Shown: positions 1 through 64,000 of the stretch, one piece after another
Layout of the letters: the number at the start of each line of letters is the position of its first letter
Position numbering within the stretch: the first letter of the stretch is position 1
NCBI GenBank assembly: GCA_016703335.1
Contig: JADJCG010000020.1
Location: forward strand, 14,981 to 78,980
Origin: Caulobacteraceae bacterium
GTDB lineage: Bacteria > Pseudomonadota > Alphaproteobacteria > Caulobacterales > Aquidulcibacteraceae
Direction of reading: 5' to 3'
DNA length: 64,000 nucleotides
Made by a program: the position numbers and the translations under genes
Notes under the pieces: generated by a model
Seen by the model: only the letters and a program-made list of their open reading frames with translations
Database searches by the model: none
Told to the model about the DNA's origin: nothing

Positions 1-247
1 GCGCCACAACTTCACTGACACGTTGCTCCACAAATGCGCTGCTTGATGTTTGGCGCTCATACGGTACGGCGGTCTCCCGGCAGCGCCGCATAGGCGACGA
101 CACAATTGCCAAGGGTCCCCGCCCAGCAAGCGCCACCGCTGCATCGGCCGCCTGGGCGCGCCCCGCTTCCGACAGGCCGGGGTCGTCCACAGCACCGCCC
201 CACGCCGCTTCCGGCTCACCATGTCGGATCAAGAACAAGCGCGTCAT
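1..247 (-). CDS. Histidine phosphatase family protein (5' part, runs off window)
   Basis: Manual translation MTRLFLIRHGEPEAAWGG...GLSEAGRAQA...IVSSPMRRCRETA has the RHG motif and SSPxxR..TA; absent from the ORF track because truncated. Confidence 0.85.
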   Translation of the reverse strand, partial: MTRLFLIRHGEPEAAWGGAVDDPGLSEAGRAQAADAAVALAGRGPLAIVSSPMRRCRETAVPYERQTSSSAFVEQRVSEVVA

Positions 248-417
248 TTCATCAACCTTATTGCGCCCCGCATGCCGCACCAGCCGTTTGATTGAGCATC
301 GGCGCCTCGAATGAGGCGCCCGCCACGCCCTCCCCAGCGGCGACAGCCGGTTAACTTCCAGACTCAAGTCCGGCGGTCCAAGAGGAGCGCGAAATCGCGC
401 CAGGCATATGTGGATAA

Positions 418-768
<351 letters not shown>

Positions 769-863
769 TCGCGCCAAGAGCAACTGATTCCTTTTAGGGA
801 CGCCGCCGGACCGAGACGCGCGCCGCCCAACCATATCAACAAAAAAGCTCGGGGGAGTTTCCG

Positions 864-2267
864 ATGTCAGAAGAAATTCTGAAGCTGATTAAGGACAAAG
901 AAGTCCAGTTCGTCGACCTTCGGTTCAACGACCTGCGCGGCAAGATGCAACACGTCACCTTCGACGTGTCGATGATCGACAAAGAGATCTTCACCGAAGG
1001 CACGATGTTCGACGGTTCGTCCATTGCCGGCTGGAAGGCGATCAACGAGTCCGACATGGTCATGCGCCCTGACCCCGCTGGCGCACACATCGATCCCTTC
1101 TATCAGCAGACGACGTTGGCGATGTTCTGCGACATCCTCGAGCCGGGCACGCTCCAGCCCTATTCTCGCTGCCCGCGCGGCATCGCCAAACGCGCCGAAG
1201 CGTATGTGAAATCGTCAGGCGCCGGCGACGTTGCTTACGTTGGCCCCGAGGCTGAGTTCTTCGTTTTCGATGACGTGCGCTGGTCAACCGATCCAAACAA
1301 CACGGGCTACTCATTCGACTCGACCGAACTCCCGTTCAACACGAACAAGCCGTACGAAGGCGGCAACCTCGGTCACCGTCCGGGTCCGAAGGGTGGCTAC
1401 TTCCCCGTCCCGCCGATCGATTCACTGCAAGATATGCGCGGTGAAATGCTCGAAATTATGGGCCAGCTCGGCATGCGCCCTGAGAAGCATCACCACGAAG
1501 TCGCACCCGCCCAGCACGAACTTGGTTTGAAGTTCAACACGCTGGTCACGATGGCGGACAACATGAACTTGTATAAGTACATCATCCACCAAGTGGCTGC
1601 GTCGTACGGCAAGTCCGCGACGTTCATGCCGAAGCCGTACTTCAAGGACAACGGTTCGGGCATGCACGTCCACATGTCCATCTGGAAGGGCAACAACAAC
1701 ACGTTCGCTGGTGATCGCTACGCCGATCTGAGTGAGAATTGCCTGTTCTTCATCGGCGGCGTCATCAAGCACGCGCGCGCCATCAACGCGTTCGCGAACT
1801 CGACGACAAACTCGTATAAACGCCTCGTGCCTGGTTACGAAGCGCCGGTTCTACTTGCCTATTCCGCACGCAACCGTTCAGCCTCGTGCCGCATTCCGCA
1901 CGGCACCGGCGCGAAGGCAAAGCGCGTTGAAGTCCGCTTTCCGGATCCGGCCGGCAACATGTACCTCACGTACACTGCGCTGCTCATGGCGGGCCTCGAC
2001 GGCATCGAGAAGAAGCTGCACCCAGGTGAGCCGCTCGATAAGAACCTCTATGACTTGCCACCGGAGGAGTTGAAGGACGTGCCTACCGTTGCGTCGTCAT
2101 TGCGCCAGGCGCTCAACGCGCTCGACGCCGATCGCGACTTCCTGCTGAAAGGCGGCGTCATGACCGACGATTTGATCGATGCCTACATTGAGCTCAAGAA
2201 GGAAGAACTCGATCGCTTCGAAACCCATCCGCACCCGGTGGAATTCGATATGTACTACAAGGCGTAA
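864..2267 (+). CDS. glnA: Glutamine synthetase type I
   Basis: FDGSSI, HHHEVA, MPKP...[22 protein letters not shown] adenylylation motif. Confidence 0.98.
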
Positions 2268-2291
2268 CAGCCACTTCCTAGAAACGATCTG

Positions 2292-2321
2292 CGGGCCGGA
2301 GAGCAATCTCCGGCCCGTTTC
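2292..2321 (+). terminator. Putative intrinsic terminator after glnA
   Basis: Perfect hairpin CGGGCCGGAGA-GCAA-TCTCCGGCCCG followed by TTTC. Confidence 0.7.
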
Positions 2322-2371
2322 ATATGCGCCGTCTGCTTGGCGGCAAGCGCAACGCAGCGTAGAGCGCGATC

Positions 2372-2974
2372 ATGCACCGCCGCCTCTTCATCCTCGGCGC
2401 GACAGCCACGCTTGGCGCCTGCGTCACCAACGATCCCGTCGATGACCCGGGCGATGCGTGCGAGATTTTCGAGACGCAGGAAGGCTGGTGGCGTTCGGCG
2501 AAACGCGCTGAGCGCCGTTGGGGCGCGCCGCCTGCTCTGCAACTTGCGATCATGCGTCAAGAAAGCGGCTTCGATCACAACGCGCGCCCACCGCGTGGGC
2601 GCATCCTCTTCATCTTTCCAGGCCGCCGCGCCTCAAGCGCACACGGTTACGCACAGGCGTTGCGATCGACGTGGGAAGAGTACGAACGCGCGCGCGGAGA
2701 CGACGGCCTCGATCGTAACGAGTTCAGCGACGCGGCTGATTTCGTCTCTTGGTACACAAGCATTTCTCACGGTGAATTGGGCATCCCCTACTCGGACGCG
2801 CGCAGCCACTATCTAGCCTATCATGAGGGTCGCGGTGGTTATCGGCGCGGCTCGTACAACGGCAACAGCTCGCTTCTTGCAGCTGCAAGTCGTGTGCAAA
2901 GCTATAACGACACTTACGCCGCCCAACTCGACCGTTGTGACAGTCGCCTCAATCGAAGCTGGCTGCCATTCTAA
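2372..2974 (+). CDS. Transglycosylase SLT-domain lipoprotein
   Basis: Lipobox TLGAC, QESGF catalytic Glu motif, SSAHGYAQA, YLAYHEG. Confidence 0.8.
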   Translation: MHRRLFILGATATLGACVTNDPVDDPGDACEIFETQEGWWRSAKRAERRWGAPPALQLAIMRQESGFDHNARPPRGRILFIFPGRRASSAHGYAQALRSTWEEYERARGDDGLDRNEFSDAADFVSWYTSISHGELGIPYSDARSHYLAYHEGRGGYRRGSYNGNSSLLAAASRVQSYNDTYAAQLDRCDSRLNRSWLPF

Positions 2975-2981
2975 CCAAACG

Positions 2982-3013
2982 AAAAGGGCCGGAGATTTCT
3001 CTCCGACCCTTTT
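2982..3013. terminator. Bidirectional intrinsic terminator between convergent genes
   Basis: AAAAGGGCCGGAGA-tttc-TCTCCGACCCTTTT. Confidence 0.75.
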
Positions 3014-3034
3014 GCTTTGTACACGAGCTACAGC

Positions 3035-3394
3035 TCAACGGCGGTTGCGTCGCGCTTGAGCCGCTTCAATCTGCGCTTGGAAGGCAGCTGCGCGCGCTTG
3101 ATTGTCCGCAAGCGCTGCGTCGTATTCGGCGCGACGGGCGCGCGTCTGCGCGTTGAGCGCATTCACTTCTGCCGCGCGGCATTGCATCGTCGTCTCTGCT
3201 TGCGCGCGCCAAGTTTCATATCTCGCTACGGCCGCTTGCATGTCCTGCTGGCTGGCGGTCGCCGTCCAGGCCGCAGGCGCCTGAACGATTGCCGGACACG
3301 TGGACGGCGGAACCGTTGGCGCTGGCGTATCCTGTGCGAATGCTGCGCCCGCGCCCAAAGCGGTCAAAATTACGAAAGTGGCGAAAAGTTTCAT
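3035..3394 (-). CDS. Secreted hypothetical helical/coiled-coil protein
   Basis: Signal peptide MKLFATFVILTALGAGAAFA, two Cys, Ala/Gln-rich. Confidence 0.7.
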   Translation of the reverse strand: MKLFATFVILTALGAGAAFAQDTPAPTVPPSTCPAIVQAPAAWTATASQQDMQAAVARYETWRAQAETTMQCRAAEVNALNAQTRARRAEYDAALADNQARAAAFQAQIEAAQARRNRR

Positions 3395-3502
3395 GGTGCC
3401 GGCTCCAACGTCCCTGACCCGCAACCTACGGACCTCACCCCGCGCAAAGCAAGCGGGCCAGAGCATAAGCCCCGGCCCGCCATGCTTCACATTCCGCTGA
3501 GC

Positions 3503-3982
3503 TTAGAAGTTGAACGAGGCGCCGAGCGAGATCGCGTCGGTATCAAGATCGCCTTCCATGCGGGTGTAGTCGGCGCGGATGCCGATGCTGCTCGTGGCGT
3601 TCCAGCCGACGCCAACGCCGTAGGCCAAGCCGTCGTCGTCCACGTCGCCGAGCGGCGTGTCGACTTCCACGGTCTGATATCCAACCCGGCCGTGCGCTTC
3701 GAAGCCAGATGAGCCAATCGGCAAAATGCCGACGGCATACGCGCCAACTGCGTGATTGAGTTCCACGCCCTGGTCGTCATCGACGCCAACCGTGCCTTCG
3801 CCTTCAATAGCGAAGTTCGGGTTCATTCGATAGCCGAGCCGGCCCGTCGCGCCGCCAAGATCCGCGTCTTCGACGCTATATTGAGAGTACGCCGCGCCCG
3901 CGTACCATTCCGCGTGCGCAACAGCTGGAACGGTCATCAGTGCTGCCGCCGCTACTGCGGCCATGATTGTGAACTTCTTCAT
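3503..3982 (-). CDS. Outer-membrane beta-barrel (OmpA-like transmembrane/porin family) protein
   Basis: Signal peptide, alternating aromatic beta strands, C-terminal Phe. Confidence 0.85.
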   Translation of the reverse strand: MKKFTIMAAVAAAALMTVPAVAHAEWYAGAAYSQYSVEDADLGGATGRLGYRMNPNFAIEGEGTVGVDDDQGVELNHAVGAYAVGILPIGSSGFEAHGRVGYQTVEVDTPLGDVDDDGLAYGVGVGWNATSSIGIRADYTRMEGDLDTDAISLGASFNF

Positions 3983-4232
3983 GCTTGCTGCTCCTCGTCC
4001 TGAGCGGCCCCCGCATGCCGTTGACGTGCGACCCAACCGCTTAGACGTGACGAGGTTTCGTCAGTTGCTGCCATTTGCATGCCCAGCGGCTGCCCGGCGC
4101 CCCAGGTCGTGTCCGTGGAGACACTTAATTCCCCTACAACGGGTCGTTTACTCCCCGGATACCGAAGCCTGTTCGGTTCCTAAGCAGGTCAAAGCATTGC
4201 TGCAGGCGCGCGAAGCGCCTTAAGGATCGTCC

Positions 4233-6271
4233 ATGGCGCAAGCGCAGAAGAAATCTTCGATGCCCAAAGACGGCGATGAAAAACTCTGGGACGGCAATCT
4301 GTTCGGTGAGAGCGATCCGCCGCCGGCTGCCGCCAAGGATGGCTACACCGCAAAGGACATCGAAGTCCTCGAAGGACTCGAACCGGTTCGCAAACGTCCG
4401 GGTATGTACATTGGCGGCGTCGACGAACGTGCGCTGCATCACCTCTTCGCAGAAGTGCTCGACAACTCGATGGACGAAGCGGTCGCGGGCTTCGCTGATC
4501 GCATCGAAGTGGAACTCGAGGTCGACGGCACTCTGCGCGTCACGGATAACGGTCGCGGCATGCCGGTCGACCCGCACCCGAAGTTCCCGAAGAAGTCCGC
4601 GCTCGAAATCATTATGACGGTTCTGCACGCGGGCGGAAAATTTTCGGGCAAAGTTTATCACACGTCCGGCGGTCTGCACGGCGTCGGCGTTTCAGTCGTC
4701 AACGCACTTTCAGACAAAGTAGAAGTAGAAGTTGCGCGCGATCGCAAACTCTATCGCCAGACATTCTCGCGCGGCACGCCGACATCAAAGCTGGTTGAAG
4801 TTGGACCGGCACACAATCGCCGCGGCACGACCGTGCGCTTCCACCCCGACGCGGAAATCTTTGGCAAAGGCGCCGCATTCAAACCGGCGCGTCTTTTCCA
4901 GATGGCGCGATCGAAAGCGTACCTGCAGCGCGGCACGCAGATCCGTTGGAAGTGCGCGCCTGAGCTGATCAAAGACGACACGCCGGCGGAAGCGATCCTT
5001 CACTTCCCGAACGGCTTGGCTGACTTCCTCAGTGAACTCACCAAATCAAAGCGCGCTGTCGTCAACGAACCCTTCTCCGGCAAGACGGACAAGGATAGCC
5101 CGCATGGCCGCGTCGAATGGGCAATCACTTGGGTGAGCGATGGCTTCGGCGAAGCTGACGGCTTCCTCCGTTCTTATTGCAACACTGTCTACACGCCAGA
5201 CGGCGGCTTCCACGAAGCAGGCTTCCGCGCCGCGATCGCCAAGGGCCTGCGCGCCTACGCTGAACTCCGCAACAACAAGAAGGCCACCGCCATCACGCAG
5301 GAAGACGTGATGAATACGGGCGCAGGCCTCGTCTCCGTCTTCATTCGCGATCCGCAGTTCGAGGGCCAAACGAAGGGCCGGCTCGTTTCAACCGAAGCCG
5401 CGAAAATCGTCGAGAACGCGGTGCGCGATCCGTTCGATCACTGGCTTGCCGCGAATACGCAAGAAGCCAATCGCTTGCTCGAATGGTGCATTCAGCAAGC
5501 CGAAGATCGCATGCGCCGGCGCAAGGAGAAGGAAGTCTCCCGCCAAAGCGCGACGCGCAAGCTCCGCCTACCCGGCAAACTCGCCGATTGCTCGCGCGCC
5601 GGTGACAAAGACACTGAGATTTTCCTGGTCGAAGGTGACTCGGCCGGAGGCTCCGCAAGCAAGCGCGCAGCCGTGAGACGCAAGCCATCCTGCCGCTGCG
5701 CGGCAAAATCCTGAACGTCGCGAGCGCCGGCGCTGAAAAGATGAGCGGCAACCAAGAACTTGCCGATCTCGCCCTCGCACTCGGTGTGCAGATGGGTGCG
5801 AAGTTCAAGCTCGATGATCTGCGCTACGAGCGCGTGATCATCATGACCGACGCCGACGTCGACGGCGCCCACATCGCCTCGCTGCTGATCACCTACTTCC
5901 ACAAGCAGATGCCGGCGCTCATCCGCGCGGGGCGTCTGTATCTGGCGATGCCGCCGCTCTATCGCATCACCGCCGGCAAAGAGAGCATCTACGCCCGCGA
6001 CGACGCCCACAAAGAAGCGCTGCTCAACGGTGAATTCAAAGGCCGCAAGACCGACATCTCGCGCTTCAAAGGCTTGGGCGAAATGATGCCCGCGGACTTG
6101 AAGGACACTACGATGAACCCGGCGACACGCACGCTCGCGCGCGTCGTGCTGGACGATAGCGGCGCGCCGGATTTCGAGGTGCTGATCGAAACGCTAATGG
6201 GCAAAAAGGCTGAGAAGCGCTTCGACTACATCCAGGCGAACGCGAAGTTCGTTGAGGATGTGGACGTCTAA
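4233..6271 (+). CDS. parE: DNA topoisomerase IV subunit B (frameshifted near 5660-5690)
   Basis: LEGLEPVRKRPGMYIGG, EVLDNSMDE, LVEGDSAGGSA; the second ORF carries IMTDADVDG and RFKGLGEM. Confidence 0.93.
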
Positions 6272-6274
6272 TCG

Positions 6275-6481
6275 TCAGAGCTTGCTCAGGTTCACCGCGA
6301 ACGATCGCTTCAGAGCGAGATCCGTCTTCACATCGAAGCTTATTCGCTCCCCGCTGGCCACGCGAGCGAGGCCAGCGTTTTCTAGCTCATTGGCGTAGAA
6401 CATTACGTCAGGTCGGCCGTCGTCGCGCGAGATGATGCCGGAGCCGCGACGCGGATCGTATGACTTGATAGCGCCCTTCAA
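6275..6481 (-). CDS. Cold-shock domain protein (degenerate RNP motifs)
   Basis: 68 aa, KGAIKSYD..RGSGII..DDG.PDVMFY...L..GERISFDV...AVNL. Confidence 0.75.
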   Translation of the reverse strand: MKGAIKSYDPRRGSGIISRDDGRPDVMFYANELENAGLARVASGERISFDVKTDLALKRSFAVNLSKL

Positions 6482-6909
6482 GAGAGGGCCGCTGCGACGG
6501 TGCGCGGCGACAACAGAGCGTTGATGCCGTGGACCACGCCATTCCGCGCCATCAAATCAGGCTTGATCACGCTTGCGTCGTTCACACGCAAATCGGCGCG
6601 ACCATCGATAATGACATCGCCGCCCGCCTGCATCACGCCGCGGATGCGCTTGCCGATCAACCGTGTTGTCGCAACTTTGCCGGCTGCAATATGATAGCCG
6701 AGCACAAGCCGTAGCCGGTCTCGATCTTGATAGAGGAGCGTGTCGAGTGCTCCATCCGACAACGCGCTAAAGGCGACATCCGAAGGCGCGAACACAGTAA
6801 AAGGCCCACCGCCCTCCAGCAGATTGAAATAGTCGCTGGAGCGCAGCGCCGCCGCGAAGATGTGAAAGCCGGCTCGATCGGCCACGCTGACAACAGACAA
6901 TGCACTCAT
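6478..6909 (-). CDS. Fasciclin (FAS1) domain protein
   Basis: GPFTVFAPSDVAF, LGYHI, NGVVHGINALL; RBS AAGGAG. Confidence 0.9.
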   Translation of the reverse strand: MSALSVVSVADRAGFHIFAAALRSSDYFNLLEGGGPFTVFAPSDVAFSALSDGALDTLLYQDRDRLRLVLGYHIAAGKVATTRLIGKRIRGVMQAGGDVIIDGRADLRVNDASVIKPDLMARNGVVHGINALLSPRTVAAALS

Positions 6910-6966
6910 GTTCTCTCGCTCCTTGGCGCATCGCACCAATGTGAGGCGCCATGGGCGCTCCAGTTG

Positions 6967-7161
6967 TTATTGCGTCCCGTAGGCGTCTCGCGCCTTTACA
7001 TAGAGATCGTAGAGTTCGCGCAGCCGCGTCCCTGGCTCGCCCGTCGCGCGCCCATGAAATCGCGCCATGCCGGCATCGCGTTCACCGAAGACCGTTCGCA
7101 CTTCCGCCATCCAAGCTTTGTCGGCGGCAGTGGAACCCTGCAGCAATCTGAGCTTGTTCAC
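6967..7161 (-). CDS. Small hypothetical protein
   Basis: 64 aa, 4-bp overlap with the upstream ORF. Confidence 0.6.
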   Translation of the reverse strand: MNKLRLLQGSTAADKAWMAEVRTVFGERDAGMARFHGRATGEPGTRLRELYDLYVKARDAYGTQ

Positions 7162-7367
7162 CCGATCGCCTGCAATCTCTTGATCTCATCGCGCAGCTGG
7201 CGCTCGTCGAAGATGTTGCCAGTGACTGTGTCGCGAATTCGGATGAGGCGCATGCCGCGCCGCTCCAATCCCGCTGCCCATCCGAGCGCCGCCTTTGCAT
7301 CAGGAAGAGTGGCGCTAGGCTCAAAACGCAAACCCGCGCCCGGCGACGAATTCACAATGAATGCCAT
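7158..7367 (-). CDS. Small hypothetical protein
   Basis: 69 aa, RBS AAGGAGAAGG. Confidence 0.65.
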   Translation of the reverse strand: MAFIVNSSPGAGLRFEPSATLPDAKAALGWAAGLERRGMRLIRIRDTVTGNIFDERQLRDEIKRLQAIG

Positions 7368-7379
7368 CCGCCTTCTCCT

Positions 7380-7586
7380 TCAAACGCTTGGTGACGTCGT
7401 CGAATTGGCGAAATCGAACTCAGATGAACCGGGTACGTGCTCGCCGTACTTGATCGTGTAGGCGGGTCCAAGCGCCAAAGCCAAACTCTCAGCTTCAACG
7501 CTGGACGAAAACACACCCGCCAAGTGCCACGGCTTCAGACGCAATACGCCCCATCCGCTTTTCAACATTTCGCCTGGGATCGGCAT
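7380..7586 (-). CDS. Small hypothetical protein
   Basis: 68 aa from MPIPGEMLKSGWG; RBS AGGA; first gene of a small-ORF run. Confidence 0.55.
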   Translation of the reverse strand: MPIPGEMLKSGWGVLRLKPWHLAGVFSSSVEAESLALALGPAYTIKYGEHVPGSSEFDFANSTTSPSV

Positions 7587-7819
7587 GTTGGGTCCTAACG
7601 CTAATAAACGCGCACGCGATCGCGCCCTCCCGTCGCGGGAGGCGCAAGCTGTGGTTCTTGTTGCTGATGACGCGAACCTAGCATGGTTCGCCCGAGATTG
7701 TCGGATATTCTGCATCAACACCCAGAACCAAGGTTCTGCATGATTTCCATTTGAATCAAGCAATCGCAGGCGACGACGCTCATAAGAGCTGACCGAGTTC
7801 GATTCGGTGGGAGCCGCAC

Positions 7820-8008
7820 ATGGCTAAGTTTGTGAAGTTCATTTCCGCCGCCGATCCGCGCCTCGAGGTCCACATCAATCCGGATGAGGTTGCCGCTGTC
7901 CGAGACAGCCACGGCAAGACCATCATTCTCTTCCGCGCAGTCGCCTCAACCGAGACAGTCGTCGGCTCAGTAGCGACGGTTGTCGCCGCTCTTGAGGCCG
8001 CCACCTAG
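7820..8008 (+). CDS. Small hypothetical protein (weak resemblance to FlbD-like small beta proteins)
   Basis: 62 aa, VHINPDEV..V...TII pattern; RBS GGGAG. Confidence 0.55.
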   Translation: MAKFVKFISAADPRLEVHINPDEVAAVRDSHGKTIILFRAVASTETVVGSVATVVAALEAAT

Positions 8009-8217
8009 GCCCGTGCAGGGCTCCCAGAAGCGACATTCATTGACTTTCGCTCAAAATCCCCTCATTTCCGCGCTGTCCGTTGTGCGCGCCCTGGGGCGTG
8101 CTCGCTCCTGCTGGACGCCCGCTCACCTCAATCCGGAGACGCGAGGCGTGTAGCGCCAACCAAGCGGCCCGCCCGTTTCGCGCCTCGCGCGAACAAGCGG
8201 CCTCCAAGTGAGATTGA

Positions 8218-9744
8218 ATGTCCTCTGAAAATTCCGCGCCCGAGAGCGCACCTGAAACGCAACCGCAAATCACCTTCGACGATCTCGGCCTCTCCGAAGC
8301 GACGCTCCGCGCCGTGAAGGAAAGCGGCTACAACACGCCCACTCCGATCCAAGCCGCCGCCATCCCGGAGGTGCTGAAAGGCCGAGATATCCTCGGCATC
8401 GCCCAAACCGGCACCGGCAAGACCGCCGCCTTCACGCTGCCGATGATCGACATCCTCGCCGCCGGCCGCGCTCGTGCGCGCATGCCGCGCACCCTGATCC
8501 TCGAGCCAACGCGCGAGCTCGCCGCGCAAGTCGCTGAAGGCTTCGACAAATACGGCAAGTATCAAAAGCTCACCAAAGCCTTGCTCATCGGGGGCGTGTC
8601 ATTTGGCGATCAAGACGCGCTGCTCGCACGTGGCGTCGACGTGCTCATCGCAACGCCAGGCCGCCTGCTCGATCACTTTGAACGCGGCAAGTTACTGCTC
8701 ACTGGCGTGCAAGTCATGGTCGTCGACGAAGCTGACCGCATGCTCGACATGGGCTTCATCCCCGACATCGAACGCATCTTCAAACTCACGCCGTTCACAC
8801 GCCAAACACTGTTTTTCTCCGCGACGATGCCGCCGGAGATCACCCGTCTCACCGAAGCGTTCCTCTCCAGTCCCAAACGCATCGAAGCAACGCGCCCGGC
8901 CACCACCGCCAGCACGATCACGCAACGCGTCATCATGCTACCCGGCGGCGATCCACGTACGCGCCGCGCCGCTTTGCGTGCGGCGATGACAAGCGAGAAC
9001 GTCCGTAACGGCATCATCTTCTGCAACCGTAAGACCGACGTCGACGTCGTTGCCCTTTCCCTCAAGCGCCACGGCTTCAACGCCTCGCCAATCCACGGCG
9101 ATCTTGATCAATCGCTGCGCACCAAGACGCTCGACCGTTTCCGCTCAGGCGATCTGCAATTCCTCATAGCGTCCGATGTCGCCGCCCGCGGCCTCGACGT
9201 TCCGGACGTCTCTCACGTCTTCAATTACGAGCCGCCGCGCAGCCCCGACGATTACGTCCACCGCATCGGCCGCACCGGCCGCGCCGGCAAACAAGGCGCC
9301 TCGTTCACCTTGGTTGGTCCCGCCGACAAAAAGAGCTTGGACCAAATCGAAAAGCTCACAGGCAAGCCCATCGAGATCGCCACGATCGAGGGCGTGCCCG
9401 AAGCAGCACTCGGCGATCCGCGCGACAGCGGCGGCCGTGGCCGACGCGCCCAGGAGCTGAAGCAGGAACATTCCAAGCGCATCGGCGAGAAGAAGCAGCG
9501 CTTCGTGAAGCGAGACGAAGATCGCCCCACCGCTTCAACTGAACCTGTCGAGCGCACTGAGGTAAAGTCCGAGCCGCGCCCGGAAAAACATGAAGATCGG
9601 CCGCGCCGCGACGACGCGCCGCGACGTGAACAACGTAGCGAACCGCCGCGTCGCGAAGAACGCCGCCCCCCACGCGACGAAAACGGCCCGTCCGTCACCG
9701 GTTTCGGCGACAGCACGCCGGCGTTTCTCCGGCCGAAGAAGTAA
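8218..9744 (+). CDS. DEAD-box RNA helicase (RhlE-like)
   Basis: Q motif, AQTGTGKT, PTRELA, DEAD, SAT, HRIGRTGR; charged disordered C-terminal tail. Confidence 0.95.
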   Translation: MSSENSAPESAPETQPQITFDDLGLSEATLRAVKESGYNTPTPIQAAAIPEVLKGRDILGIAQTGTGKTAAFTLPMIDILAAGRARARMPRTLILEPTRELAAQVAEGFDKYGKYQKLTKALLIGGVSFGDQDALLARGVDVLIATPGRLLDHFERGKLLLTGVQVMVVDEADRMLDMGFIPDIERIFKLTPFTRQTLFFSATMPPEITRLTEAFLSSPKRIEATRPATTASTITQRVIMLPGGDPRTRRAALRAAMTSENVRNGIIFCNRKTDVDVVALSLKRHGFNASPIHGDLDQSLRTKTLDRFRSGDLQFLIASDVAARGLDVPDVSHVFNYEPPRSPDDYVHRIGRTGRAGKQGASFTLVGPADKKSLDQIEKLTGKPIEIATIEGVPEAALGDPRDSGGRGRRAQELKQEHSKRIGEKKQRFVKRDEDRPTASTEPVERTEVKSEPRPEKHEDRPRRDDAPRREQRSEPPRREERRPPRDENGPSVTGFGDSTPAFLRPKK

Positions 9745-9747
9745 CGC

Positions 9748-11086
9748 TCACGGTTTCAGCCGCGCCGCCATCTGCTTGCGGAAGGCTGCGCCATAGGGCG
9801 GCCGCAACATTGCGAGCAGCTCAGCCGAAATCTGGCGATAGATCGCCTTCTCGTGGCTGAACTCCACAAAGCCGCGATGGCCGTGGTAGGCGCCCATGCC
9901 TGACGGACCGACGCCGCCGAACGGCAGATCGTCCATGGCAAAGTGGAAGATCACATCGTTGATCGTCACGCCGCCCGAGTGTGTGCGCTCCAGCAGCGCT
10001 TCGCTCTCGGCGTTGTCTTCGCCAAAATAGTAAAGCGCCAATGGACGTGGCCGCGCATTAATCTCGGCGATCGCAGCGTCGACCGATGGCACAGTCCGCA
10101 CTGGCAGCACCGGTCCGAAAATCTCTTCCTGCATCACCTGCATATCGTCGGTGGCATTCAAGATGATAGTCGGCGGGATTTTGCGATGCTCTTGCTGGCT
10201 GAAGTCTTCGTTCGCGGGATTGATGGTGACGATCTCACCGCCCTTGGCCTTCGCGTCAGCGATCAAACCGGTAATGCGATCATAATGACGTTGATTGATC
10301 ATCGCCGTGTAGTCGGCGTTGTCTTTGATCGTCGGATACATCTTGGCGACTGCCGCCTTCGACGCTTCCACGAATGCGGGAGATTACGACGGGCGACTTG
10401 CCGCCGAGCTCCAACGTCACCGGCACCAGATTGTCAGCGGCGGCGCGCATCACATGGCGTCCGACCGTTGTTGCACCTGTAAAGATCAAATGATCGAACG
10501 CCAGGCTGGAGAACGCAGCGCCGACCTCCGGGCCCCCGTTGATCACCGCAAGCTCGTCTTCGTCGAAGTAAAGATCGATGATCTGGGCCAGCAGGGCCGA
10601 CGTTGCCGGTGTGTGCTCGGACAATTTCACCATCACGCGGTTGCCCGCCGCGAACGCGCCGGCAATGGCGTCGAACGTCAACGACACAGGAAAATTCCAA
10701 GGCGAGATGACGCCCACAACGCCCTTTGGTTGGAATCGGACCTCAGCGCGCGCGCCGAAAAGCCCGAGCGCCGACGGCGTCACGTTGCGTTTCTGCGGCG
10801 CCATCCATTTTTCTACATTCGCGCGCGCATGCTTGAGCGGTCCGATCGCTCCCGAAATGTCCGTGAACAGCGACATATCTCGCGAGCGAGCGCCGAAGTC
10901 TTCGTCTAGGGCGGCCAGGAGCTCATCCTTATGCGCCAACACCAAATTGATGGCGCGTGTCAGCCTATCCTTGCGCAGTCTTGCGTCCGGCGCGCCCTTG
11001 CTAGTCTGCAGACGCTTCTGCAGCTCCAAGATCGCACTCATTCGCGCTTTCGTCTCTTCGATGGACGGTTGGACTGGCCGGTTCAT
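9748..11086 (-). pseudogene. Coniferyl-aldehyde dehydrogenase-like ALDH with internal deletion and frameshift
   Basis: PWNFP, FTGAT, LELGGKSP, EEIFGPVLP, PFGGVGPSGMG present; catalytic-Cys segment missing at ~10376. Pseudogene versus assembly error unresolved. Confidence 0.7.
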
Positions 11087-11236
11087 TTCGCGCCTCCCAA
11101 GGCTTTCGCTTATGTCTACCGCTTACCCTCCAGGTAAGCGCAACTACTCATTTTTTCCGGATTATTTGTAGCATTTACCACTCGTCCATACCCTGCCCCC
11201 TACCGTCCCTGAGATTGCAGATTCTGCGGGTAGCGC

Positions 11237-12294
11237 GTGACTGATCAAGACATCCTGATGCAAGGCCCCGGCGGCGCCAATGTCGCTGTGGAGACGCTTG
11301 ATCTCATGCGTTTGCACGGCGTGCCGCCGACCAGCGCAAATTACGAAGTTTGGCTGTGCTATCGGCTGAACCGCAACCAAGCCCTTCGTGAGGCGATTGA
11401 TTCGCGCATTGCGTCCGGCGTGGCGTTCACGGGCGAGGACAACGCCCAACTGCACGAACAATTCTTCACTGGCCTCGGCGCCTCAGCGCAAATCCTTCTT
11501 GCCGGCGAAAAGATTGCTCGAGACCTTGGCCACGTTGTCTCGTTCCTCAAGGACGCTGAGACGAAGAGCGGCGATTATGGCCGCACTCTCGAGAACGCGG
11601 CGACTGACCTCAACCGCGGTATGAGGCCCGGACCAAATCCGTCAGGTGGTAGCGAGTCTGGCTGCCGCCACGCTGGACATGGCAAACCACAATCAGACAC
11701 TCAATGAGCAGCTGAAGAAGTCGACAAGCGAAATCGACACGCTGCGCACGAGCCTCGAGTCCGTGCGCATGGAGTCACTGACAGACAGCCTCACTGGCCT
11801 CGCCAACCGCCGCATGTTCGACGAAACACTTCGGATGCGTATTGAAGAGGCAAAGGCGCAGCGCACCGAGCTTTCGCTGCTCTTGTGCGACATCGACTAT
11901 TTTCAAGCGCTTCAACGACACCTGGGGCCATCACACCGGCGACCAGATTTTCCGTTTCCTCGCCAGCGCCCTTCAAGCGCACGCGCGCCCTGATTTCCTT
12001 GTCGCCCGCTATGGCGGAGAAGAGTTTGCTGTCGTGATGCCGCGCATGAGCGCACGTGTCGCCCAGCAGACCGCTGAAGCTATGCGTGAGGCGATCCAGG
12101 CAAAACGCTTGCGCCGTCGCTCCACGAACGAGGACCTCGGCCAAGTTACCGTTTCGATTGGCATCGCGCGCCTGCAGTCTGGCGATACACCTGCTGGCCT
12201 TATCGAACGCGCGGACGCGTGCCTCTATGCGTCCAAGCGCAATGGCCGTAATCAGACGACCACTGACGCCACGCCCGTCCTTTACGTCGCGTAG
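11237..12294 (+). CDS. Diguanylate cyclase (DgcB-like), two frameshifts (~11625, ~11900)
   Basis: PPTSANYEVW N-terminal domain, DSLTGLANRR, DID.FK.FND.WGH..GD, RYGGEEF. Confidence 0.85.
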
Positions 12295-12372
12295 CACTGC
12301 CGCTCCGGCAGCGTATTCCATCGGGCTAAAGTCTGATTACACTGCTCTCGCGCTTATGCGTGGGAGAGAACA

Positions 12373-13155
12373 ATGGCTAAAGCCAAATACGAACTCGAGA
12401 ACGGCGTCGCACTCATCACGCTGTCCGATCCCGCGACCTTGAACGCGATCTCCGTCGAGATGACGGCAGAGCTCGACGTATTCTTCGATCGCGCAGCCAG
12501 CGAAGCGCGATGCATTGTACTGACAGGCGAAGGCCGAGGCTTTTCCTCTGGCGCCAACCTCGCGAGCGGCGCGCCGCCCATGGATGCCGACGGCAAGCCT
12601 GACCTTGGCGGACGGCTCGAAGCGACGTTCAACCCGTTCGTCACCAAGTTGCGCGATCTACCGATCCCGTACGTCACCGCCGTCAATGGCGCTGCTGCCG
12701 GCATCGGCTGCTCGTTCGCCCTCCTCGGTGACATTATCGTTGCAAGCGAGAGCGCGTATTTCCTGCAAGCCTTCCGCCGCATCGGCCTCGTGCCAGATGG
12801 CAGCGCCACCTATCACTTGCCACGCATGATCGGCCGCGTCCGCGCGATGGAGATGATGCTGCTCGGTGAAAAGATTCACGCCAAGCAAGCCTACGATTGG
12901 GGCTTGGTGAACCGCTGCGTGCCGGATGCAGAGCTTCTGCCAACGGCGAGGGCGCTTGCTCTTGAACTCGCCAGCGGCCCCACCAAGACACTCGGCATGA
13001 TCCGTCGCCTCGCTTGGTCGTCACTCGACAATAACTGGGACGAACAATTGAACGCCGAGCGCCACGCGCAAAAGATCGCAGGCCGCACCGAAGATTTCCG
13101 CGAAGGCGTGCAAGCCTTCTTCCAGAAGCGCCCTGCCGAATTCAAGGGCAGCTAA
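12373..13155 (+). CDS. Enoyl-CoA hydratase/isomerase (PaaG-like)
   Basis: FSSGANL, AVNGAAAGIG, IGLVPDG. Confidence 0.88.
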   Translation: MAKAKYELENGVALITLSDPATLNAISVEMTAELDVFFDRAASEARCIVLTGEGRGFSSGANLASGAPPMDADGKPDLGGRLEATFNPFVTKLRDLPIPYVTAVNGAAAGIGCSFALLGDIIVASESAYFLQAFRRIGLVPDGSATYHLPRMIGRVRAMEMMLLGEKIHAKQAYDWGLVNRCVPDAELLPTARALALELASGPTKTLGMIRRLAWSSLDNNWDEQLNAERHAQKIAGRTEDFREGVQAFFQKRPAEFKGS

Positions 13156-13592
13156 CGCCTCGCCTTCTTCGCCGGCCTCTTCTTCACAGTCTTCGCTCCC
13201 TTAGGCGCAGCCCTGGCGACGCTCTTACTTTTCTTCTGCGGCTTGGCCGCAGCTTTCGCTTTCGCGATCTTCAACGCCTTGCGGGCCCAGCCGACCGCCT
13301 CGTCCGGATCATCCAACGCGCTTTCCGGCAAACGCCAATAACCGAGATCAATCGTCTCGCCAGCACGCGGGCCGCTTCGCGGCGTCCACTCGAAAGGGCC
13401 GGAACCCTCCTCGCGCAGTTCCGCCTTCAGCGCTTCGTCAGTCTTGATGTGAATGGTGTCGTTGCCGAGCAGCAGAAACATCACGCCATCCGCGTAACCG
13501 CCCGCCCCGCCGAACATGCGCTTGATCTGAACAGGGCCAACACCAGCGAACAGCTCCTTCACGTATTCGTGGAAGCTGTTGTCGGTCGGCAT
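13152..13592 (-). CDS. TfoX/Sxy N-terminal domain protein
   Basis: KRMFGGAG, YWRLPE..LDDPDE...WA. Confidence 0.85.
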   Translation of the reverse strand: MPTDNSFHEYVKELFAGVGPVQIKRMFGGAGGYADGVMFLLLGNDTIHIKTDEALKAELREEGSGPFEWTPRSGPRAGETIDLGYWRLPESALDDPDEAVGWARKALKIAKAKAAAKPQKKSKSVARAAPKGAKTVKKRPAKKARR

Positions 13593-13955
13593 TACGCCTC
13601 GGCCTTGGCCGGCACGATGGTGACGCTCTCGCCACAGCCGCACGCGTCTGTCTGGTTCGGATTGCGGAACACGAATTTCGACGCCAGCCGTGTCGTCTCG
13701 TAGTCGATCTCGGAGCCGAGCAAGAACAGCAAGGCATCAGCGGCGACAAGAATCTTCACTTCCCTTGTCTTCCACCAACTCATCGAACTGCGCAGGCCCT
13801 GCAGCGTAATCGAGCGTGTATTCCATTCCGGCGCAGCCGCCGTTCACAACGCCCACGCGCAGATACGGCTTATCGCCCTTCGCCACGATCTCCTTCACGC
13901 GCGCTGCGGCAGCGTCAGTGAGCGTTACGATCTTTGGTCTCGGTCTACGCGTCAT
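13592..13955 (-). CDS. sufA: Fe-S cluster A-type carrier (SufA/IscA), frameshifted ~13760
   Basis: GGCAG in the first frame, NPNQTDACGCGES in the second. Confidence 0.88.
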
Positions 13956-13958
13956 CGC

Positions 13959-14312
13959 CTACAACATGTTCAGTTCGAGCTTGGCTTCGTCGCTCATGCG
14001 CGCCGTCGTCCAAGGCGGTTCGAACACCAAATCTACTTTCGCGCCGGTTACGCCTTTGACCTTGCGCGCTGCGGTCTCAACCCAGCCCGGCATTTCACCA
14101 GCAACCGGACAACCAGGCGCCGTCAAAGTCATCTCGATATCAACGAAACCTTCGTCGTTGATATCGACCTTATAGATGAGCCCGAGTTCATAGACATCAA
14201 CCGGGATTTCCGGATCGAACACGGTTTTGAACTGCGCCACCAGATCATCGGTGATGCGATCAAGCTCGGCCTTCGGCAGAGCGCTCGGCGGGGGAACGGA
14301 ACCGTCCATCAT
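13959..14312 (-). CDS. sufT: SUF system Fe-S assembly protein (DUF59/SufT)
   Basis: DPEIPVDVYELGLIY, TLTAPGCP, EPPW. Confidence 0.88.
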   Translation of the reverse strand: MMDGSVPPPSALPKAELDRITDDLVAQFKTVFDPEIPVDVYELGLIYKVDINDEGFVDIEMTLTAPGCPVAGEMPGWVETAARKVKGVTGAKVDLVFEPPWTTARMSDEAKLELNML

Positions 14313-14315
14313 CCT

Positions 14316-15548
14316 CTAACTCAGGAGCTTCCGCGCCTTATGCAAGGCCTCGACCAGCGCATCGACCTCTTCAAGACGATTATAGCACGCAAAACTCGCA
14401 CGCGCTGTTGCGGTAACGCCGAGACGCTGCATCAGAGGTTGCGCGCAATGATGGCCGGCGCGGATGGCGACACCCTGCCGATCCAGTATCTGCGCCACGT
14501 CGTGCGGGTGCGCGCCTTCAACTGAGAACGCGACGATAGCACCTTTGTCCGCGGCAGCGCCGTGCAGCTTCACCCAGTTTAGTTCGCGCAACGCACTCAT
14601 CGCGCGATCACGCAGCGCACCCTCGTGTGCTTCAATGGCGGCGCGATCCTGGCTCTCGATCCAATCGATGGCTGCCTTCAGGCCAACCGCTTCGATGATA
14701 GGCGGCGTGCCGGCTTCGAAGCGATGCGGCGGTTCATTGTAAGTAATGCGCTCGCGTTCAACGACGTCGATCATCTCGCCGCCGCCTTCGAATGGCTGCA
14801 TCGCCGCCAACAGATCGCGCTTGCCGTAAAGCACGCCAATACCAGTCGGGCCGTAGAGCTTGTGACCAGTAAACACGTAGAAGTCGGCATCAATCGCCTG
14901 AACATCGACCTGCCCATGCACAGTCGCCTGACAACCATCGAAGAGCACTTTCACGCCCCTGGCGTGCGCGATGCGCGCGATGTCCGCTGCCGGCGTCTTA
15001 GCGCCAAGCACATTGGACATGTGCGTGATCGCGACCAGTTTCGTCTTCGGCCCGATCAGCGCATCGAGCGCCGCCAGATCGATGCCGCCATCATCGTCGA
15101 TATCGAGCCATCTCAGCACCGCGCCTTTGCGCTCGCGCAGGAAGTGCCAAGGCACGATGTTAGAGTGGTGCTCCATCACCGACAGCACGATCTCATCGCC
15201 CGGTTCTACGTCGAGGCCAGCCGCCACGATGTTGATCGCGTGCGTACCGCCCTTGGTGAAGATGATGCTATCAGTCGTCGGTGCGTTGATGAAGCGCGCA
15301 ACAGTGCTCCGCGCCGCCTCAAATGCCTCTGTGGTCTCGTTCGCCAGCGTGTGCAGCCCGCGGTGAACGTTCGCGTACGCGCCGCGCATCTGCGCGGCCA
15401 TCGCTTCGATCACCGCTTCAGGCTTCTGGGCACTCGCGGCGTTGTCCAGATAAACAAGCGCGTGATCGTTCACCGAACGCCCAAGGATCGCGAATTGCGC
15501 GCGAACGGCGTCTACATCAAACGGTCGGTGGAATAGAGGCGCATTCAT
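14316..15548 (-). CDS. sufS: Cysteine desulfurase SufS
   Basis: YLDNAASAQKP, TGHKLYGPTG, RAGHHCAQP. Confidence 0.95.
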   Translation of the reverse strand: MNAPLFHRPFDVDAVRAQFAILGRSVNDHALVYLDNAASAQKPEAVIEAMAAQMRGAYANVHRGLHTLANETTEAFEAARSTVARFINAPTTDSIIFTKGGTHAINIVAAGLDVEPGDEIVLSVMEHHSNIVPWHFLRERKGAVLRWLDIDDDGGIDLAALDALIGPKTKLVAITHMSNVLGAKTPAADIARIAHARGVKVLFDGCQATVHGQVDVQAIDADFYVFTGHKLYGPTGIGVLYGKRDLLAAMQPFEGGGEMIDVVERERITYNEPPHRFEAGTPPIIEAVGLKAAIDWIESQDRAAIEAHEGALRDRAMSALRELNWVKLHGAAADKGAIVAFSVEGAHPHDVAQILDRQGVAIRAGHHCAQPLMQRLGVTATARASFACYNRLEEVDALVEALHKARKLLS

Positions 15549-16449
15549 AGCATGCCCTCCTCATCGGTCTCTGCGGACAGCGGAGGATTGCCGGTCGCCA
15601 GCCAAGTCTGCATCGCGGCGATCAACTCATCGCGCAGCGCTTCCGGCAATCCATCGGGTGCTGTCTCCGCCAGGAACGCCTGGATTAGCAACCACCGCGC
15701 CTCACCCTCGGGAATGCCGCGCGAGCGCATGTAGAACAGCGCGCGCTCATCCAGGCCCCCGCGGTGTTGCCGTGGGCGCACTGAACATCATCGGCATGGA
15801 TCATCAGCTCGGGCTTGGCGAAAATCTCGGCGCCGTCTTCGAGCAAAAGGCCTCGGTGATGCTGTCGCGCGTCCGTCTTCTGTGCGGCGCGCTCAACGAC
15901 GATCTTGCCCTGAAACACGCCGCGACCGCCCTTACGCGCGACGCCCTTGATGAGCTGGCGCGTTACAGCGCCGGGCGCTTTGTGCTCGATCACCGATGTG
16001 AGATCGGCATGACGACCGGCGCCGACTAGATAAGCGCCGTTCATTGTTACTTCGACGCCCTCGCCCTCAACCGTCACATGCGTTTCAATCCGCGCTAGCC
16101 GTGCGCCGAAACAGAGCACATATTGCGTGTACTTCGCGCCAGCGGCCAAACGCACGCGCGTGACCGAGAGCGGAAGTTCTTTGCCGGTTTGGATCACAAC
16201 GCGCGTTAGCTCGGCGTTTTCAGCAACAGTCCAATCGAACGACCGCGCGTCCATGTACCGATCATCGGTCATACGCTCGACGAAGAGGTGCTTGGTGCTG
16301 GCCTCCAGGCGCTGCGTACCCGGCGCCAAGCGTTCGATGATATCCCGCCCTTCGCGCAGCACATGGCGTTCGTCGCCAACTGCCTGACGAAGATCGGAGT
16401 ACTTCCACGCCTCGTTGCGACGTGTCGGGAGTTCGGCGGCGATGCTCAC
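15545..16449 (-). CDS. sufD: Fe-S assembly protein SufD (frameshift ~15765)
   Basis: LPTRRNEAWKYSDL, KPELMIHADDVQCAHG, FYMRSRGI. Confidence 0.9.
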
Positions 16450-17192
16450 GCCGCTCTCACATATGTGTCGTAGCCGTCGCGCTCGAGTTCGAGCGCCAAC
16501 TCCGGCCCGCCACTCGTAATGATGCGGCCTTTGGCGAGGATGTGAACGCGGTCGGGTTTGATGTAGTCCAGCAGACGCTGATAGTGCGTGATCACCAACA
16601 GGCCGCGATCCGGCGCGCGGGCGCCATTTACGCTTGCAGCAACAATCTTCAAAGCATCAATGTCGAGACCAGAATCCGTCTCATCCAAGATGGCGAACTT
16701 CGGCTCAAGCACAGCGAGCTGCAGCGCCTCGAAGCGCTTCTTCTCGCCACCGGAGAAGCCGACATTGAGCGGACGCTTCAGCATCTCCTGATCGATCTTC
16801 AGCGCCTCGGCCTTCGCACGAAGGAGCTTCAACAATTCGGGCGCCGGCACAGGCTCCTGCCCACGCGCCTTGCGCTGAGCGTTGAGCGCGGCCTTCAGAA
16901 ACGCAATCGCCGAAAGACCCGGAATTTCCACCGGATATTGGAACGACAAAAACAAACCTGCAGACGCGCGCGCCTCTGGCTCCAACGCCAGAAGATCCAC
17001 ACCGCCGAGCGTGGCAGAGCCGCTCGTCACTTCGTAATTGTCGCGACCCGCAAGCGCGTAGGAGAGCGTCGACTTGCCAGAACCGTTCGGACCCATAATC
17101 GCGTGCGTCTCACCCGCGGGTACGGAGAGCGTGAGGCCTTTGATGATCTCAGCGTCGCCGACAGCGACATGGAGGTCTTTAACGTCAAACAC
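16446..17192 (-). CDS. sufC: Fe-S assembly ATPase SufC
   Basis: GPNGSGKST, GFSGGEKKR, LDETDSGLDID. Confidence 0.97.
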   Translation of the reverse strand: MFDVKDLHVAVGDAEIIKGLTLSVPAGETHAIMGPNGSGKSTLSYALAGRDNYEVTSGSATLGGVDLLALEPEARASAGLFLSFQYPVEIPGLSAIAFLKAALNAQRKARGQEPVPAPELLKLLRAKAEALKIDQEMLKRPLNVGFSGGEKKRFEALQLAVLEPKFAILDETDSGLDIDALKIVAASVNGARAPDRGLLVITHYQRLLDYIKPDRVHILAKGRIITSGGPELALELERDGYDTYVRAA

Positions 17193-17481
17193 GCTGCTGC
17201 TTGTCCTTCTTGTAGTCCTCCACCGTGCGTATCGGGTCGCCGTTCAATTTCGCAGTCATCGTGAACCACACGCCCGCGAGTAGGCAGACGATCGCGAACA
17301 CGATGATGCCTTCGAACATGTCGTCGTTCGCGCCCAGCCACGCGAACGCCACGGCGCCGCCTGTCAACGCCGACACGAAGATGAGCGACACCAGATAGCC
17401 CTTCCAATGGATTGGCGCGATTGCCTGGCGGCGGTCCTTCAGCGGGTGGCGGCGCGCAAACCAATATTCGCGTTGGCTCAT
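17185..17481 (-). CDS. Small two-TM hypothetical membrane protein
   Basis: YWF..., PIHWKG, two hydrophobic segments; overlaps neighbours. Confidence 0.65.
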   Translation of the reverse strand: MSQREYWFARRHPLKDRRQAIAPIHWKGYLVSLIFVSALTGGAVAFAWLGANDDMFEGIIVFAIVCLLAGVWFTMTAKLNGDPIRTVEDYKKDKQQRV

Positions 17482-17971
17482 GGGCAAAGCCCCGCCGTCC
17501 ATTGACCCGCTTCGCCACCGCGCGCGCATTGCGTGCGACGATAGGCGTTCACCGGAAACCAGCCATCGGCCTCACGCCGAAACTCAATGCGGACGTGGCC
17601 GCCGGAAACCGCGTCATCTTGCAACCCAGTGCGCACGACGTCAGCGATCGCCTGATCACCATTCTCGCGCACGAAAGGCTAACATCAGCACCTTCCATGA
17701 CTTCCGGTCCAAGCAGCGGCTCAAGCGCTTCCATCACCGCAGGTGCGCCAAATACGCCAACTTCGCTCGGCTCAATCGCAGTAAATGCATCATTGGGCGC
17801 GCCAAGAAGCAAAGCATCGACCGGCGGGATTTCGGCGCGCGGTGCATCAGTGGTTTCAGACGGCGCATCGATGCTCGGTGTCGAGCCTTCGGCTTCACGG
17901 TCCGGCGGTTGTTGGTCGCACGCAGCAAGTGCGATGACGCACGCAGCCACAGCATAACGCCACACGCTCAT
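17478..17971 (-). CDS. Hypothetical lipoprotein (frameshift ~17670)
   Basis: Lipobox LAAC; continuation in the 17478-17672 frame (GLQDDAVSG...W...CARG). Confidence 0.6.
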
Positions 17972-19455
17972 CCAACGCTCCCTTCGAGGCTGACTTCCAG
18001 CAATTTCTGCGCTTCGACCGCAAATTCCATCGGCAGCTTCTGCAAGACTTCCCGCACGAAGCCGTTCACCAGCAACGCGACCGCTTCCTCTTCAGGGATT
18101 CCGCGCGAGCGTAGGTAGAAGAGCTGATCGTCAGAGAGCTTAGTCGTGGTCGCCTCGTGCTCGAACTGCGCATCGGGCGTACGGGTTTCGACATACGGCA
18201 CAGTGTGAGCCGCGCACTGATCGCCGATTAGAAGCGAGTCACACTGCGTGAAGTTACGCGCGCCCTTAGCCTTCGCGTGGGCAGAGACGAGGCCGCGGTA
18301 GGCGTTGGACGACCGACCAGCAGAGATGCCCTTCGAGATGATGCGCGAGCGGGTGTTCTTGCCCAAATGGATCATCTTGGTGCCAGTGTCGGCTTGCTGG
18401 CGCCCGTTGGCGACGGCGATCGAGTAGAACTCGCCTGAGCTATCGTCGCCGCGCAACACGCAACTCGGATATTTCCAGGTGATCGCCGAGCCGGTCTCCA
18501 CCTGCGTCCAGCTGATTTTCGAGCGCGCACCACGGCAGTCGCCACGCTTGGTGACGAAGTTATAGATGCCGCCTTTGCCTTCGGAATCGCCAGGCCACCA
18601 ATTCTGCACGGTGGAGTATTTGATCTCCGCATCGTCAAGCGCGACGAGTTCTACCACGGCCGCATGCAGCTGGTTTTCATCGCGCATCGGCGCGGTGCAC
18701 CCTTCAAGGTAGGACACGTAAGCGCCCTTGTCAGCGATGATCAGGGTGCGTTCGAACTGGCCGGTGCCTTCCGCATTCATACGGAAATAGGTGCTTAGCT
18801 CCATCGGGCAGCGCACGCCCGGCGGCACATAGACGAACGAGCCGTCGGAGAAGACTGCGCTATTGAGCGTCGCGAAGAAATTGTCGGACGTCGGCACAAC
18901 TGAGCCGAGATACTTCTTCACCAGCTCCGGATGCTCGCGCACCGCCTCGCTCATCGAGCAGAAGATGACGCCCGCCTCGGCCAGCTCCTTCTTGAAGGTG
19001 GTGACGACCGAGACGCTGTCGAACACCGCGTCCACCGCGACGCGCGGCGCGCCTTCGACACCGAGCAAAACCTCGGCTTCCCTCAGAGGTATGCCGAGCT
19101 TCTTGTAGGTATCGAGAATTTCACGATCGACATCCTCAAGGCTTTTGTACTTCGCGCCAGCCTTCGGCGCCGCATAATAACGCGCGGCTTGGTAGTCGAT
19201 CGGCGGGTAGTGGACGAGCGCCCATGTCGGCTCTTCGATGGTCTGCCAGCGCTGAAACGCGTCTAGGCGCCATTGCAGCATCCACTCCGGCTCGCCCTTC
19301 TTGGCCGAGATATAGCGGACGATATCTTCGTTGAGCCCCGGTGGCGCGAACTCTTGCTCTAAGTTGGTGACGAAGCCGTGCTTGTACTTCTCCGCTTCCA
19401 GCGCACGCGTCGCGGCGACGGTGCCCTTGTCGATCGTGTCCTTCACCGCGCTCAT
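17968..19455 (-). CDS. sufB: Fe-S assembly protein SufB
   Basis: [39 protein letters not shown]-terminus. Confidence 0.97.
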
Positions 19456-20641
19456 GCTGCAGCCTCGCGGTTGCGGCGCGCGGCGACTTTCGTCAGCGCA
19501 TTGAGCGCTTCATCGACGTCGCTGTCCTTTGACTCGTGACCGAAGCTCACACGCAGGGCGGCCTTGGCCAGATCTGGCGGCACGCTCATAGAGCTAAGAA
19601 CGCGGCTAGAGCGCACTTTTCCGGAAGAGCACGCAGCGCCTGAGCTGATCGCCACACCTTCGAGATCCATCGCGATCACTGCCGTTTCCGCCGCCAAACC
19701 AGGCAGCGAGAAGTTCGACGTGTTCGGCAGGCGCGGCGCGTCGGCGCCGAACACAATTGCGTCCTTAGGCAAAGCGGCTTCGAAGCGATCACGCATCGCG
19801 GTCACGCGCGCTGCTTCAGCACCGAGATCCTTCAATGCCCACTCGACCGCTGTCGCGAAGCCCACCAAAGCGGCCCCGTTCTCCGTGCCGGGACGACGGC
19901 CGCGTTCTTGTCCGCCGCCGAAGCGGGTCGTCACGAACGGCGCGCCAGGCGCAAGGATCAATGCGCCAGCGCCCGGCGGGCCGCCAAGCTTGTGACTGGA
20001 GACGACCAAATACGTCGCGTCGAGATCTGCGATGCTGACGGGAATACGGCCGAAGGCTTGTGCAGCATCCACAAGCAACAACGCGCCATGTTCACGGCAA
20101 AGCGCGGCGACCTTTGATATCGGTTGAATGACTCCTGTCTCGTTGTTCGCGAGCTGGACGACGACGAGAGCAGGCCTTTCCGCCGCGCGGCCGATTGCTA
20201 CAAGCGTTTCCGAGATCGACCAAACCGCTGGTCGACAATGGCGCGCGCGCGATGAACCGCTGCCGCCCCTTCGAAAAGCGCGTCGTGTTCACGTTCCGCA
20301 ACAATCAGAGAAGGAGGTGGAAGCGGGTCCAGAGCATCGAGATCATGCTGGCTCACAGGCGCGCGCAGACGAGCTTGGTTCGCGTAGCTATCGAACGTAT
20401 CCAGCACCAAGTGCAGCGCTTCCGTGGCCCCGGACGTGAACAACACGTTCTCCGCGCTCGCATCCAGCGCGCCGGCGATCCGCTCGCGCGCGTCTTCGAT
20501 CATCGCGCGCATGCGGCGTCCGACACTATGCACCGAAGAGGCATTGCCGCCTGCCGCGAGCGCGCGCGACATCGCCACGGCCGCTTCGGCGCGGATCGGC
20601 GCGCCGGCGTTGTAATCACAATAAACGGGCGTCTTCGTCAT
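19452..20641 (-). CDS. iscS: Cysteine desulfurase IscS/NifS family (several frameshifts ~20190-20270)
   Basis: [41 protein letters not shown]. Confidence 0.85.
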
Positions 20642-20645
20642 CAAA

Positions 20646-21089
20646 CTATTCCGCAGCGACCTGTGCGCTGCCATCGAAGCGTTGTTCGAGCACATCGGCG
20701 AGAGAAACCGAGCCGAGGAAAACTTGGATGCGGTCACCCATTTCTTGCCAGAGACCATGCGCGATGCAGCGGCCGTTGCGGCCGATGCAGCTTTTGGATG
20801 ACGCAGAGTCGCAGCGCGTGGCCTTGATCGGCTCGTTTACGGCTTCGATGATCTCGGCCACCGTCACCAAACCCGCATCGCGCGACAAGCGATAGCCACC
20901 CCCCGGTCCGCGCACGCCGGACACTAGGCCGGCGCGGCGCATCTTCGCGAACAGCTGTTCGAGATAGGACAGCGAAATCTCCTGCCGGCGCGCCACTTCC
21001 TGCAGCGGCACGGCCCGGTCAGCGCCGCCGTGCAGCGCCAGATCGGCCATCGCCATCACCGCATAGCGGCCTTTCGACGTTAAACGCAT
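20646..21089 (-). CDS. iscR: Rrf2-family regulator (IscR-like)
   Basis: MRLTSKGRYAV, YLEQLF, RGPGGGY, three Cys plus His. Confidence 0.88.
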   Translation of the reverse strand: MRLTSKGRYAVMAMADLALHGGADRAVPLQEVARRQEISLSYLEQLFAKMRRAGLVSGVRGPGGGYRLSRDAGLVTVAEIIEAVNEPIKATRCDSASSKSCIGRNGRCIAHGLWQEMGDRIQVFLGSVSLADVLEQRFDGSAQVAAE

Positions 21090-21246
21090 ACCTGTCCCTT
21101 CCCGCGCCCTCGCCCGCCCCCAAATTGAGTGCTAGAAGCCGCCCCCTTTGGGGCCGGGCCTCTTACGCTGTCAGCTAAGATACCCGAGTGTTTTAGTCAA
21201 GAATTAGCCGTCCAGAGTTCCTGCGGCGGTTGGGGTCGAAAAACGA

Positions 21247-21932
21247 ATGCCGGAAGTGATTTTCCCGGGCGCCGCAGGGCGCGTGGAAGGCCGTTATCAA
21301 GAACCGTCGAAGGAAGGCGCACCGATCGCGCTCATCCTTCACGGCCACCCCCGCGCCGGTGGGTCGATGCAGGATCGCGTTACCGTCCAGCTCTATAAGC
21401 TCTTTACCTCCAAGGGCTTCGGCGTTCTGCGCTTCAACTTCCGCGGCATTGGCCGCAGCCAAGGCATCTTCGACAACGGCATGGGAGAATTGTCCGACGC
21501 TGCCTCGGCTCTCGACTATCTGCAAGCGATGAACCCGAACGCCGAGCAATGCTGGGTTGCGGGTATTCATTCGGCGCGTGGATCGGCCTGCAGTTGCTGA
21601 TGCGCCGCCCCGAAATCGACGGTTTCATCGCAGTGGCGCCGCCAGCGAACCACTACGACCTTTCGTTCCTGGCGCCATGTCCGGCCTCCGGCGTCATCAT
21701 CTATGGCACGCGCGATAGCGTGACGACGGCACAGGATATGGAGCGCGTGATCGGACGCATCCGCACACAGAAGAATATTAAGGTCGATGGCGCGCCGATC
21801 GAAGGCGCCGATCACTTCTTCCGTGGTCGCGACCCAGGTGAGGATCACCTCGAAGAAGTGGAACGGCACGCGCGCGAATATTTGGAACGGCGCCTCGCCG
21901 CGCCGCCCCGTCCGCCGACCTCTAAGCGCTAA
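21247..21932 (+). CDS. Alpha/beta hydrolase divergent from iscR (frameshift ~21560)
   Basis: H.HP..GG.M, RFNFRGIG.S.G, GYSFG, GADHFF. Confidence 0.88.
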
Positions 21933-22003
21933 TTACTCGCCGGAGCTTCCGCCGCCGCCACCGCCACGCGGAGGAATGCGGGCTTCGGACCATCTGAAAA
22001 GCC

Positions 22004-22702
22004 TTAGCGGCCGCCAGAATCGCGATCTTCGCGGGGCTGGCGTTCGCGCCGCGGCTCACGTGGTTCGCGTGCTTCGCCTTCAGCCCTCGGCTGACGTGGC
22101 TCACGCGCTTCACGAGGCTCACGGGGTTCGCGTTGTTCACGAGGCTCGCCACCTTCAGTGCGGTCACCGCGCGGCTCACCTTCGCGGGCCTCGTAACCTC
22201 CGCCTTCGCGCTCGCCCTCAGGACGGAAGCGGCGACGGTTGCGGCCGCGGCGCTGGCCATCACCGCCACCTTCGCGGTTTTGTTGTTGGCGTTCGCCTTG
22301 AAACTCGCCGGCTGGTTGCTCTTCACCTTCGGCGCGGACTTCGGTTTCGTCTGAGCCTTCGCTCTCCGAACCACCCTCTTCGTCGCCCTCGTACTCGCCG
22401 TCGTTGAAGTTTTGTTGCTGCTGCACGGGCACTGCGGGCTGCATCGAGCGCACGAGCCGGAAATAGTGATCGGCGTGCTGCATGTAGTTCTCGCTCAACA
22501 CCCGGTCGCCAGAGCTTTGCGAGTCGCGCGCGAGCTGAAGATAACGCTCATAGATGTACGCGGCGATGCCGCGGAATTTGGTGTCCGGACCGTTGGTCTC
22601 GAGCTGACGGTTCGGGTGCTGATGCCCGCCCTGGTTGTTGTGGCTGTGGTAATTACCACCACCGCCGCCCGGCTTACGGCCGCGGCCCCGCTGACGCTTC
22701 AT
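22004..22702 (-). CDS. DUF4167 domain protein with R/E/P-rich disordered tail (probably extends to ~21933)
   Basis: TNGPD.K.RG....YERY.QLARD..SSGDRV..ENY.QHADHY.R; follows prmC. Confidence 0.88.
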   Translation of the reverse strand: MKRQRGRGRKPGGGGGNYHSHNNQGGHQHPNRQLETNGPDTKFRGIAAYIYERYLQLARDSQSSGDRVLSENYMQHADHYFRLVRSMQPAVPVQQQQNFNDGEYEGDEEGGSESEGSDETEVRAEGEEQPAGEFQGERQQQNREGGGDGQRRGRNRRRFRPEGEREGGGYEAREGEPRGDRTEGGEPREQREPREPREAREPRQPRAEGEAREPREPRRERQPREDRDSGGR

Positions 22703-22985
22703 TGGAAGTGCACCATTTGCTTTGTGGTTCCGTTCTGGGCGACGGCGCGTGGCCAAGGGCCAGCCGCGAAATGCGCCTCATTTCAAAAGCCCGTTCGATA
22801 TGGTTCGGGCCGTGCCAAGCGGCGTCAAACGCCGCGATTTTACCTCTTACTGAGGGAGCTGCCGGCGGCGTCTTAAACGCCTGCCTGCGTGTTGAACCGA
22901 CGGACAAAGCCCCTCCGCCATCGATTCCGGCTCCGAACCTAATGCGTCGCGCTCACCGTTCCAAGGGCTTTTTCCAGACAGAGGA

Positions 22986-23837
22986 TTAAACCGCGCGCCC
23001 GACAACAACGCGGGGAATGCCTGAGAGGTCCCGCCGGGGCTCGCCGGTAGCCAGCCCTGCCTCTTCGGCCAGCGCCTTCACGCTCTCGGCCTGCCCGGCC
23101 CCGACTTCCAACGCAAACGCGCCGCCCGGCTTGAGCAGGCTCGGCAGCGCAGCCGCGATGATCCGATAGGCCGCGAGACCATCCGCGCCGCCATCGAGCG
23201 CGACGCGCGGTTCAAAGCGAGAGACCTCCGGCTCAAGGCCGTCAATGTCCGAGGTCCGAATGTAAGGCGGATTCGATACAACGAGGTCGAAGCGCTCGTC
23301 GATGTGCTCGGCCCAATTTCCCTGGCCCGCTTGCAAGCGCTCAGCGACACCCAGCTGCTCCGCGTTTGCACGCACGACCGCGAGCGCCTCTTCGCTGATA
23401 TCAATGGCGACGCCGGTTGCGTTGGGACGCTCTTTGAGGAGCGCGAGCATGATCGCGCCCGACCCTGTACCTAGATCGAGGATGCGATGCGGCGCGTCGG
23501 CAGGAAGCGTCTCTTGCAGACCCGCCTCAACCACGAATTCCGTCTCGGGCCGCGGTGTGAGGACGTTCGCGCTCACCGCGAGGTCCAGCGTCCAAAAATG
23601 TTTGCGGCCAAGTATGTGGCTCACCGGCTCTCGTGCTTCGCGGCGCTTGGTGAGCACATCGACAGCGTGCACTTGTTCATCGCTGATGGCGCGGCGCGGG
23701 TCAGTGACGATGTCGAGCCGGGAGACGCCCGCGCCCGCTTCGAGCAGCAAGCGCGCATCCAGCACAGGCGAATCAACGCCTGCGGCTTCCAAGCGTTTGC
23801 GGACATCCGTCCATACGGAGACCAGTGTCTTACTCAC
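22986..23837 (-). CDS. prmC: Release factor glutamine methyltransferase
   Basis: [19 protein letters not shown]; follows prfA. Confidence 0.96.
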
Positions 23838-24915
23838 GCCTCTTGCTCCATCGCCGCAAGCTTTTGCGCTTGATCCTCCGCGGCGAGCGCATCGAGAACC
23901 GGATCGATCGCGCCTTCGATCACTTCGGCGAGATTGTAGAGCGTGAGATTGATGCGGTGGTCCGTGATCCGCCCTTGCGGGAAATTGTATGTCCGGATCC
24001 GTTCGCTGCGATCGCCTGAGCCAATTTGGCCTTTTCGAGCGGCCGAACGTTCTGCGTCCTGGCGCGCACGCTCAGCGTCATAGAGCTTGGTGCGCAGCAT
24101 CAACATCGCCTGCGCGCGGTTTTGGTGCTGCGATTTTAGCTGGCTAATGACGACGATACCTGACGGCATGTGCGTGATGCGAACCGCAGAGTCCGTCTTG
24201 TTGACGTGCTGTCCGCCGGCGCCGGACGAACGCATCGTGTCGATACGGATATCTTTATCGTCGATGACAATATCGACGTCGCCTTCAGGCTGCGGCAGCA
24301 CAGCCACCGTCGCCGCAGACGTGTGAATCCGTCCGCCAGCTTCGGTCTCCGGCACACGCTGCACGCGGTGCACGCCGCTCTCGAACTTCAAGCGTCCGAA
24401 CACGCCTTTGCCGGTGACGCTGGCAACGGCTTCCTTGACGCCGCCGATCCCCGTTTCAGAGATGTCTTCAAGCTCGAACTTCCAGCCACGCTTGCCAGCG
24501 TACTTCTGGTACATACGCAGCAAATCACCAGCGAAGAGCGCCGCTTCCTCGCCGCCAGTGCCGGCGCGAATTTCAGGATGGCCGAGGCGCTTTCGTCCTT
24601 GTCCTTCGGCGCGAGCAACAGCAGCGCTTGCTGCTCCAATTCGGACAAACGACCACGAAGATCCTTCAGCTCCAGATCGGCCATCTCCGCCACCTCGCGA
24701 TCGCTATCTCGCGACATCGTTTCGAGATTGACCATCTCCGCGCGTGCAGCGCGCACGGCGCCAACGGCCTCAATCAACGGCTTCAGCTCTGCGTGCTCTT
24801 GGCTAAGCTTGACGATCTCAGCGCCATCGCTCGCGGCGGCGAGACGCGCTTCAACACGCTCGAACCGATCGACCGCCTGCGACAGGCGCCGTTCTAATCT
24901 ATCGTACGCTGACAT
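23834..24915 (-). CDS. prfA: Peptide chain release factor 1 (frameshift ~24575)
   Basis: VPETE (PxT) motif, GGQ, RTYNFPQ. Confidence 0.93.
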
Positions 24916-24918
24916 TGG

Positions 24919-25335
24919 CTAACTGAGGTCGGCAAAAATCTCGGGCTGCACTTCCGAGAGTTGCGGCTCGTCAAACGCGATCTCGTCCGGCGAGCGGCGT
25001 GCGTACGGCACGATCACTTCAACAGCCTGGCCGTTGGCGACTTCGAGGTGAAAACAAAGCGCCGCGGCATTGTCGCTACCTGAGCGGCCATCGAACACGA
25101 GACCTGCTGCGATCAAGCCATTCTCTTTTTCGTCCAGGCGAAAGCCCGCGATCAAAGCTGAGATGTGATCTTGCGGCGCCGAGCGATCGATCGGCAGATC
25201 GACATTGGTGTGAATCTGCTCGCCGGTCTTACGGATGCCCGCGCCAAACGGCGCGAACGAGCCGCCCTGTTTGAGGGCGGCATGTGCTGTGTCGAACAAG
25301 TACTCGTACGTGTCCTGCAGGTGGCGCTGCAGCAT
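24919..25335 (-). CDS. Hypothetical protein
   Basis: 138 aa ORF tightly packed between ispG and prfA. Confidence 0.7.
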   Translation of the reverse strand: MLQRHLQDTYEYLFDTAHAALKQGGSFAPFGAGIRKTGEQIHTNVDLPIDRSAPQDHISALIAGFRLDEKENGLIAAGLVFDGRSGSDNAAALCFHLEVANGQAVEVIVPYARRSPDEIAFDEPQLSEVQPEIFADLS

Positions 25336-25338
25336 CGC

Positions 25339-26465
25339 TCAGCCCTTCGCTTCGCGCATCGTGCGGGCGCGTTCCTCAACCAGACCAACGATATGGTCGA
25401 TCATGGAGCCATTGTCGACCTTATGCTCGGCCTTGCCGGACACATACATCATGCCCGCGCCCTTGCCGCCACCGGTGAAGCCCAGATCCGTCATCAGCGC
25501 TTCGCCTGGCCCGTTCACGACACAGCCGATTATCGAGAGCGTGATCGGCTCAGCGATGTGCGCGAGGCGCTTTTCCAACGCATCGACAGTCTCGATGACG
25601 TTGAAGCCCTGCCGCGCACACGACGGGCACGCGATGATAGTGACACCGCGTTGACGAAGGCCCAGCGACTTCAAAAGATCGTTGCCGACTTTGATTTCTT
25701 CAACCGGATCGGCAGCGAGCGAGACGCGGATTGTGTCGCCGATGCCTGCCCACAGAAGCGAGCCCATCCCGATCGACGACTTCACGGTTCCCGCGCGAAG
25801 CGCGCCCGCTTCAGTCACGCCGAGGTGAAGCGGCGCATCGGTGGCTTCCGCCAATGACTGATAGGCAGCGACGGTTAGAAATACGTCCGACGCTTTGACG
25901 CTAATTTTGTATTCGCGAAAATCATGCTCCTCGAGCAAAGCGGCGTGATAGAGCGCGCTCTCAACCATAGCTTCAGGACACGGCTCGCCGTACTTTTCGA
26001 GCAAATGGCTCTCAAGCGAACCGGCGTTCACACCGATGCGGATCGAACATCCGTGATCCTTTGCCGCTTGGATGACGTCCTTCACGCGCTGTGCATTGCC
26101 GATGTTGCCCGGATTGATGCGCAAGCATGCAGCGCCAGCGGCGGCGGCTTCGATCGCGCGGCGATAATGGAAATGAATGTCTGCAACGAGCGGCACCTTC
26201 GCGGCGCGCGCGATTTCGGCGAACGCAGCCGTGGAGGCTTCGTCCGGGCATGAGACGCGAACGATGTCGGCGCCCGCATCTTCCAGTTGCCGAATCTGAT
26301 TGATCGTCGCGTTCGCGTCGGCGGTGACCGTATTGGTCATCGACTGGACCGCGATCGGCGCGTCGCCCCAACCTCGACCGCGCCAACGCGGATCTTCCGC
26401 GAGCGGCGGCGCTCGATCCGGCGCCAGGGCCGGATGTGGTGCAGGTCGCCTGCGGCGCCGTCCAT
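25339..26465 (-). CDS. ispG: HMBPP synthase (frameshift ~26370)
   Basis: [33 protein letters not shown]. Confidence 0.95.
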
Positions 26466-26533
26466 GGGAGCACGTCCTTTCCAGCCGGAGATAGCGCGCC
26501 GGGAGGCCCGCTAACAGCCCTCGGAACTGCGGC

Positions 26534-27388
26534 TTAGCTGCGAGGCGGTGTATTGCTTGCCTGGGTCAGCGGCTGGATCTCGTCGATCTGACGGCCAAGA
26601 ACCGGCATGCCAGCCGTTCCCAAAAGCCCGGCGGAGACGCCGTTCACATAAAGCTCAAACGCCCCACCATCGCGGGCGTGCAGGGTCCAGCCGGGGCTCG
26701 GATCAGGACGGTAAACGTCTCCGGCACGAAGGTTCCGGGAGAGGAACACGGTGCCATCCGGTCCCCGGGCTTCCAGCCAAGATTCCGCGACGGCTCGGAT
26801 TTCGACCACGCGGCGCGGAGCGGCAGCGGTCGAGGCAGGCGTCACACCCAGCGTGCCAGCTTCGGAAGTGCTGGCGATCTGTTGTTCACTTTCGGCCCGG
26901 AGCTGAGAGTCGAGCGCACGCCAGCCGACAAAGCCAGCCGCGATCAGAACCAATGCCGCTGCGGCTGCCCACGGCGGACGTTGGCGCGGCTTGGATGTTG
27001 GCGTGCGCATCGCCGGCGCTGGCGCATCGTCCCGCGTCAGGGCGCATTCGTCCTGAAACTGGTCAACGATAGCTTTTTCTTCGATGCCCAGCTCACGGGC
27101 ATAGGAGCGCAAAAACGCCAGCGCGTACGCCTTCCCCGGCAGCAGCTTGACGTTCATGTCCTCAAGCGCTTCGAGGAATTCCTTTCGCACGCGGATCCGG
27201 TCAGCGACCTCATCCACCGTCCAGCCACGTTGGCGGCGCGCTTCTGACAGCTTCCGGCCCGCGCGCCAGGCATCCTCAAGCACAGGCGGTGACGCCGCCG
27301 GCGGCTGACGTTGCGCACGTGCATCGACCGGATCGCCGGTCGGTTGCGGGTCGGTGGGTATCGGTTGCAGCATCGAGCGGTCGGTCAC
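26534..27388 (-). CDS. RodZ-like HTH-TM-DUF4115 protein
   Basis: N-terminal HTH (LSEARRQRG...[10 protein letters not shown]), TM segment, C-terminal SWLE...L.AGD. Confidence 0.85.
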
Positions 27389-27482
27389 TCCTAGGAGACC
27401 TTACGTTTACAAAGGCAAATTTTGCGCCAGTGAAAAAGACTAATCACGAATCAAGCATACCTCAACGCGCGGCATATGCGCG

Positions 27483-29744
27483 TTACAGCGCATAGCCCTC
27501 AGAGATCGCAAATTCTGTGAGTTCGTTGCGGATCGAGGGCCGATTGCGGCTCATGAGCTTCGCCAGAACGCGCTCAACCGCCTGCACTTCCATCGAGAGG
27601 ATCAGCCGCTTCACTGGGCCGATGCCCGAAGCAGGCATTGAGAGCCTGCGAAAGCCAAGTGCTGTGAACGCCATCGCCTCGAGCGGCCGCCCCGCCGCCT
27701 CGCCGCAGATCGAGACTTGCAACTGCGCCGCATCGGCGTCGTCACGTATGCGCTTCAGCAGACGCAGCGCTGGTGCGCTGAGAATGTCGTAACGATCCGA
27801 AACCCGCGGATTGCCGCGATCAGCCGCGAAGAAATACTGCATGAGGTCATTGGTGCCTATCGAGATAAAGTCGGCCCGACCTTTAAGATCCGGAATCGAG
27901 AACGCCAGGGCGGGCGCTTCCACCATGACGCCAACCTCGACGACCGCTGGCGGCGCTCGGCCGTTCTTGCGGCACCAGTCCAGCTCCCGGTCTACCAGCG
28001 AGCGAGCGGCGTCGAATTCGCTGACCGTCGTGACGAGCGGAAACATCACGCGCAGGCGCCGGTTGGCGGCAGCGCTGATCAGGGCCCGAAGCTGATAGCG
28101 AAGCAGAGCTGGCCGATCGAGGCCGATGCGAACCGCCCGCCAGCCGAGAGCTGGGTTCTCTTCCCGCTCCGCCGCCACATATGGCAGCACCTTGTCGCCG
28201 CCGAGATCGAGCGTCCGAAAGGTCACCGGGCGCAAGCCAGCAGCATCAAGCACATCCCGATACAGCATCGTCTGGCTCTCGAGCCGCGGCAGCTGCTCGG
28301 AGACCATGAATTGAAACTCCGTCCGGAAGAGCCCGATGCCCTCCGCGCCCGCCTCATCCAGGTGATGCACATCGAGCGCTAGGCCCGCGTTGAGCAGAAG
28401 CGTCACCCGTTCACCATCCTGCGTGACTGGCGGAATGTTCTTCAGTCGCGCAAACTCTTCGGCGCGCGCCGAGCGCAGATTAAGCCGCTGCTTGTAAGTG
28501 TGAACGAACGCCTCTTCGGGCCGCAGGCGCGCTTCGCCGCGTTCGCCGTCCAGCACAATCCGGTCGCCCGCTTCGACGCGAGAGAGCAAGCCAGGCAACA
28601 GCCCGACCATCGGGATGCCCAGCGCTCTTGCGACAATCGCGGCATGCGCAGTGTTTGCACCTTCCTCAAGTGCAACGCCCTTCAGCCGCGCGCCGTAATC
28701 TAGGAGCTCTGCCGGACCAAGTTCTCGCGCAATAAGCACAGCATTGTCGGGCATCGCCTGTGCGGCACCGCCTTCAACGCCTGCAAGTGCTCGGAGCAAC
28801 CGGTTGTCGAGATCCTCAAGATCGTGGAGACGCTCGCGCAAATATTGATCGCGCGTGGCATTGAACTTCGCACGGTGCTCGCCGCGAATCCGTTCGACAG
28901 CGGCATCTGCGGAGAGACCTGCACGCACGCCCTGGCGCAGCTTGATTTCCCAGCTCGGATCATTGGCAAGCATGAGGAAAGTCTCGAGCACTTCGCGCGA
29001 CACGCCGGAAATGCGGCCCGGATCGCCTTCGAGCATGTCCTCCAGCGCGAGGCGCACTTGCGCTAACGCGGCGTTCAATCGCTCTTCTTCCTTGACGGGA
29101 TCGTCGGCGATGACACGTCCCAGTGGCGCATGCGGCTCGTGAAGCACCGCAGTGCCTATGCAAATGCCGTCAGAGAATGAGCGCCCAACGAGCAATTCCG
29201 GACGGCTCGGGACGGCCTCGACTTCAGCTAAGCCCGTCAGATCGCCGAACGCGCCCGAGGCGACCATTTCGGCAAGCACCATTGCGATGGTCTGTAACGC
29301 CTCGACTTCGTCCTCGCCGTAGAGACGCGAGACTTGGTTCTGCACGACGAGCACGCCGAAAGTCCGCTCCGAGCGCACAATCGGCACGCCGAGAAACGCA
29401 CTGAACGGTTCTTCGCCCGTTTCAGGTCGATACGCGAAACGCTCATGGTGCGGCGCGTCCGCAAGGTTCAATGGTTGCGCCGTTTCAGCGATGAGGCCGA
29501 CCAGACCTTCGCCCGGCTTCAGCCGCGTTTTGTGGACAGCGTCCGGCGACAGACCTTGTGTCGCGAACAATTCGTTGTAGCCGCCACGCGTCAGATAGAT
29601 GGAGCACACATCCGCGACCATGGTCGACGCAACCATGGTGACAAGCCGGTTCAGCCGCTCTTGCGGCTCCGCGCCTGTCTCCATGATCTCCCGAAGCTTA
29701 CGCAGGAGTATCCGGGATCCGCCAATGCTCGCGGGTCCAACCAT
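27483..29744 (-). CDS. ptsP: PTS(Ntr) enzyme I
   Basis: GAF domain, AHAAIVAR, GLFRTEF, SIGTNDL, CGE. Confidence 0.96.
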   Translation of the reverse strand: MVGPASIGGSRILLRKLREIMETGAEPQERLNRLVTMVASTMVADVCSIYLTRGGYNELFATQGLSPDAVHKTRLKPGEGLVGLIAETAQPLNLADAPHHERFAYRPETGEEPFSAFLGVPIVRSERTFGVLVVQNQVSRLYGEDEVEALQTIAMVLAEMVASGAFGDLTGLAEVEAVPSRPELLVGRSFSDGICIGTAVLHEPHAPLGRVIADDPVKEEERLNAALAQVRLALEDMLEGDPGRISGVSREVLETFLMLANDPSWEIKLRQGVRAGLSADAAVERIRGEHRAKFNATRDQYLRERLHDLEDLDNRLLRALAGVEGGAAQAMPDNAVLIARELGPAELLDYGARLKGVALEEGANTAHAAIVARALGIPMVGLLPGLLSRVEAGDRIVLDGERGEARLRPEEAFVHTYKQRLNLRSARAEEFARLKNIPPVTQDGERVTLLLNAGLALDVHHLDEAGAEGIGLFRTEFQFMVSEQLPRLESQTMLYRDVLDAAGLRPVTFRTLDLGGDKVLPYVAAEREENPALGWRAVRIGLDRPALLRYQLRALISAAANRRLRVMFPLVTTVSEFDAARSLVDRELDWCRKNGRAPPAVVEVGVMVEAPALAFSIPDLKGRADFISIGTNDLMQYFFAADRGNPRVSDRYDILSAPALRLLKRIRDDADAAQLQVSICGEAAGRPLEAMAFTALGFRRLSMPASGIGPVKRLILSMEVQAVERVLAKLMSRNRPSIRNELTEFAISEGYAL

Positions 29745-29773
29745 GCCGGACTAGCTTCCTCCAACATCACCGC

Positions 29774-31036
29774 TCACGCGGCGTCTAAACCATAAGCGCT
29801 ATGCAGCGCACGCACGGCAAGCTCTGTGTAAGCGGCATCAATCAAAACAGAGATTTTGATCTCTGACGTGGCGATTGCTTCAATATTGATGCCCTTTTGC
29901 GCCAGCGCCGCGAACATTGCGCGCGCGACGCCCACTTGGCTGCGCATACCGATGCCAATAACGGACACTTTGGCTACATCGCGGCGAATGTGGACTTCCT
30001 CGACGCCAATCTTCGCCTTGATCGATTCAATCGCTTCCGCAGCACGCGCAGCGTCGCGATCTGGGCACGTGAAGAGAATATTCTGACGTTCCGGCTGACG
30101 CGCTTCGCTTTGCACGATCATGTCGACGTTGATGTTGGCGTCCGCGAGCTTGGCGAATATCTCCGCCGCAACGCCTGGGTGATCCTCGACGCCAAGCAGC
30201 GTGACCTTCGCTTCGTCGCGCGAATAAGCAACGCCGGAAACAACCTGCTTTTCCACGATCTCATCCTCAGGACAAACGAGCGTGCCGGGATTAGGCGCGC
30301 CCGGCTCAACGAAACTAGACAGAACCCGCACCGGCACGCGCTTTGCGAACGCAAGCTCGACCGAACGCGTTTGCAAAACCTTTGCGCCCGCAGACGCAAG
30401 TTCGAGCATTTCTTCGTAGGAAATCTTCTCGATCCGCTGCGCCTTCGACACAACGCGCGGGTCCGTTGTGTAGACACCATCGACGTCGGTGTAGATGTCG
30501 CAGCGAATGGCATTCAGCGCCGCCGCCAACGCCACGGCCGAAGTATCAGAGCCGCCGCGGCCAAGCGTGGTGATGCGGTTGTCGTCGGTGATGCCCTGGA
30601 AACCTGGCACGACAGCAACGACGCCCTCGTCCATCGACCTGCCGATCAGCTCTTCGGGAATGTCCGCAACACGTGCCTTAGAATGCGCGTCGTCGGTGCG
30701 GAACGGGATCTGCCAATTCTGCCACGAGCGAGCGGGTATCCCGATCCGGCGCAGCGCCAGCGCCAGCAAGCCAGTCGTCACCTGCTCGCCGGCGGAGACG
30801 ATGACGTCATACTCATCGTTGAAGTCGTTCGCGCTCATCGGCGCGCCGTTGCCGCCTTCGCCGGCAGCGCCACGCGCCAAGCCGACCAAGCGGTCAGTCT
30901 CGCCCGACATGGCGGACACCACGACAGCCAAGCCAAGCCCAGGCTTTCTCTCAGCCGCGACGATGCGCGCGACGCGGGCGATGCGGTCCACGTCGCCCAC
31001 GGACGTGCCACCGAATTTCATCACCAATCGAGACAT
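29774..31036 (-). CDS. lysC: Aspartate kinase
   Basis: MKFGGTSV, TLGRGGSD, TDVDGVYTTDP, two ACT domains. Confidence 0.96.
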   Translation of the reverse strand: MSRLVMKFGGTSVGDVDRIARVARIVAAERKPGLGLAVVVSAMSGETDRLVGLARGAAGEGGNGAPMSANDFNDEYDVIVSAGEQVTTGLLALALRRIGIPARSWQNWQIPFRTDDAHSKARVADIPEELIGRSMDEGVVAVVPGFQGITDDNRITTLGRGGSDTSAVALAAALNAIRCDIYTDVDGVYTTDPRVVSKAQRIEKISYEEMLELASAGAKVLQTRSVELAFAKRVPVRVLSSFVEPGAPNPGTLVCPEDEIVEKQVVSGVAYSRDEAKVTLLGVEDHPGVAAEIFAKLADANINVDMIVQSEARQPERQNILFTCPDRDAARAAEAIESIKAKIGVEEVHIRRDVAKVSVIGIGMRSQVGVARAMFAALAQKGINIEAIATSEIKISVLIDAAYTELAVRALHSAYGLDAA

Positions 31037-31141
31037 GGGGAGAATGTCGTTTTCCGAAGCGTTGGCAGCGGCATTAGCACGCTTCCGGGCTTTGGCGATA
31101 CGCCTTGACCCGCATCGTTCCCGCGCCGATTTGGTTAGCTG

Positions 31142-31864
31142 ATGTCCACCACCACCGACCCCGCCGAGATCGCCAAGTTCAGCGCGCTCGCAGCTGAGTG
31201 GTGGAATCCCAAAGGCCCGTTCGGCGCACTGCATCGCCTGAACCCAGTGCGCCTCCAATACATCCGCGATCTGGCGCTGAAGCATTTCGGCAAAGTCGCT
31301 CGCAAACCACTCGATTGCGTGCTCACTCTCGATCTCGGCTGCGGTGGCGGCCTCGTCTCCGCGCCGCTCGCGCGCATGGGCGCGAATCTCACCGCGATCG
31401 ACGCCTCAGCAGAAGCCATCGGCGCCGCTAGCGCCTACGCCGAACAAGCCGGCCTCGACATCGATTTCCAAAACACCACCGCCGAGGCCCTCGTCGAACG
31501 CGGCGAAAAGTTTGAATTGGTGACGGCGCTCGAAATCATCGAACACGTCTCCGACGTGAACGTCTTCCTCTCCGCCGCGACCGCGCTCGTCGCCCCGGGC
31601 GGCCTGCTCATTCTCTCCACCATCAACCGCACGCCAAAGGCGCGAGCGCTCGCTATCACCGGCGCCGAACGCATCCTCAAATGGGCGCCCGAAGGCGCCC
31701 ACGATTACGACAAGCTCGTTACGCCTGAAGAGATCCGCTCCGGCGCACCAGAACTGCAATGGGAGGAGCCCGTCGGCGTGACGTATCAACCGCTCGGCAA
31801 CGGCTGGGCGATCTCTCGCGACATCGACGTCAACTACATGATCGGCGGCCGCAAGGGCGGCTAG
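31142..31864 (+). CDS. ubiG: Ubiquinone biosynthesis O-methyltransferase
   Basis: EIAKF...A..WW...G.F..LH.LNP.R, LDLGCGGG, EIIEHV. Confidence 0.94.
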   Translation: MSTTTDPAEIAKFSALAAEWWNPKGPFGALHRLNPVRLQYIRDLALKHFGKVARKPLDCVLTLDLGCGGGLVSAPLARMGANLTAIDASAEAIGAASAYAEQAGLDIDFQNTTAEALVERGEKFELVTALEIIEHVSDVNVFLSAATALVAPGGLLILSTINRTPKARALAITGAERILKWAPEGAHDYDKLVTPEEIRSGAPELQWEEPVGVTYQPLGNGWAISRDIDVNYMIGGRKGG

Positions 31865-33183
31865 ACGGCACGCGAATGGCGCGCGGCGCCGTCTAGCCGA
31901 TAAGAGTCGAAGACGTGCGCAACAATGCGGGCGAACGGCCGAGCGGCGGCCGGCACGCTAATCGTGCCGTTGTCGACTTCCACGATACCATCACGGATCA
32001 GTGGGGCGAGATCGGCTAGTTCATTCCGGAACTTCTCTGGCGCGTCGAGCTTGAGTTCGAAGTCGCAAAGCAAGCGCATGATGAGGTCCCGGCGCTCGCG
32101 ATCTTCCGGACTCAACGCCCGCCCGCGATGTGTTGCAATCAACCCTCTGGCGACTTTCACCTGCCAATCGCTGACATTCGGTTCGTTTTGGGCATAGCCC
32201 TGCGGCAGCGTCGATATCGAAGATGGACCTAGCCCGATTACGGCGTCGCACTCGGATTCAACGAAGCCCTGAAAGTTGCGGTGCAGCCGGCTTTCACGCG
32301 CGGCGCACGCGATTGGGTCGTCGGGAAGCGCGTAGTGGTCATAGCCAATGGCGACATAGCCAGCGGCGCGCAGCGTCTCGTTAATGACTTCCGCGAGTTC
32401 AAAACGCCTCTCGGTCTCTGGTAGAGTTGCCTCATCGATCAAACGCTGCCGCGCCTTGAACCATGGCACGTGCGCGTAACCGAAAACAGCGAAGCGTTCG
32501 GGCCGAAGGGACGCTGCCAGCTCTGCCGTGCGACGGACGCTTTCTCGGGTCTGGCGAGGTAGCCCGTACATGAGATCGAAACTCAATCCGGCGATACCGA
32601 CATCGCGGAGTCGACCCGTCGCCTGCTTGACGCAGTCAAACGATTGCTCGCGGCCGATGGCAGTTTGGACTGTATCGTCGAAATCCTGCACGCCAAGCGA
32701 GGCGCGGTTCACCCCGCACCGCGCGAACGTCTGCGCTTGCTCCTCGGTCAGAAGTCTTGGGTCAAGCTCGACTGCATGGCGTGCGAGCGCGCTCAGATCG
32801 AATTGTTCCCGCAGACGCTCGACGATTGACTGAAAGCGCTCCGCGTTGAGGGAATTCGGCGTGCCACCGCCCCAGTGCAATTCGCGGACGGATCTGGCGC
32901 GCGATGCCTTGGCGACTGCATCAATTTCGCACTGCAGCGCTGAAACGTACTGAGCAATTGGTTCGTCACGGCGCACGGCAAAGGCGTGACAACCGCAGTA
33001 CCAACACACCTGCCGACAATATGGAACGTGCACGTAGAGGGAGACAACGGCGTCCGATGGAAGCTCACGCAGCCAGCTTTCGTAAACCGCGCCATCCACA
33101 CTCTCGTTGAAGTGTGGCGCAGTGGGATAGCTCGTGTACCGGGGAACATTCAGCTCGGCGTATTTCAGAAGGCGACTGTCCAC
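31861..33183 (-). CDS. hemN: Oxygen-independent coproporphyrinogen III oxidase
   Basis: PRYTSYPTA, CxxxCxxC, GGGTP, RNFQGF, HSRAV. Confidence 0.93.
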   Translation of the reverse strand: MDSRLLKYAELNVPRYTSYPTAPHFNESVDGAVYESWLRELPSDAVVSLYVHVPYCRQVCWYCGCHAFAVRRDEPIAQYVSALQCEIDAVAKASRARSVRELHWGGGTPNSLNAERFQSIVERLREQFDLSALARHAVELDPRLLTEEQAQTFARCGVNRASLGVQDFDDTVQTAIGREQSFDCVKQATGRLRDVGIAGLSFDLMYGLPRQTRESVRRTAELAASLRPERFAVFGYAHVPWFKARQRLIDEATLPETERRFELAEVINETLRAAGYVAIGYDHYALPDDPIACAARESRLHRNFQGFVESECDAVIGLGPSSISTLPQGYAQNEPNVSDWQVKVARGLIATHRGRALSPEDRERRDLIMRLLCDFELKLDAPEKFRNELADLAPLIRDGIVEVDNGTISVPAAARPFARIVAHVFDSYRLDGAARHSRAV

Positions 33184-33217
33184 CTCCTACCTTTGCCATC
33201 CTCCGGGAACGGCATCC

Positions 33218-33231
33218 TTGATCCGGCGCAA
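33218..33231 (-). promoter_or_regulatory. Putative FNR/FixK box upstream of hemN
   Basis: TTGAT-CCGG-CGCAA, a near match to TTGAT-N4-ATCAA, centred ~41 bp upstream of the hemN start. Confidence 0.55.
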
Positions 33232-33236
33232 GTATG

Positions 33237-33662
33237 CTAATTAAGCTTCTTCGGCTGCACCGGCGCCAGCTCCGGCGGCAGCGGCGCAGCCGGAATGCCC
33301 TCTTCCGCCAGCTCACGCGCCTGCTCCGGCGTGGCCTCACCCCAGATCGCGCGCTCTTCCCTGTCGCCTTGGTGCATTTTGCGTGCTTCATCGGCGAACT
33401 TGTCGCCGACGTAGTCGAAATTGTCCTTGATGTGCTCGCGCACCTTCGCCGCCATCGCCATGGCGACAGCTCGCTCGCCACGCTCAGCTTTCTTGCGCGA
33501 AGTCTGCACCGATGGCGCCATCGGCGCTTTTTCTACGTGCTTTGATCCGCAGTGCGGACATTCGACCAAGCCAGCTTCCGCCTGCTTGTCGTAATCGGCG
33601 ATCGAGCCGAACCACGCTTCGAACTCATCACCTTTATCGCACCGAAGGTCGTACTTGATCAT
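33237..33662 (-). CDS. DUF1178 family protein
   Basis: MIKYDLRC...FEAWF, CPHC, FDYVGDKFADEARKMH. Confidence 0.9.
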   Translation of the reverse strand: MIKYDLRCDKGDEFEAWFGSIADYDKQAEAGLVECPHCGSKHVEKAPMAPSVQTSRKKAERGERAVAMAMAAKVREHIKDNFDYVGDKFADEARKMHQGDREERAIWGEATPEQARELAEEGIPAAPLPPELAPVQPKKLN

Positions 33663-34486
33663 GGCCCAGTAAAATTGCGTCCGCCTTGCCACGCCGGAAT
33701 CTTCTCCCGCGCGACAGACACAGCATCTAGGTCGAGATCGGCGACAATGTAACCCGGCTCATCATTGTCGAGCGCAGCGATGACCTTGCCCCACGGGTCA
33801 ATAATCAGCGAATGGCCATAGGTTGAGCGCCCGTCTTCGTGCTTACCACCCTGCGCCGGCGCAATGACGAAGCAGTGCGTTTCAATCGCGCGAGCCCGCA
33901 GCAACGTCTCCCAATGCGCCTGCCCCGTCGGCACCGTGAACGCCGCCGGCGCCGTGATTATCTCCGCGCCACCGCGCGCCAAAGCGCTGTAGAGCGGCGC
34001 AAAGCGCACGTCGTAGCAGATCGTGAGCCCAATCTTCGCGTCCATTGGCCCAGTCACGATCACAGCTTCCGAGCCGCCAGCGAACGTATCACTCTCGCGA
34101 TACGTCTCACCGCCGCCGAGCGTCACGTCGAACAGATTGATCTTGTCGTACTTGGCGACAACCTTGCCGCTCGGGTCGAACACAAAGGATCGGTTCCAGA
34201 CTTTGCCATCGCCCGCATCGATCGATCCAGAGCCGAGCAACAACCAAACGCCCAACTCCTGCGTCGCCGAGCCCCAAGCTTTGATCTCTTGATCGATCTG
34301 CGCCGAGCCGATCGTCTTCAGCATGCGCGGCTTATCGCGGTCCAAGACCATCGTGCATTCAGGCGTCGCGATGAAGCGCGCGCCTGCCGCCGCTGCCTGG
34401 CGCAACCACGGCATCGCCGCTTCGCGATTGGCGGCCGGATCAATGCCAGAGCGAAGCTGTATCGCCGCCGCGCGCAATTTACGCAT
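33659..34486 (-). CDS. Carbon-nitrogen hydrolase (Nit1-like)
   Basis: TPE, YDKINLFD, ICYDVRF, RARAIE. Confidence 0.92.
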   Translation of the reverse strand: MRKLRAAAIQLRSGIDPAANREAAMPWLRQAAAAGARFIATPECTMVLDRDKPRMLKTIGSAQIDQEIKAWGSATQELGVWLLLGSGSIDAGDGKVWNRSFVFDPSGKVVAKYDKINLFDVTLGGGETYRESDTFAGGSEAVIVTGPMDAKIGLTICYDVRFAPLYSALARGGAEIITAPAAFTVPTGQAHWETLLRARAIETHCFVIAPAQGGKHEDGRSTYGHSLIIDPWGKVIAALDNDEPGYIVADLDLDAVSVAREKIPAWQGGRNFTGP

Positions 34487-34743
34487 CAGGCGCCAGCCAA
34501 AAGCGGATCGAGCGCGCCGCGTTGCTCGAGCGCGTGCAGATCATCGCAACCGCCGACATGCGTCTCGCCCACAAAGATTTGCGGGAACGTCCAACGCCCT
34601 GAGCGCTGGATCATCTCTTGCCGCGTCAGCGGGCACCCGGTGGCGTCGATCTCTTTCACTTCAGCTCCCTTACGCTGCAACAGCGCGATCGCGCGTGTGC
34701 AGTACGGGCAAAAGGAGCGGGTGTAGACGGTAACTGGGGCCAT
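34486..34743 (-). CDS. grxC: Glutaredoxin 3
   Basis: CPYC, TFPQIF, GGCDDL. Confidence 0.92.
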   Translation of the reverse strand: MAPVTVYTRSFCPYCTRAIALLQRKGAEVKEIDATGCPLTRQEMIQRSGRWTFPQIFVGETHVGGCDDLHALEQRGALDPLLAGA

Positions 34744-34761
34744 GTTCCGACTCGAAGACTG

Positions 34762-35478
34762 TCAGATAGAAATATCCATTGGCCTTACAACGCGCGCTAG
34801 GGTCACTGCATGCACTTCTGCAGCTCCAGCTTTACGTAATGCACGGGCGCACGCCTCCAAAGTCGCTCCGGTGGTGAAAACATCGTCCACCACGAGGATC
34901 GTTTTACCTTTGTAGCTGCCGAACGCCTTGATCGCGCCGCCGACGTTCCTGCGCCGTTCCGATGCCGAAAGCCCAGCCTGGCTCTTTCGGCGCTTAACCC
35001 GAGTCAGCGCTCCGGGCTTCCAAGGCTTTCCGCCGGCACGGGCGACTGCCTGCGCCAGCCATGCGGCCTGGTTGAAGCTACGAGCGGCTAAACGCGTCCA
35101 GTGCATCGGCGTGGGGGCGACGAAATCGGCCTTCGCCAGCTGCTCAGCCGCCGCTGCGGACATCCACTTGGCAAACACCGGCAACCCGTCACGCCGGCCG
35201 CCACGCTTCAGATCAAGAATGAGCCGCCGCGCGTGATCGTCGTAAGCCAGAGCAGCCCGCGCTGTGTCGTATGCCGGTTTGCCACCCGCGCACGCTCCGC
35301 AGATATCGCCAGGATTGCCCCCGTCAGGCAGCGGGAAACCGCAGCAGCTGCATTGAGGGTCGGCGAGAAAGTTCAATTCGCCCCAGAGTTCGGCCTCAAT
35401 GACACCAGGGCGATCGACGATCGCGTCTGACAGCAGGGAACGCGGCGGCCAGATCAAATCGGACAGGCGCGAGATCAC
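34762..35478 (-). CDS. comF: ComF family phosphoribosyltransferase-like protein
   Basis: CxxC zinc motifs, FNQA, VDDVFTTGAT. Confidence 0.88.
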   Translation of the reverse strand: MISRLSDLIWPPRSLLSDAIVDRPGVIEAELWGELNFLADPQCSCCGFPLPDGGNPGDICGACAGGKPAYDTARAALAYDDHARRLILDLKRGGRRDGLPVFAKWMSAAAAEQLAKADFVAPTPMHWTRLAARSFNQAAWLAQAVARAGGKPWKPGALTRVKRRKSQAGLSASERRRNVGGAIKAFGSYKGKTILVVDDVFTTGATLEACARALRKAGAAEVHAVTLARVVRPMDISI

Positions 35479-35521
35479 GCCACGTTTCCGGAACGTCCCT
35501 GCCGCGCGATAGGATGTGCCC

Positions 35522-36403
35522 ATGACCGATCCCGCCCTGGGACCATTCGAGCCACGGCTTGTCCGCCAGCGCAAGCGCCGCGCACGCGCACGCTTCCGCG
35601 ACGCGTCGTTTTTGCACGAACGCGTGGCAGCGGATTTAGCCGATCGCCTCGAAGCAATCCCACGCCCGTTCCCACGTGTGCTCGCCCTCGGCGGCGGTGG
35701 GCTTTTCTCGGAGGAAATGCGCGCTCGCCCCGAACTTTCAGCCCGCATCTGCTCGATCCTCGAAATTGATCTGGATTTCATTGATCCCGAGCACTTGCCG
35801 TTCGCGCCCAGCTCATTCGAACTCATCGTCTCACCGCTGGCGCTGCACTGGGTCAACGATCTTCCCGGTGCACTGATCCAGCTTCGCTTCGCGCTAAAGC
35901 CCGATGGCCTGTTGCTCGCCTCACTCTTCGGCGGCGAAACGCTCAGCGAACTCCGCCTCTCGCTGATCGAAGCAGAATCGGAACTCACCGGAGGCGCGGG
36001 CCCGCGCATTTCCCCCTTCGCCGATCTGCAAGACATTGCCGGCCTCCTCCAACGCGCTGGTTACGCGCTTCCCGCCGCTGACCGCGATGTCGTCACTGTC
36101 CGCTATGGCGAACCAATGCGCTTGCTGGCTGATCTACGCGCCATGGGCGAAACCTCGGCACTCCGCGAACGCAACCCGCGCGCCCTGAGCCGCCGCATCC
36201 TCGCGCGCGCCTTCGACCTCTACCGCGAGCGCTACGCCGACGAAGACAACCGAGTCCGCGCCACCTTCGAAATACTGACCGCGACCGGCTGGTCACTGCA
36301 CGAGAGCCAGCAGAAGCCACTTAAACCCGGCAGCGCAAAAACGCGCCTCGCCGACGCGCTCAAAACGAAAGAACAATCCGCCGGCGAAAAGCCCGGCGAC
36401 TAA
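35522..36403 (+). CDS. SAM-dependent methyltransferase (BioC/NDUFAF5-like)
   Basis: LHWVNDLPG, LKPDG, ISPF, GYALP..D; divergent from comF. Confidence 0.85.
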   Translation: MTDPALGPFEPRLVRQRKRRARARFRDASFLHERVAADLADRLEAIPRPFPRVLALGGGGLFSEEMRARPELSARICSILEIDLDFIDPEHLPFAPSSFELIVSPLALHWVNDLPGALIQLRFALKPDGLLLASLFGGETLSELRLSLIEAESELTGGAGPRISPFADLQDIAGLLQRAGYALPAADRDVVTVRYGEPMRLLADLRAMGETSALRERNPRALSRRILARAFDLYRERYADEDNRVRATFEILTATGWSLHESQQKPLKPGSAKTRLADALKTKEQSAGEKPGD

Positions 36404-37008
36404 CGCGGCATCCGCGTCATGCACCAAAAGTGTAGCCCCGGCAGATCGAACTCGTTCGTCACTTCAAAGCCGTGCCGCGCATAGAGCGCAACGTTGCGTT
36501 CAGTCGACGCCTCAAGATAGCCAACCGTCCCGCTTGCATCGAGCGGCGCAAGAGTCTCCTTGAGCATCGCTGAGCCAACACCCTGTCCCTGCGCCGCGCC
36601 TGAAACGCCGAGAAACTGCAGGTGCGCATGTGGCACGGCGGGATGGCACGACGTTAGTCGCGCACCTAGGTCCTGAGCCCGCTGCAACCCGGAAGCGCCC
36701 GCGATCGAGAGGAAAAGCGGCGTGTAATAGAGCTCACGCCACCACGGAAAATCGAACGCCTTCAACCCTGGACCCAGCCAAATCGCGGCGCCCGTCATCG
36801 CGCTGCCGCTCTCGGCGACGTATACCTCGCGCTTTGGGTGCAGCATGTTGCCAAGCACGGCGTCGAAGAATTTGCGGCGCCGGCGCTCTTTGGTCGCGTC
36901 CTGCTTCAGCCAATAATTGAGGCCCGCTTCATTGACGAACGCATCCGTCAGCACTGCGGCGGCCGTGTCCAGATCGTCTGGGCGCGCAGCGCGCACTTTG
37001 GCGCTCAT
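36400..37008 (-). CDS. GNAT family N-acetyltransferase
   Basis: QGQGVG motif A, YLEAS, NVALYARHGF. Confidence 0.88.
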   Translation of the reverse strand: MSAKVRAARPDDLDTAAAVLTDAFVNEAGLNYWLKQDATKERRRRKFFDAVLGNMLHPKREVYVAESGSAMTGAAIWLGPGLKAFDFPWWRELYYTPLFLSIAGASGLQRAQDLGARLTSCHPAVPHAHLQFLGVSGAAQGQGVGSAMLKETLAPLDASGTVGYLEASTERNVALYARHGFEVTNEFDLPGLHFWCMTRMPR

Positions 37009-37565
37009 ATTTTTTCCGAGATCCGGATCGCAGCGCGGCAGCCAAATTTGATCACGGCCGAAAGCACTGGATACGCGGGCGCCTGATGCGCGCCCTGTTC
37101 GACGGCGGTGTCCTTGTGGGCGAGTTCGTCTTCACGAAAGCGCTCAACAACGTCTTTCAACTCGGCATCGACACCTTCGAGTTCATCGCTCTGGTGACCG
37201 TAGTGCTTCTCAATCACTTCCTCGACCGCCTCAGTGCACGCGTGCGCCGCTTCTTCGCCGATGAGCGCAGTGATGGCGCCCAAGCCAAAGCCAGCTACAC
37301 GCCAAACCGGCGCCATGAGCGTTGGCCGCACACGCCGTTCAGCAATCAGACGATCGAACGTCTTCAGATGCTCCTGCTCGCCAGCTTCCATCTCGGCGAT
37401 GAGCTTTGCGGCGTGCGACTTGCCTTGGATCCGGCTGAACACGGCTTTTTGGCCACGATAAATCTGGACTGCGCCATACTCGCCCGCGTGATCAACACGG
37501 ATCATTTCATCAAGCCTGCGCTTCTCGACATTCTCACCAGGCATCGGCGGACGGGACCGGCTCAT
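37005..37565 (-). CDS. coq7: Demethoxyubiquinone hydroxylase
   Basis: RVDHAGEYGA, E.EH, AVEEVI..HY, DE..H di-iron motifs. Confidence 0.92.
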   Translation of the reverse strand: MSRSRPPMPGENVEKRRLDEMIRVDHAGEYGAVQIYRGQKAVFSRIQGKSHAAKLIAEMEAGEQEHLKTFDRLIAERRVRPTLMAPVWRVAGFGLGAITALIGEEAAHACTEAVEEVIEKHYGHQSDELEGVDAELKDVVERFREDELAHKDTAVEQGAHQAPAYPVLSAVIKFGCRAAIRISEKI

Positions 37566-38056
37566 TGTTCGCGCTTTCCGGCGAGCGCCACGTAGAAGCT
37601 CGCGAGCGCCAGCACCAGGGAAACGATGGCGTTGTAGCCAGCCATCGAAATTCCGAACATCGACCAAGCAATTTCATCGCAACGCGGCGGGTGCAAAGCT
37701 TGGCCAAGATTGTCGAAGCTGAGATCACCGGGGTTCACTGTGCCGCCGACATCGCACTGCGCGATGACCCAGTGATGCTCGACCGCGACGTGATAGCCAG
37801 CCATCCCAGCGCTACCGAGCAGTACGAGCCCAATCGCAACGATAGCCCAACTCGTCCAGCCCGGGCGAAAGCGGGTGACGATCAGAGCGAGCACCGAAAT
37901 CGCGACAACGCCCCAATGCCATTCGCGCTGCTTCAAACAGAGCGCACACGGCTGCAGACCCTGCATGCCTTGGAAGTAGAGGATGGCCGTCGCCAACATC
38001 GCGCCGGAGGCGAGTAGCGTCAGGATGGGCCAGATCGGGCGGAGACGAGAAACCAT
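37562..38056 (-). CDS. Disulfide bond formation protein DsbB family
   Basis: PCALCLKQR, four TMs, second Cys pair. Confidence 0.85.
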   Translation of the reverse strand: MVSRLRPIWPILTLLASGAMLATAILYFQGMQGLQPCALCLKQREWHWGVVAISVLALIVTRFRPGWTSWAIVAIGLVLLGSAGMAGYHVAVEHHWVIAQCDVGGTVNPGDLSFDNLGQALHPPRCDEIAWSMFGISMAGYNAIVSLVLALASFYVALAGKREQ

Positions 38057-38108
38057 GTCCCGATCCTAGCCTGAAAATGCGGCCACAGTCTGCGGCGCGC
38101 CGCCGCGT

Positions 38109-38741
38109 TTAATTCGAGCCGGCGCCGGGCAAGTTCGCCACCCAAGTCGGGCAGATCGATGCCGTCCCGCCGTGCGTGCCAAACAGCATGTACGCGAGAC
38201 CCGCCGCAACTACGAGCGCGACCACCAGCAAGACGAGCCCGAGGCGCTTCTCCATGACCGGCGCAATCTGGGGTCCGAATTTCTGAAACAGCCAAGCAAC
38301 GATTAGAAACCGAGCGCCCCGGGTTATGAGCGACGCCACGATAAACACCGGCAGGGAAAACGACGCCAAGCCGGCTGCAATGGTAATGAGCTTATAGGGG
38401 ACCGGCGTCAGACCCTTGGCCAGGATGATCAGCAGGCCCCAGCACGCGAATGCCATTTGGAAGGTCGAAAGCTGGCCTTGGAAAGTATCGAACTGCAGCA
38501 GCCATTCGCGGAAGAAATGCCCGATCGCATATCCGGCAATGCCGCCGAGCACAGAAGCAATCGCGCACACGATCGCGTAACGCAGCCATTTCTTTGGATC
38601 CGCCGCAGACATCGGTCCCAGCAGCAAATCCGGAGGCAGAGGAAAGAACGAACTCTCCGCGAACGAAACCAAGAACAGCACGCGCTCCGCATGTGGGCTG
38701 CGAGCCGCCGACATCATGCGTTCTTTAATTCCGTTCAGCAT
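38109..38741 (-). CDS. YqaA/DedA (VTT domain) membrane protein
   Basis: SFAESSFFP.PPD, TPVPYK, RGARF. Confidence 0.88.
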   Translation of the reverse strand: MLNGIKERMMSAARSPHAERVLFLVSFAESSFFPLPPDLLLGPMSAADPKKWLRYAIVCAIASVLGGIAGYAIGHFFREWLLQFDTFQGQLSTFQMAFACWGLLIILAKGLTPVPYKLITIAAGLASFSLPVFIVASLITRGARFLIVAWLFQKFGPQIAPVMEKRLGLVLLVVALVVAAGLAYMLFGTHGGTASICPTWVANLPGAGSN

Positions 38742-38860
38742 GCCCCGGCGCTAGCACGCTTCGGGCCAGGCCGTCATCGCGCGCGAGCGTCGCAATCTGC
38801 TTTCGGATGGTGAACGTTCTCGGCGTAAGCCAGCCGAAGGTCGCGTCAGCGAGCGTAGGC

Positions 38861-38944
38861 TGGTGCCCCGGTCGGAGTCGAACCGACACACCTTGCGGTA
38901 CCGGATTTTGAGTCCGGCGCGTCTACCAATTCCACCACAGGGGC
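38861..38944 (-). tRNA. tRNA-Leu(CAA)
   Basis: GCCCCTGTGGTGGAATTGGTAGAC...CT-CAA-AA...long variable arm...GGTTCGACTCC...ACCA; acceptor 3' strand one base short (likely indel). Confidence 0.93.
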
Positions 38945-39023
38945 AACTGAGGCTTCCAAAGAAGAAGCGCTGAGGTATGAGGCGGAAAAGCCGGTGTCAA
39001 ATCCGGCATGCGGGGGAAATGCC

Positions 39024-40463
39024 ATGACCGACGAGAATATCGCAGGCGAGGAGACCGGCTTTGGCCGCTCTGGCCGCCGCGTTGGGCTTGTCCTGGGGCC
39101 CATGATCGCGATTGGCTTGCAACTCCTGCCTGCGCCCGACGGCTTATCCCCAGAAGCATGGCGCGTGGTCTCGCTCGCGGCGCTCATGGTTGTGTGGTGG
39201 GTCACCGAGGCGATCCCGATCGCCGCGACGGCGCTCATTCCGCTTGCCGCCCTGCCGCTTCTCGGTGCGACCAGCATGAAGGATGCTGCTGCGCCCTACG
39301 CCGACCCAATCGTGTTTCTGTTCATAGGCGGCTTCATCCTCGCCGCCTGCGTTGAGCGCTGGCGCCTGCATGAACGCATAGCCCTTTCGATCGCCTCAAT
39401 CGCTGGTGGCCGGCCCGTCGCGCTCGTCGGCGGCTTCATGATCGCGTCGATGCTGATCTCGATGTGGATCTCGAACACGGCGACAACATTGATGCTGGCC
39501 CCCATCGCCATCGGCGCCGCGCGCGCCATGTCTGGCGGCGGCAAGCCTGATCTCGCGCTCGGTGGCGCATTGACGCTTGGCGTCGCGCATGCCTCCACCA
39601 TTGGCGGCATCGGCACGCCTGTCGGCACACCCACCAACCTCATAGCTATGGCGTTCTTTGAGCGCGCCGGCGAACCCATCGCCTTCATTGATTGGATGAC
39701 ACATGCCATTCCGATCATGCTGCTAATGCTGCCAGCCGCGTGGTTGCTATTGTGCTGGCCGCTGTTCGGAAAAGGCCACACGCGCTTTGAGGCGATCGCC
39801 GCCATCGTAAAAGACGCACTCAAAGCGCTCGGCCCTATGACACGTCCTGAAATGCGCATTGGCGCTGTGTTCGCACTGACCGCGCTTGGCTGGATGTTTC
39901 GCGTTCAAATCGCCGAACTCCCCGGCCTTTCGGCGCTCACCGATACAGGCGTCGCCATTGCCGGGGCTCTGTTGCTTTTCTTTATACCGTCTGGCCGGGG
40001 CCGCGGCGAAAAGTTGATCGATTGGAAAACTGCGGAACGCATTCCGTGGGGGATTGCGATCCTTTTCGGCGGCGGCCTTGCTCTCGCCGCCGGCATGGAA
40101 AGCACGGGTCTCGCGGCTTGGATCGGCGAATGGATCGGCGGACTCGATGGCCTGTCAGCGTTCACTCTTGTCGCGCTCTTAGTGGTGACGACAATTCTGG
40201 TGTCCGAACTCGCCAGCAATGTCGCGACGCTGACATCGATGCTCCCGGTGGTCGCCGCTGTCGCCGCCGCGACCGGGACGCCACTTCAGCAGTTGGCCTT
40301 CCCCGTCGCGCTTGCTGCGAGCTTCGCATTCATGCTCCCAGTGGCCACCGCACCCAATGCAATTGCATATTCGTCCGGCTTGGTAACTCTCAAGCGCATG
40401 CTCTCCGTGGGTTTTGGCCTCAACATCGCGGCCATCGTGTTGATCATGACATTCGCGACGTAG
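39024..40463 (+). CDS. DASS/SLC13 family anion symporter
   Basis: [35 protein letters not shown]. Confidence 0.92.
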
Positions 40464-40500
40464 GGATGGCCTCGGCCGGTGCGCGGGCTATGTTGGGCCT

Positions 40501-41079
40501 ATGCCAACCAAACGCACACAAGCCGAAGCCGAAGCTGCCGTCCGCGTTTTGATCGAGTGGGCCGGAGACGATCCCGACCGCGAAGGCCTGCTCGAAACAC
40601 CCGCGCGCGTCGCCCGATCGTATCGCGAACTCTTTGCCGGCTACGCCGAAAACCCGCGCGAATATCTGGAAAAGACCTTCGAAGAGGTCGGCGGCTATGA
40701 TGAGCTCGTCGTGCTGCGTGACATCCGTGTCGTCAGCTTCTGCGAACACCACATGCTGCCGTTCATCGGCAAAGCGCATGTCGGCTATCTGCCCACCAAC
40801 CGCGTTGTCGGCATTTCGAAGCTTGCGCGCGTAGTTAGCGCGTTCTCGCGGCGCCTACAAATACAAGAGAAGCTCACGGCAGAGATCGCCGACGCCATTC
40901 ACGAAATCCTCCATCCCCAAGGCGTCGGCGTGATGATTGAATCCGAGCACTCGTGCATGAGCATGCGCGGCGTCAACACGCCCGGCTCGCATCTGGTGAC
41001 CTCGCGTCTAATGGGCGTGGTGCGTGACGACCCAAGGACGCGCGAGGAATTCCTGCGTCTCGCGCGCAGCGAACACTAG
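40501..41079 (+). CDS. folE: GTP cyclohydrolase I
   Basis: [31 protein letters not shown]. Confidence 0.96.
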
Positions 41080-42014
41080 AAAAGCGCCTCGACGCGATCC
41101 CAGAACGCTTTCGGTAGATCGAGACCTGAGAGGCGCTTTAGCTCCTGCGCCAAGGTCGGCGAGGTTACGTTGATCTCGATCAGCTTGCCCGCAATCACAT
41201 CCAGGCCCGCAAACACAATGCCTTCGCGCTTCAACAACGGTGCGACTGCAGCCGCAATGGCGCGATCGTCGTCATCGAGCTCGCCTGCCGCTGCCTGACC
41301 GCCAACGGCGAGGTTTGCGCGAAAATCGCCCGCCTTCGGCAAGCGCTTTAGCGCCGCGAAAGGTTCGCCGTTCAGCACGAACACGCGCTTATCGCCGCCG
41401 GACACGGCAGGCAGAAACTCCTGCGCCAGGATCGGCTCACGCCCCGCCGCGGCGATGAACACACTAGCTTTGGCCTTGAAATCCGCGTCGCTCGCCGAAA
41501 GTTTGATGACGCCTTCACCGCCCATCATGAAGAGGATTTTGAGCACGACTTGATCGAAGCGCTTCGCAAACGCCTCCAGGGCGTCAATATCGCGGCCAAC
41601 CCAGGTAATCGGCGTCAGTTCGGGAAAATGCAGGATCGACATCTTCTCGGATATGTTGCGGATGCCGACCGGCGGATTGATCACCAGAGTCTTCACCAAC
41701 TCCAGCAAATACGTGTTGGAGACGTAACCCATGTCGAAGGGCGGATCCTGACGCACCAACACGACGTCAAAGTCGTCAACCGGACGCACAACTGTCGCCA
41801 GCGGCTCGAAATGCTTGGCCTCGTTGAGGCTCACCGACACTTGCCGTGCACGCGCCTTCACAACGCCGGTGTCGTAAAACACATCGTTCGGCGTAAACCA
41901 CCAAATCTCGTGTCCGCGCGACTGTGCTTCGACCATGAGCGCAAGCGAAGTGTCATGGTTCACGATCATCTTCTCGATCGGATCCATCTGCACTGCGATA
42001 CGAAGCGATTTCAT
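41076..42014 (-). CDS. gshB: Glutathione synthetase
   Basis: [31 protein letters not shown]. Confidence 0.92.
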
Positions 42015-43394
42015 CTAGCCAGCCTGCGCCTTGCGACCATTCTCTCGTGCGCCACGTAGCTGCTCGGCGATGAGGAAGGCAAGGTCGAGCGCCTGGGTGC
42101 CGTTCAGACGTGGGTCGCAGTGCGTATGATAGCGGCTGGAGAGGTCCTCTTCAGTCACCATTGAAGCGCCGCCCAAGCACTCGGTGACCTGCTGACCCGT
42201 CATCTCAACGTGCACGCCGCCTGGATAGGCGCCCTCGGCCGGCAGAATATCCGTAAACGCGCGCACTTCCGCCAGGATGCGGTCGAACGGCCGCGTCTTG
42301 AAGCCTGATGCTGTCTTCAGCGTGTTGCCGTGCATCGGATCGCACGACCAAACGACATTGCGTCCCGCCTTGGTCACCGCACGAACCAGCTTCGGAAGCC
42401 CGGCTTCAACCTTGTCGGAACCGAAGCGTGCGATGAGCGTGATGCGCCCGGCCTCGTCGCTCGGATTCAAGATATCAATCAGCTTCAACAATTCATCAGG
42501 CTCAAGCGACGGCCCGCACTTGATGCCGATCGGGTTCTTGATCCCGCGTATGAATTCGACGTGCGCGCCATCCGGCTGACGGGTGCGGTCGCCAATCCAC
42601 ACGAAGTGCGCGCTGGTATCATACCAATCGCCCGTCGTGGAATCGACGCGCGTCATGGCCTCTTCGTAGCCCAGTAGCAACGCTTCGTGGCTGGTATAGA
42701 CCTGCACCTGCTTCATCTGCGGCACGCTATCGGGCGTAATCCCGCACGCTTCCATGAAGTCGATGGCTTCCGAAATGCGGTCCGCGATTTCCTGGTAGCG
42801 CTTGCCTTGCGGACTGTCGGCCACAAAGCCGACCATCCAACGGTGCACATTGTGCAGATCGGCGTAACCGCCGTTTGCGAACGCGCGGATGAGGTTCAAT
42901 GTCGCCGCGGACTGCGAATAGGCCTTCACCAAACGCTCAGGATCCGGCACGCGCGATTCCGGAGTGAATTCCATGCCGTTGATGTTGTCACCCCGATAAG
43001 AGGGGAGTGTCACACCGTCCTGCACTTCGATTTGCTCGGAGCGCGGTTTGCCGAACTGGCCAGCGATCCGCCCGACCTTCACAACAGGACGCGATGCCGC
43101 AAACGTCAACACGACGCTCATCGCCATTAGTGTGCGGAAGGTATCGCGGATGTTATCGGGGTGAAATTCTTTGAAGCTCTCGGCGCAGTCGCCGCCTTGC
43201 AACAGAAACGCCTTGCCGGCCGCCACTTGCGCCAACTCGGCTTTCAGCTTGCGCGCTTCGCCTGCGAACACGAGGGGCGGATAGGAGCGCAATTGCTGCT
43301 CGACGCGCGTCAGCGCCGCCGGGTCCGGATAATCCGTCGGGATGTGCTTGGCCGGCAGCGAACGCCAACCTGCGGGGGTCCATTTTTCCTTCAT
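42015..43394 (-). CDS. Class II DAHP synthase
   Basis: [32 protein letters not shown]. Confidence 0.95.
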
Positions 43395-43405
43395 CGTTCC
43401 GAACC

Positions 43406-44743
43406 CTAGCCGAACATCGGCGCCGCAAGCGAGGCCTCTTGCTGCACCTGCTCACCAAACATGGGCGCGATCAGCGGGGTGACCAAGAACCAAACCGCCG
43501 CTGCGGCAATTGTTGCGGCCAAGGCCGCCGCGAAATAGAGCGCCGCGTAGCGCCAGCCGCCGGTGAAAAACGCGATCACGCCCTTCGCCAACGTATTCAT
43601 CAGCACAGCGATCATCACTGCGTGTGCACCAATCGTAGGTTCCAGTCCGCCGCGAACCAAGCTGCCGGTAGCGAGCGTAACGGCATCGACGTCGGCCAAA
43701 CCCGCAGTTGCCGCAAACGGAAGCAACCCGGCTTGGCCGTAAGCATCCGCTATTATGCGGCCAACAATGATCACCGCACCCAAAAACGCTGCGAACTGAA
43801 ACACTGAAACAAGATCGAGCGGGCTGCGTAGCTTTTGCGAAGAGTCGGCGCTATCGCCCTCGCGGTCAAAGTAGCGCATCGCGAAGGCCGAGCCGCCAAA
43901 CACCAGCATCGCAGCCACAAGTGCTGGTCCCGCCTCTGGCACGACCGGAGTCGCGGTGATCGCCAGTAGTGCGATCACGCGACCGACGCTGATCGCAGCA
44001 GCTATAGCCGCCGCTGCGCCGCCGACCATTGCGTGCGTCTCTCCGGTTTTGACGCGCCGTCCCAGCTCCGCCGTCACGACCGTGGACGACACAAGAGCGC
44101 CTGCAGCTGCGCCAGCCAGTACGCCAACGTCGTTGCCTAGCACACGCACCGCGACGTAACCGGCGAAGGATGCGCCCGCGACGAGTATGGTCAGCAGCCA
44201 CAGCTCACGTGGATTGATCGCACCCCACGGATCAACCGTGGTGTCGGCCAGCAGTGGCAACGCGATGAAGGTGGCGCCAAGGATGAGCAGCGCGGAGCGC
44301 AGCTCCTTCCATGTGATCCTATCGAGCCAATCGTGCAGTGCGCTCTTGAACGCGAGTAGGCCGACGAGCGTGACGCCTACTGCCGCAGAAATGCGTAAAT
44401 CTCCGAACATCGAATAGGCGCCGAGCGCGAACACTAAGAGCCCAGCGATCGTACCCGTCACCGAAACATCATTGTCGCGTTGGCTCTCTCGCACTTTGAA
44501 GGTTACGAAGGCGGCGCCGAAAAGCAGCGTCAGCGCAGCGAATCCAATCTGCCCAACCGCCGGAAGCAGTGCGCCAGCGACGCCGCCCATCAGCCCAACA
44601 ACCGCGTGCGTCCGCAAACCCGCCCCACGCATGCCATCCGGCGCGTCGCGATGCTTCCAGCCGCGTTCGACACCGACCAAAAAGCCGATCCCCAGCGCCA
44701 TCGCCAAGCGCTGAAACATCTCAAGAAGAACCGGATCCGGCAT
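43406..44743 (-). CDS. MgtC/SapB-DUF4010 membrane protein
   Basis: GVERG, GLRTH, VSST, GLADVDA; many TMs. Confidence 0.85.
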
Positions 44744-44873
44744 CGCTGGCGAAGTCTTGGTGTGACCAATGGGTTCCTGCTACGGGCCGCGCCTGGTTGG
44801 GGAGCGCTGCAGCATTGCCAAGGCGTAATGCCCCGACTAGGTTCGCGCCACAGGGGCGGGACGGGACAATTTC

Positions 44874-46148
44874 ATGGCAATCGCGGCGTATCTCGCCTTC
44901 GAACCGGACGACGCAGGCGCCGCACGACCCATAGCTGCCGAACTCGAACAACATGGTTGGACGGTGCAGGCTTCTGGCCCTGAGTATCGTGTCCAGGACA
45001 AGCTGGGAACTTTGGTTCAGGCGGTCGGCCAGGCGGGTATCGTCATCGTGCTCGCATCGCCGGCCTCACAGGCAAGCGCGTGGATTCGCCGCGAAGTCGC
45101 CGCGGCTCTGAACAATGGCCGCACGATCGTGGTGGTGCAGACAGCCGATCTCGCGGCCGAGTCCTGGTTCAATCAGACGCTCGATCCTTCGACATTCATC
45201 GACTTGAGGCGCGGGGCGCGGTCCGAGACACTCGCCAAGATCATCGAACGAACGCGCACGGCGAGTGGGCGCGGGCGCGTTATCGCCATGCTCAACATCA
45301 AGGGCGGTGTCGGCAAAACGGTGCTAGCGGCCAACCTGTTTGCGGCGGCTCACCTCGCCGACAAGCGCGCGATCAGCTTCATCGACCTCGATCCGCAGCA
45401 TAACCTCACGCAGTATTTTCTCTCACCGGGTGAACGCAATCGCATCCGCGACCGCAACCACACGCTCTATGGCATCCTCAACGCCCGTGGCGATCATTCG
45501 ATACCTGCCAGCGACTTTGGCGCCATTTCGATCCCGCTCAATCGCGTCAAGCGCGGCAACAAGGCGCCGAACTTCGAACTTGTCGCTGGCGACGAGCGTT
45601 TGTTCGAATTCACGCTCGACACGCGCCCCGATCGAGACAAAGCCGAAGCGTTCACCCGCTTTCGCGCACTCGTGGCCGCGCTTCGCGCCCGCTCCGACGC
45701 GGTGATTATCGACTCGAACCCTTGCGCGACCTTTCTCACCCGTTTGGCGATCACAACAGCGGACCACATCGTCGCCCCGGTGCGCCCGGAGCGCTATTCG
45801 CTCACCGGGTTGAACATGCTTGAGCATGTCGTGCGTGAGGTCAGGGGAAGGCCGTTGCAGCCCAACGAATTCTCGGTGCTCCTGAACGGTGTGAACGACC
45901 GCACGCGCTCCGGGGAAACTGGCGACGCCGACACGCTGACCCGTGCGGAGATCCAGAACGCGCCCTTCTTCGGCGGCGCGCTGCTTCCAGACGAGGTGCC
46001 CTATTCGGCCGTTCTGCGTTCAGCGCCGACTGAGCGCTTCGCCGCCAACCCGATCAATGTCACGGCAATGATGCGCGTGGGCGGACGCCCCGCCAAAGAA
46101 TCACTCGCCCGCGCCGCGGCGGCCATTCTCCGGCGGGCCGCGCCGTGA
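44874..46148 (+). CDS. TIR-like domain fused to ParA/Soj-family ATPase
   Basis: aa ~1-125 TIR-like (LASPASQASAWIRRE, FIDL); KGGVGKT deviant Walker A, IDLDPQ, IIDSNP. Confidence 0.8.
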   Translation: MAIAAYLAFEPDDAGAARPIAAELEQHGWTVQASGPEYRVQDKLGTLVQAVGQAGIVIVLASPASQASAWIRREVAAALNNGRTIVVVQTADLAAESWFNQTLDPSTFIDLRRGARSETLAKIIERTRTASGRGRVIAMLNIKGGVGKTVLAANLFAAAHLADKRAISFIDLDPQHNLTQYFLSPGERNRIRDRNHTLYGILNARGDHSIPASDFGAISIPLNRVKRGNKAPNFELVAGDERLFEFTLDTRPDRDKAEAFTRFRALVAALRARSDAVIIDSNPCATFLTRLAITTADHIVAPVRPERYSLTGLNMLEHVVREVRGRPLQPNEFSVLLNGVNDRTRSGETGDADTLTRAEIQNAPFFGGALLPDEVPYSAVLRSAPTERFAANPINVTAMMRVGGRPAKESLARAAAAILRRAAP

Positions 46149-46555
46149 CATTGAAGCCCGCCGACGCCAAGCTCCTTCGCACCGCTCTGGGACGCCGCTC
46201 GCGCGTCGAGGTGCGCAAGATCTTCAAGCTCGCTCGAGACCATACGGATAAAACCCTGCTCGCTGCCGCGCTGCCCACCCCGAAGAAGGCTGCGAAGCCG
46301 AAAGGCGATCCGCTGGTGCGCGAACTCGAGCAAACCCTGAGGCCGATCATGGGCCCGTCACATGAGAAGGCCGATCTGCTGATCGAACACATCGCCAAGA
46401 CGTACAAACGCAAGCTGGCGTACCAGCCGAAGGGGCTGGCCGACGCTACCCGCCAACTCCGCACCAAGTTCAGCGACGATCAGATCAGCGCCGGGGCCAA
46501 AAGCTTGGTCTCGCATCTGAGCAAGCTCTACGGCGGAAGCGACGGCGTCGTGTAA
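46145..46555 (+). CDS. Small basic hypothetical protein, coupled to TIR-ParA
   Basis: 136 aa Lys/Arg-rich; GTGA overlap with the upstream stop. Confidence 0.75.
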   Translation: MTLKPADAKLLRTALGRRSRVEVRKIFKLARDHTDKTLLAAALPTPKKAAKPKGDPLVRELEQTLRPIMGPSHEKADLLIEHIAKTYKRKLAYQPKGLADATRQLRTKFSDDQISAGAKSLVSHLSKLYGGSDGVV

Positions 46556-46605
46556 CCCACACCTCGGCCTGGACGAACTTGGCGGCGTTCACCAAGTTAG
46601 GTCCC

Positions 46606-47078
46606 ATGACAATTTCAGCCTCCGGCTTCGATCTCACCCACCAAGCGCCACCAAGCGCGCGCGCTTAGAGGCCAGTCTCACGGATGAGGAGCGCCGCGTG
46701 CTTTTGCACCACGGCACTGAAGCGGCGTTTTGCGGCGGCCTGCTCAATCAGAAGAAATCCGGTGTGTATTGCTGCCGGCTCTGCGGGCTGCCGCTGTTTC
46801 GCCAGGATACAAAATTCGAAAGCGGCACGGGCTGGCCCAGCTTCACCGGCCCTATCGACCCGCAGCACGTCCTTGGGACTGAAGACAATTCCTACGGCAT
46901 GCGGCGCATCGAGACGCGTTGCGCGCGGTGCGACAGCCATCAGGGCCACGTTTTTCCGGACGGCCCGCGTGCGGCCGGTGGCCTGCGCTACTGCATCAAT
47001 TCGGTGTCGCTACAATTCGTGGCTGACGGCGAGGCCCTGCCAGATCCACTCGGACGCGCAGAGCGCATCGCCGCTTAG
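46606..47078 (+). CDS. msrB: Methionine sulfoxide reductase B (frameshift ~46640)
   Basis: GTE..F, two CxxC, SGTGWPSF, GHVF.DGP, RYCINS. Confidence 0.92.
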
Positions 47079-47295
47079 TGGCGCGCCTTCTTCAGCTGCT
47101 CGATCAGCCGGTCGAGATCGCGCCGCATCGCATGCGTAATGATATCCTCGGCCTCTGTGCCTTTGAACGTACTTAGCGCTCGGAAACCACGCGCCCCACC
47201 AGCAGGCTGGCTTCGTTGGTGTCGTTCGTGAACTGGCGCGCCTTGGCGGCAAGCTCGCCTTGGCGTGAAAGAATGGCCGTCACAGGCTGCGCCAT
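47075..47295 (-). CDS. Small hypothetical protein with sigma-region-2-like pattern (frameshift ~47183)
   Basis: RBS GGAGG then MAQPVTAILSRQGELAAKARQFTNDTNEASLLVGRVVS / RALSTFKG...LKKARH. Confidence 0.5.
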
Positions 47296-47512
47296 GAAGC
47301 GCCTCCATCTGCTTCGGGCCGAACAGCTCCCCCAGTCCGCGCGGCAGATGACACGACGATAACAGAGATTTCCCCAATTCAGAGAGGTAATCGTGGTGTG
47401 TGGAAAGTTTTTTAGACGGGTCTCGGAACTGACAAGGCTTCATTAAGTCTAACAGCGTGCAATGCGTGAGCTGTCTTGACGCCGTGAAAGGTTCGGCGAC
47501 CATGTTCGCAAC

Positions 47513-48256
47513 GTGACAAAGCCATTTCCAACCAAGAATCTGCGCTTCTTTCTGACAGCGCCGTCTCCGTGTCCGTATTTGCCGGGCCGGAAGGAGCGCA
47601 AGGTTTTCACCGCGCTCGATGGCCTCGACGCCGGCGAACTACACGATGTGCTCACTGGCGCGGGCTTCAGGCGTTCGCAGAACATTGCTTACAGACCTTC
47701 ATGCGACGCCTGCGATGCGTGCATCTCTGCGCGCGTGCCGGTTGAGAAATTCGAGTTCACGCGCCGGTGGCGCAAGATCATGCTGCGCAACGCCGACCTC
47801 ACGCGTACGCTTCGCCCGGCGCAGGCCACGGAAGAGCAATTTCGTCTGCTGCGCCGATATCTCGCGTCCCGTCACGCCGACGGCGGCATGGCTGAAATGA
47901 GTTTTACGGACTTCGCCGCCATGGTGGAGGAGTCCGCCGTCCACACGCACATCGTCGAATATCGGTACAGCGACGGCCCGAACAAAGGCGAACTCGCTGC
48001 CGCTGCCTTGGTGGACGCGCTCGGGGACGGACTTTCGATGGTCTATTCGTTCTTCAATCCTGAAGACGCGCGCCGCAGCCCTGGCGTCTACATCATCCTG
48101 GATCACATCCAGCAGGCCCGCGCCGCAGGCTTCGGCTATCTTTATCTCGGCTACTGGATCCCAGGCTCGGACAAGATGCAATACAAGGCCGAGTTCCGCC
48201 CGCTTGAGCTGCTGCTGGGGGGCGAGTGGCGCCCTTACGAGCCGGTGCAGTTCTAA
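47513..48256 (+). CDS. Arginyl-tRNA-protein transferase / Asp-Glu leucyltransferase (ATE/Bpt family)
   Basis: CPYLPGR.ERK, GFRRSQ..AYRP.C..C..C, YLYLGYWI...KM.YK. Confidence 0.92.
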   Translation: MTKPFPTKNLRFFLTAPSPCPYLPGRKERKVFTALDGLDAGELHDVLTGAGFRRSQNIAYRPSCDACDACISARVPVEKFEFTRRWRKIMLRNADLTRTLRPAQATEEQFRLLRRYLASRHADGGMAEMSFTDFAAMVEESAVHTHIVEYRYSDGPNKGELAAAALVDALGDGLSMVYSFFNPEDARRSPGVYIILDHIQQARAAGFGYLYLGYWIPGSDKMQYKAEFRPLELLLGGEWRPYEPVQF

Positions 48257-48319
48257 CCTCACGACACATTATCGCGCCGCTGCTTCGCTGTAGGATAGAT
48301 TTCCGCACGAGGTGAAGCC

Positions 48320-48808
48320 ATGGCTGAGTCGAAGAAGGCGCTTTGGCGCTCCAGCGAAATTCCGGCCGCCATGCGGCCCTTCACGCAGAAGCTCAACGCG
48401 AACTCACTGTTTCGCGCCGCAGGCCTTTCGCGCCTGGCCGGTATGAGCCGCGCGCACGTGAGCTTGGTGAAGCTGCCGCCCGGCAAGGATAGCTTCGCCT
48501 ATCACGCGCACATGCTCGAAGAGGAATGGATCTACATCGTCTCCGGCCGCGCGATGGCGGACATTGATGGCAAGACTTCCGAAGTTGGCCCCGGCGACTT
48601 CATGGGCTTTGCGACGCCGTCAGTGCCGCATTTGCTGCGCAACACGTTCGACGAAGAGTGCGTCTACCTGATGGGCGGTGAGGATCGGCCCATAGATGTC
48701 GTCTCGTATCCCGAGAACGATAAGCGCTACCTGCTGATGCAGACCGACAAAGGCACAGAGTTCTACGAATTGGGCGAACCGATCAAACCGATCGGCAAGC
48801 CGGACTAA
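48320..48808 (+). CDS. Cupin domain protein
   Basis: HAHMLEEEWIYIVSG, VGPGDF.GF...H.LRN. Confidence 0.85.
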   Translation: MAESKKALWRSSEIPAAMRPFTQKLNANSLFRAAGLSRLAGMSRAHVSLVKLPPGKDSFAYHAHMLEEEWIYIVSGRAMADIDGKTSEVGPGDFMGFATPSVPHLLRNTFDEECVYLMGGEDRPIDVVSYPENDKRYLLMQTDKGTEFYELGEPIKPIGKPD

Positions 48809-49344
48809 AGCACCACACCTTCGCGCGTACGCGCACCTTCAGGCGCTGCGTAGCCAAACCGCGCGCACACGCGACTGTTCATCGCTTGAGGGCCTGGCGG
48901 CTCATCGCCGGAGAAAACAAGCAGGGTGACGACCGTCGCACGCTCGTCGTAGGCCAACGCCACGTACTGAGGACGCTCAGCGCCGCACAAGCCGATCACG
49001 CCATCGGGTACGACCTGTTCGGTGACACGGCGCAGCTCGACGTTCAAGTTTCCAGGGCCGACCACGGCAGCGGCATAGCTATCCCCGTTCTTCGCCATGA
49101 GATCGCCGCCGCGGCGCGGGTTCAGCGTGCGTGTGTAGAGGGTGATGCCGTTGGTGAAGGTTACGCCCGCGCGTTGGATGACCATCCCACCGGTGACCGA
49201 GCGCGCCGTATTCGATGACGCTTTGTAGTCACCGCTCAACTCGGTGGTGCTGGGAGGCCGCGCGTTGGTCGCCGCGTCCGAATTGGGCGCCGCCGTGCAG
49301 GCGCAGAGCGCGAGCAATGAGAGGGCGGCGAGGACGTAGCGCAT
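48805..49344 (-). CDS. Hypothetical lipoprotein (paralog of 50350-50877)
   Basis: Lipobox; SNTA.S.TG motif; two conserved Cys. Confidence 0.7.
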   Translation of the reverse strand: MRYVLAALSLLALCACTAAPNSDAATNARPPSTTELSGDYKASSNTARSVTGGMVIQRAGVTFTNGITLYTRTLNPRRGGDLMAKNGDSYAAAVVGPGNLNVELRRVTEQVVPDGVIGLCGAERPQYVALAYDERATVVTLLVFSGDEPPGPQAMNSRVCARFGYAAPEGARTREGVVL

Positions 49345-49487
49345 GGCCGCTGTTTACCCCCGCCCGCCGGACGCCGCGACCCTGCCCCATCGCAAAACAC
49401 GCATGATTGGTCGCTTACTCCGGCACGCCATAGGAATACACCGCACGGACCTCACTGTTCGTCGCATTGCGGCGCAAAGCGACAACC

Positions 49488-50294
49488 TCATGGTGCGTAT
49501 CCCAGGTTGACCAAGAATCCTTCGGCGAGAGTCGCGGCCTGTGCCGAGATGGCTTCATCCGGTTGCGGCGTTTCGCGATCGTTGATGCCAGCGGGCGTGA
49601 ACAAGTGGCCGTAGCCGCGATAGATCTTCAACACACAGCGATCACCATAGGTGCGCATCGCCTCGCAAAAGCGCTGCGCGCCGGGCAGCGGTGTTTCGCT
49701 ATCGACGTCGCCTTGCAGGATCAAAGTCGGCGGCAAGCCGGCGCGCACGTTCGACAAGGGCGACAACTCCCGCGCTGCTTCTTCGCCGGCCAAACGCGCA
49801 AACCAGCCATCGCGCTCCAGATCGAGCGCTGGCGAAACCAGCACAAGCGCGTTGTGCCGCGCACGGGTATCCTCGGATTGCGCGGTTGACACTGCGATCT
49901 GGCCACCGGCGGAGACGCCGTAGGCGGCGATGCGGGTTGGGTCGATGTGAAGTGTGGCTGCGTTGTCGCGAAGCCAGCGGATGACGCTACGCGCGTCGGC
50001 GGTGGCGAGGCGTGGGTTGCCGAGGCGATACTCGACAGAGACCGTGAGCATGCCGCGCTCGGCGAAGCGGCGCGCGCGTGGGTACATCCATGTAGCGTCA
50101 CCGGCGACCCAGCCGCCGCCATGCAGCAGCACGACTGCGCCTCGGGCGGCTGAACTTGGGCCTGTATCGAACACGTGGGCTTCGACAATAGCGCCGTCTT
50201 CGCTCGCGATGCGCTCAACGCGTGGCGCGCGTTCGGTCTGCGCCGATGCGTTCAGCGCAATGAGCCAAAACAATCCCGCAAACACAGCCCGCAT
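49488..50294 (-). CDS. Secreted alpha/beta hydrolase (HSL-type esterase)
   Basis: Signal peptide, HGGGW, GVSAGG, GDVD, GYGH. Confidence 0.88.
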   Translation of the reverse strand: MRAVFAGLFWLIALNASAQTERAPRVERIASEDGAIVEAHVFDTGPSSAARGAVVLLHGGGWVAGDATWMYPRARRFAERGMLTVSVEYRLGNPRLATADARSVIRWLRDNAATLHIDPTRIAAYGVSAGGQIAVSTAQSEDTRARHNALVLVSPALDLERDGWFARLAGEEAARELSPLSNVRAGLPPTLILQGDVDSETPLPGAQRFCEAMRTYGDRCVLKIYRGYGHLFTPAGINDRETPQPDEAISAQAATLAEGFLVNLGYAP

Positions 50295-50349
50295 CTTAGT
50301 CCCCCACGCTGACGCTAATGGCAGGAGGCGCAGAACGCAAAGCCATCCG

Positions 50350-50877
50350 CTATTGGGCGGCCGCCAGCGCGTAATTGAACGTGCCGCAGAGTTGCGAGTT
50401 GTGGGCGTTCGGACCGGGCGCGTCGGCGCCGGAGAAGACGAGAAGTGACAGCGTCTCCGTGCCGTGCGCGACGATGACGTGGCTCACCGTTTGCCCCTCG
50501 CCGCACAATTGCGGATCGCGCGCATCGGCGGCAACGCGGACAAGATCGACGCGGCGCACTTCCATGTTGAGAATGTTTGTATTGCCGGTGACGTCGCGCG
50601 CTGTGCCGCCGCCTGCCGACAAATCTGCGTCGGGCATCAACATCGTCTCGGTGCGGGCGCCTTCGATGCGAAAGCCTTTCTCAAAGCTCAACACGTCCGG
50701 CGCGAGATCGAGGGCGCCGGTGATCGACATCGCCGTATTCGAGATTGCGTCGTAGTGAGCGACGAATGCTGTGGATGCCGGCGCCTCCGCGGACGTTGCC
50801 GCCGTCTCGGGCGCAGGCGCCGTAGTTTGCCCGCAAGCAGCCAGAGCAAGAGCGGTCAAAGGGAACACGAAGCGCAT
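50350..50877 (-). CDS. Hypothetical lipoprotein (paralog of 48805-49344)
   Basis: Lipobox LAAC; SNTAMSITG; LC...LLVFSG..APGP...C..F.Y. Confidence 0.72.
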   Translation of the reverse strand: MRFVFPLTALALAACGQTTAPAPETAATSAEAPASTAFVAHYDAISNTAMSITGALDLAPDVLSFEKGFRIEGARTETMLMPDADLSAGGGTARDVTGNTNILNMEVRRVDLVRVAADARDPQLCGEGQTVSHVIVAHGTETLSLLVFSGADAPGPNAHNSQLCGTFNYALAAAQ

Positions 50878-50947
50878 GAGATTCTCCTCTGCGTTCCATC
50901 TAGCACGCGAAGCGTGTCCGTCACGCGCGCGGCGCGTACGGAAATAT

Positions 50948-51281
50948 GGGAGGACGGGGCGCGTGGGATACGCCTAGTTTAGTTCCTTGAAGCGCAGATC
51001 ATCGCTGACCGGCGCCGCGCGTCACACGCGCCCCGTTGCGATCTGTGCTCGCCAGGCCGCCACCAGGAGGTCTTTCACTCCCTTGGAACGGTCCCCGGCG
51101 GCGTGCGGGCTTCGTGCCGACAAAGTCCCGGTATGCTCCCGCAGTTGGCGCATTAGAGTTGCTGCTAACCCGCAGGCTTCTCTGCGTCGCAACGCCGAGG
51201 GCGTACGCAGCAGATCACGCTCGATCGCATCCCGGCGCTTCGTGTGGCTCGGCTAGCCTACGAACCTCCCGTGCGCGGGAC
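50948..51281 (-). ncRNA. Candidate ~330-nt structured non-coding RNA of unknown class
   Basis: Nested inverted repeats found by eye; G-U pairs favour the minus strand; -10-like CATACT at 51293-51288. Confidence 0.5.
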
Positions 51282-51308
51282 GGCGTGAGTATGGCGCGGG
51301 TTCGGAGG

Positions 51309-51376
51309 TGTGGGATAGATTCTGGCGCGGGCGTTGATGGATATGGGATTTTGGGTGGTTTGCTGTGGGATAGATT
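51309..51376. repeat. 13-bp perfect direct repeat TGTGGGATAGATT x2 (51309-51321, 51364-51376)
   Basis: Read directly; 55-bp period. Confidence 0.85.
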
Positions 51377-51759
51377 GGGAGCACGCGCGAGTCAGTGATG
51401 GCTGGCAGGAACCGGAGCGCAGGTTCGCGTGCGGGGCCTGTGAACCGGGCCAACCATAGCTTGCCTTCAGGAGGAGAGGCTTCCACCTCCGCCGCTCTCC
51501 AACCCAACGCGCTCTTCCCCCCGCGCCCGCCCACCCACCCCAGCATCAGTTCCTATCTAGGCCTGGGAATTTCGGGACGCCTCAGCGGGGGGCTTCTGCG
51601 AGGTCCACGCGTCCGTGTCAGGCGACCGCCCCGGGGCTTCAAGGAGCCGTCGGTCGCTTCCATGCGCGGCAGGGGGCGTTCGACTGACCTGCGCTTGGGG
51701 GCGCTGCTGCGGGTCGCTGCTCGCTTTTTTATCGGGTCGTCTTCACCGCTCACGCGCCC

Positions 51760-53292
51760 TCACAGCGGAATGTTGTCGTGCTTCTTCCAGGGGTTCTCTA
51801 GCTTTTTGTTCTTCAGCGTGCCGAGGGCGCGGATGATGCGCTTGCGGGTTTCGCGGGGCATGATCACGTCGTCGACGTAGCCCAGGCTCGCGGCCACAAA
51901 CGGATTGGCGAAGCGGTCGGAATATTCCTGCGTGCGCGCCGCGATCTTTTCCGGATCGCCGATGTCGGCGCGGAAGATGATCTCGACCGCGCCCTTCGCG
52001 CCCATCACCGCGATCTCGGCGCTCGGCCACGCATAGTTCACGTCGCCGCGCAGGTGCTTGGAACTCATGACGTCATAGGCGCCGCCATAGGCTTTGCGCG
52101 TGATCACCGTGACTTTCGGCACCGTGGCTTCGCCGTACGCGAACAAGAGCTTGGCGCCGTGCTTGATGAGGCCGCCCAGCTCTTGCTTGGTGCCCGGCAA
52201 GAAGCCCGGCACGTCCACGAATGTGACGATCGGAATGTTGAAGGCATCGCAGAAGCGCACGAAGCGCGCGGCTTTGCGCGAGGCGTCGCTGTCGAGCACG
52301 CCGGCGAGCACCATCGGCTGGTTGGCGACGATGCCGACGGTGGAGCCATCGAGGCGCGCGAAGGCGGTGATGATGTTCTTGCCGAACTCAGGGCCAATCT
52401 CGAAGAAGTCGCCCTCGTCGACCACCTTCAGGATCAACTCCTTCATGTCGTAGGGCTTGTTCGGATTGTCGGGGATCAGGCGATTGAGCGACGTTTCCTC
52501 GCGCGTGACATCATCTAAGTGCGGGCGCGTCGGCGGCTTTTCGCGGTTGGAGAGCGGCAGGAAATCGATCAGGCGGCGCATCTGCGTCAGCGTCTCGAAA
52601 TCGTTTTCGTAGGCGCCGTCGGCGACACCTGATTTGGCCGCGTGCACGCGCGCGCCGCCGAGTTCTTCGGCCGTCACGACTTCGTTGGTCACGGTCTTCA
52701 CCACGTCAGGCCCGGTCACGAACATGTAGCTCGTATCCTTCACCATGAAGATGAAGTCGGTCATCGCCGGCGAATACACATCGCCGCCCGCGCACGGGCC
52801 CATGATGACGCTGATCTGCGGAATGACGCCCGAGGCCAGAATGTTGCGCTGGAAGATGTCGGCGTAGCCAGCCAGCGATTCCACGCCTTCTTGAATGCGC
52901 GCGCCGCCGGCGTCGAAAATCCCGACGATCGGCGCGCCGTTCTTCATCGCCATGTCCTGCACTTTGCAGATCTTGGCCGCGTGCGCGCCCGAGAGCGAAC
53001 CGCCGAACACGGTGAAGTCCTTGGAGAAGACGTAGACCAAGCGGCCATTGATGGTGCCGTAGCCGGTGACGACGCCGTCGCCCGGGATTTTGGTTTTCTC
53101 CATGCCGAATTCGTGGCTGCGATGTTCGACGAACATGTCGAACTCTTCGAAGCTGCCTTCATCGAGCAAAAGCTCAATGCGCTCGCGCGCCGTGAGTTTG
53201 CCTTTGGCGTGCTGAGCCGCGTGGCGCTTCTCGCCCCGGCCTGCGCGCGCGGCGGCGCGTTTGGCTTCGAGTGCGGCGATGATGTCTTTCAT
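51760..53292 (-). CDS. pccB: Acyl-CoA (propionyl-CoA) carboxylase beta subunit
   Basis: [39 protein letters not shown]. Confidence 0.93.
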
Positions 53293-53870
53293 TGGTTCGT
53301 CCGAGCGTTGATCGAAAGGGAGGACATAAATTGATGCATCGAGGCGATGTCGATGTCGGCGTTCTCGCCGCCGCCGGCGCCGCAGGCGACGGTGTAGCGT
53401 GTCGCGGCATCGGCGCCCGCGATGGCGAAGACTGCTTGCATATGACGAAAGTTGCCCGTGTTGCGATCGAATCTGACGACGCGCACGCCGTTCACGATCT
53501 CGTTCGAGAAGGTGTGGACCTCGTTGTCGGCAGCCGCGGGTCCAAACAAGCTTTCGGACGTCGCGCCCGCGCTGGCGGCGTTGAGCAGCTCTTGCGTCAA
53601 TTGCGGGCCGCGCAGTGCTTCAACTGAGCACTGCCGCAAAGTGTCCTGACCCAGAATTTGTGTTTGCGACGCGATGGTCAGCAGGCGCTGTTCGTCCGCG
53701 CTCGGATCTTCAGTGTTCGCCCAGCCTGCGGGAATGGTGACGCTGAAGGCGCCGCTTGGCGGCGTCCAACCGGACTGCGCGCCGGGCGCCACTTCGGCTG
53801 GCGCGGGCTCTGCAGCGGGCGCACCGCCACAGGCGGCGAGCGCGAAAACAGCCAGGAGACTGACTCTCAT
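53289..53870 (-). CDS. Hypothetical lipoprotein
   Basis: [14 protein letters not shown] lipobox; overlaps the pccB start. Confidence 0.7.
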
Positions 53871-53911
53871 AAGGTCCGGGTTAATGGCCGGAGAGCCGCC
53901 AAGCAAGCAGC

Positions 53912-54664
53912 TCATACGCGCTTACGGGCCTCGGCGACACGATCCTGTAAGTGCGGCAGGCTTGGCCAACGGCGGGCGGCGTCCTCGTACACGCCGCGCG
54001 CGTCGGCCTTGCGTCCGAGCGCTTCGAGCGCCGCGCCGCGGTTCATAAAGAGCACCGGCAGGTCGATGCCTTGCGCGATCAAGCTATCGAAGATCGCAAG
54101 AGCTTCCTGCGGTCGGTTCAGCATCATCAGGGCCGCAGCCTTTGCATGCTGTGCGTTAGGATCTTGTCCAGCTAGGCGTAGAGCGTTCTCAGCCGCAACG
54201 AGCGCCTCCTGCCCCTTGCCTTGCGCGCGCAGTGCGTTCGAGAGCGATTCCAATGATGCGGCGGACACCGGCCCTTGTTGCGCAGCACGTTCGGCGTCCG
54301 CGAAGCGCTCTAGGCGATACAAGCTTTGCGAGATGGCGACGTTGAGATCCGGCCAGTTCGGATCAATAGACGCTGCGCGCGTGTAAGCTTCCAGAGCGCC
54401 GGTGTCGTTGCGTTGCTGCGAGAGAATGTGGCCAAGCGCAATGTTGTGACGGAGCGAATTCGGCTCCGCATTCAAGGCGCCGCGCATGAGTTGCTCGGCT
54501 TCTTGTACGCGCCCCTGCGCCATGCGGACGCTCGCCATGAGATGCTGTGCATCGCCCGGGGCGCGCGTGATGTCAGACCATGCTTGGGTGAGGATACGCT
54601 CCGCGCCGGCGGCGTCACCTCTGTTGAGGGCAAATTCCGCTTGGTCGAGGGTGTCAGCGCTCAT
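53912..54664 (-). CDS. Tetratricopeptide repeat protein
   Basis: Repeated ~34-aa Ala-rich helices ending in DP/EP. Confidence 0.85.
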   Translation of the reverse strand: MSADTLDQAEFALNRGDAAGAERILTQAWSDITRAPGDAQHLMASVRMAQGRVQEAEQLMRGALNAEPNSLRHNIALGHILSQQRNDTGALEAYTRAASIDPNWPDLNVAISQSLYRLERFADAERAAQQGPVSAASLESLSNALRAQGKGQEALVAAENALRLAGQDPNAQHAKAAALMMLNRPQEALAIFDSLIAQGIDLPVLFMNRGAALEALGRKADARGVYEDAARRWPSLPHLQDRVAEARKRV

Positions 54665-54721
54665 CTCATCACTCCGTGGCGTTCGTTTGCAGCATCAGGC
54701 CGGTCGGTTCAAGCTCGCGCG

Positions 54722-56206
54722 TCACGCCGGGACGACATCGAATGGAGCGGTGAGCCGCTCGCCTTGCGAGAACGGTATGGTGCCGTGCCACATGTATGAA
54801 GGGAAAAGCACGAGGCGGCCCTCTTTCGGCTGCACGATCTTTTCCGCCGTGCAATGCGGTAGCGGCCAGCGTGGCTCGCCGAACTTGATCCAGCCTTCCT
54901 GACCGACGCCGGTTTTGGTCACCTCCGGCAGCGAGACGTAATAGGCGGAGCTGATCCACCCGGCCGGGTGCAGGTGGTTCACGTGATAGCCGTTGGGCTT
55001 GAGTTTCACTGACCAGCTACCTGAGAGTTTGAAGGCGCCGGTCCTGCGCCCGCTCCAAGGATGATCGGGCTTCTGCATTGACGCGATGTAGGTCTGGATC
55101 GGCGCTTCAAGCGCTTTTAGATATTGTTTGATGATCGGATCATCGACGGCGAGCAGACTACGCGTTGTCTGCGAGCCATGGCGGAGCGATTGATCGAGCG
55201 GATGCGTTTCGAGCACATGCAAGCGCTCTAAACTCTCACGCAGCGCCGCGTTGAACTCGGATATGTTCGCAAAGCCGCTCGGGGCCTCGAGATCGAATGG
55301 CTGCACCATGAGATCGTAGTCGTAAAGTTCGTGGTAGCGCGCATCGCCGACTTGGCGATACGCCATGGCTTGATACGCGATCCACTCGCCATGCAGCGGT
55401 TGCGCGGCGAGCAATGGCGCAAGTTCGCGCAACGCTTCGTCGCCGCGTCCAAGCCGCAACAGCGCCCACACCATATTGCCCCGTACGAACGGCACTTGCG
55501 GCGCATCGATCACAGCGGCGCGCAGCAGCGGCACTCCTTCCTCCGTGCGTCCCATTTCGTCAAGCAGCACGCCGAGTGCGCCTTGCAGAGGCCCATTGGC
55601 CGGTTGGCGTCGCAGACCTTCGCGCAGGACCGGTTCGGCCCGCGCGTGAAGATCGGCGCGGCGGAGCAAATCGGCGTAGCCAATGCGCAGACGCAGCGAG
55701 TCCGGTTGGCGTTGGAGCGCTGCTTCGTAGTCGCGCGCGAAATCATCGCCGCCGCTGCGCATCCAGCGCGTGCTAGCGAGCGCGTTTTGCAGCCCTTGAT
55801 CCTGTGGCCAGCGATTTACGCCGTCTGCCAACGCTGCTTCCGCCTCGGCGTCGCGAGTGAGCCCTAAAAGCGCCATGCCGCGATTGAGCCAGAGCGGTGG
55901 TTGCGTCACGCCGCGCGCGATCAGCGCGTCGTAGATCGGAAGTGCTTCGCCGAAGCGGCCCAGGCGACCAAGAATGAACGCGCGACTATGCAGCGCCGCA
56001 ACGCTTTGGGGATCGTGCGCGACGGCTTGCTCCGCCGCGACAAGGGCGTCTTCCAATCGGTCTTGGGCGCGAAGCGTGCTGGCTAACAACTCAAGCGTTT
56101 CGGCACTGGGCGTCTGCGCCGTCAACGCGCGCGCGATCTGCTCTGCGCCGCGAAAATCACCGCTTTGCAGTGCGGCGCGAGCTTGCTTGATCACCTCTGC
56201 GCTCAT
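54722..56206 (-). CDS. TPR repeats + putative 2OG-Fe(II) oxygenase
   Basis: N-terminal TPRs; C-terminal NHLHPAGWISSAYY ... LVLFPSYMWHGT.PF...RLT..FD. Confidence 0.85.
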   Translation of the reverse strand: MSAEVIKQARAALQSGDFRGAEQIARALTAQTPSAETLELLASTLRAQDRLEDALVAAEQAVAHDPQSVAALHSRAFILGRLGRFGEALPIYDALIARGVTQPPLWLNRGMALLGLTRDAEAEAALADGVNRWPQDQGLQNALASTRWMRSGGDDFARDYEAALQRQPDSLRLRIGYADLLRRADLHARAEPVLREGLRRQPANGPLQGALGVLLDEMGRTEEGVPLLRAAVIDAPQVPFVRGNMVWALLRLGRGDEALRELAPLLAAQPLHGEWIAYQAMAYRQVGDARYHELYDYDLMVQPFDLEAPSGFANISEFNAALRESLERLHVLETHPLDQSLRHGSQTTRSLLAVDDPIIKQYLKALEAPIQTYIASMQKPDHPWSGRRTGAFKLSGSWSVKLKPNGYHVNHLHPAGWISSAYYVSLPEVTKTGVGQEGWIKFGEPRWPLPHCTAEKIVQPKEGRLVLFPSYMWHGTIPFSQGERLTAPFDVVPA

Positions 56207-56919
56207 GTCTGCAGCGCTTCAAGATAGCGTGCGATGGCGCCCCACTCGGCGCGCTGGCGATCAAGCCGAGTGCGGGCCTCGGCATCCTCGCCCCACTTTT
56301 CGAGGCCCCAGAGATTGTCGAGCACTGCGGCTTCGAAAGCCTGCTGCGGCGTCAACGCTCCGCGCGTGAACGCAAAGCCAATCAGCACTGATCCAGCCAA
56401 ACCTGTCGCTTGTGACAGCGCTGTCAGACGAAAATCATCCAGGTCCGCAGCGTGCGCGCGCAGCCGAGACAATACCTCTGCATCGACGCGAGCGGCGATG
56501 ATGCCTTCAACGACCGGAAGTTTTACGCCAAGCCCGTCCTCAGCCCAGCGCACGATTGGGTCCCAGAATTCGGCCTGTTTCGCCGCAAGTTCGACTGGCG
56601 ATGACGCTCTGTGGCAGCACAGATCGGTTTCGCCGAAGCCGGCGATGTAATCGTGCAACTGCTCGCGACCTTTCATCGTGGAGTCGAACGTCGCGAACGC
56701 AAGCTGACTCGCCGGCATGGACGCAGGCACGATGAACTCGCCCTGCGTATCCCACTCGTCGGCGCACAATTGAGCAAGCGAGCGCGTGGGCGCAACGAAC
56801 ACTGCGCCGCCGGGTGTCCGCAGCGTGCGTTCGTCCAACGCGACGCCAAAGCCGCCATCGCGTTCGACAACGCTGGCAGTTGTGTAGAAACGGCTAGGCA
56901 ATGCTGGGGCGTCAGTCAC
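56203..56919 (-). CDS. ATP12-family F1-ATPase chaperone
   Basis: RFY, LD.R.LRTP, EW..Q, TDLCCHRA, WGED.EA. Confidence 0.9.
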   Translation of the reverse strand: MTDAPALPSRFYTTASVVERDGGFGVALDERTLRTPGGAVFVAPTRSLAQLCADEWDTQGEFIVPASMPASQLAFATFDSTMKGREQLHDYIAGFGETDLCCHRASSPVELAAKQAEFWDPIVRWAEDGLGVKLPVVEGIIAARVDAEVLSRLRAHAADLDDFRLTALSQATGLAGSVLIGFAFTRGALTPQQAFEAAVLDNLWGLEKWGEDAEARTRLDRQRAEWGAIARYLEALQT

Positions 56920-56943
56920 GGGTTTAGTTCTAGCGGAAATTCA

Positions 56944-58742
56944 TCAACTGGGCACAAGGTCGAACGCCATGCTGAGGCGTTCTGAGCCTTCGAACGGCAC
57001 AGTCCCGTGCCACATGTACGAAGGAAACAGCACGAGCAAGCCTGGGTGCGGCTCGACGAACTTCTCTGGACCGCAACCGGCGGGAGGCCGATTTGGCTCG
57101 CCGAACTTAAGCCAGCCAGCGCGTGGGTCTTTCGGCCGCTCACCCGGCATCACCGAGACACAATACGCCGAGCTGATCCAACCGCGGTCGTGAACATGGT
57201 TCGGCTGATAGCCGCCATCCGTCAGACGCACCGACCAGAGGCCGCTATAGCGCGAATGCTTGGCGCGCCGCGCGCCAACGGGATCGTTCTCGGCCAAACG
57301 CCCGACATAGTCGCGCACGGCGACATCCATCGCCGCGAGGAAGTGCTTGATCACTGGCTCATCGAGCGTGAGCAAACTACGGCTCGTCTGTGAACCGTTC
57401 GGGATGTACTGATCGAGCGGGTGCGCGTTGGTCTTGTGCTGGGTGCGGAGCAACACAGCGAGGCCAGCGTTGAAAGCTTCGGTCGTGAAGAAGCCCTGCG
57501 GCGGTGGAATTTCGTAGGTGCGCACCATGCGCTCGTAATCGCACCAGAGGCGATACTCAGGATGGTTGAGCATGCGCATCGCAGTCGTCGCGCAGGCGAT
57601 TAGGTACTGTTCGTGTGGTTGCTCGGCCCGCAATTCATTCACGATGCGCAGCACTTCTTCCGGCTGGCCCGCGCGCAGCAGGGTCGACAGCAGGTTGCGC
57701 TGTGCGGCCCGCGATGGCGCGACTTCAGCGGCGCGACGAAGCACTCTTAGTCCATCGAGCGGCCGATCAAGTTCATCCAACACCACGCCCATAGCCGTCA
57801 GCAGCGCTGGTGAGTCTGGAGCGAGACGCAACGCTTCATCCAGAACGTTGAGCGCTTTCGTGTTATGCCCGCCACGATGCAGCGCATCGGCACACGCCAG
57901 ACGCAAGGCCAAGTCTCCGGGCCGCGCTTGGATCGCCGCTTCGTTGGCCGCGACGCTTTTCTCGCCCTGCCCGACCAACCAGCGAATGCGCGAAAGCGCG
58001 CCATGCAGCGCCGAGACGTTCGGCCACATCGTGACGGCGTGTTCGGCCACGGCTTCAGCGTCCTTCTTGCGCCCTTCGACATAAAGCGCGCGGGCGTAGT
58101 TCAACGCGAGGTCCGGAGTATCGAGTTCTTGCTTTGCGAGCTTCTCGAACACGCCAAGCGCCTCGGTTGTGCGCCCCACCTTCTCGAGCGCCGCAGCAAA
58201 GTTGTAGCGAAGGCCGCGCAAGTTCGGCCCGTAGCGCAGCGCTGCCTCGGCCGTCGCCAGCGCATCCTGATTGCGGTCCTGCGCTTGCTGCACTGTACCG
58301 AGTAGCGTCAGGCTTTCGGCCCCTGGCGCAATCGCTACGTACTCGCGGGCCTCACGTTCAGCTTCGCTGAGTTCGTTCATAGCCAGATGGCAGCGCACGA
58401 TGTTGACGCGCACCATCAAAAATCAGGCGCGAGCGCGGCGGCGGCTCTGAAGATTTTGATCGCTTCACCATAGGCGCCGCGCGCCTGCAGGACGAGACCC
58501 AGTTCGTTGTAATACTGGCCGGCCTTGAGATCGTGCGCGATCGCGGCGCGGAAATAGCGCTCGGCCTCCGCGAGTTGGCCTTGCGCCTTTTTGATCTGCC
58601 CCATCAGGTGCTGAACCGGCGCGTCGGCTTTGAACTGATGAATGATCGGCGCGAGGATACGCTCGGCGCCCACCGCATCGTTCTGATTCATAAGCTCCCG
58701 CGCGGCGTTGACGAAAGCATCTGCTTCCAACGCACCCTTCAT
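56944..58742 (-). CDS. TPR repeats + putative 2OG-Fe(II) oxygenase (split at ~58418)
   Basis: TPRs; NHVHDRGWISSAY ... LFPSYMWHGTVPF...RLSMAFD; break falls in a T-run. Confidence 0.82.
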
Positions 58743-59734
58743 CGCGTCCCCTCGAACGGCGCGAATGGATCTTTCATGTCGCTTTCTTCGAAGCCAAGTG
58801 TGTTGAACGCGGCCTTAAAGTGGCCCGTCAGCTTCGCGATGACTTTGAGTTCGCCGCCGGAGGGATGCGGCATCCGGATTGCGCGGGCGTGGAGCAGCAG
58901 TGAGCCGCCCAAATCATTGAGGGTCGGCCGATCGCATTTGTATTTTGGATCACCGGCAATGGCATGACCCATCTCAGCCATATGGAAGCGCAATTGGTGC
59001 GTCCGCCCGGTGACGGGCCGCAACGCGACCCACGTCGCGCGCTGCGCAGCTTCGGATACGACGGCGTACTGCGTGATCGCATGCACAGCGCCTTCTTCGG
59101 TCTGCAACGCTCTCACCATCATCTCGCGGTCGGCATCACGCGGTCCCGGCGCCTTGCGAATCCATGAGCGCAGCTCGCCAACCTTCGGACGCGGTGACCC
59201 GACCACGATAGCCCAGTAGATTTTGTCGGTATCGCGATCTCGGAATGCTTCGGCGAGAAACGCCGCCGCGCGGGGATGGCGCGCGAGCACCAAGCATCCC
59301 GACGTATCGCGGTCCAATCGATGGACCAGCTTTGGCTTCTTGTCGGCGTCGAACTTCAGGCCTTCCATCAAGAGATCGAGATGGCGCGGCGTCTTAGCGC
59401 CGCCTTGCACCGCCAGGCCGTGCGGCTTGTTCAAAACGATCACATCGTTGTCGCGATGGATCACCAGCGAGCGGACGTATTCTTCGTCCTTTTCAGACAG
59501 AGCATTCGGATCGCGTCGCGCTGGCGCGTCTGGCAGCGGCGGAATGCGGACGCTCTGCCCCGGCGCCAAGCGATCGGAGGCCTTCACGCGCGCGCCATCG
59601 ACGCGCACTTGGCCAGTGCGCAGGAGCTTTTCAACCTGCCCCTGTGTCAGTTGCGGAAAGCGGCGGCGCAGCCAGCGGTCTACCCGCGGCTCACCATCGT
59701 CATGACCGACCTCGACGGTCTCAACCGTCTTCAT
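58739..59734 (-). CDS. rluC: RluA-family pseudouridine synthase with S4 domain (RluC-like)
   Basis: S4 domain, NKP.GL.VQGG, HRLDRDTSG, GRTHQLR. Confidence 0.85.
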   Translation of the reverse strand: MKTVETVEVGHDDGEPRVDRWLRRRFPQLTQGQVEKLLRTGQVRVDGARVKASDRLAPGQSVRIPPLPDAPARRDPNALSEKDEEYVRSLVIHRDNDVIVLNKPHGLAVQGGAKTPRHLDLLMEGLKFDADKKPKLVHRLDRDTSGCLVLARHPRAAAFLAEAFRDRDTDKIYWAIVVGSPRPKVGELRSWIRKAPGPRDADREMMVRALQTEEGAVHAITQYAVVSEAAQRATWVALRPVTGRTHQLRFHMAEMGHAIAGDPKYKCDRPTLNDLGGSLLLHARAIRMPHPSGGELKVIAKLTGHFKAAFNTLGFEESDMKDPFAPFEGTR

Positions 59735-60090
59735 GCGCGCCCCAAACTCAATCCCACCCAACAGGCGCCGACGCTCAGCACCACCGAAGCAGCGGCATAA
59801 AGCATAGCGAGGCCGGGTTGATGCTCCATGAGGCGCACCGTCTCCAGCGAAAACGCCGAAAACGTGGTGAAACCGCCCAGGACACCCACGCCAAGGGCAA
59901 GCCGGAGCGCTTCCTGGTCAGGGCCAGTGCGCGCCGCCAGCAGCCCCATGGCGAGGCCGCCAACGACATTCACGGCTAGAGTGCCCCACGGGAACGCCAA
60001 GCCGAACAGACGCGCGGCGCCCATCCCGACGCCGTAGCGCGCCATGGCGCCCACAGCGCCGCCAAACGCCACCAGCAGCAGATTCATCAT
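59731..60090 (-). CDS. crcB: Fluoride efflux channel
   Basis: GGA.GA.ARY, FPWGTL.VN, GGFTTFS. Confidence 0.95.
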   Translation of the reverse strand: MMNLLLVAFGGAVGAMARYGVGMGAARLFGLAFPWGTLAVNVVGGLAMGLLAARTGPDQEALRLALGVGVLGGFTTFSAFSLETVRLMEHQPGLAMLYAAASVVLSVGACWVGLSLGRA

Positions 60091-60614
60091 CCGGTGGTCG
60101 ATATCCGAGCCCGTATGGCCTGCTGCGCAGAGCGCGCATCGTAAGCGTTCGGATCATCGGGCTTGGCGCCTTCACCGAAGCGTATCTCGTAAGTCGCGCC
60201 GCGCGCCCAGCCGCCGCTCTGGTTTTGTTGGCCCAGTGGGAAGGTCATCCCGACACCGACGCTTGCGCCGCTATGACGGCCATAGCTGCCGCCGCCAACG
60301 CCGATACCGATGCTAGGACCACGCGAGCGGCCATCCTCTTGCCGATCGTACGTGCGCCGATCGACCCAGAACCATTCGCGACCGTTCTGCAGCGTGAGTT
60401 CGGACGCACGCAGCAACGCGTAGTCTTCCAAGCGCGCGACATCGGCGCCGCCCGGCGCGCGATAGGTCACGAAGTAACGCGTGGATTCAATTTGCGTCTC
60501 TGAGTAGCCGGCGCTTGTGGGAGACGTTGCGGCCCCATAGGGCGGCGCGGTTGGCGTGCTAGCGCAGGCAGCCAACATCAGGGCCGCTGCGGCTAGGGTC
60601 AGAACTCGGATCAT
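60087..60614 (-). CDS. Lipoprotein (CC0125/CC1285-like)
   Basis: LAAC lipobox, GYSETQIE..RY.V.Y, ALLRA.ELTL..G..WF, AYDA. Confidence 0.75.
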   Translation of the reverse strand: MIRVLTLAAAALMLAACASTPTAPPYGAATSPTSAGYSETQIESTRYFVTYRAPGGADVARLEDYALLRASELTLQNGREWFWVDRRTYDRQEDGRSRGPSIGIGVGGGSYGRHSGASVGVGMTFPLGQQNQSGGWARGATYEIRFGEGAKPDDPNAYDARSAQQAIRARISTTG

Positions 60615-60658
60615 GGCTCGTTCCTCTGGAATCCCTCGCAGTCAGTCTAGCAGGTATC

Positions 60659-61378
60659 TCAGGAGGTAGGCGCCTCAAGCCCCAGTGATCGCGCGAGATC
60701 GCTAAATTCCGGCGGCGGAGGCGCAACGAAGGTCCGGCGTGCGCCGTCCGGGTGGGGCACACCGAGCTTGGCGGCGTGCAGCATCAGACGAGGAATATCA
60801 GCCCCGCCAATACGATAGAGACCGCCATACTTTCCATCTCCTGCGATCGGGTGGCCGAGCGCGGCCATATGCGCCCGGAGCTGGTGCATGCGCCCGGTCT
60901 CCGGTTGAAGTTCCACGAGGGCCGCCTCGGGCGTTGCTGCCAATGTCCGGTACCGCGTTAGCGCTGTCTGACCGTCGCCCGCGACCTCCATAATGTCGAG
61001 ACCGCGGCGCGATGACTTCTTGAGCGCCAGTGCGACATCACCAGTTTCCGGCGAGGGCGCGCCGCCGCAGACGATCGCGAGGTAGGTCTTCTTCACATCG
61101 CGGCCAGCGAAGGCGCCGGAGAAGAACGCCGCCGCAGGCTTTGTCCGCGCCGCGATGATGATGCCGGAGGTGTCACGGTCGAGGCGATGCACGAGGCGCG
61201 GCTGCTTGCCGTTGGACTTTGCAAACGCCCCTAACAAGTCCTCGAGGCTGCGCGTTACGCCCGAGCCGCCCTGCACCGCCAAGCCTGACGGCTTATTGAA
61301 AGCGATCAGCGTTGCGTCCTCGTCAATAACGAGCGAACGCGCAAATGCTGCGTCTTCCGGTGAGATCGGTCGCGTCAT
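60659..61378 (-). CDS. RluA-family pseudouridine synthase (no S4 domain)
   Basis: NKPSGLAVQGG, HRLDRDTSG, GRMHQLR. Confidence 0.9.
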   Translation of the reverse strand: MTRPISPEDAAFARSLVIDEDATLIAFNKPSGLAVQGGSGVTRSLEDLLGAFAKSNGKQPRLVHRLDRDTSGIIIAARTKPAAAFFSGAFAGRDVKKTYLAIVCGGAPSPETGDVALALKKSSRRGLDIMEVAGDGQTALTRYRTLAATPEAALVELQPETGRMHQLRAHMAALGHPIAGDGKYGGLYRIGGADIPRLMLHAAKLGVPHPDGARRTFVAPPPPEFSDLARSLGLEAPTS

Positions 61379-61417
61379 CGTTCTGCTTCAACTCGCGGGT
61401 TCAAGCGAAAAGATCGC

Positions 61418-63510
61418 TCAGTGCGCCTCCGCTTCTGGCGCGACGACGCCGGTGCGCGCATCCGGCAACGGCGGGCCGCCATGTTCTGCGAACCACGCCA
61501 ACGTGTTGCGCACCTTCGCGATCATGCCGGTGGGCGGAACGCGATGTCGTGCGGCGCACCTGGGATGCGGATAAGCCGTGTCGGCACGTGCCGCAAGCGG
61601 AGCGCCGTGTAGTATTGCTCCGCCTCGCTGGCTGGCGTGCGGTGGTCTTCATCACCCACCATGACTGCCGTCGGCGTCGAGACATTGCCTACGCGCGAGA
61701 GCGGCGAGCGCGCCCAATAGCGTTCCTGCGCGCCTTCTTCCCACGGCATCTCGCCGAACCAATAGGGTGCAAAGAAGTTCGTCGCATCCGAGGTGAGCAC
61801 AAAGCTCGTCCAGTTGATTACGGGCTTCTGCACCATCGCCGCCGCGAAGCGATCCGTGGTGCCGACGATCCACGCCGTCAGCACACCGCCGCCCGAACCC
61901 CCGGTCACGAACAAGCGCTCTGAATCGATGTTGCCACGCGCGATGACGGCGTCGACGACGGTCATCAGGTCGTCATAGTCCTGGCTCGGATAATTGTGGT
62001 GGATGAGATTGCCGAACTCGCCGCCATACGACGTCGACCCACGCGGGTTCGAGTAAACCACGATGTACCCAGCCGCCGCATACATCTGCACCTCCGCCGA
62101 GAACACTGGTCCGTAAGCCGTGAACGGTCCGCCGTGAATTTCGAGCAGCATCGGGTACTGTCGCGACGGATCGAAATCCGGCGGCCGCACGATCCACGCA
62201 TCAACCGGCCGTTGATCTGCGGTCGACGGCACGCGGATGTGTTCGGCGGTGGCGATGGTCTTGCCGGTGAACAGATCTTCGTTCAACGCGGTGAGATGGC
62301 GTCCGCTTGAGATCATGAGGTCACTTGGTCGGGTTGGCGACGTCACCGTTGCCACGTAGCGGCCGCTTGCGTTCACAGAGTACGAGCCACTCGTGTACGG
62401 GCGCCCGAGATCAGTGCCGCCGATATTGGTCAGCACCGTCGTGACGCGCCCACCGTTTGGGCCGACGCGGCCGAGCTTGGTCATACCTTGATCGTCGAAC
62501 AGGAAGTAGATGGCGCCATCGCCCGCCCATTGCGGATCGACGACGTCGCGATCGAGCGAGGCGGTGATTGAGCGCGGATTCGAGCCGTCAGCGTTGGCGA
62601 CGTAGAGTTCGCTGACTTGATAGCCTTGGCGGCGATCGTCGAAACCGACGTATGCGATGCGGCGTCCATCCGGCGAAACCACTGGGTTGTTTTCTGGCCC
62701 GTCGCGGGTCGTCAGTCGCGTGACCGCGCCAGAGGTGATGTCGAGCGAGTAGATGTCCGCTTCAACCGGATCGTACTCCCAGCCGTCTTCAGCGTTGGCA
62801 GAGAAGTAAAGCGTGCGCCCGTTCGGGCTCCACGACAGCCGGCCATCGTGATTGCGCGCTTGGTACGTGAGCTGACGCGGCGTACCGCCATCGGCCGGCA
62901 CGACGAAGATTTGCGCATACCCGTTCGGCAAATACCCTTCGCCGTCGGCGCGGTACACAACGCCATTGATGACGCGCGCTGGCCCAGCCCAATCCGAGCC
63001 TTCGGGCTGAGGCGGCATGGCAGCCGGATCATCGCTGCCTTCCTCGACGAAACTTTGGAACGCGAGCGTCCGACCATCCGGCGACCACGTGAGATTGCCG
63101 GCGCCGGCGGGCACGCGTGTGATCGTCGCCGAACGCTGAGTGTCGAGGTAGAAGATGCGCACTTCGGCGCCGCTTTCTTCGTTGGCCACGTACGCGATCG
63201 CACGTCCGTTCGGCGCCCATACGGGCGAACCGTACCCACCCGCGCCTTGCACCAACGGGCGATGGTTGGCGCCGTTCGCATCAACAAGCCAGATCGAGCG
63301 GCGAAAGCGATCGCTCATCACATCAGCCGTCACGCGCACGTACGCGACCCCGCGGCCATCCGGTGAGATTTGTGGATTGTCGGCGTATTCAAGATCGAAG
63401 GCGTCTGATGCAACGAAGGTGTGCGGGCGTTCGCGTGGGGGCTCGCTCTGCGCAAATGCGGCAGAAGCAAAAGCCAACGTAGCCGCGATCGCGGCAAAGC
63501 GGATGAACAT
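61418..63510 (-). CDS. Secreted S9-family (acylaminoacyl/dipeptidyl) peptidase; frameshift ~61530
   Basis: Signal peptide, PD40-like propeller repeats, HGGP, GGSGGG, D.RTP, GAPH. Confidence 0.92.
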
Positions 63511-63588
63511 CGAGCGCCCCTTTTCAGCGCGAGACTAGCTCTCAGCGGCGGCGCTCGGAAGTCTCTCTCTCCGGATTGGCGAGTGCGA

Positions 63589-64000
63589 TCACTCTTCTTC
63601 GGCGCGCTCGGCGCGCACTTTGGCCCAGTGCTCCAGCCGCTCTTTGATCGCGCCTTCGCGACCGCGGCCTTCGGGCGCGTAGAACCGTCGGCGCTTCATC
63701 TCGTCGGGGAAGTAGTTCTGCCGGAGAAGCCGCCCTCGGCGTCATGGTCGTAGGAATAGCCCGAGCCGTACCCCAACTCCTTCATGAGCTTGGTCGGCGC
63801 GTTGCGGATATGCATGGGCGGACCGAGCGTGCCCGTATCGTGCGCGGCCTGCTTGGCTTGCTTCCATGCGGTGTATGCGGCGTTGGATTTTGGTGCCGTC
63901 GCGAGATGGATCACTGCTTGCGCTAAGTGCAACTCTGCCTCCGGCGGGCCGATGAAGTGCACGGCATCCTTCGCGGCGTTCGCAATCAGCAGCGCCGTTG
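63589..64000 (-). CDS. rarA: Replication-associated recombination protein A (3' part; frameshift ~63720)
   Basis: G.PE..L.LAQAVI.LA.APKSNA.Y, HIRNAPTKLMKELGYG.GY.YDHD. Confidence 0.93.

What the first reader, a model, noticed from the sequence alone, without database searches (positions are those of the whole stretch)
44874..46555. TIR-ParA ATPase fusion with a coupled basic partner: candidate undescribed two-gene defence or signalling system
Seen: a 424-aa ORF whose first ~125 aa follow the TIR pattern (YLAFEPDD...A..L...G, IVIVLASPASQASAWIRRE with Glu74 at the position of the catalytic NADase glutamate, FIDL). It is followed by a ParA/Soj ATPase with its motifs intact (K143-GGVGK-T149, IDLDPQ, IIDSNP). 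A 136-aa basic ORF overlaps its stop codon (GTGA). The pair sits between unrelated genes (MgtC/DUF4010 and msrB), with no parB, replication gene or integrase nearby. Known: bacterial TIRs are oligomerisation-activated NAD+-cleaving or signal-making enzymes in Thoeris, CBASS, Pycsar and SPARTA, and ParA forms ATP-dependent dimers that bind DNA. Inference: ATP- or DNA-driven ParA assembly could switch on the TIR domain, with the small protein acting as ATPase stimulator, antitoxin or sensor. I know no characterised system with this architecture. Caveat: the TIR beta-A (normally FISY) and beta-B (normally WxD) motifs are divergent, so it may be catalytically inactive.
Basis: partly seen in the sequence, partly recalled or inferred. 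Interest (0 to 1): 0.82.

Follow-up and report, generated by a model that had tools for sequence, protein, structure and literature searches.

The report
Resident TIR-ParA ATPase with small partner
A real two-gene module (a TIR domain fused to a ParA-type ATPase, plus a small basic helical partner) sits in this Terricaulis-like genome, but it is inherited vertically at a fixed housekeeping site and its TIR catalytic motifs are eroding, so it looks less like a mobile NAD-destroying defence gene than like a long-resident ParA switch derived from one.

Summary
Window 44874-46148 encodes a 424-aa TIR_2 + ParA/Soj fusion. Window 46145-46555 encodes a 136-aa basic helical protein that overlaps it by GTGA.

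The pair is a conserved module, and the partner also accompanies distant fused relatives. A controlled complex prediction docks the partner on the ParA half (0.65; best control 0.00).

The architecture is not wholly undescribed. A 2026 preprint (Li, Burroughs, Aravind) gives one line to a TIR fused directly to ParA, in its predicted-immune "ParA-HeH" branch.

- **Vertical inheritance.** It is single-copy and syntenic (aroG-[mgtC]-X-Y-msrB) across at least seven genera of Terricaulis relatives. The gene tree follows the genera, and selection is purifying.
- **Eroded TIR.** It lacks the canonical strand-A and BB-loop motifs kept by about 60 related clusters. The W...E catalytic motif is lost repeatedly in sister genera, although W70 and E74 persist in the window's own genus.

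Hyphomonas and Henriciella carry a different, partner-less, TIR-degenerate subfamily at the same aroG site.

Best reading (0.5): a resident ParA-adaptor ATP switch whose conserved function does not need NAD+ cleavage. An active NADase defence system remains possible here (0.3). I class it as a new variant of a known kind, of moderate interest.

The parts
44874..46148 (+). Gene for the 424-aa TIR-ParA fusion protein (P0001)
   Evidence: ORF listing. Pfam TIR_2, AAA_31 and CbiA are all above their gathering scores. AlphaFold2 model with pLDDT 87.8 and pTM 0.88. Orthologues at 49-99% identity.
44874..45248 (+). TIR-fold domain (aa 1-125). It retains W70 and E74 but lacks the canonical strand-A F[IL]S[YH] and BB-loop W.D motifs.
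   Evidence: TIR_2 match to residues 7-121 at 40.5 bits. SARM1 TIR profile match, E = 1.4e-7. Secondary structure E4-8, H11-26, E30-33, H41-53, E56-61, H69-80, E84-89. Motif comparison with about 60 canonical clusters. Identity to orthologues is 23-77%, against 57-94% for the ParA half.
45273..46145 (+). ParA/Soj-type deviant Walker A ATPase domain (aa 134-424), with K143, K148, T149, D171, D173 and D280 invariant
   Evidence: AAA_31 at 84 bits. Foldseek hit to Soj 1wcv, E = 4.5e-12, TM 0.78 on the target. Invariant columns in alignment A2 and in 121 close homologues.
46032..46073 (+). Codons for aa 387-400 (the NPINVTAMMR loop), the main predicted docking surface for the partner. Residues 184-187 and 225-227, in the insert after strand beta-2, also contribute.
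   Evidence: Predicted interface. N392, P393, T397, A398 and R401 are at least 90% conserved. The motif is specific to this clade and its nearest relatives.
46145..46555 (+). Gene for the 136-aa basic all-helical partner (P0002). Its GTG start overlaps the upstream TGA stop (GTGA).
   Evidence: ORF and junction. 234 homologues, none in any Pfam family. Found directly downstream of the fusion gene in 13 of 15 syntenic orthologue loci and beside most canonical relatives. AlphaFold2 gives 7 helices at pLDDT 80.6.
46340..46378 (+). Codons for partner aa 66-78 (RPIMGPSHEKADL). This is its most conserved segment and, together with aa 125-132, the predicted contact with the ParA half.
   Evidence: E74, K75, A76 and L79 are nearly invariant in alignment A1. 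Interface residues.
44744..44873 (.). 130-bp divergent intergenic region between mgtC/DUF4010 (minus strand) and the fusion gene; presumed promoter region
   Evidence: Gene coordinates. The scan found no sigma-70 consensus. A weak 16-nt inverted repeat lies at 44820-44835 / 44884-44899. The promoter function is inferred only.

Best explanation
The two genes form a long-resident, vertically inherited chromosomal member of the family 'TIR fused to ParA, plus a small helical partner'. That family belongs to, or sits beside, the ParA-HeH branch of predicted conflict systems.

**Proposed mechanism**
- The C-terminal half is an intact deviant Walker A ParA/Soj ATPase. Like other ParA proteins, it should form ATP-dependent sandwich dimers (inferred from family knowledge).
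- The partner docks through its conserved core (aa 66-78 and 125-132) on the ParA C-terminal lobe (aa 387-400) and on the insert after strand beta-2 (aa 184-187 and 225-227). This is predicted, not shown.
- That leaves the partner's very basic N-terminal three-helix module and Lys/Arg-rich linker (pI 11.1) free to bind DNA or a cargo (inferred).
- The TIR domain is still a folded domain under selection, packed against the ATPase. In this clade it has lost the canonical strand-A and BB-loop motifs, and the W...E catalytic motif has been lost repeatedly in sister genera.

What the module is conserved for is therefore the ATP-controlled ParA-partner switch, with the TIR serving as an assembly or interaction domain, and not NAD+ destruction.

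Whether this switch still intercepts foreign DNA or has been taken over for a lineage-specific cellular task is open. I lean slightly (about 55:45) towards a non-essential cellular role. In the window's own genus W70 and E74 persist, so some residual TIR chemistry cannot be excluded.
For: **Module and binding**
- The partner lies downstream of the fusion gene, usually with a 4-base overlap, in 13 of 15 syntenic loci and beside distant relatives.
- Complex prediction: score 0.65, best of 3 controls 0.00. This mark was reached by 58 of 80 solved complexes and 2 of 110 mismatched pairs; the counts hold only roughly because my own alignments were used. The three runs agree in at least 75% of contacts, and the partner's pLDDT is 81.
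- The contact residues are the most conserved segments of both proteins.
- Part of the interface falls in the insert after beta-2, which the preprint proposes as the PHeH contact site.

**Vertical and resident**
- The gene is single-copy. It is present in 11 of 12 sampled genomes of the window's genus and in six further genera of the family.
- The order aroG-(mgtC)-X-Y-msrB is kept down to about 50% identity, and the fusion protein's identity tracks that of gshB and mgtC.
- The clade is monophyletic (support 100), and all five genera with two or more members group together in the gene tree.
- The neighbours are housekeeping genes.

**Selection**
- For the least saturated pair, dN/dS is 0.18 for the TIR half and 0.06 for the ParA half.

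**TIR erosion**
- About 60 related clusters keep F[IL]S[YH], W.D and S.W...E. This clade has YLAFEP-type strand A and no W.D motif.
- E74 becomes T, A or D in 6 of 15 orthologues, and W70 is lost in 9 of 15.
- The two successive sister groups are canonical, so the loss is derived.

**Parallel case**
- Hyphomonas and Henriciella carry a partner-less fused gene (34 of 40 sampled genomes), mostly with Glu replaced by Gln or Asp.
Against: - In the window's near clade, E74 is invariant (121 of 121), R73 is invariant and W70 is nearly so (117 of 121), while much of the TIR half varies. That fits a still-used active site.
- The strand-A and BB-loop motifs are not proven essential for every bacterial TIR enzyme.
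- No cargo, DNA site or phenotype is known.
- The module is dispensable: G013, of the same genus, has a clean empty site.
- In other lineages the same aroG-adjacent site holds other ParA-plus-small-ORF modules, or a different fused subfamily. That resembles a variable hotspot, as seen for defence genes.
- The complex prediction is a model's own confidence, not a measurement.
- dS is saturated for most pairs, so the dN/dS values are rough.
Confidence: 0.5

Rival explanations
1. This is an active abortive-infection or defence system. Invader DNA, or a signal sensed through the partner, drives ATP-dependent ParA dimerisation or oligomerisation. That brings the TIR domains together, and they cleave NAD+ or make a signal, using E74.
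For: - The wider fused family keeps canonical NADase motifs and the same partner gene, and it is classed as predicted immune in the 2026 preprint.
- W70, R73 and E74 are invariant or nearly so in 121 close homologues.
- The module is non-essential (empty site in G013).
- The aroG-adjacent site carries different ParA modules in other lineages.
- This genome also holds a decayed canonical paralogue, which shows turnover in the family.
Against: - The clade lacks the strand-A and BB-loop motifs.
- Glu and Trp are lost in many orthologues that otherwise conserve the ParA half and the partner.
- Inheritance is vertical and syntenic, with strong purifying selection and no defence-island or mobile context.
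- PADLOC gives only sub-threshold ThsB-like matches (E = 9e-4, 17 bits) and nothing for the partner.
Confidence: 0.3
2. This is a classical partition (ParABS-type) system for the chromosome or a plasmid, with the small protein acting as the centromere-binding ParB/ParG equivalent.
For: - The ParA fold and motifs are intact.
- A small basic protein is encoded immediately downstream, as in type Ib partition loci.
- NCBIfam gives partial matches to ParA_partition and RepA, far below their cut-offs.
Against: - The genome has other, unfused ParA-class genes (four further matches).
- The partner has no ParB, RHH or HTH family match.
- The locus is chromosomal, sits among housekeeping genes, has no replication gene nearby, and is dispensable.
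- NCBIfam scores are 68 against a cut-off of 180.
- The nearest relatives carry TIR effector motifs.
Confidence: 0.05
3. The N-terminal domain is not a TIR but an atypical receiver-like domain, as in CpaE/TadZ pilus-assembly ATPases. The pair would then localise a secretion or pilus machine.
For: - Flavodoxin-like N-terminal fold joined to a ParA/MinD ATPase.
- Weak NCBIfam match to a CpaE homologue, 23.5 bits.
Against: - TIR_2 scores above its gathering score.
- The profile matches the SARM1 TIR, the TIR of a metazoan TIR-STING fusion and the plant Roq1 TIR.
- Relatives at 25-38% identity carry textbook TIR motifs.
- The CpaE cut-off is 154 bits.
- No pilus or secretion genes lie nearby.
Confidence: 0.03

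Closest known systems
TIR fused directly to ParA, a sporadic lineage in the ParA-HeH branch of 'ConB1' (Li, Burroughs, Aravind, bioRxiv 10.64898/2026.10.19.760177, section 'Sporadic ParA lineages')
   Same: - An N-terminal TIR fused to a ParA-clade ATPase.
- Relatives of the window's protein keep a NAD+-targeting type of active site.
- A small protein encoded downstream resembles the two-gene ParA-HeH core.
   Different: - The preprint gives one line: predicted immune, no experiment, and no mention of a partner for the fused form, of Caulobacterales, or of vertical inheritance.
- The window's clade is syntenic, vertically inherited and slowly evolving, and it has an eroded TIR.
- I could not confirm from the text that their sequences include this clade.
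ParA-HeH two-gene systems (same preprint)
   Same: - ParA plus a small, otherwise unclassified helical protein encoded immediately downstream.
- The partner is predicted to touch the ParA insert after strand beta-2.
- The partner's N-terminal pattern (L..L...G+..S..EL..F) is HeH/SAP-like by eye.
   Different: - An HeH fold in the partner is not demonstrated here (no Pfam hit; the fold searches did not resolve the N-terminal part).
- ParA-HeH partners are described as rapidly evolving, whereas this partner's core is strongly conserved.
Thoeris ThsB and other bacterial TIR NADase effectors (including the SARM1 TIR)
   Same: TIR fold, ThsB_TIR Pfam match over residues 50-91, and a W...E motif in helix C.
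   Different: - No ThsA or other signal-receiving effector nearby.
- PADLOC ThsB matches are marginal.
- The strand-A and BB-loop motifs are missing.
- The domain is fused to an ATPase.
ParA-class cargo-positioning pairs with a small adaptor encoded downstream (McdA/McdB; ParF/ParG)
   Same: A deviant Walker A ATPase followed by a small, basic, fast-diverging helical adaptor with no family assignment. McdA structures are among the Foldseek matches.
   Different: - No carboxysome or other cargo genes nearby.
- The N-terminal TIR is unique to this family.
- The relationship is by analogy only. I recalled the McdAB/ParFG organisation from general knowledge and did not test it here.
TIR-ParA 'apoptosis' systems of ConB2 (FxsC/FxsT type, same preprint)
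   Same: They combine TIR and ParA, and include TIR copies predicted to be catalytically inactive and proposed to act in multimerisation.
   Different: In those systems the active TIR is a separate upstream gene and the inactive TIR is C-terminal to ParA, often with STAND or sensor domains. Here a single TIR is N-terminal and no second TIR gene is present.

Membership tests
TIR domain (Pfam TIR_2, PF13676) | Profile match above the curated gathering score | tested here: met
   40.5 bits for the whole protein and 43.7 bits for aa 1-135, against a cut-off of 28. The family profile matches the SARM1 TIR at E = 1.4e-7.
TIR domain (Pfam TIR_2, PF13676) | Flavodoxin-like alternating beta-alpha fold | tested here: met
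   The AlphaFold2 secondary structure runs E4-8, H11-26, E30-33, H41-53, E56-61, H69-80, E84-89, H117-130 at pLDDT of about 84-94. The domain was not fold-searched alone.
Catalytically active TIR NADase | Catalytic Glu in helix C (S.W...E motif) | tested here: inconclusive
   W70 and E74 are present in the window, and E74 is in 121 of 121 close homologues. But E is T, A or D in 6 of 15 syntenic orthologues, and W is lost in 9 of 15.
Catalytically active TIR NADase | Canonical strand-A F[IL]S[YH] and BB-loop W.D motifs, as kept by the fused family at large | tested here: not met
   The window has YLAFEP and GWTVQASG, whereas about 60 related clusters keep the motifs.
Catalytically active TIR NADase | NAD+ cleavage or signal synthesis | not testable with these tools
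   Needs a biochemical assay.
ParA/Soj deviant Walker A ATPases | KGGxGK[ST] with the signature Lys, the Walker A' and Walker B aspartates, and a Soj-like fold | tested here: met
   K143, K148, T149, D171, D173 and D280 are invariant. AAA_31 scores 84 bits. Foldseek hits 1wcv at E = 4.5e-12.
Classical ParABS partition system | A cognate ParB (HTH/CTPase) or RHH centromere-binding protein, plus parS | tested here: not met
   The partner has no ParB, RHH or HTH match. NCBIfam ParA_partition scores 68 bits against a cut-off of 180.
ParA-HeH system (Li et al. 2026) | Two-gene core: ParA plus a small protein encoded immediately downstream | tested here: met
   GTGA overlap. The pair is conserved in 13 of 15 orthologous loci and beside distant relatives.
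ParA-HeH system (Li et al. 2026) | The partner contains a helix-extended-helix (PHeH) domain | tested here: inconclusive
   No Pfam hit. The VIA and Foldseek rows cover only aa 51-136. The N-terminal helices 5-15, 20-32 and 35-42 look HeH/SAP-like by eye only.
ParA-HeH system (Li et al. 2026) | Rapidly evolving partner and ParA insert (arms-race signature) | tested here: not met
   The partner's core motif is nearly invariant. ParA-half dN/dS is 0.04-0.10 within the genus.
Thoeris | ThsB TIR together with a ThsA (SIR2/SLOG or equivalent) effector in one locus | tested here: not met
   The neighbours are housekeeping genes. The best PADLOC ThsB match is E = 9e-4 at 17 bits.
Mobile defence island gene | Patchy, horizontally transferred distribution next to other defence or mobility genes | tested here: not met
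   The locus is syntenic and single-copy, the tree is congruent with genera, and the flanks are housekeeping genes. One caveat: the aroG-adjacent site varies between families.

The most novel reading that the evidence does not exclude
An immune-type TIR-ParA/partner module was captured beside aroG in an ancestor of the Terricaulis group. A different subfamily was captured, independently or by in-situ replacement, at the same site in Hyphomonas/Henriciella. Both have since been exapted into a lineage-specific, non-essential cellular positioning or regulatory system of these stalked and budding Caulobacterales. In this reading the TIR domain has stopped being an NADase and serves as an ATP-gated oligomerisation scaffold. 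That would be a documented case of a TIR immune effector domesticated for cell biology in bacteria.
Probability: 0.28. Interest if true: 0.75.

Novelty: new variant of a known kind. Interest (0 to 1): 0.48.

Why it matters
No fused TIR-ParA protein has been studied experimentally. The only mention I found is one line in a computational preprint.

This locus offers a natural comparison series:
- canonical-motif relatives with a partner;
- a vertically fixed clade where the ParA-partner core is frozen while the TIR catalytic motif decays lineage by lineage;
- a partner-less, further decayed version in Hyphomonas/Henriciella, at the same chromosomal site.

The series makes two questions directly testable. 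One is whether ParA dimerisation gates TIR activity. The other is what a TIR domain does once its chemistry is lost.

Cultured organisms are available. Terricaulis silvestris has an orthologue at 81% identity, and named Hyphomonas and Henriciella species carry the aroG-adjacent solo form.

If the finding is simply a slowly evolving resident defence gene, it is still a caution. An architecture that looks like defence, here TIR plus an NTPase, does not by itself imply an active suicide effector.

Tried and rejected
**Partner identity.** Nothing informative was found.
- Pfam, PADLOC and NCBIfam gave no match.
- Scanning all 46 aligned members against Pfam gave only scattered hits at E of 0.01 or worse.
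- The PDB profile search matched only designed helical repeats.
- Foldseek against the PDB gave a best E of 0.78.
- The VIA-align wide search gave a best Z of 5.4, covering only aa 51-136, which is noise level for helical proteins.
- The ESM Atlas gave no usable hit.

The HeH assignment therefore remains an inference.

**Regulatory signals.** There were no sigma-70-like promoters, and the terminator-like hits were at the level expected from shuffles. Only short, weak repeats lie in the flanking intergenic regions.

**Phylogeny.** The default IQ-TREE mixture search did not finish in time, so I used FastTree and a quick LG+G4 tree on 45 rows for the AU test. Deep branches between subfamilies are weakly supported, and the root is not inferred. 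The unfused ParA 'outgroups' nested inside the fused family.

**dN/dS.** dS is at or above about 1 for most pairs, so only the L030-L031 pair is reasonably unsaturated.

**Expression.** Contigs from RNA libraries (X15, X17) at 95-100% identity cover parts of both ORFs, and one spans the junction (46069-46295). These are contigs from metatranscriptome libraries that can carry DNA, so this is only a weak hint. Uncovered stretches mean nothing.

**G005 modules.** The small ORFs there do not match the partner profile, and the ParA genes hit unfused ParA clusters best. They are not members of this family.

**Cluster look-ups** gave no organism names for the nearest canonical relatives.

**CpaE/TadZ-like and classical partition readings** were considered and rejected (see the rival explanations).
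Full report
**1.

The window has a 424-aa ORF at 44874-46148 (+) and a 136-aa ORF at 46145-46555 (+). They are joined by a GTGA start/stop overlap.

Pfam places residues 7-121 in TIR_2 (40.5 bits, gathering score 28) and residues 50-91 in ThsB_TIR. It places residues 135-326 in AAA_31 (84 bits), with CbiA and MipZ also above their cut-offs. A profile of the family matches Soj (E = 7.8e-21) and the SARM1 TIR (E = 1.4e-7) among solved structures.

The AlphaFold2 model is confident (pLDDT 87.8, pTM 0.88). It shows an alternating beta-alpha N-terminal domain packed against a Soj-like domain. The best Foldseek matches are Soj/ParA structures, with 1wcv at E = 4.5e-12.

The small protein is basic (pI 10.25; its first 55 residues have pI 11.1). 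It is predicted to be all-helical, with seven helices at pLDDT 80.6. It belongs to no Pfam, PADLOC or NCBIfam family.

The flanking genes are ordinary housekeeping genes.

**2. The pair is a conserved module, and the partner is predicted to bind the ATPase half**

Both proteins have hundreds of homologues. In 13 of 15 orthologous loci fetched from other genomes, the small ORF follows the fusion gene directly, usually with the same 4-base overlap. Relatives of only 25-35% identity also have a homologous small ORF downstream.

A controlled complex prediction scored 0.65, against 0.00 for the best of three controls. This mark was reached by 58 of 80 solved complexes and 2 of 110 mismatched pairs; the counts hold only roughly here because my own alignments were used. 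The three runs agreed in at least 75% of contacts, and the partner's pLDDT was 81. This supports binding but does not show it.

The contact joins the partner's most conserved segment (aa 66-78, with E74, K75, A76 and L79 nearly invariant, plus aa 125-132) to three parts of the ParA half. These are the conserved NPINVTAMMR loop (aa 387-400) and residues 184-187 and 225-227. The TIR domain is not involved.

The last two patches lie in the insert after strand beta-2. The 2026 preprint proposes that insert as the contact site for PHeH partners.

**3. It is not an undescribed architecture, but it is uncharacterised**

A full-text search found one relevant paper: Li, Burroughs and Aravind, bioRxiv 10.64898/2026.10.19.760177. 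It surveys ParA-clade ATPases recruited into predicted immune systems.

[quoted passage not shown] That branch is defined by ParA plus a small, rapidly evolving helix-extended-helix protein.

The paper reports no experiment on such a fusion. It does not mention Caulobacterales, vertical inheritance or TIR decay in this lineage.

An exhaustive search of 1.84 billion representatives found roughly 60 clusters (at 50% identity) of full-length fused proteins, at 25-38% identity to the window's protein. So the family is broad.

**4. This lineage behaves like a resident chromosomal gene, not a mobile defence gene**

The genome is a Terricaulis-like member of Caulobacterales. Its named relatives are Terricaulis, Hyphomonadaceae and Caulobacterales MAGs, and it occurs in activated sludge and wastewater.

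The full-length orthologue is single-copy. It is present in 11 of 12 sampled genomes of the same genus and in six further genera of the family, at 49-91% identity. It was not found in the other sampled genera with this query.

The gene order class II DAHP synthase (aroG) - (mgtC) - fusion - partner - msrB is kept across these genera. The fusion protein's identity falls in step with its neighbours gshB and mgtC.

The clade is monophyletic with support 100. Each of the five genera represented by two or more genomes groups together in the gene tree.

Selection is purifying on both halves. For the least saturated pair, dN/dS is 0.18 for the TIR half and 0.06 for the ParA half. dS is saturated for most other pairs.

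The module is nevertheless dispensable. One genome of the same genus (G013) has aroG-mgtC-220 bp-msrB with nothing in between.

**5. The TIR domain is eroding**

Almost all of the roughly 60 related clusters keep three signatures: strand-A F[IL]S[YH], the BB-loop W.D and the helix-C S.W...E.

The window's clade has YLAFEP-type strand A and no W.D motif. Its two successive sister groups are canonical, so the loss is derived.

Within the clade the TIR half is 23-77% identical to the window's, against 57-94% for the ParA half. E74 is replaced by T, A or D in 6 of 15 orthologues, and W70 is lost in 9 of 15. These losses fall on several separate branches.

Against this, E74 (121 of 121), R73 and W70 (117 of 121) are conserved in the window's near clade. 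An active site in this genus cannot be excluded.

**6. A second, independent case at the same chromosomal site**

In a sister family, identified by source names as Hyphomonas and Henriciella, 34 of 40 sampled genomes carry one fused gene of about 435 aa. In all 11 loci examined it lies divergent from the same aroG gene (aroG 73-76% identical).

It has no small partner ORF downstream. Its TIR is also degenerate: strand A reads YIAH, the helix-C Trp is lost, and the Glu is mostly Gln or Asp.

It is only 25-33% identical to the window's protein. An AU test rejects uniting the two aroG-adjacent clades (log-likelihood difference 173.6, p-AU = 1.5e-61, LG+G4 quick tree).

So either the site has been colonised or overwritten by different subfamilies, or the deep topology is misleading.

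A further genome of the window's family (G005) has two unrelated unfused ParA-plus-small-ORF modules next to aroG.

Canonical-motif pairs occur elsewhere in the family. Three lie next to dxs, one beside a transposase remnant and one beside a PIF1-like helicase. This genome holds a frameshifted remnant of such a copy on another contig.

**7. Interpretation**

*Shown*
- The fusion, the intact ParA motifs and the conserved gene pair.
- Synteny, vertical inheritance and purifying selection.
- The pattern of TIR motif loss.

*Predicted*
- The ParA-partner interface.

*Inferred*
- ATP-dependent dimerisation of the ParA half, from family knowledge.
- DNA or cargo binding by the partner's basic N-terminal module.
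- A scaffold or interaction role for the TIR domain.

The best account (confidence 0.5) is that the module descends from the predicted-immune TIR-ParA/partner family and became fixed in the chromosome. It is conserved for its ParA-partner ATP switch, not for NAD+ destruction. Whether that switch still intercepts foreign DNA or now serves a cellular task is open.

Classical partition (0.05) and a CpaE/TadZ-like reading (0.03) are disfavoured.

**8. Verdict**

This is a real and interesting two-gene module. It is a new variant of a recently noted but untested kind. Interest is moderate at 0.48. The module is a good experimental entry point into how ParA gates TIR, and into what becomes of a TIR effector after domestication.

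Noticed in passing
L002 (G000 contig C34, locus coordinates about 1289-2370): A second, degraded TIR-ParA copy of the canonical type lies in the same genome. Recognisable pieces (the W..E helix, a KGGVGK P-loop, LIDLDPQHNLTQ, VVIDCNP) sit in different reading frames with an internal stop, between a GMP-synthase-like gene and a gene that looks by eye like a FAD-dependent monooxygenase. I named both neighbours by eye.
   Followed up: partly
L035:3576-5302, L036:6634-8293, L037:6507-8173: Canonical-motif TIR-ParA-plus-partner pairs lie directly next to dxs (DXP synthase) in three different genera of the family, and they belong to three different branches of the tree. This may be a second recurrent insertion site. 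G013, which lacks the aroG-adjacent pair, has one of these.
   Followed up: partly
L038-L047 and L049 (Hyphomonas/Henriciella-type genomes): A partner-less fused TIR-ParA gene with a degenerate TIR lies divergent from aroG in 11 of 11 loci, and is present in 34 of 40 sampled genomes of that family. It is a different subfamily from the window's, but it sits at the same chromosomal site.
   Followed up: yes
L053:1700-4567 (G005): Two tandem unfused ParA genes (299 and 344 aa), each followed by a small unclassified ORF, lie immediately upstream of aroG. They are not related to the window's partner family.
   Followed up: partly
window 46638-46672: A perfect tandem decamer (CCACCAAGCG, two copies) is followed by an adjacent 13-nt inverted repeat. 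It lies in the 142-bp gap between the partner gene and msrB. It could be a terminator, an operator or a chance feature.
   Followed up: no
L019:8714-11584 (G059): About 2.9 kb of extra DNA lies between the partner gene and msrB in one genome of the same genus. Its content was not examined.
   Followed up: no
P0446: A protein from a eukaryote-labelled set (eukprot) is 85% identical to the Hyphomonas-type fused protein. This is most likely bacterial contamination of that data set.
   Followed up: no
L027:7071-8414 and L029:6943-8250: Orthologues in one genus carry C-terminal extensions of 12-25 residues, rich in Ala and Pro, beyond the conserved end of the ParA half. In L026 no partner ORF was detected downstream of the fusion gene.
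   Followed up: no

Follow-up and report, generated by a model that had tools for sequence, protein, structure and literature searches.

Comparative evidence for a family of large, structured, putatively promoter-bearing RNA genes in Terricaulis and related Caulobacterales

Introduction

Does the DNA between two genes of a Caulobacteraceae bacterium contain a gene for a large structured RNA and, if so, what kind of RNA might this be? The window, i.e. the whole stretch of 64,000 nt that was analysed, comprises positions 14,981 to 78,980 of contig JADJCG010000020.1 (assembly GCA_016703335.1), and all coordinates are counted from its first nucleotide. An initial annotation had proposed a multi-branched structured RNA at 50948-51293, and had suggested a large non-coding RNA, a ribozyme-like RNA or a non-autonomous mobile RNA element. 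Few bacterial non-coding RNAs exceed about 300 nt and have many conserved helices, and large bacterial non-coding RNAs whose function was found later have been ribozymes, ribonucleoprotein scaffolds or guide RNAs. The comparisons reported here indicate that positions 50945-51377 are probably one paralog of a lineage-specific, independently transcribed and highly structured non-coding RNA gene family. As far as can be judged from sequence, this RNA family very probably has a function.

Results and Discussion

Extent of the unit and its surroundings

The annotated span is part of an 882-nt gap, which is bordered on either side by a minus-strand gene. Profile searches delimited a discrete unit of about 435 bp at 50945-51377, which is longer than that span; the region first described was real, but the unit extends to about 51377, and a promoter module with two direct repeats had been missed. 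The sequence segments named in the annotation were all located at the positions given there. The following features were assigned to the locus.

50350-50877, minus strand: 175-aa lipoprotein-like ORF with lipobox LALAAC and no Pfam family
50878..50944, minus strand: spacer between the RNA and the start of the lipoprotein gene (50877), containing the Shine-Dalgarno sequence GAGGAG of that gene
50945..51281, minus strand: RNA predicted to measure about 335 nt, starting near 51281 and ending with the CCUCCC tail
51288..51293, minus strand: -10 box CATACT, 15 nt after the proximal repeat
51309..51319, minus strand: proximal repeat TCTATCCCACA, which follows an A-tract and overlaps the -35 region
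51364..51374, minus strand: distal repeat TCTATCCCACA of the promoter module, at the upstream edge of the repeated unit
51760-53292, minus strand: carboxyltransferase of PccB type, the other flank of the 882-nt gap

A codon-usage model trained on long ORFs of the same genome gave negative scores for the ORFs crossing the span and positive scores for the flanking genes. Coding potential over the unit was ruled out by these negative scores, in agreement with the earlier description of the ORFs as spurious. A second, diverged tandem copy at 51405-51671 was also considered and rejected, as this segment gave no match to the family profile even with filters off; it occurs only once in the genome and has no relation to the 240-aa ORF described below.

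Predicted fold and its support across copies

The fold was derived from an alignment (A2) that comprises 37 copies free of large insertions; it follows the minus strand, with the -10 box at its start and the 3′ tail at its end. RNAalifold predicted 52 pairs in this alignment, 31 of them with compensatory double changes, and a curated structure of 12 helices and 71 pairs was drawn by hand. Its predicted parts are as follows.

51231..51279, minus strand: 5′ domain with H1, H2 and H3
51279-73 / 51237-31, minus strand: H1, 6/7 pairs compensated
51265-62 / 51241-38, minus strand: H2, 4/4 pairs compensated
51257-55 / 51249-47, minus strand: H3, loop AGCCG, 2/3 pairs compensated
51271-65, minus strand: conserved CGGGAG(G) inside the 5′ domain
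51038..51228, minus strand: central domain, closed by H4 and H5
51228-23 / 51043-38, minus strand: H4, 97% paired, 5/6 pairs compensated
51220-16 / 51105-01, minus strand: H5, GCGUG/CACGC, invariant
51210-51182, minus strand: variable hairpin of the central domain
51176-70 / 51144-38, minus strand: H6, covarying
51129-27 / 51109-07, minus strand: H7, covarying
51100-94 / 51056-50, minus strand: H8, 95% paired
51082-78 / 51069-65, minus strand: H8c, GUGAAA-loop hairpin with conserved loop
50955..51035, minus strand: 3′ domain with H9, H10 and H11
51035-26 / 50964-55, minus strand: H9, 97% paired, 4 pairs compensated
51023-17 / 50973-67, minus strand: H10, in the 3′ domain
51014-08 / 50999-93, minus strand: H11, 5/7 pairs compensated
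50948..50953, minus strand: 3′ tail CCUCCC, pairing with GGGAGG at 51270-65 (P0) and followed by a short, variably U-rich stretch

Over the 37 copies the curated structure was 90.9% paired, as against 32-50% in slid controls, in which the 3′ partners had been moved by 1-3 columns. Double-sided changes were present in 43/71 pairs, compared with 13-19 in the slid controls, and the covariation score was 0.296 versus 0.147 in shuffles; none of 500 shuffles reached the alignment in any measure. Compensatory changes thus went beyond the controls, as is expected of a structured functional RNA. At one pair of H4, for example, CG was present in 16 copies and UA in 14, while H9 showed GC, AU and UA at one pair and UA and CG at another. 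The stem of H8c varied by subfamily under its conserved loop (GGGAG/CUCCU, UGCG/CGCA and GUCGACG/CGUCGAU).

An additional pairing, P0, joins the conserved CGGGAG(G) of the 5′ domain to the tail (C)CUCCC(G) and comprises 6-8 bp in most of the 37 copies, with the compensations GGAGAGC/GCUCUCC, GGGAGU/ACUCCC and AUGGGAG/CUCCCAU. As P0 crosses H1, it would form either a pseudoknot or an alternative fold. A 5′ hairpin UCCC/GGGA competes with both H1 and P0.

Several of the stems first proposed for this copy recur in the family. The outermost one, GGGAGG 50948-53 / CCTCCC 51265-70, corresponds to P0, the pair GCGATCTG / CAGATCAC to H4, GCCGCC / GGCGGC to H8 and the hairpin enclosed by the latter, with its GUGAAA loop, to H8c; all four are conserved and covary. 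The stem CTGCGT/ACGCAG, with its inner stem, is contained in the MFE fold of this copy and lies in a segment that varies between subfamilies. Two other stems did not hold up: GAAGCGC 50989-95 / GCGCTTC 51235-41 was paired in only 28.6% of cells across copies, and GCGGGCT / AACCCGC, with 62.9% of cells paired, showed no compensation at all, its bases being used by the covarying helices H6 and H7. The 5′ hairpin had also been proposed; it is conserved, but covaries only between genera and has the competitors named above.

Folding of single sequences was far less informative. The folding z-score suggested at the outset as a check was not significantly better than dinucleotide shuffles for the annotated span (-0.23 for the plus and -1.64 for the minus strand), and even the exact predicted transcript (-2.03) was only marginally better. 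Because of this, support beyond chance is comparative, and the comparison across copies is the decisive evidence for the predicted structure. The weak z-scores of the annotated span would suit chance pairing in GC-rich intergenic DNA. This explanation is already refuted by dozens of homologous copies with compensatory changes and by the specificity of the covariance model described below (no match in 150 other families), and its probability is practically negligible. Comparative support for the family is unusually clean: each clade offers dozens of diverged copies, most helices show compensations and the model is specific.

In minus-strand orientation the helices contained 189 G-U cells and 65 A-C cells, the latter mostly in two poorly aligned helices. 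The excess of G-U over A-C points to the minus strand, as had been proposed. G-T wobble is, however, also tolerated in single-stranded DNA, so that the strand asymmetry alone is no proof of an RNA and can also be accommodated by a mobile DNA element, an explanation weighed below.

A promoter-like module and the predicted transcript

Upstream of the predicted RNA, the distal and proximal repeats form an exact 13-nt direct repeat, 55 nt apart, and a spacing of 53-56 nt between the two is kept in about 45 of 50 copies. The repeat consensus in the family is TCTATCC-N-ACA, a site of 11 nt, and the module as a whole is conserved in a set of 50 copies. The sequence CATACT at 51293-51288, initially noted as -10-like, proved to be a conserved box in the 37 copies of A2, with the family consensus (G/T/C)A(T/C)A(C/A)T, in which position 2 is always A and position 6 almost always T. 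Column 13 of A2, 7 nt past this box, is a purine in the copies read.

The same module stands by itself ahead of four paralogous ORFs in this genome, each of about 240 aa. The ATG of the 240-aa ORFs lies about 10 nt past the -10 box here and 6-8 nt past it in other genera, which is the geometry predicted for a leaderless mRNA. Since these ORFs calibrate the distance from box to start, the start of the RNA was set at about 51281. The start proposed earlier, near the same position, agrees with this promoter geometry and with the paralogous, putatively leaderless genes. The repeat motif of this genus is ATCC[C/T/A]ACA and that of the sister genus ATCCGAC, in the RNA and the 240-aa families alike; such a shift in step fits one shared trans-acting factor.

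A pair of copies in genome G024 bears on both ends of the transcript. These copies have differing promoters and are identical at 310/311 positions; the identical block begins 5 nt past the -10 box, ends right after CUCCCUUC and matches the predicted transcript. As the identity covers exactly this stretch, retro-copying was considered, but a reverse transcriptase was found neither there nor in most of the copy-rich genomes, and gene conversion would be the simpler account of the pair.

A consensus scan called no sigma-70-type promoter at the unit, because the -35 region is non-standard there. After the 3′ tail no canonical terminator was found; a short U-rich stretch follows the tail in many copies and is weak or absent in many others. 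A reading of the repeat as a DnaA box (TTATCCACA compared with TATCC-N-ACA) was dropped, since almost all copies carry an extra base.

The conservation of the promoter-like module and of the start geometry suggests an independently transcribed sRNA gene with the transcript predicted here. The original proposal of a large non-coding RNA is well supported by a conserved multi-helix structure that shows compensatory changes and lies, on the proposed strand, downstream of a conserved putative promoter.

Copies and taxonomic range

A search for further copies had been recommended in the initial annotation. About ten copies were found in the source genome, a 3.65-Mb assembly in 36 contigs, and copies were present in 22/24 sampled genomes of the genus, with 2-16 copies per genome in Terricaulis-like bacteria; several copies were located at contig ends. 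Covariation, likewise recommended as a check, gave the clear result described above.

A covariance model was built on the 3′ half of the RNA (167 positions, 36 pairs). At the level of the order it matched 9/9 genomes of the genus, including some in which the DNA search had seen little, 2/2 genomes of the sister genus, 3/8 genomes of one genus in another family and one genome in a third family, which amounts to 16/151 genomes and 4/40 genera. No match was obtained in 150 genomes from 150 other families of the class Alphaproteobacteria, a result that also serves as a specificity control for the model. Named carriers, obtained by a pattern scan and checked with the model, were Terricaulis sp., Vitreimonas sp. 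and MAGs labelled Hyphomonadaceae, Caulobacteraceae or Caulobacterales. Pattern matches in Pandoraea, Gemmatimonadales, Actinomadura, Amphiplicatus and others were regarded as chance, since the covariance model did not confirm them. Terricaulis and Vitreimonas are genera with cultured members, which makes experiments on the RNA feasible.

Distant copies retain the -10 box, the 5′ domain, H9 and P0, together with the motifs GAGCG(U/G)G and CCGC(A/C)CGCC and the GU(G/U)AAA loop. New compensations appeared in other genera, i.e. CUUCC/GGAAG in the 5′ hairpin and GGAAGGG/CCCUUCC in P0. In G005, a genome of the same genus that is 90% complete, neither the RNA nor the 240-aa protein was found.

Gene context and a possible role as leader

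The 175-aa lipoprotein gene is located downstream of the RNA, in the same orientation and 67 nt away. The RNA adjoins orthologues of this gene in G008, G072, G017, G002 and G056, and it is also found beside distant paralogs of the gene in G021, G059 and G058. Such a neighbourhood might indicate a cis-acting, riboswitch-like leader which, together with a portable promoter, would control the downstream gene, here the lipoprotein gene, by hiding or freeing its CCUCCC anti-Shine-Dalgarno tail. The spacer before the lipoprotein gene, which is 85% identical in G008, would be in keeping with this, as would the lack of a clear terminator and the ability of the tail in one subfamily to pair with a following GGAGG. 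Among the 42 copies that have a called gene on the downstream side, this gene was moreover co-oriented in 25, often within 80 nt.

In the other 17/42 copies, however, the RNA faces the 3′ end of the next gene. Where genes were called on both sides, the neighbours were co-oriented with the RNA at 9 copies, convergent at 9, divergent at 4 and in opposite co-orientation at 3, and convergent placement leaves a copy no downstream target. The genes flanking the copies are also unrelated to each other (lipoprotein, XRE regulator, GatB, outer-membrane barrel, FAD monooxygenase and XerC/D-like recombinase), which rules out a common downstream gene family, and most copies have their tail paired inside the RNA by P0. 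A riboswitch or other cis leader, which would call for related genes downstream, therefore seems quite unlikely, and we favour an RNA that would act in trans.

Dispersal and conservation of the copies

A tree of 50 copies contained within-genome clusters in G059, G017, G019, G021 and the source genome (G000), and also clades with one copy per genome. Duplicates within a genome share the unit alone; L107 and L108, for instance, are 94.5% identical over about 417 nt and have unrelated flanks. Paralogs inside the source genome are 69-75% identical. At the orthologous locus of G008 the RNA is 91.8% and the promoter 89.6% identical, compared with 67% for the adjacent gene, and at that of G072 and G017 the RNA is 81% identical and the gene 69%. 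Judged by these identities, copies of the RNA are under purifying selection across species at orthologous loci. Some copies decay or get lost: in G049, the nearest relative as judged from flanking genes, about 4 nt separate the lipoprotein gene from pccB and the entire stretch 50925-51758 is missing, while a stump of another copy, consisting of the promoter plus 84 nt, has been retained. A possible 8-bp repeat, TCACGCGC, flanks the 834-bp segment that is absent from G049, and not the unit itself.

Signatures of both dispersal and selection are thus present in the family. The former would be explained by a non-autonomous mobile DNA element of the MITE, PATE or REP kind, whose hairpins act in single-stranded DNA and whose RNA is incidental; the direct repeats would then be bound by a trans-supplied transposase or recombinase, which might be the 240-aa protein. 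The dispersal of the unit over unrelated intergenic sites, the sharp edges of within-genome duplicates such as L107/L108, the empty site in G049 and the many copies at contig ends are all expected of such an element, and so is a repeat pair located at one end and held in common with a multicopy protein gene.

Other properties argue against it. No terminal inverted repeats joining the ends of the unit were found, and the flanks of 50 copies showed no common target duplication. In the source genome, which is 85.6% complete, searches for a Y1 transposase (PF01797), a TnpB-type domain (PF07282) and a reverse transcriptase (RVT_1) gave no match. RVT_1 was sporadic in the genus (17/61 genomes) and was not found in the copy-rich genomes G008, G017, G019, G021, G024 and G072. 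The paralogs are old (about 70% identity) and orthologues are kept at 81-92%, above the flanking gene, unlike a decaying parasite; conservation extends to the -10 box and its spacing, as would be expected of a working promoter, and the same box precedes leaderless ORFs; no nuclease or recombinase fold could be recognised in the 240-aa protein. On balance, we consider a mobile DNA element unlikely. The earlier suggestion of a non-autonomous mobile RNA element was borne out as to dispersed, sharp-edged duplicates, but not as to the age of the copies, the purifying selection on orthologues and the machinery looked for (reverse transcriptase, TnpB-type and Y1). With a functional RNA gene as the preferred reading, the family would expand at a slow pace, as the discrete unit is duplicated into further intergenic sites; it represents a complex RNA gene that multiplies in genomes without recognisable transposition machinery.

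The 240-aa protein and a model for the RNA

As the two have a promoter in common, the basic 240-aa protein is the obvious candidate for a partner of the RNA. Individual genomes gave up to 8 matches to this multicopy protein family, members of which were detected in 19/24 genomes of the genus and in 0/16 genomes of other genera. With a deeper profile the family was also seen in the sister genus that carries the RNA and in the third family; genus g25, where the RNA is present, gave no match. RNA without a detectable 240-aa protein was likewise observed in G002 and G014. Since the genomes are related, this co-occurrence is suggestive and is no proof, and the link between RNA and protein, which consists only of the common promoter and the broad co-occurrence, is suggestive as well.

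The 240-aa family matched no Pfam or NCBIfam entry. Its homologues were exclusively 'hypothetical proteins' from Terricaulis or Hyphomonadaceae MAGs, several of them on contigs of about 1-2 kb. An AlphaFold model (pLDDT 73) consisted of two helical bundles with a disordered, arginine-rich middle; a Foldseek search with this model gave no match in the PDB, and no recognisable nuclease or recombinase fold was seen.

The best reading of these data is a trans-acting structured RNA, possibly partnered with the 240-aa protein. The size of the RNA, its conserved loops and the competing GGGAG/CCUCCC pairings suggest a folded effector or a switch, and not a simple antisense sRNA. According to this model, a private promoter module, composed of two TCTATCC-N-ACA repeats with the proximal one over the -35 region, followed after 15 nt by a TATAAT-like -10 box, would drive minus-strand transcription from about 51281. 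The product of about 335 nt would fold into three domains with at least 12 helices, and its C-rich 3′ tail CCUCCC would pair back to the conserved GGGAG in the 5′ domain. The RNA would be made, would end after the tail and would act in trans as a folded molecule. It might serve as a scaffold or partner of the co-regulated, basic, helical 240-aa protein; it might also be a switch that hides its anti-Shine-Dalgarno-like tail (H1 plus P0) or exposes it (5′ hairpin).

A more far-reaching proposal, which we regard as doubtful, is that the RNA and the 240-aa protein constitute a two-part, lineage-specific ribonucleoprotein system of Terricaulis and related Caulobacterales, with a private promoter and a dedicated factor, which may be self-propagating and in which the RNA would be a catalytic or switchable core. 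If true, this would represent a new class of large functional RNA and not one more sRNA. Two handles are available for experiments, i.e. the private promoter with its repeated 11-nt site and a co-distributed protein of no known fold.

Comparison with known RNAs and elements

With Rfam 15 at gathering thresholds, the only match in the whole window was a tRNA elsewhere, and at E<=10 the region 50700-51900 gave only chance miRNA and sroE rows. Ten other copies and ten out-of-genus copies gave nothing on the element either, and the Rfam check recommended at the outset thus matched no known family. No account of the RNA family was found in Rfam or in the literature searched, and the Terricaulis literature gave nothing on RNAs. 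The family is new to both of these sources.

Large structured multicopy RNAs are known from IS200/IS605-type elements, namely HEARO / IscB omega-RNA and TnpB reRNA. The present RNA is similar to these in being large, multi-helix, multicopy and dispersed, in having many copies without a neighbouring protein gene and in having a variable flank directly after the conserved 3′ end; it differs in that the promoter belongs to the conserved unit. Assignment to these RNAs was rejected, as there was no Rfam match at E<=10, PF07282 was not found in the 85.6%-complete source genome, no copy had a nuclease ORF adjoining it and the flanks were unrelated housekeeping genes. A group II intron or retron RNA was rejected likewise, no Rfam intron or retron match and no RVT_1 in the source genome having been found.

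MITEs, REP/BIME, RIME and Correia-type elements are, like the present unit, intergenic, multicopy, assembly-breaking, discrete and present or absent between close relatives. The unit differs from them in several respects: terminal inverted repeats are lacking, its size far exceeds that of REPs, its copies are old and individually conserved across species, and it has a complex nested structure, conserved loops and a -10 box of its own. A MITE in particular was rejected on account of the lack of an end-joining inverted repeat and of a common duplication in 50 flanks. With regard to PATEs, hairpins are located near both ends of the unit, PF01797 was not found in the source genome, which is incomplete, and no conserved target of 4-5 nt was seen ahead of the copies.

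ROOL, GOLLD, OLE and raiA are large bacterial non-coding RNAs that were found by comparative genomics, and all are in Rfam. The present RNA resembles them in a size and complexity unusual for a bacterial sRNA, in its detection by covariation and in a function that is not evident from context. It has no sequence or structure in common with them, its range is narrower (one order), its copy number is higher and its conserved promoter is a dedicated one.

Among described systems, the cuckoo RNA family (alpha-r14 / CcsR, RF02344) of Rhizobiales and Rhodobacteraceae comes closest in lifestyle; its members neighbour the DUF1127 protein CcaF1 (PMC4615179, PMC8034643). Cuckoo RNAs are composed of 2-4 simple hairpins with loops carrying CCUCCUCCC. 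Membership in RF02344 was rejected, since there was no Rfam match and CCUCCC is paired at the 3′ end. As in cuckoo RNAs, the copies are alphaproteobacterial and numerous, with many compensatory changes, a C-rich, anti-Shine-Dalgarno-like motif, a conserved intergenic neighbourhood for some copies and an associated small protein of unknown function (PMC4615179). Unlike cuckoo RNAs, the present RNA is predicted to have about 335 nt and at least 12 helices in three domains, and it contains only the 6-nt CCUCCC, at the 3′ end and paired in P0. Its candidate partner, moreover, is a protein of about 240 aa that is not of the DUF1127 type and is linked to the RNA through a shared promoter and not by adjacency.

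The RNA unit site and its neighbours

In G049, the closest relative by flanking genes, an 834-bp segment is missing, and a candidate 8-bp direct repeat was observed at both junctions of this segment. The empty site of G049 has the sequence TCACCGGC.

50919-50926 and 51747-51754: possible 8-bp direct repeat TCACGCGC
51381-51759: non-coding segment of ~380 nt between the RNA unit and pccB
48805-49344, 49488-50294 and 50350-50877, all minus strand: tandem lipoprotein-like paralogs

The RNA unit and segment 51381-51759 were missing together from G049. The latter occurs only once in the source genome and, at 51709-51734, holds a terminator-like hairpin with a T-run on the plus strand. It was also considered as a second, diverged RNA copy, for which the family profile gave no support.

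The RNA copy lies upstream of the last gene of the lipoprotein-like array (50350-50877), and an association of RNA copies with a lipoprotein-like gene was seen again in several genomes. The first and third genes of the array showed 40% identity; a Pfam family was not found for the array genes.

Near-identical copies in one genome

Two RNA copies of genus genome G024 (L026:1500-1810 and L047:484-794) matched at 310/311 positions. The identity block coincided exactly with the predicted transcript, while promoters and flanks differed, a sequence pattern suggesting that gene conversion or RNA-mediated copying has occurred. A reverse transcriptase was looked for in G024 and not found.

Protein genes under the same promoter module

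The promoter module of the RNA unit also heads four paralogous, arginine-rich ORFs of ~240 aa each in the source genome (G000), which are probably leaderless.

C1:17654-18382 (= L048:3655-4383): 240-aa ORF paralog
C1:255830-256570 (= L049:3831-4571): 240-aa ORF paralog
C19:47698-48402 (= L008:1598-2302): 240-aa ORF paralog
C8:116379-117104, minus strand: 240-aa ORF paralog

This multicopy family is limited to Terricaulis-like lineages, and no known domain or fold was found for it.

Elsewhere in the window, a lone TCTATCCTACA site with GATAAT 15 nt further on was observed at 48299-48268 (minus strand); judged by its sequence, this is a form of the RNA unit's promoter module with one repeat. It is directed to lower coordinates, and a weakly coding ORF of 187 codons (47699-48262, minus strand) lies downstream.

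Other repeats and RNAs adjoining RNA copies

One RNA copy is directly adjoined by a short repeat distinct from the RNA unit:

L005:1300-1440 (G000 C17:10905-11045): short repeat

This very abundant repeat, with a 35-nt core and a length of up to ~100 nt, is REP-like; dozens of copies, 90-100% identical, were present in G008 and G049. A hairpin-like motif, GTCCGC..GGGCCAATAGCGGAC, was found upstream of the distal repeat in ~12 of 50 RNA copies (e.g. L034, L039 and L116), 10-45 nt outside the RNA unit, and also precedes the 240-aa family ORF at C1:17654. One possibility is that the motif serves as a preferred landing site; another is that it is a separate small repeat. Finally, an mmgR/suhB sRNA (RF00519, 47.7 bits, above the gathering threshold) was detected in genome G019 at L017:1320-1400, ~30 nt away from an RNA-unit copy.
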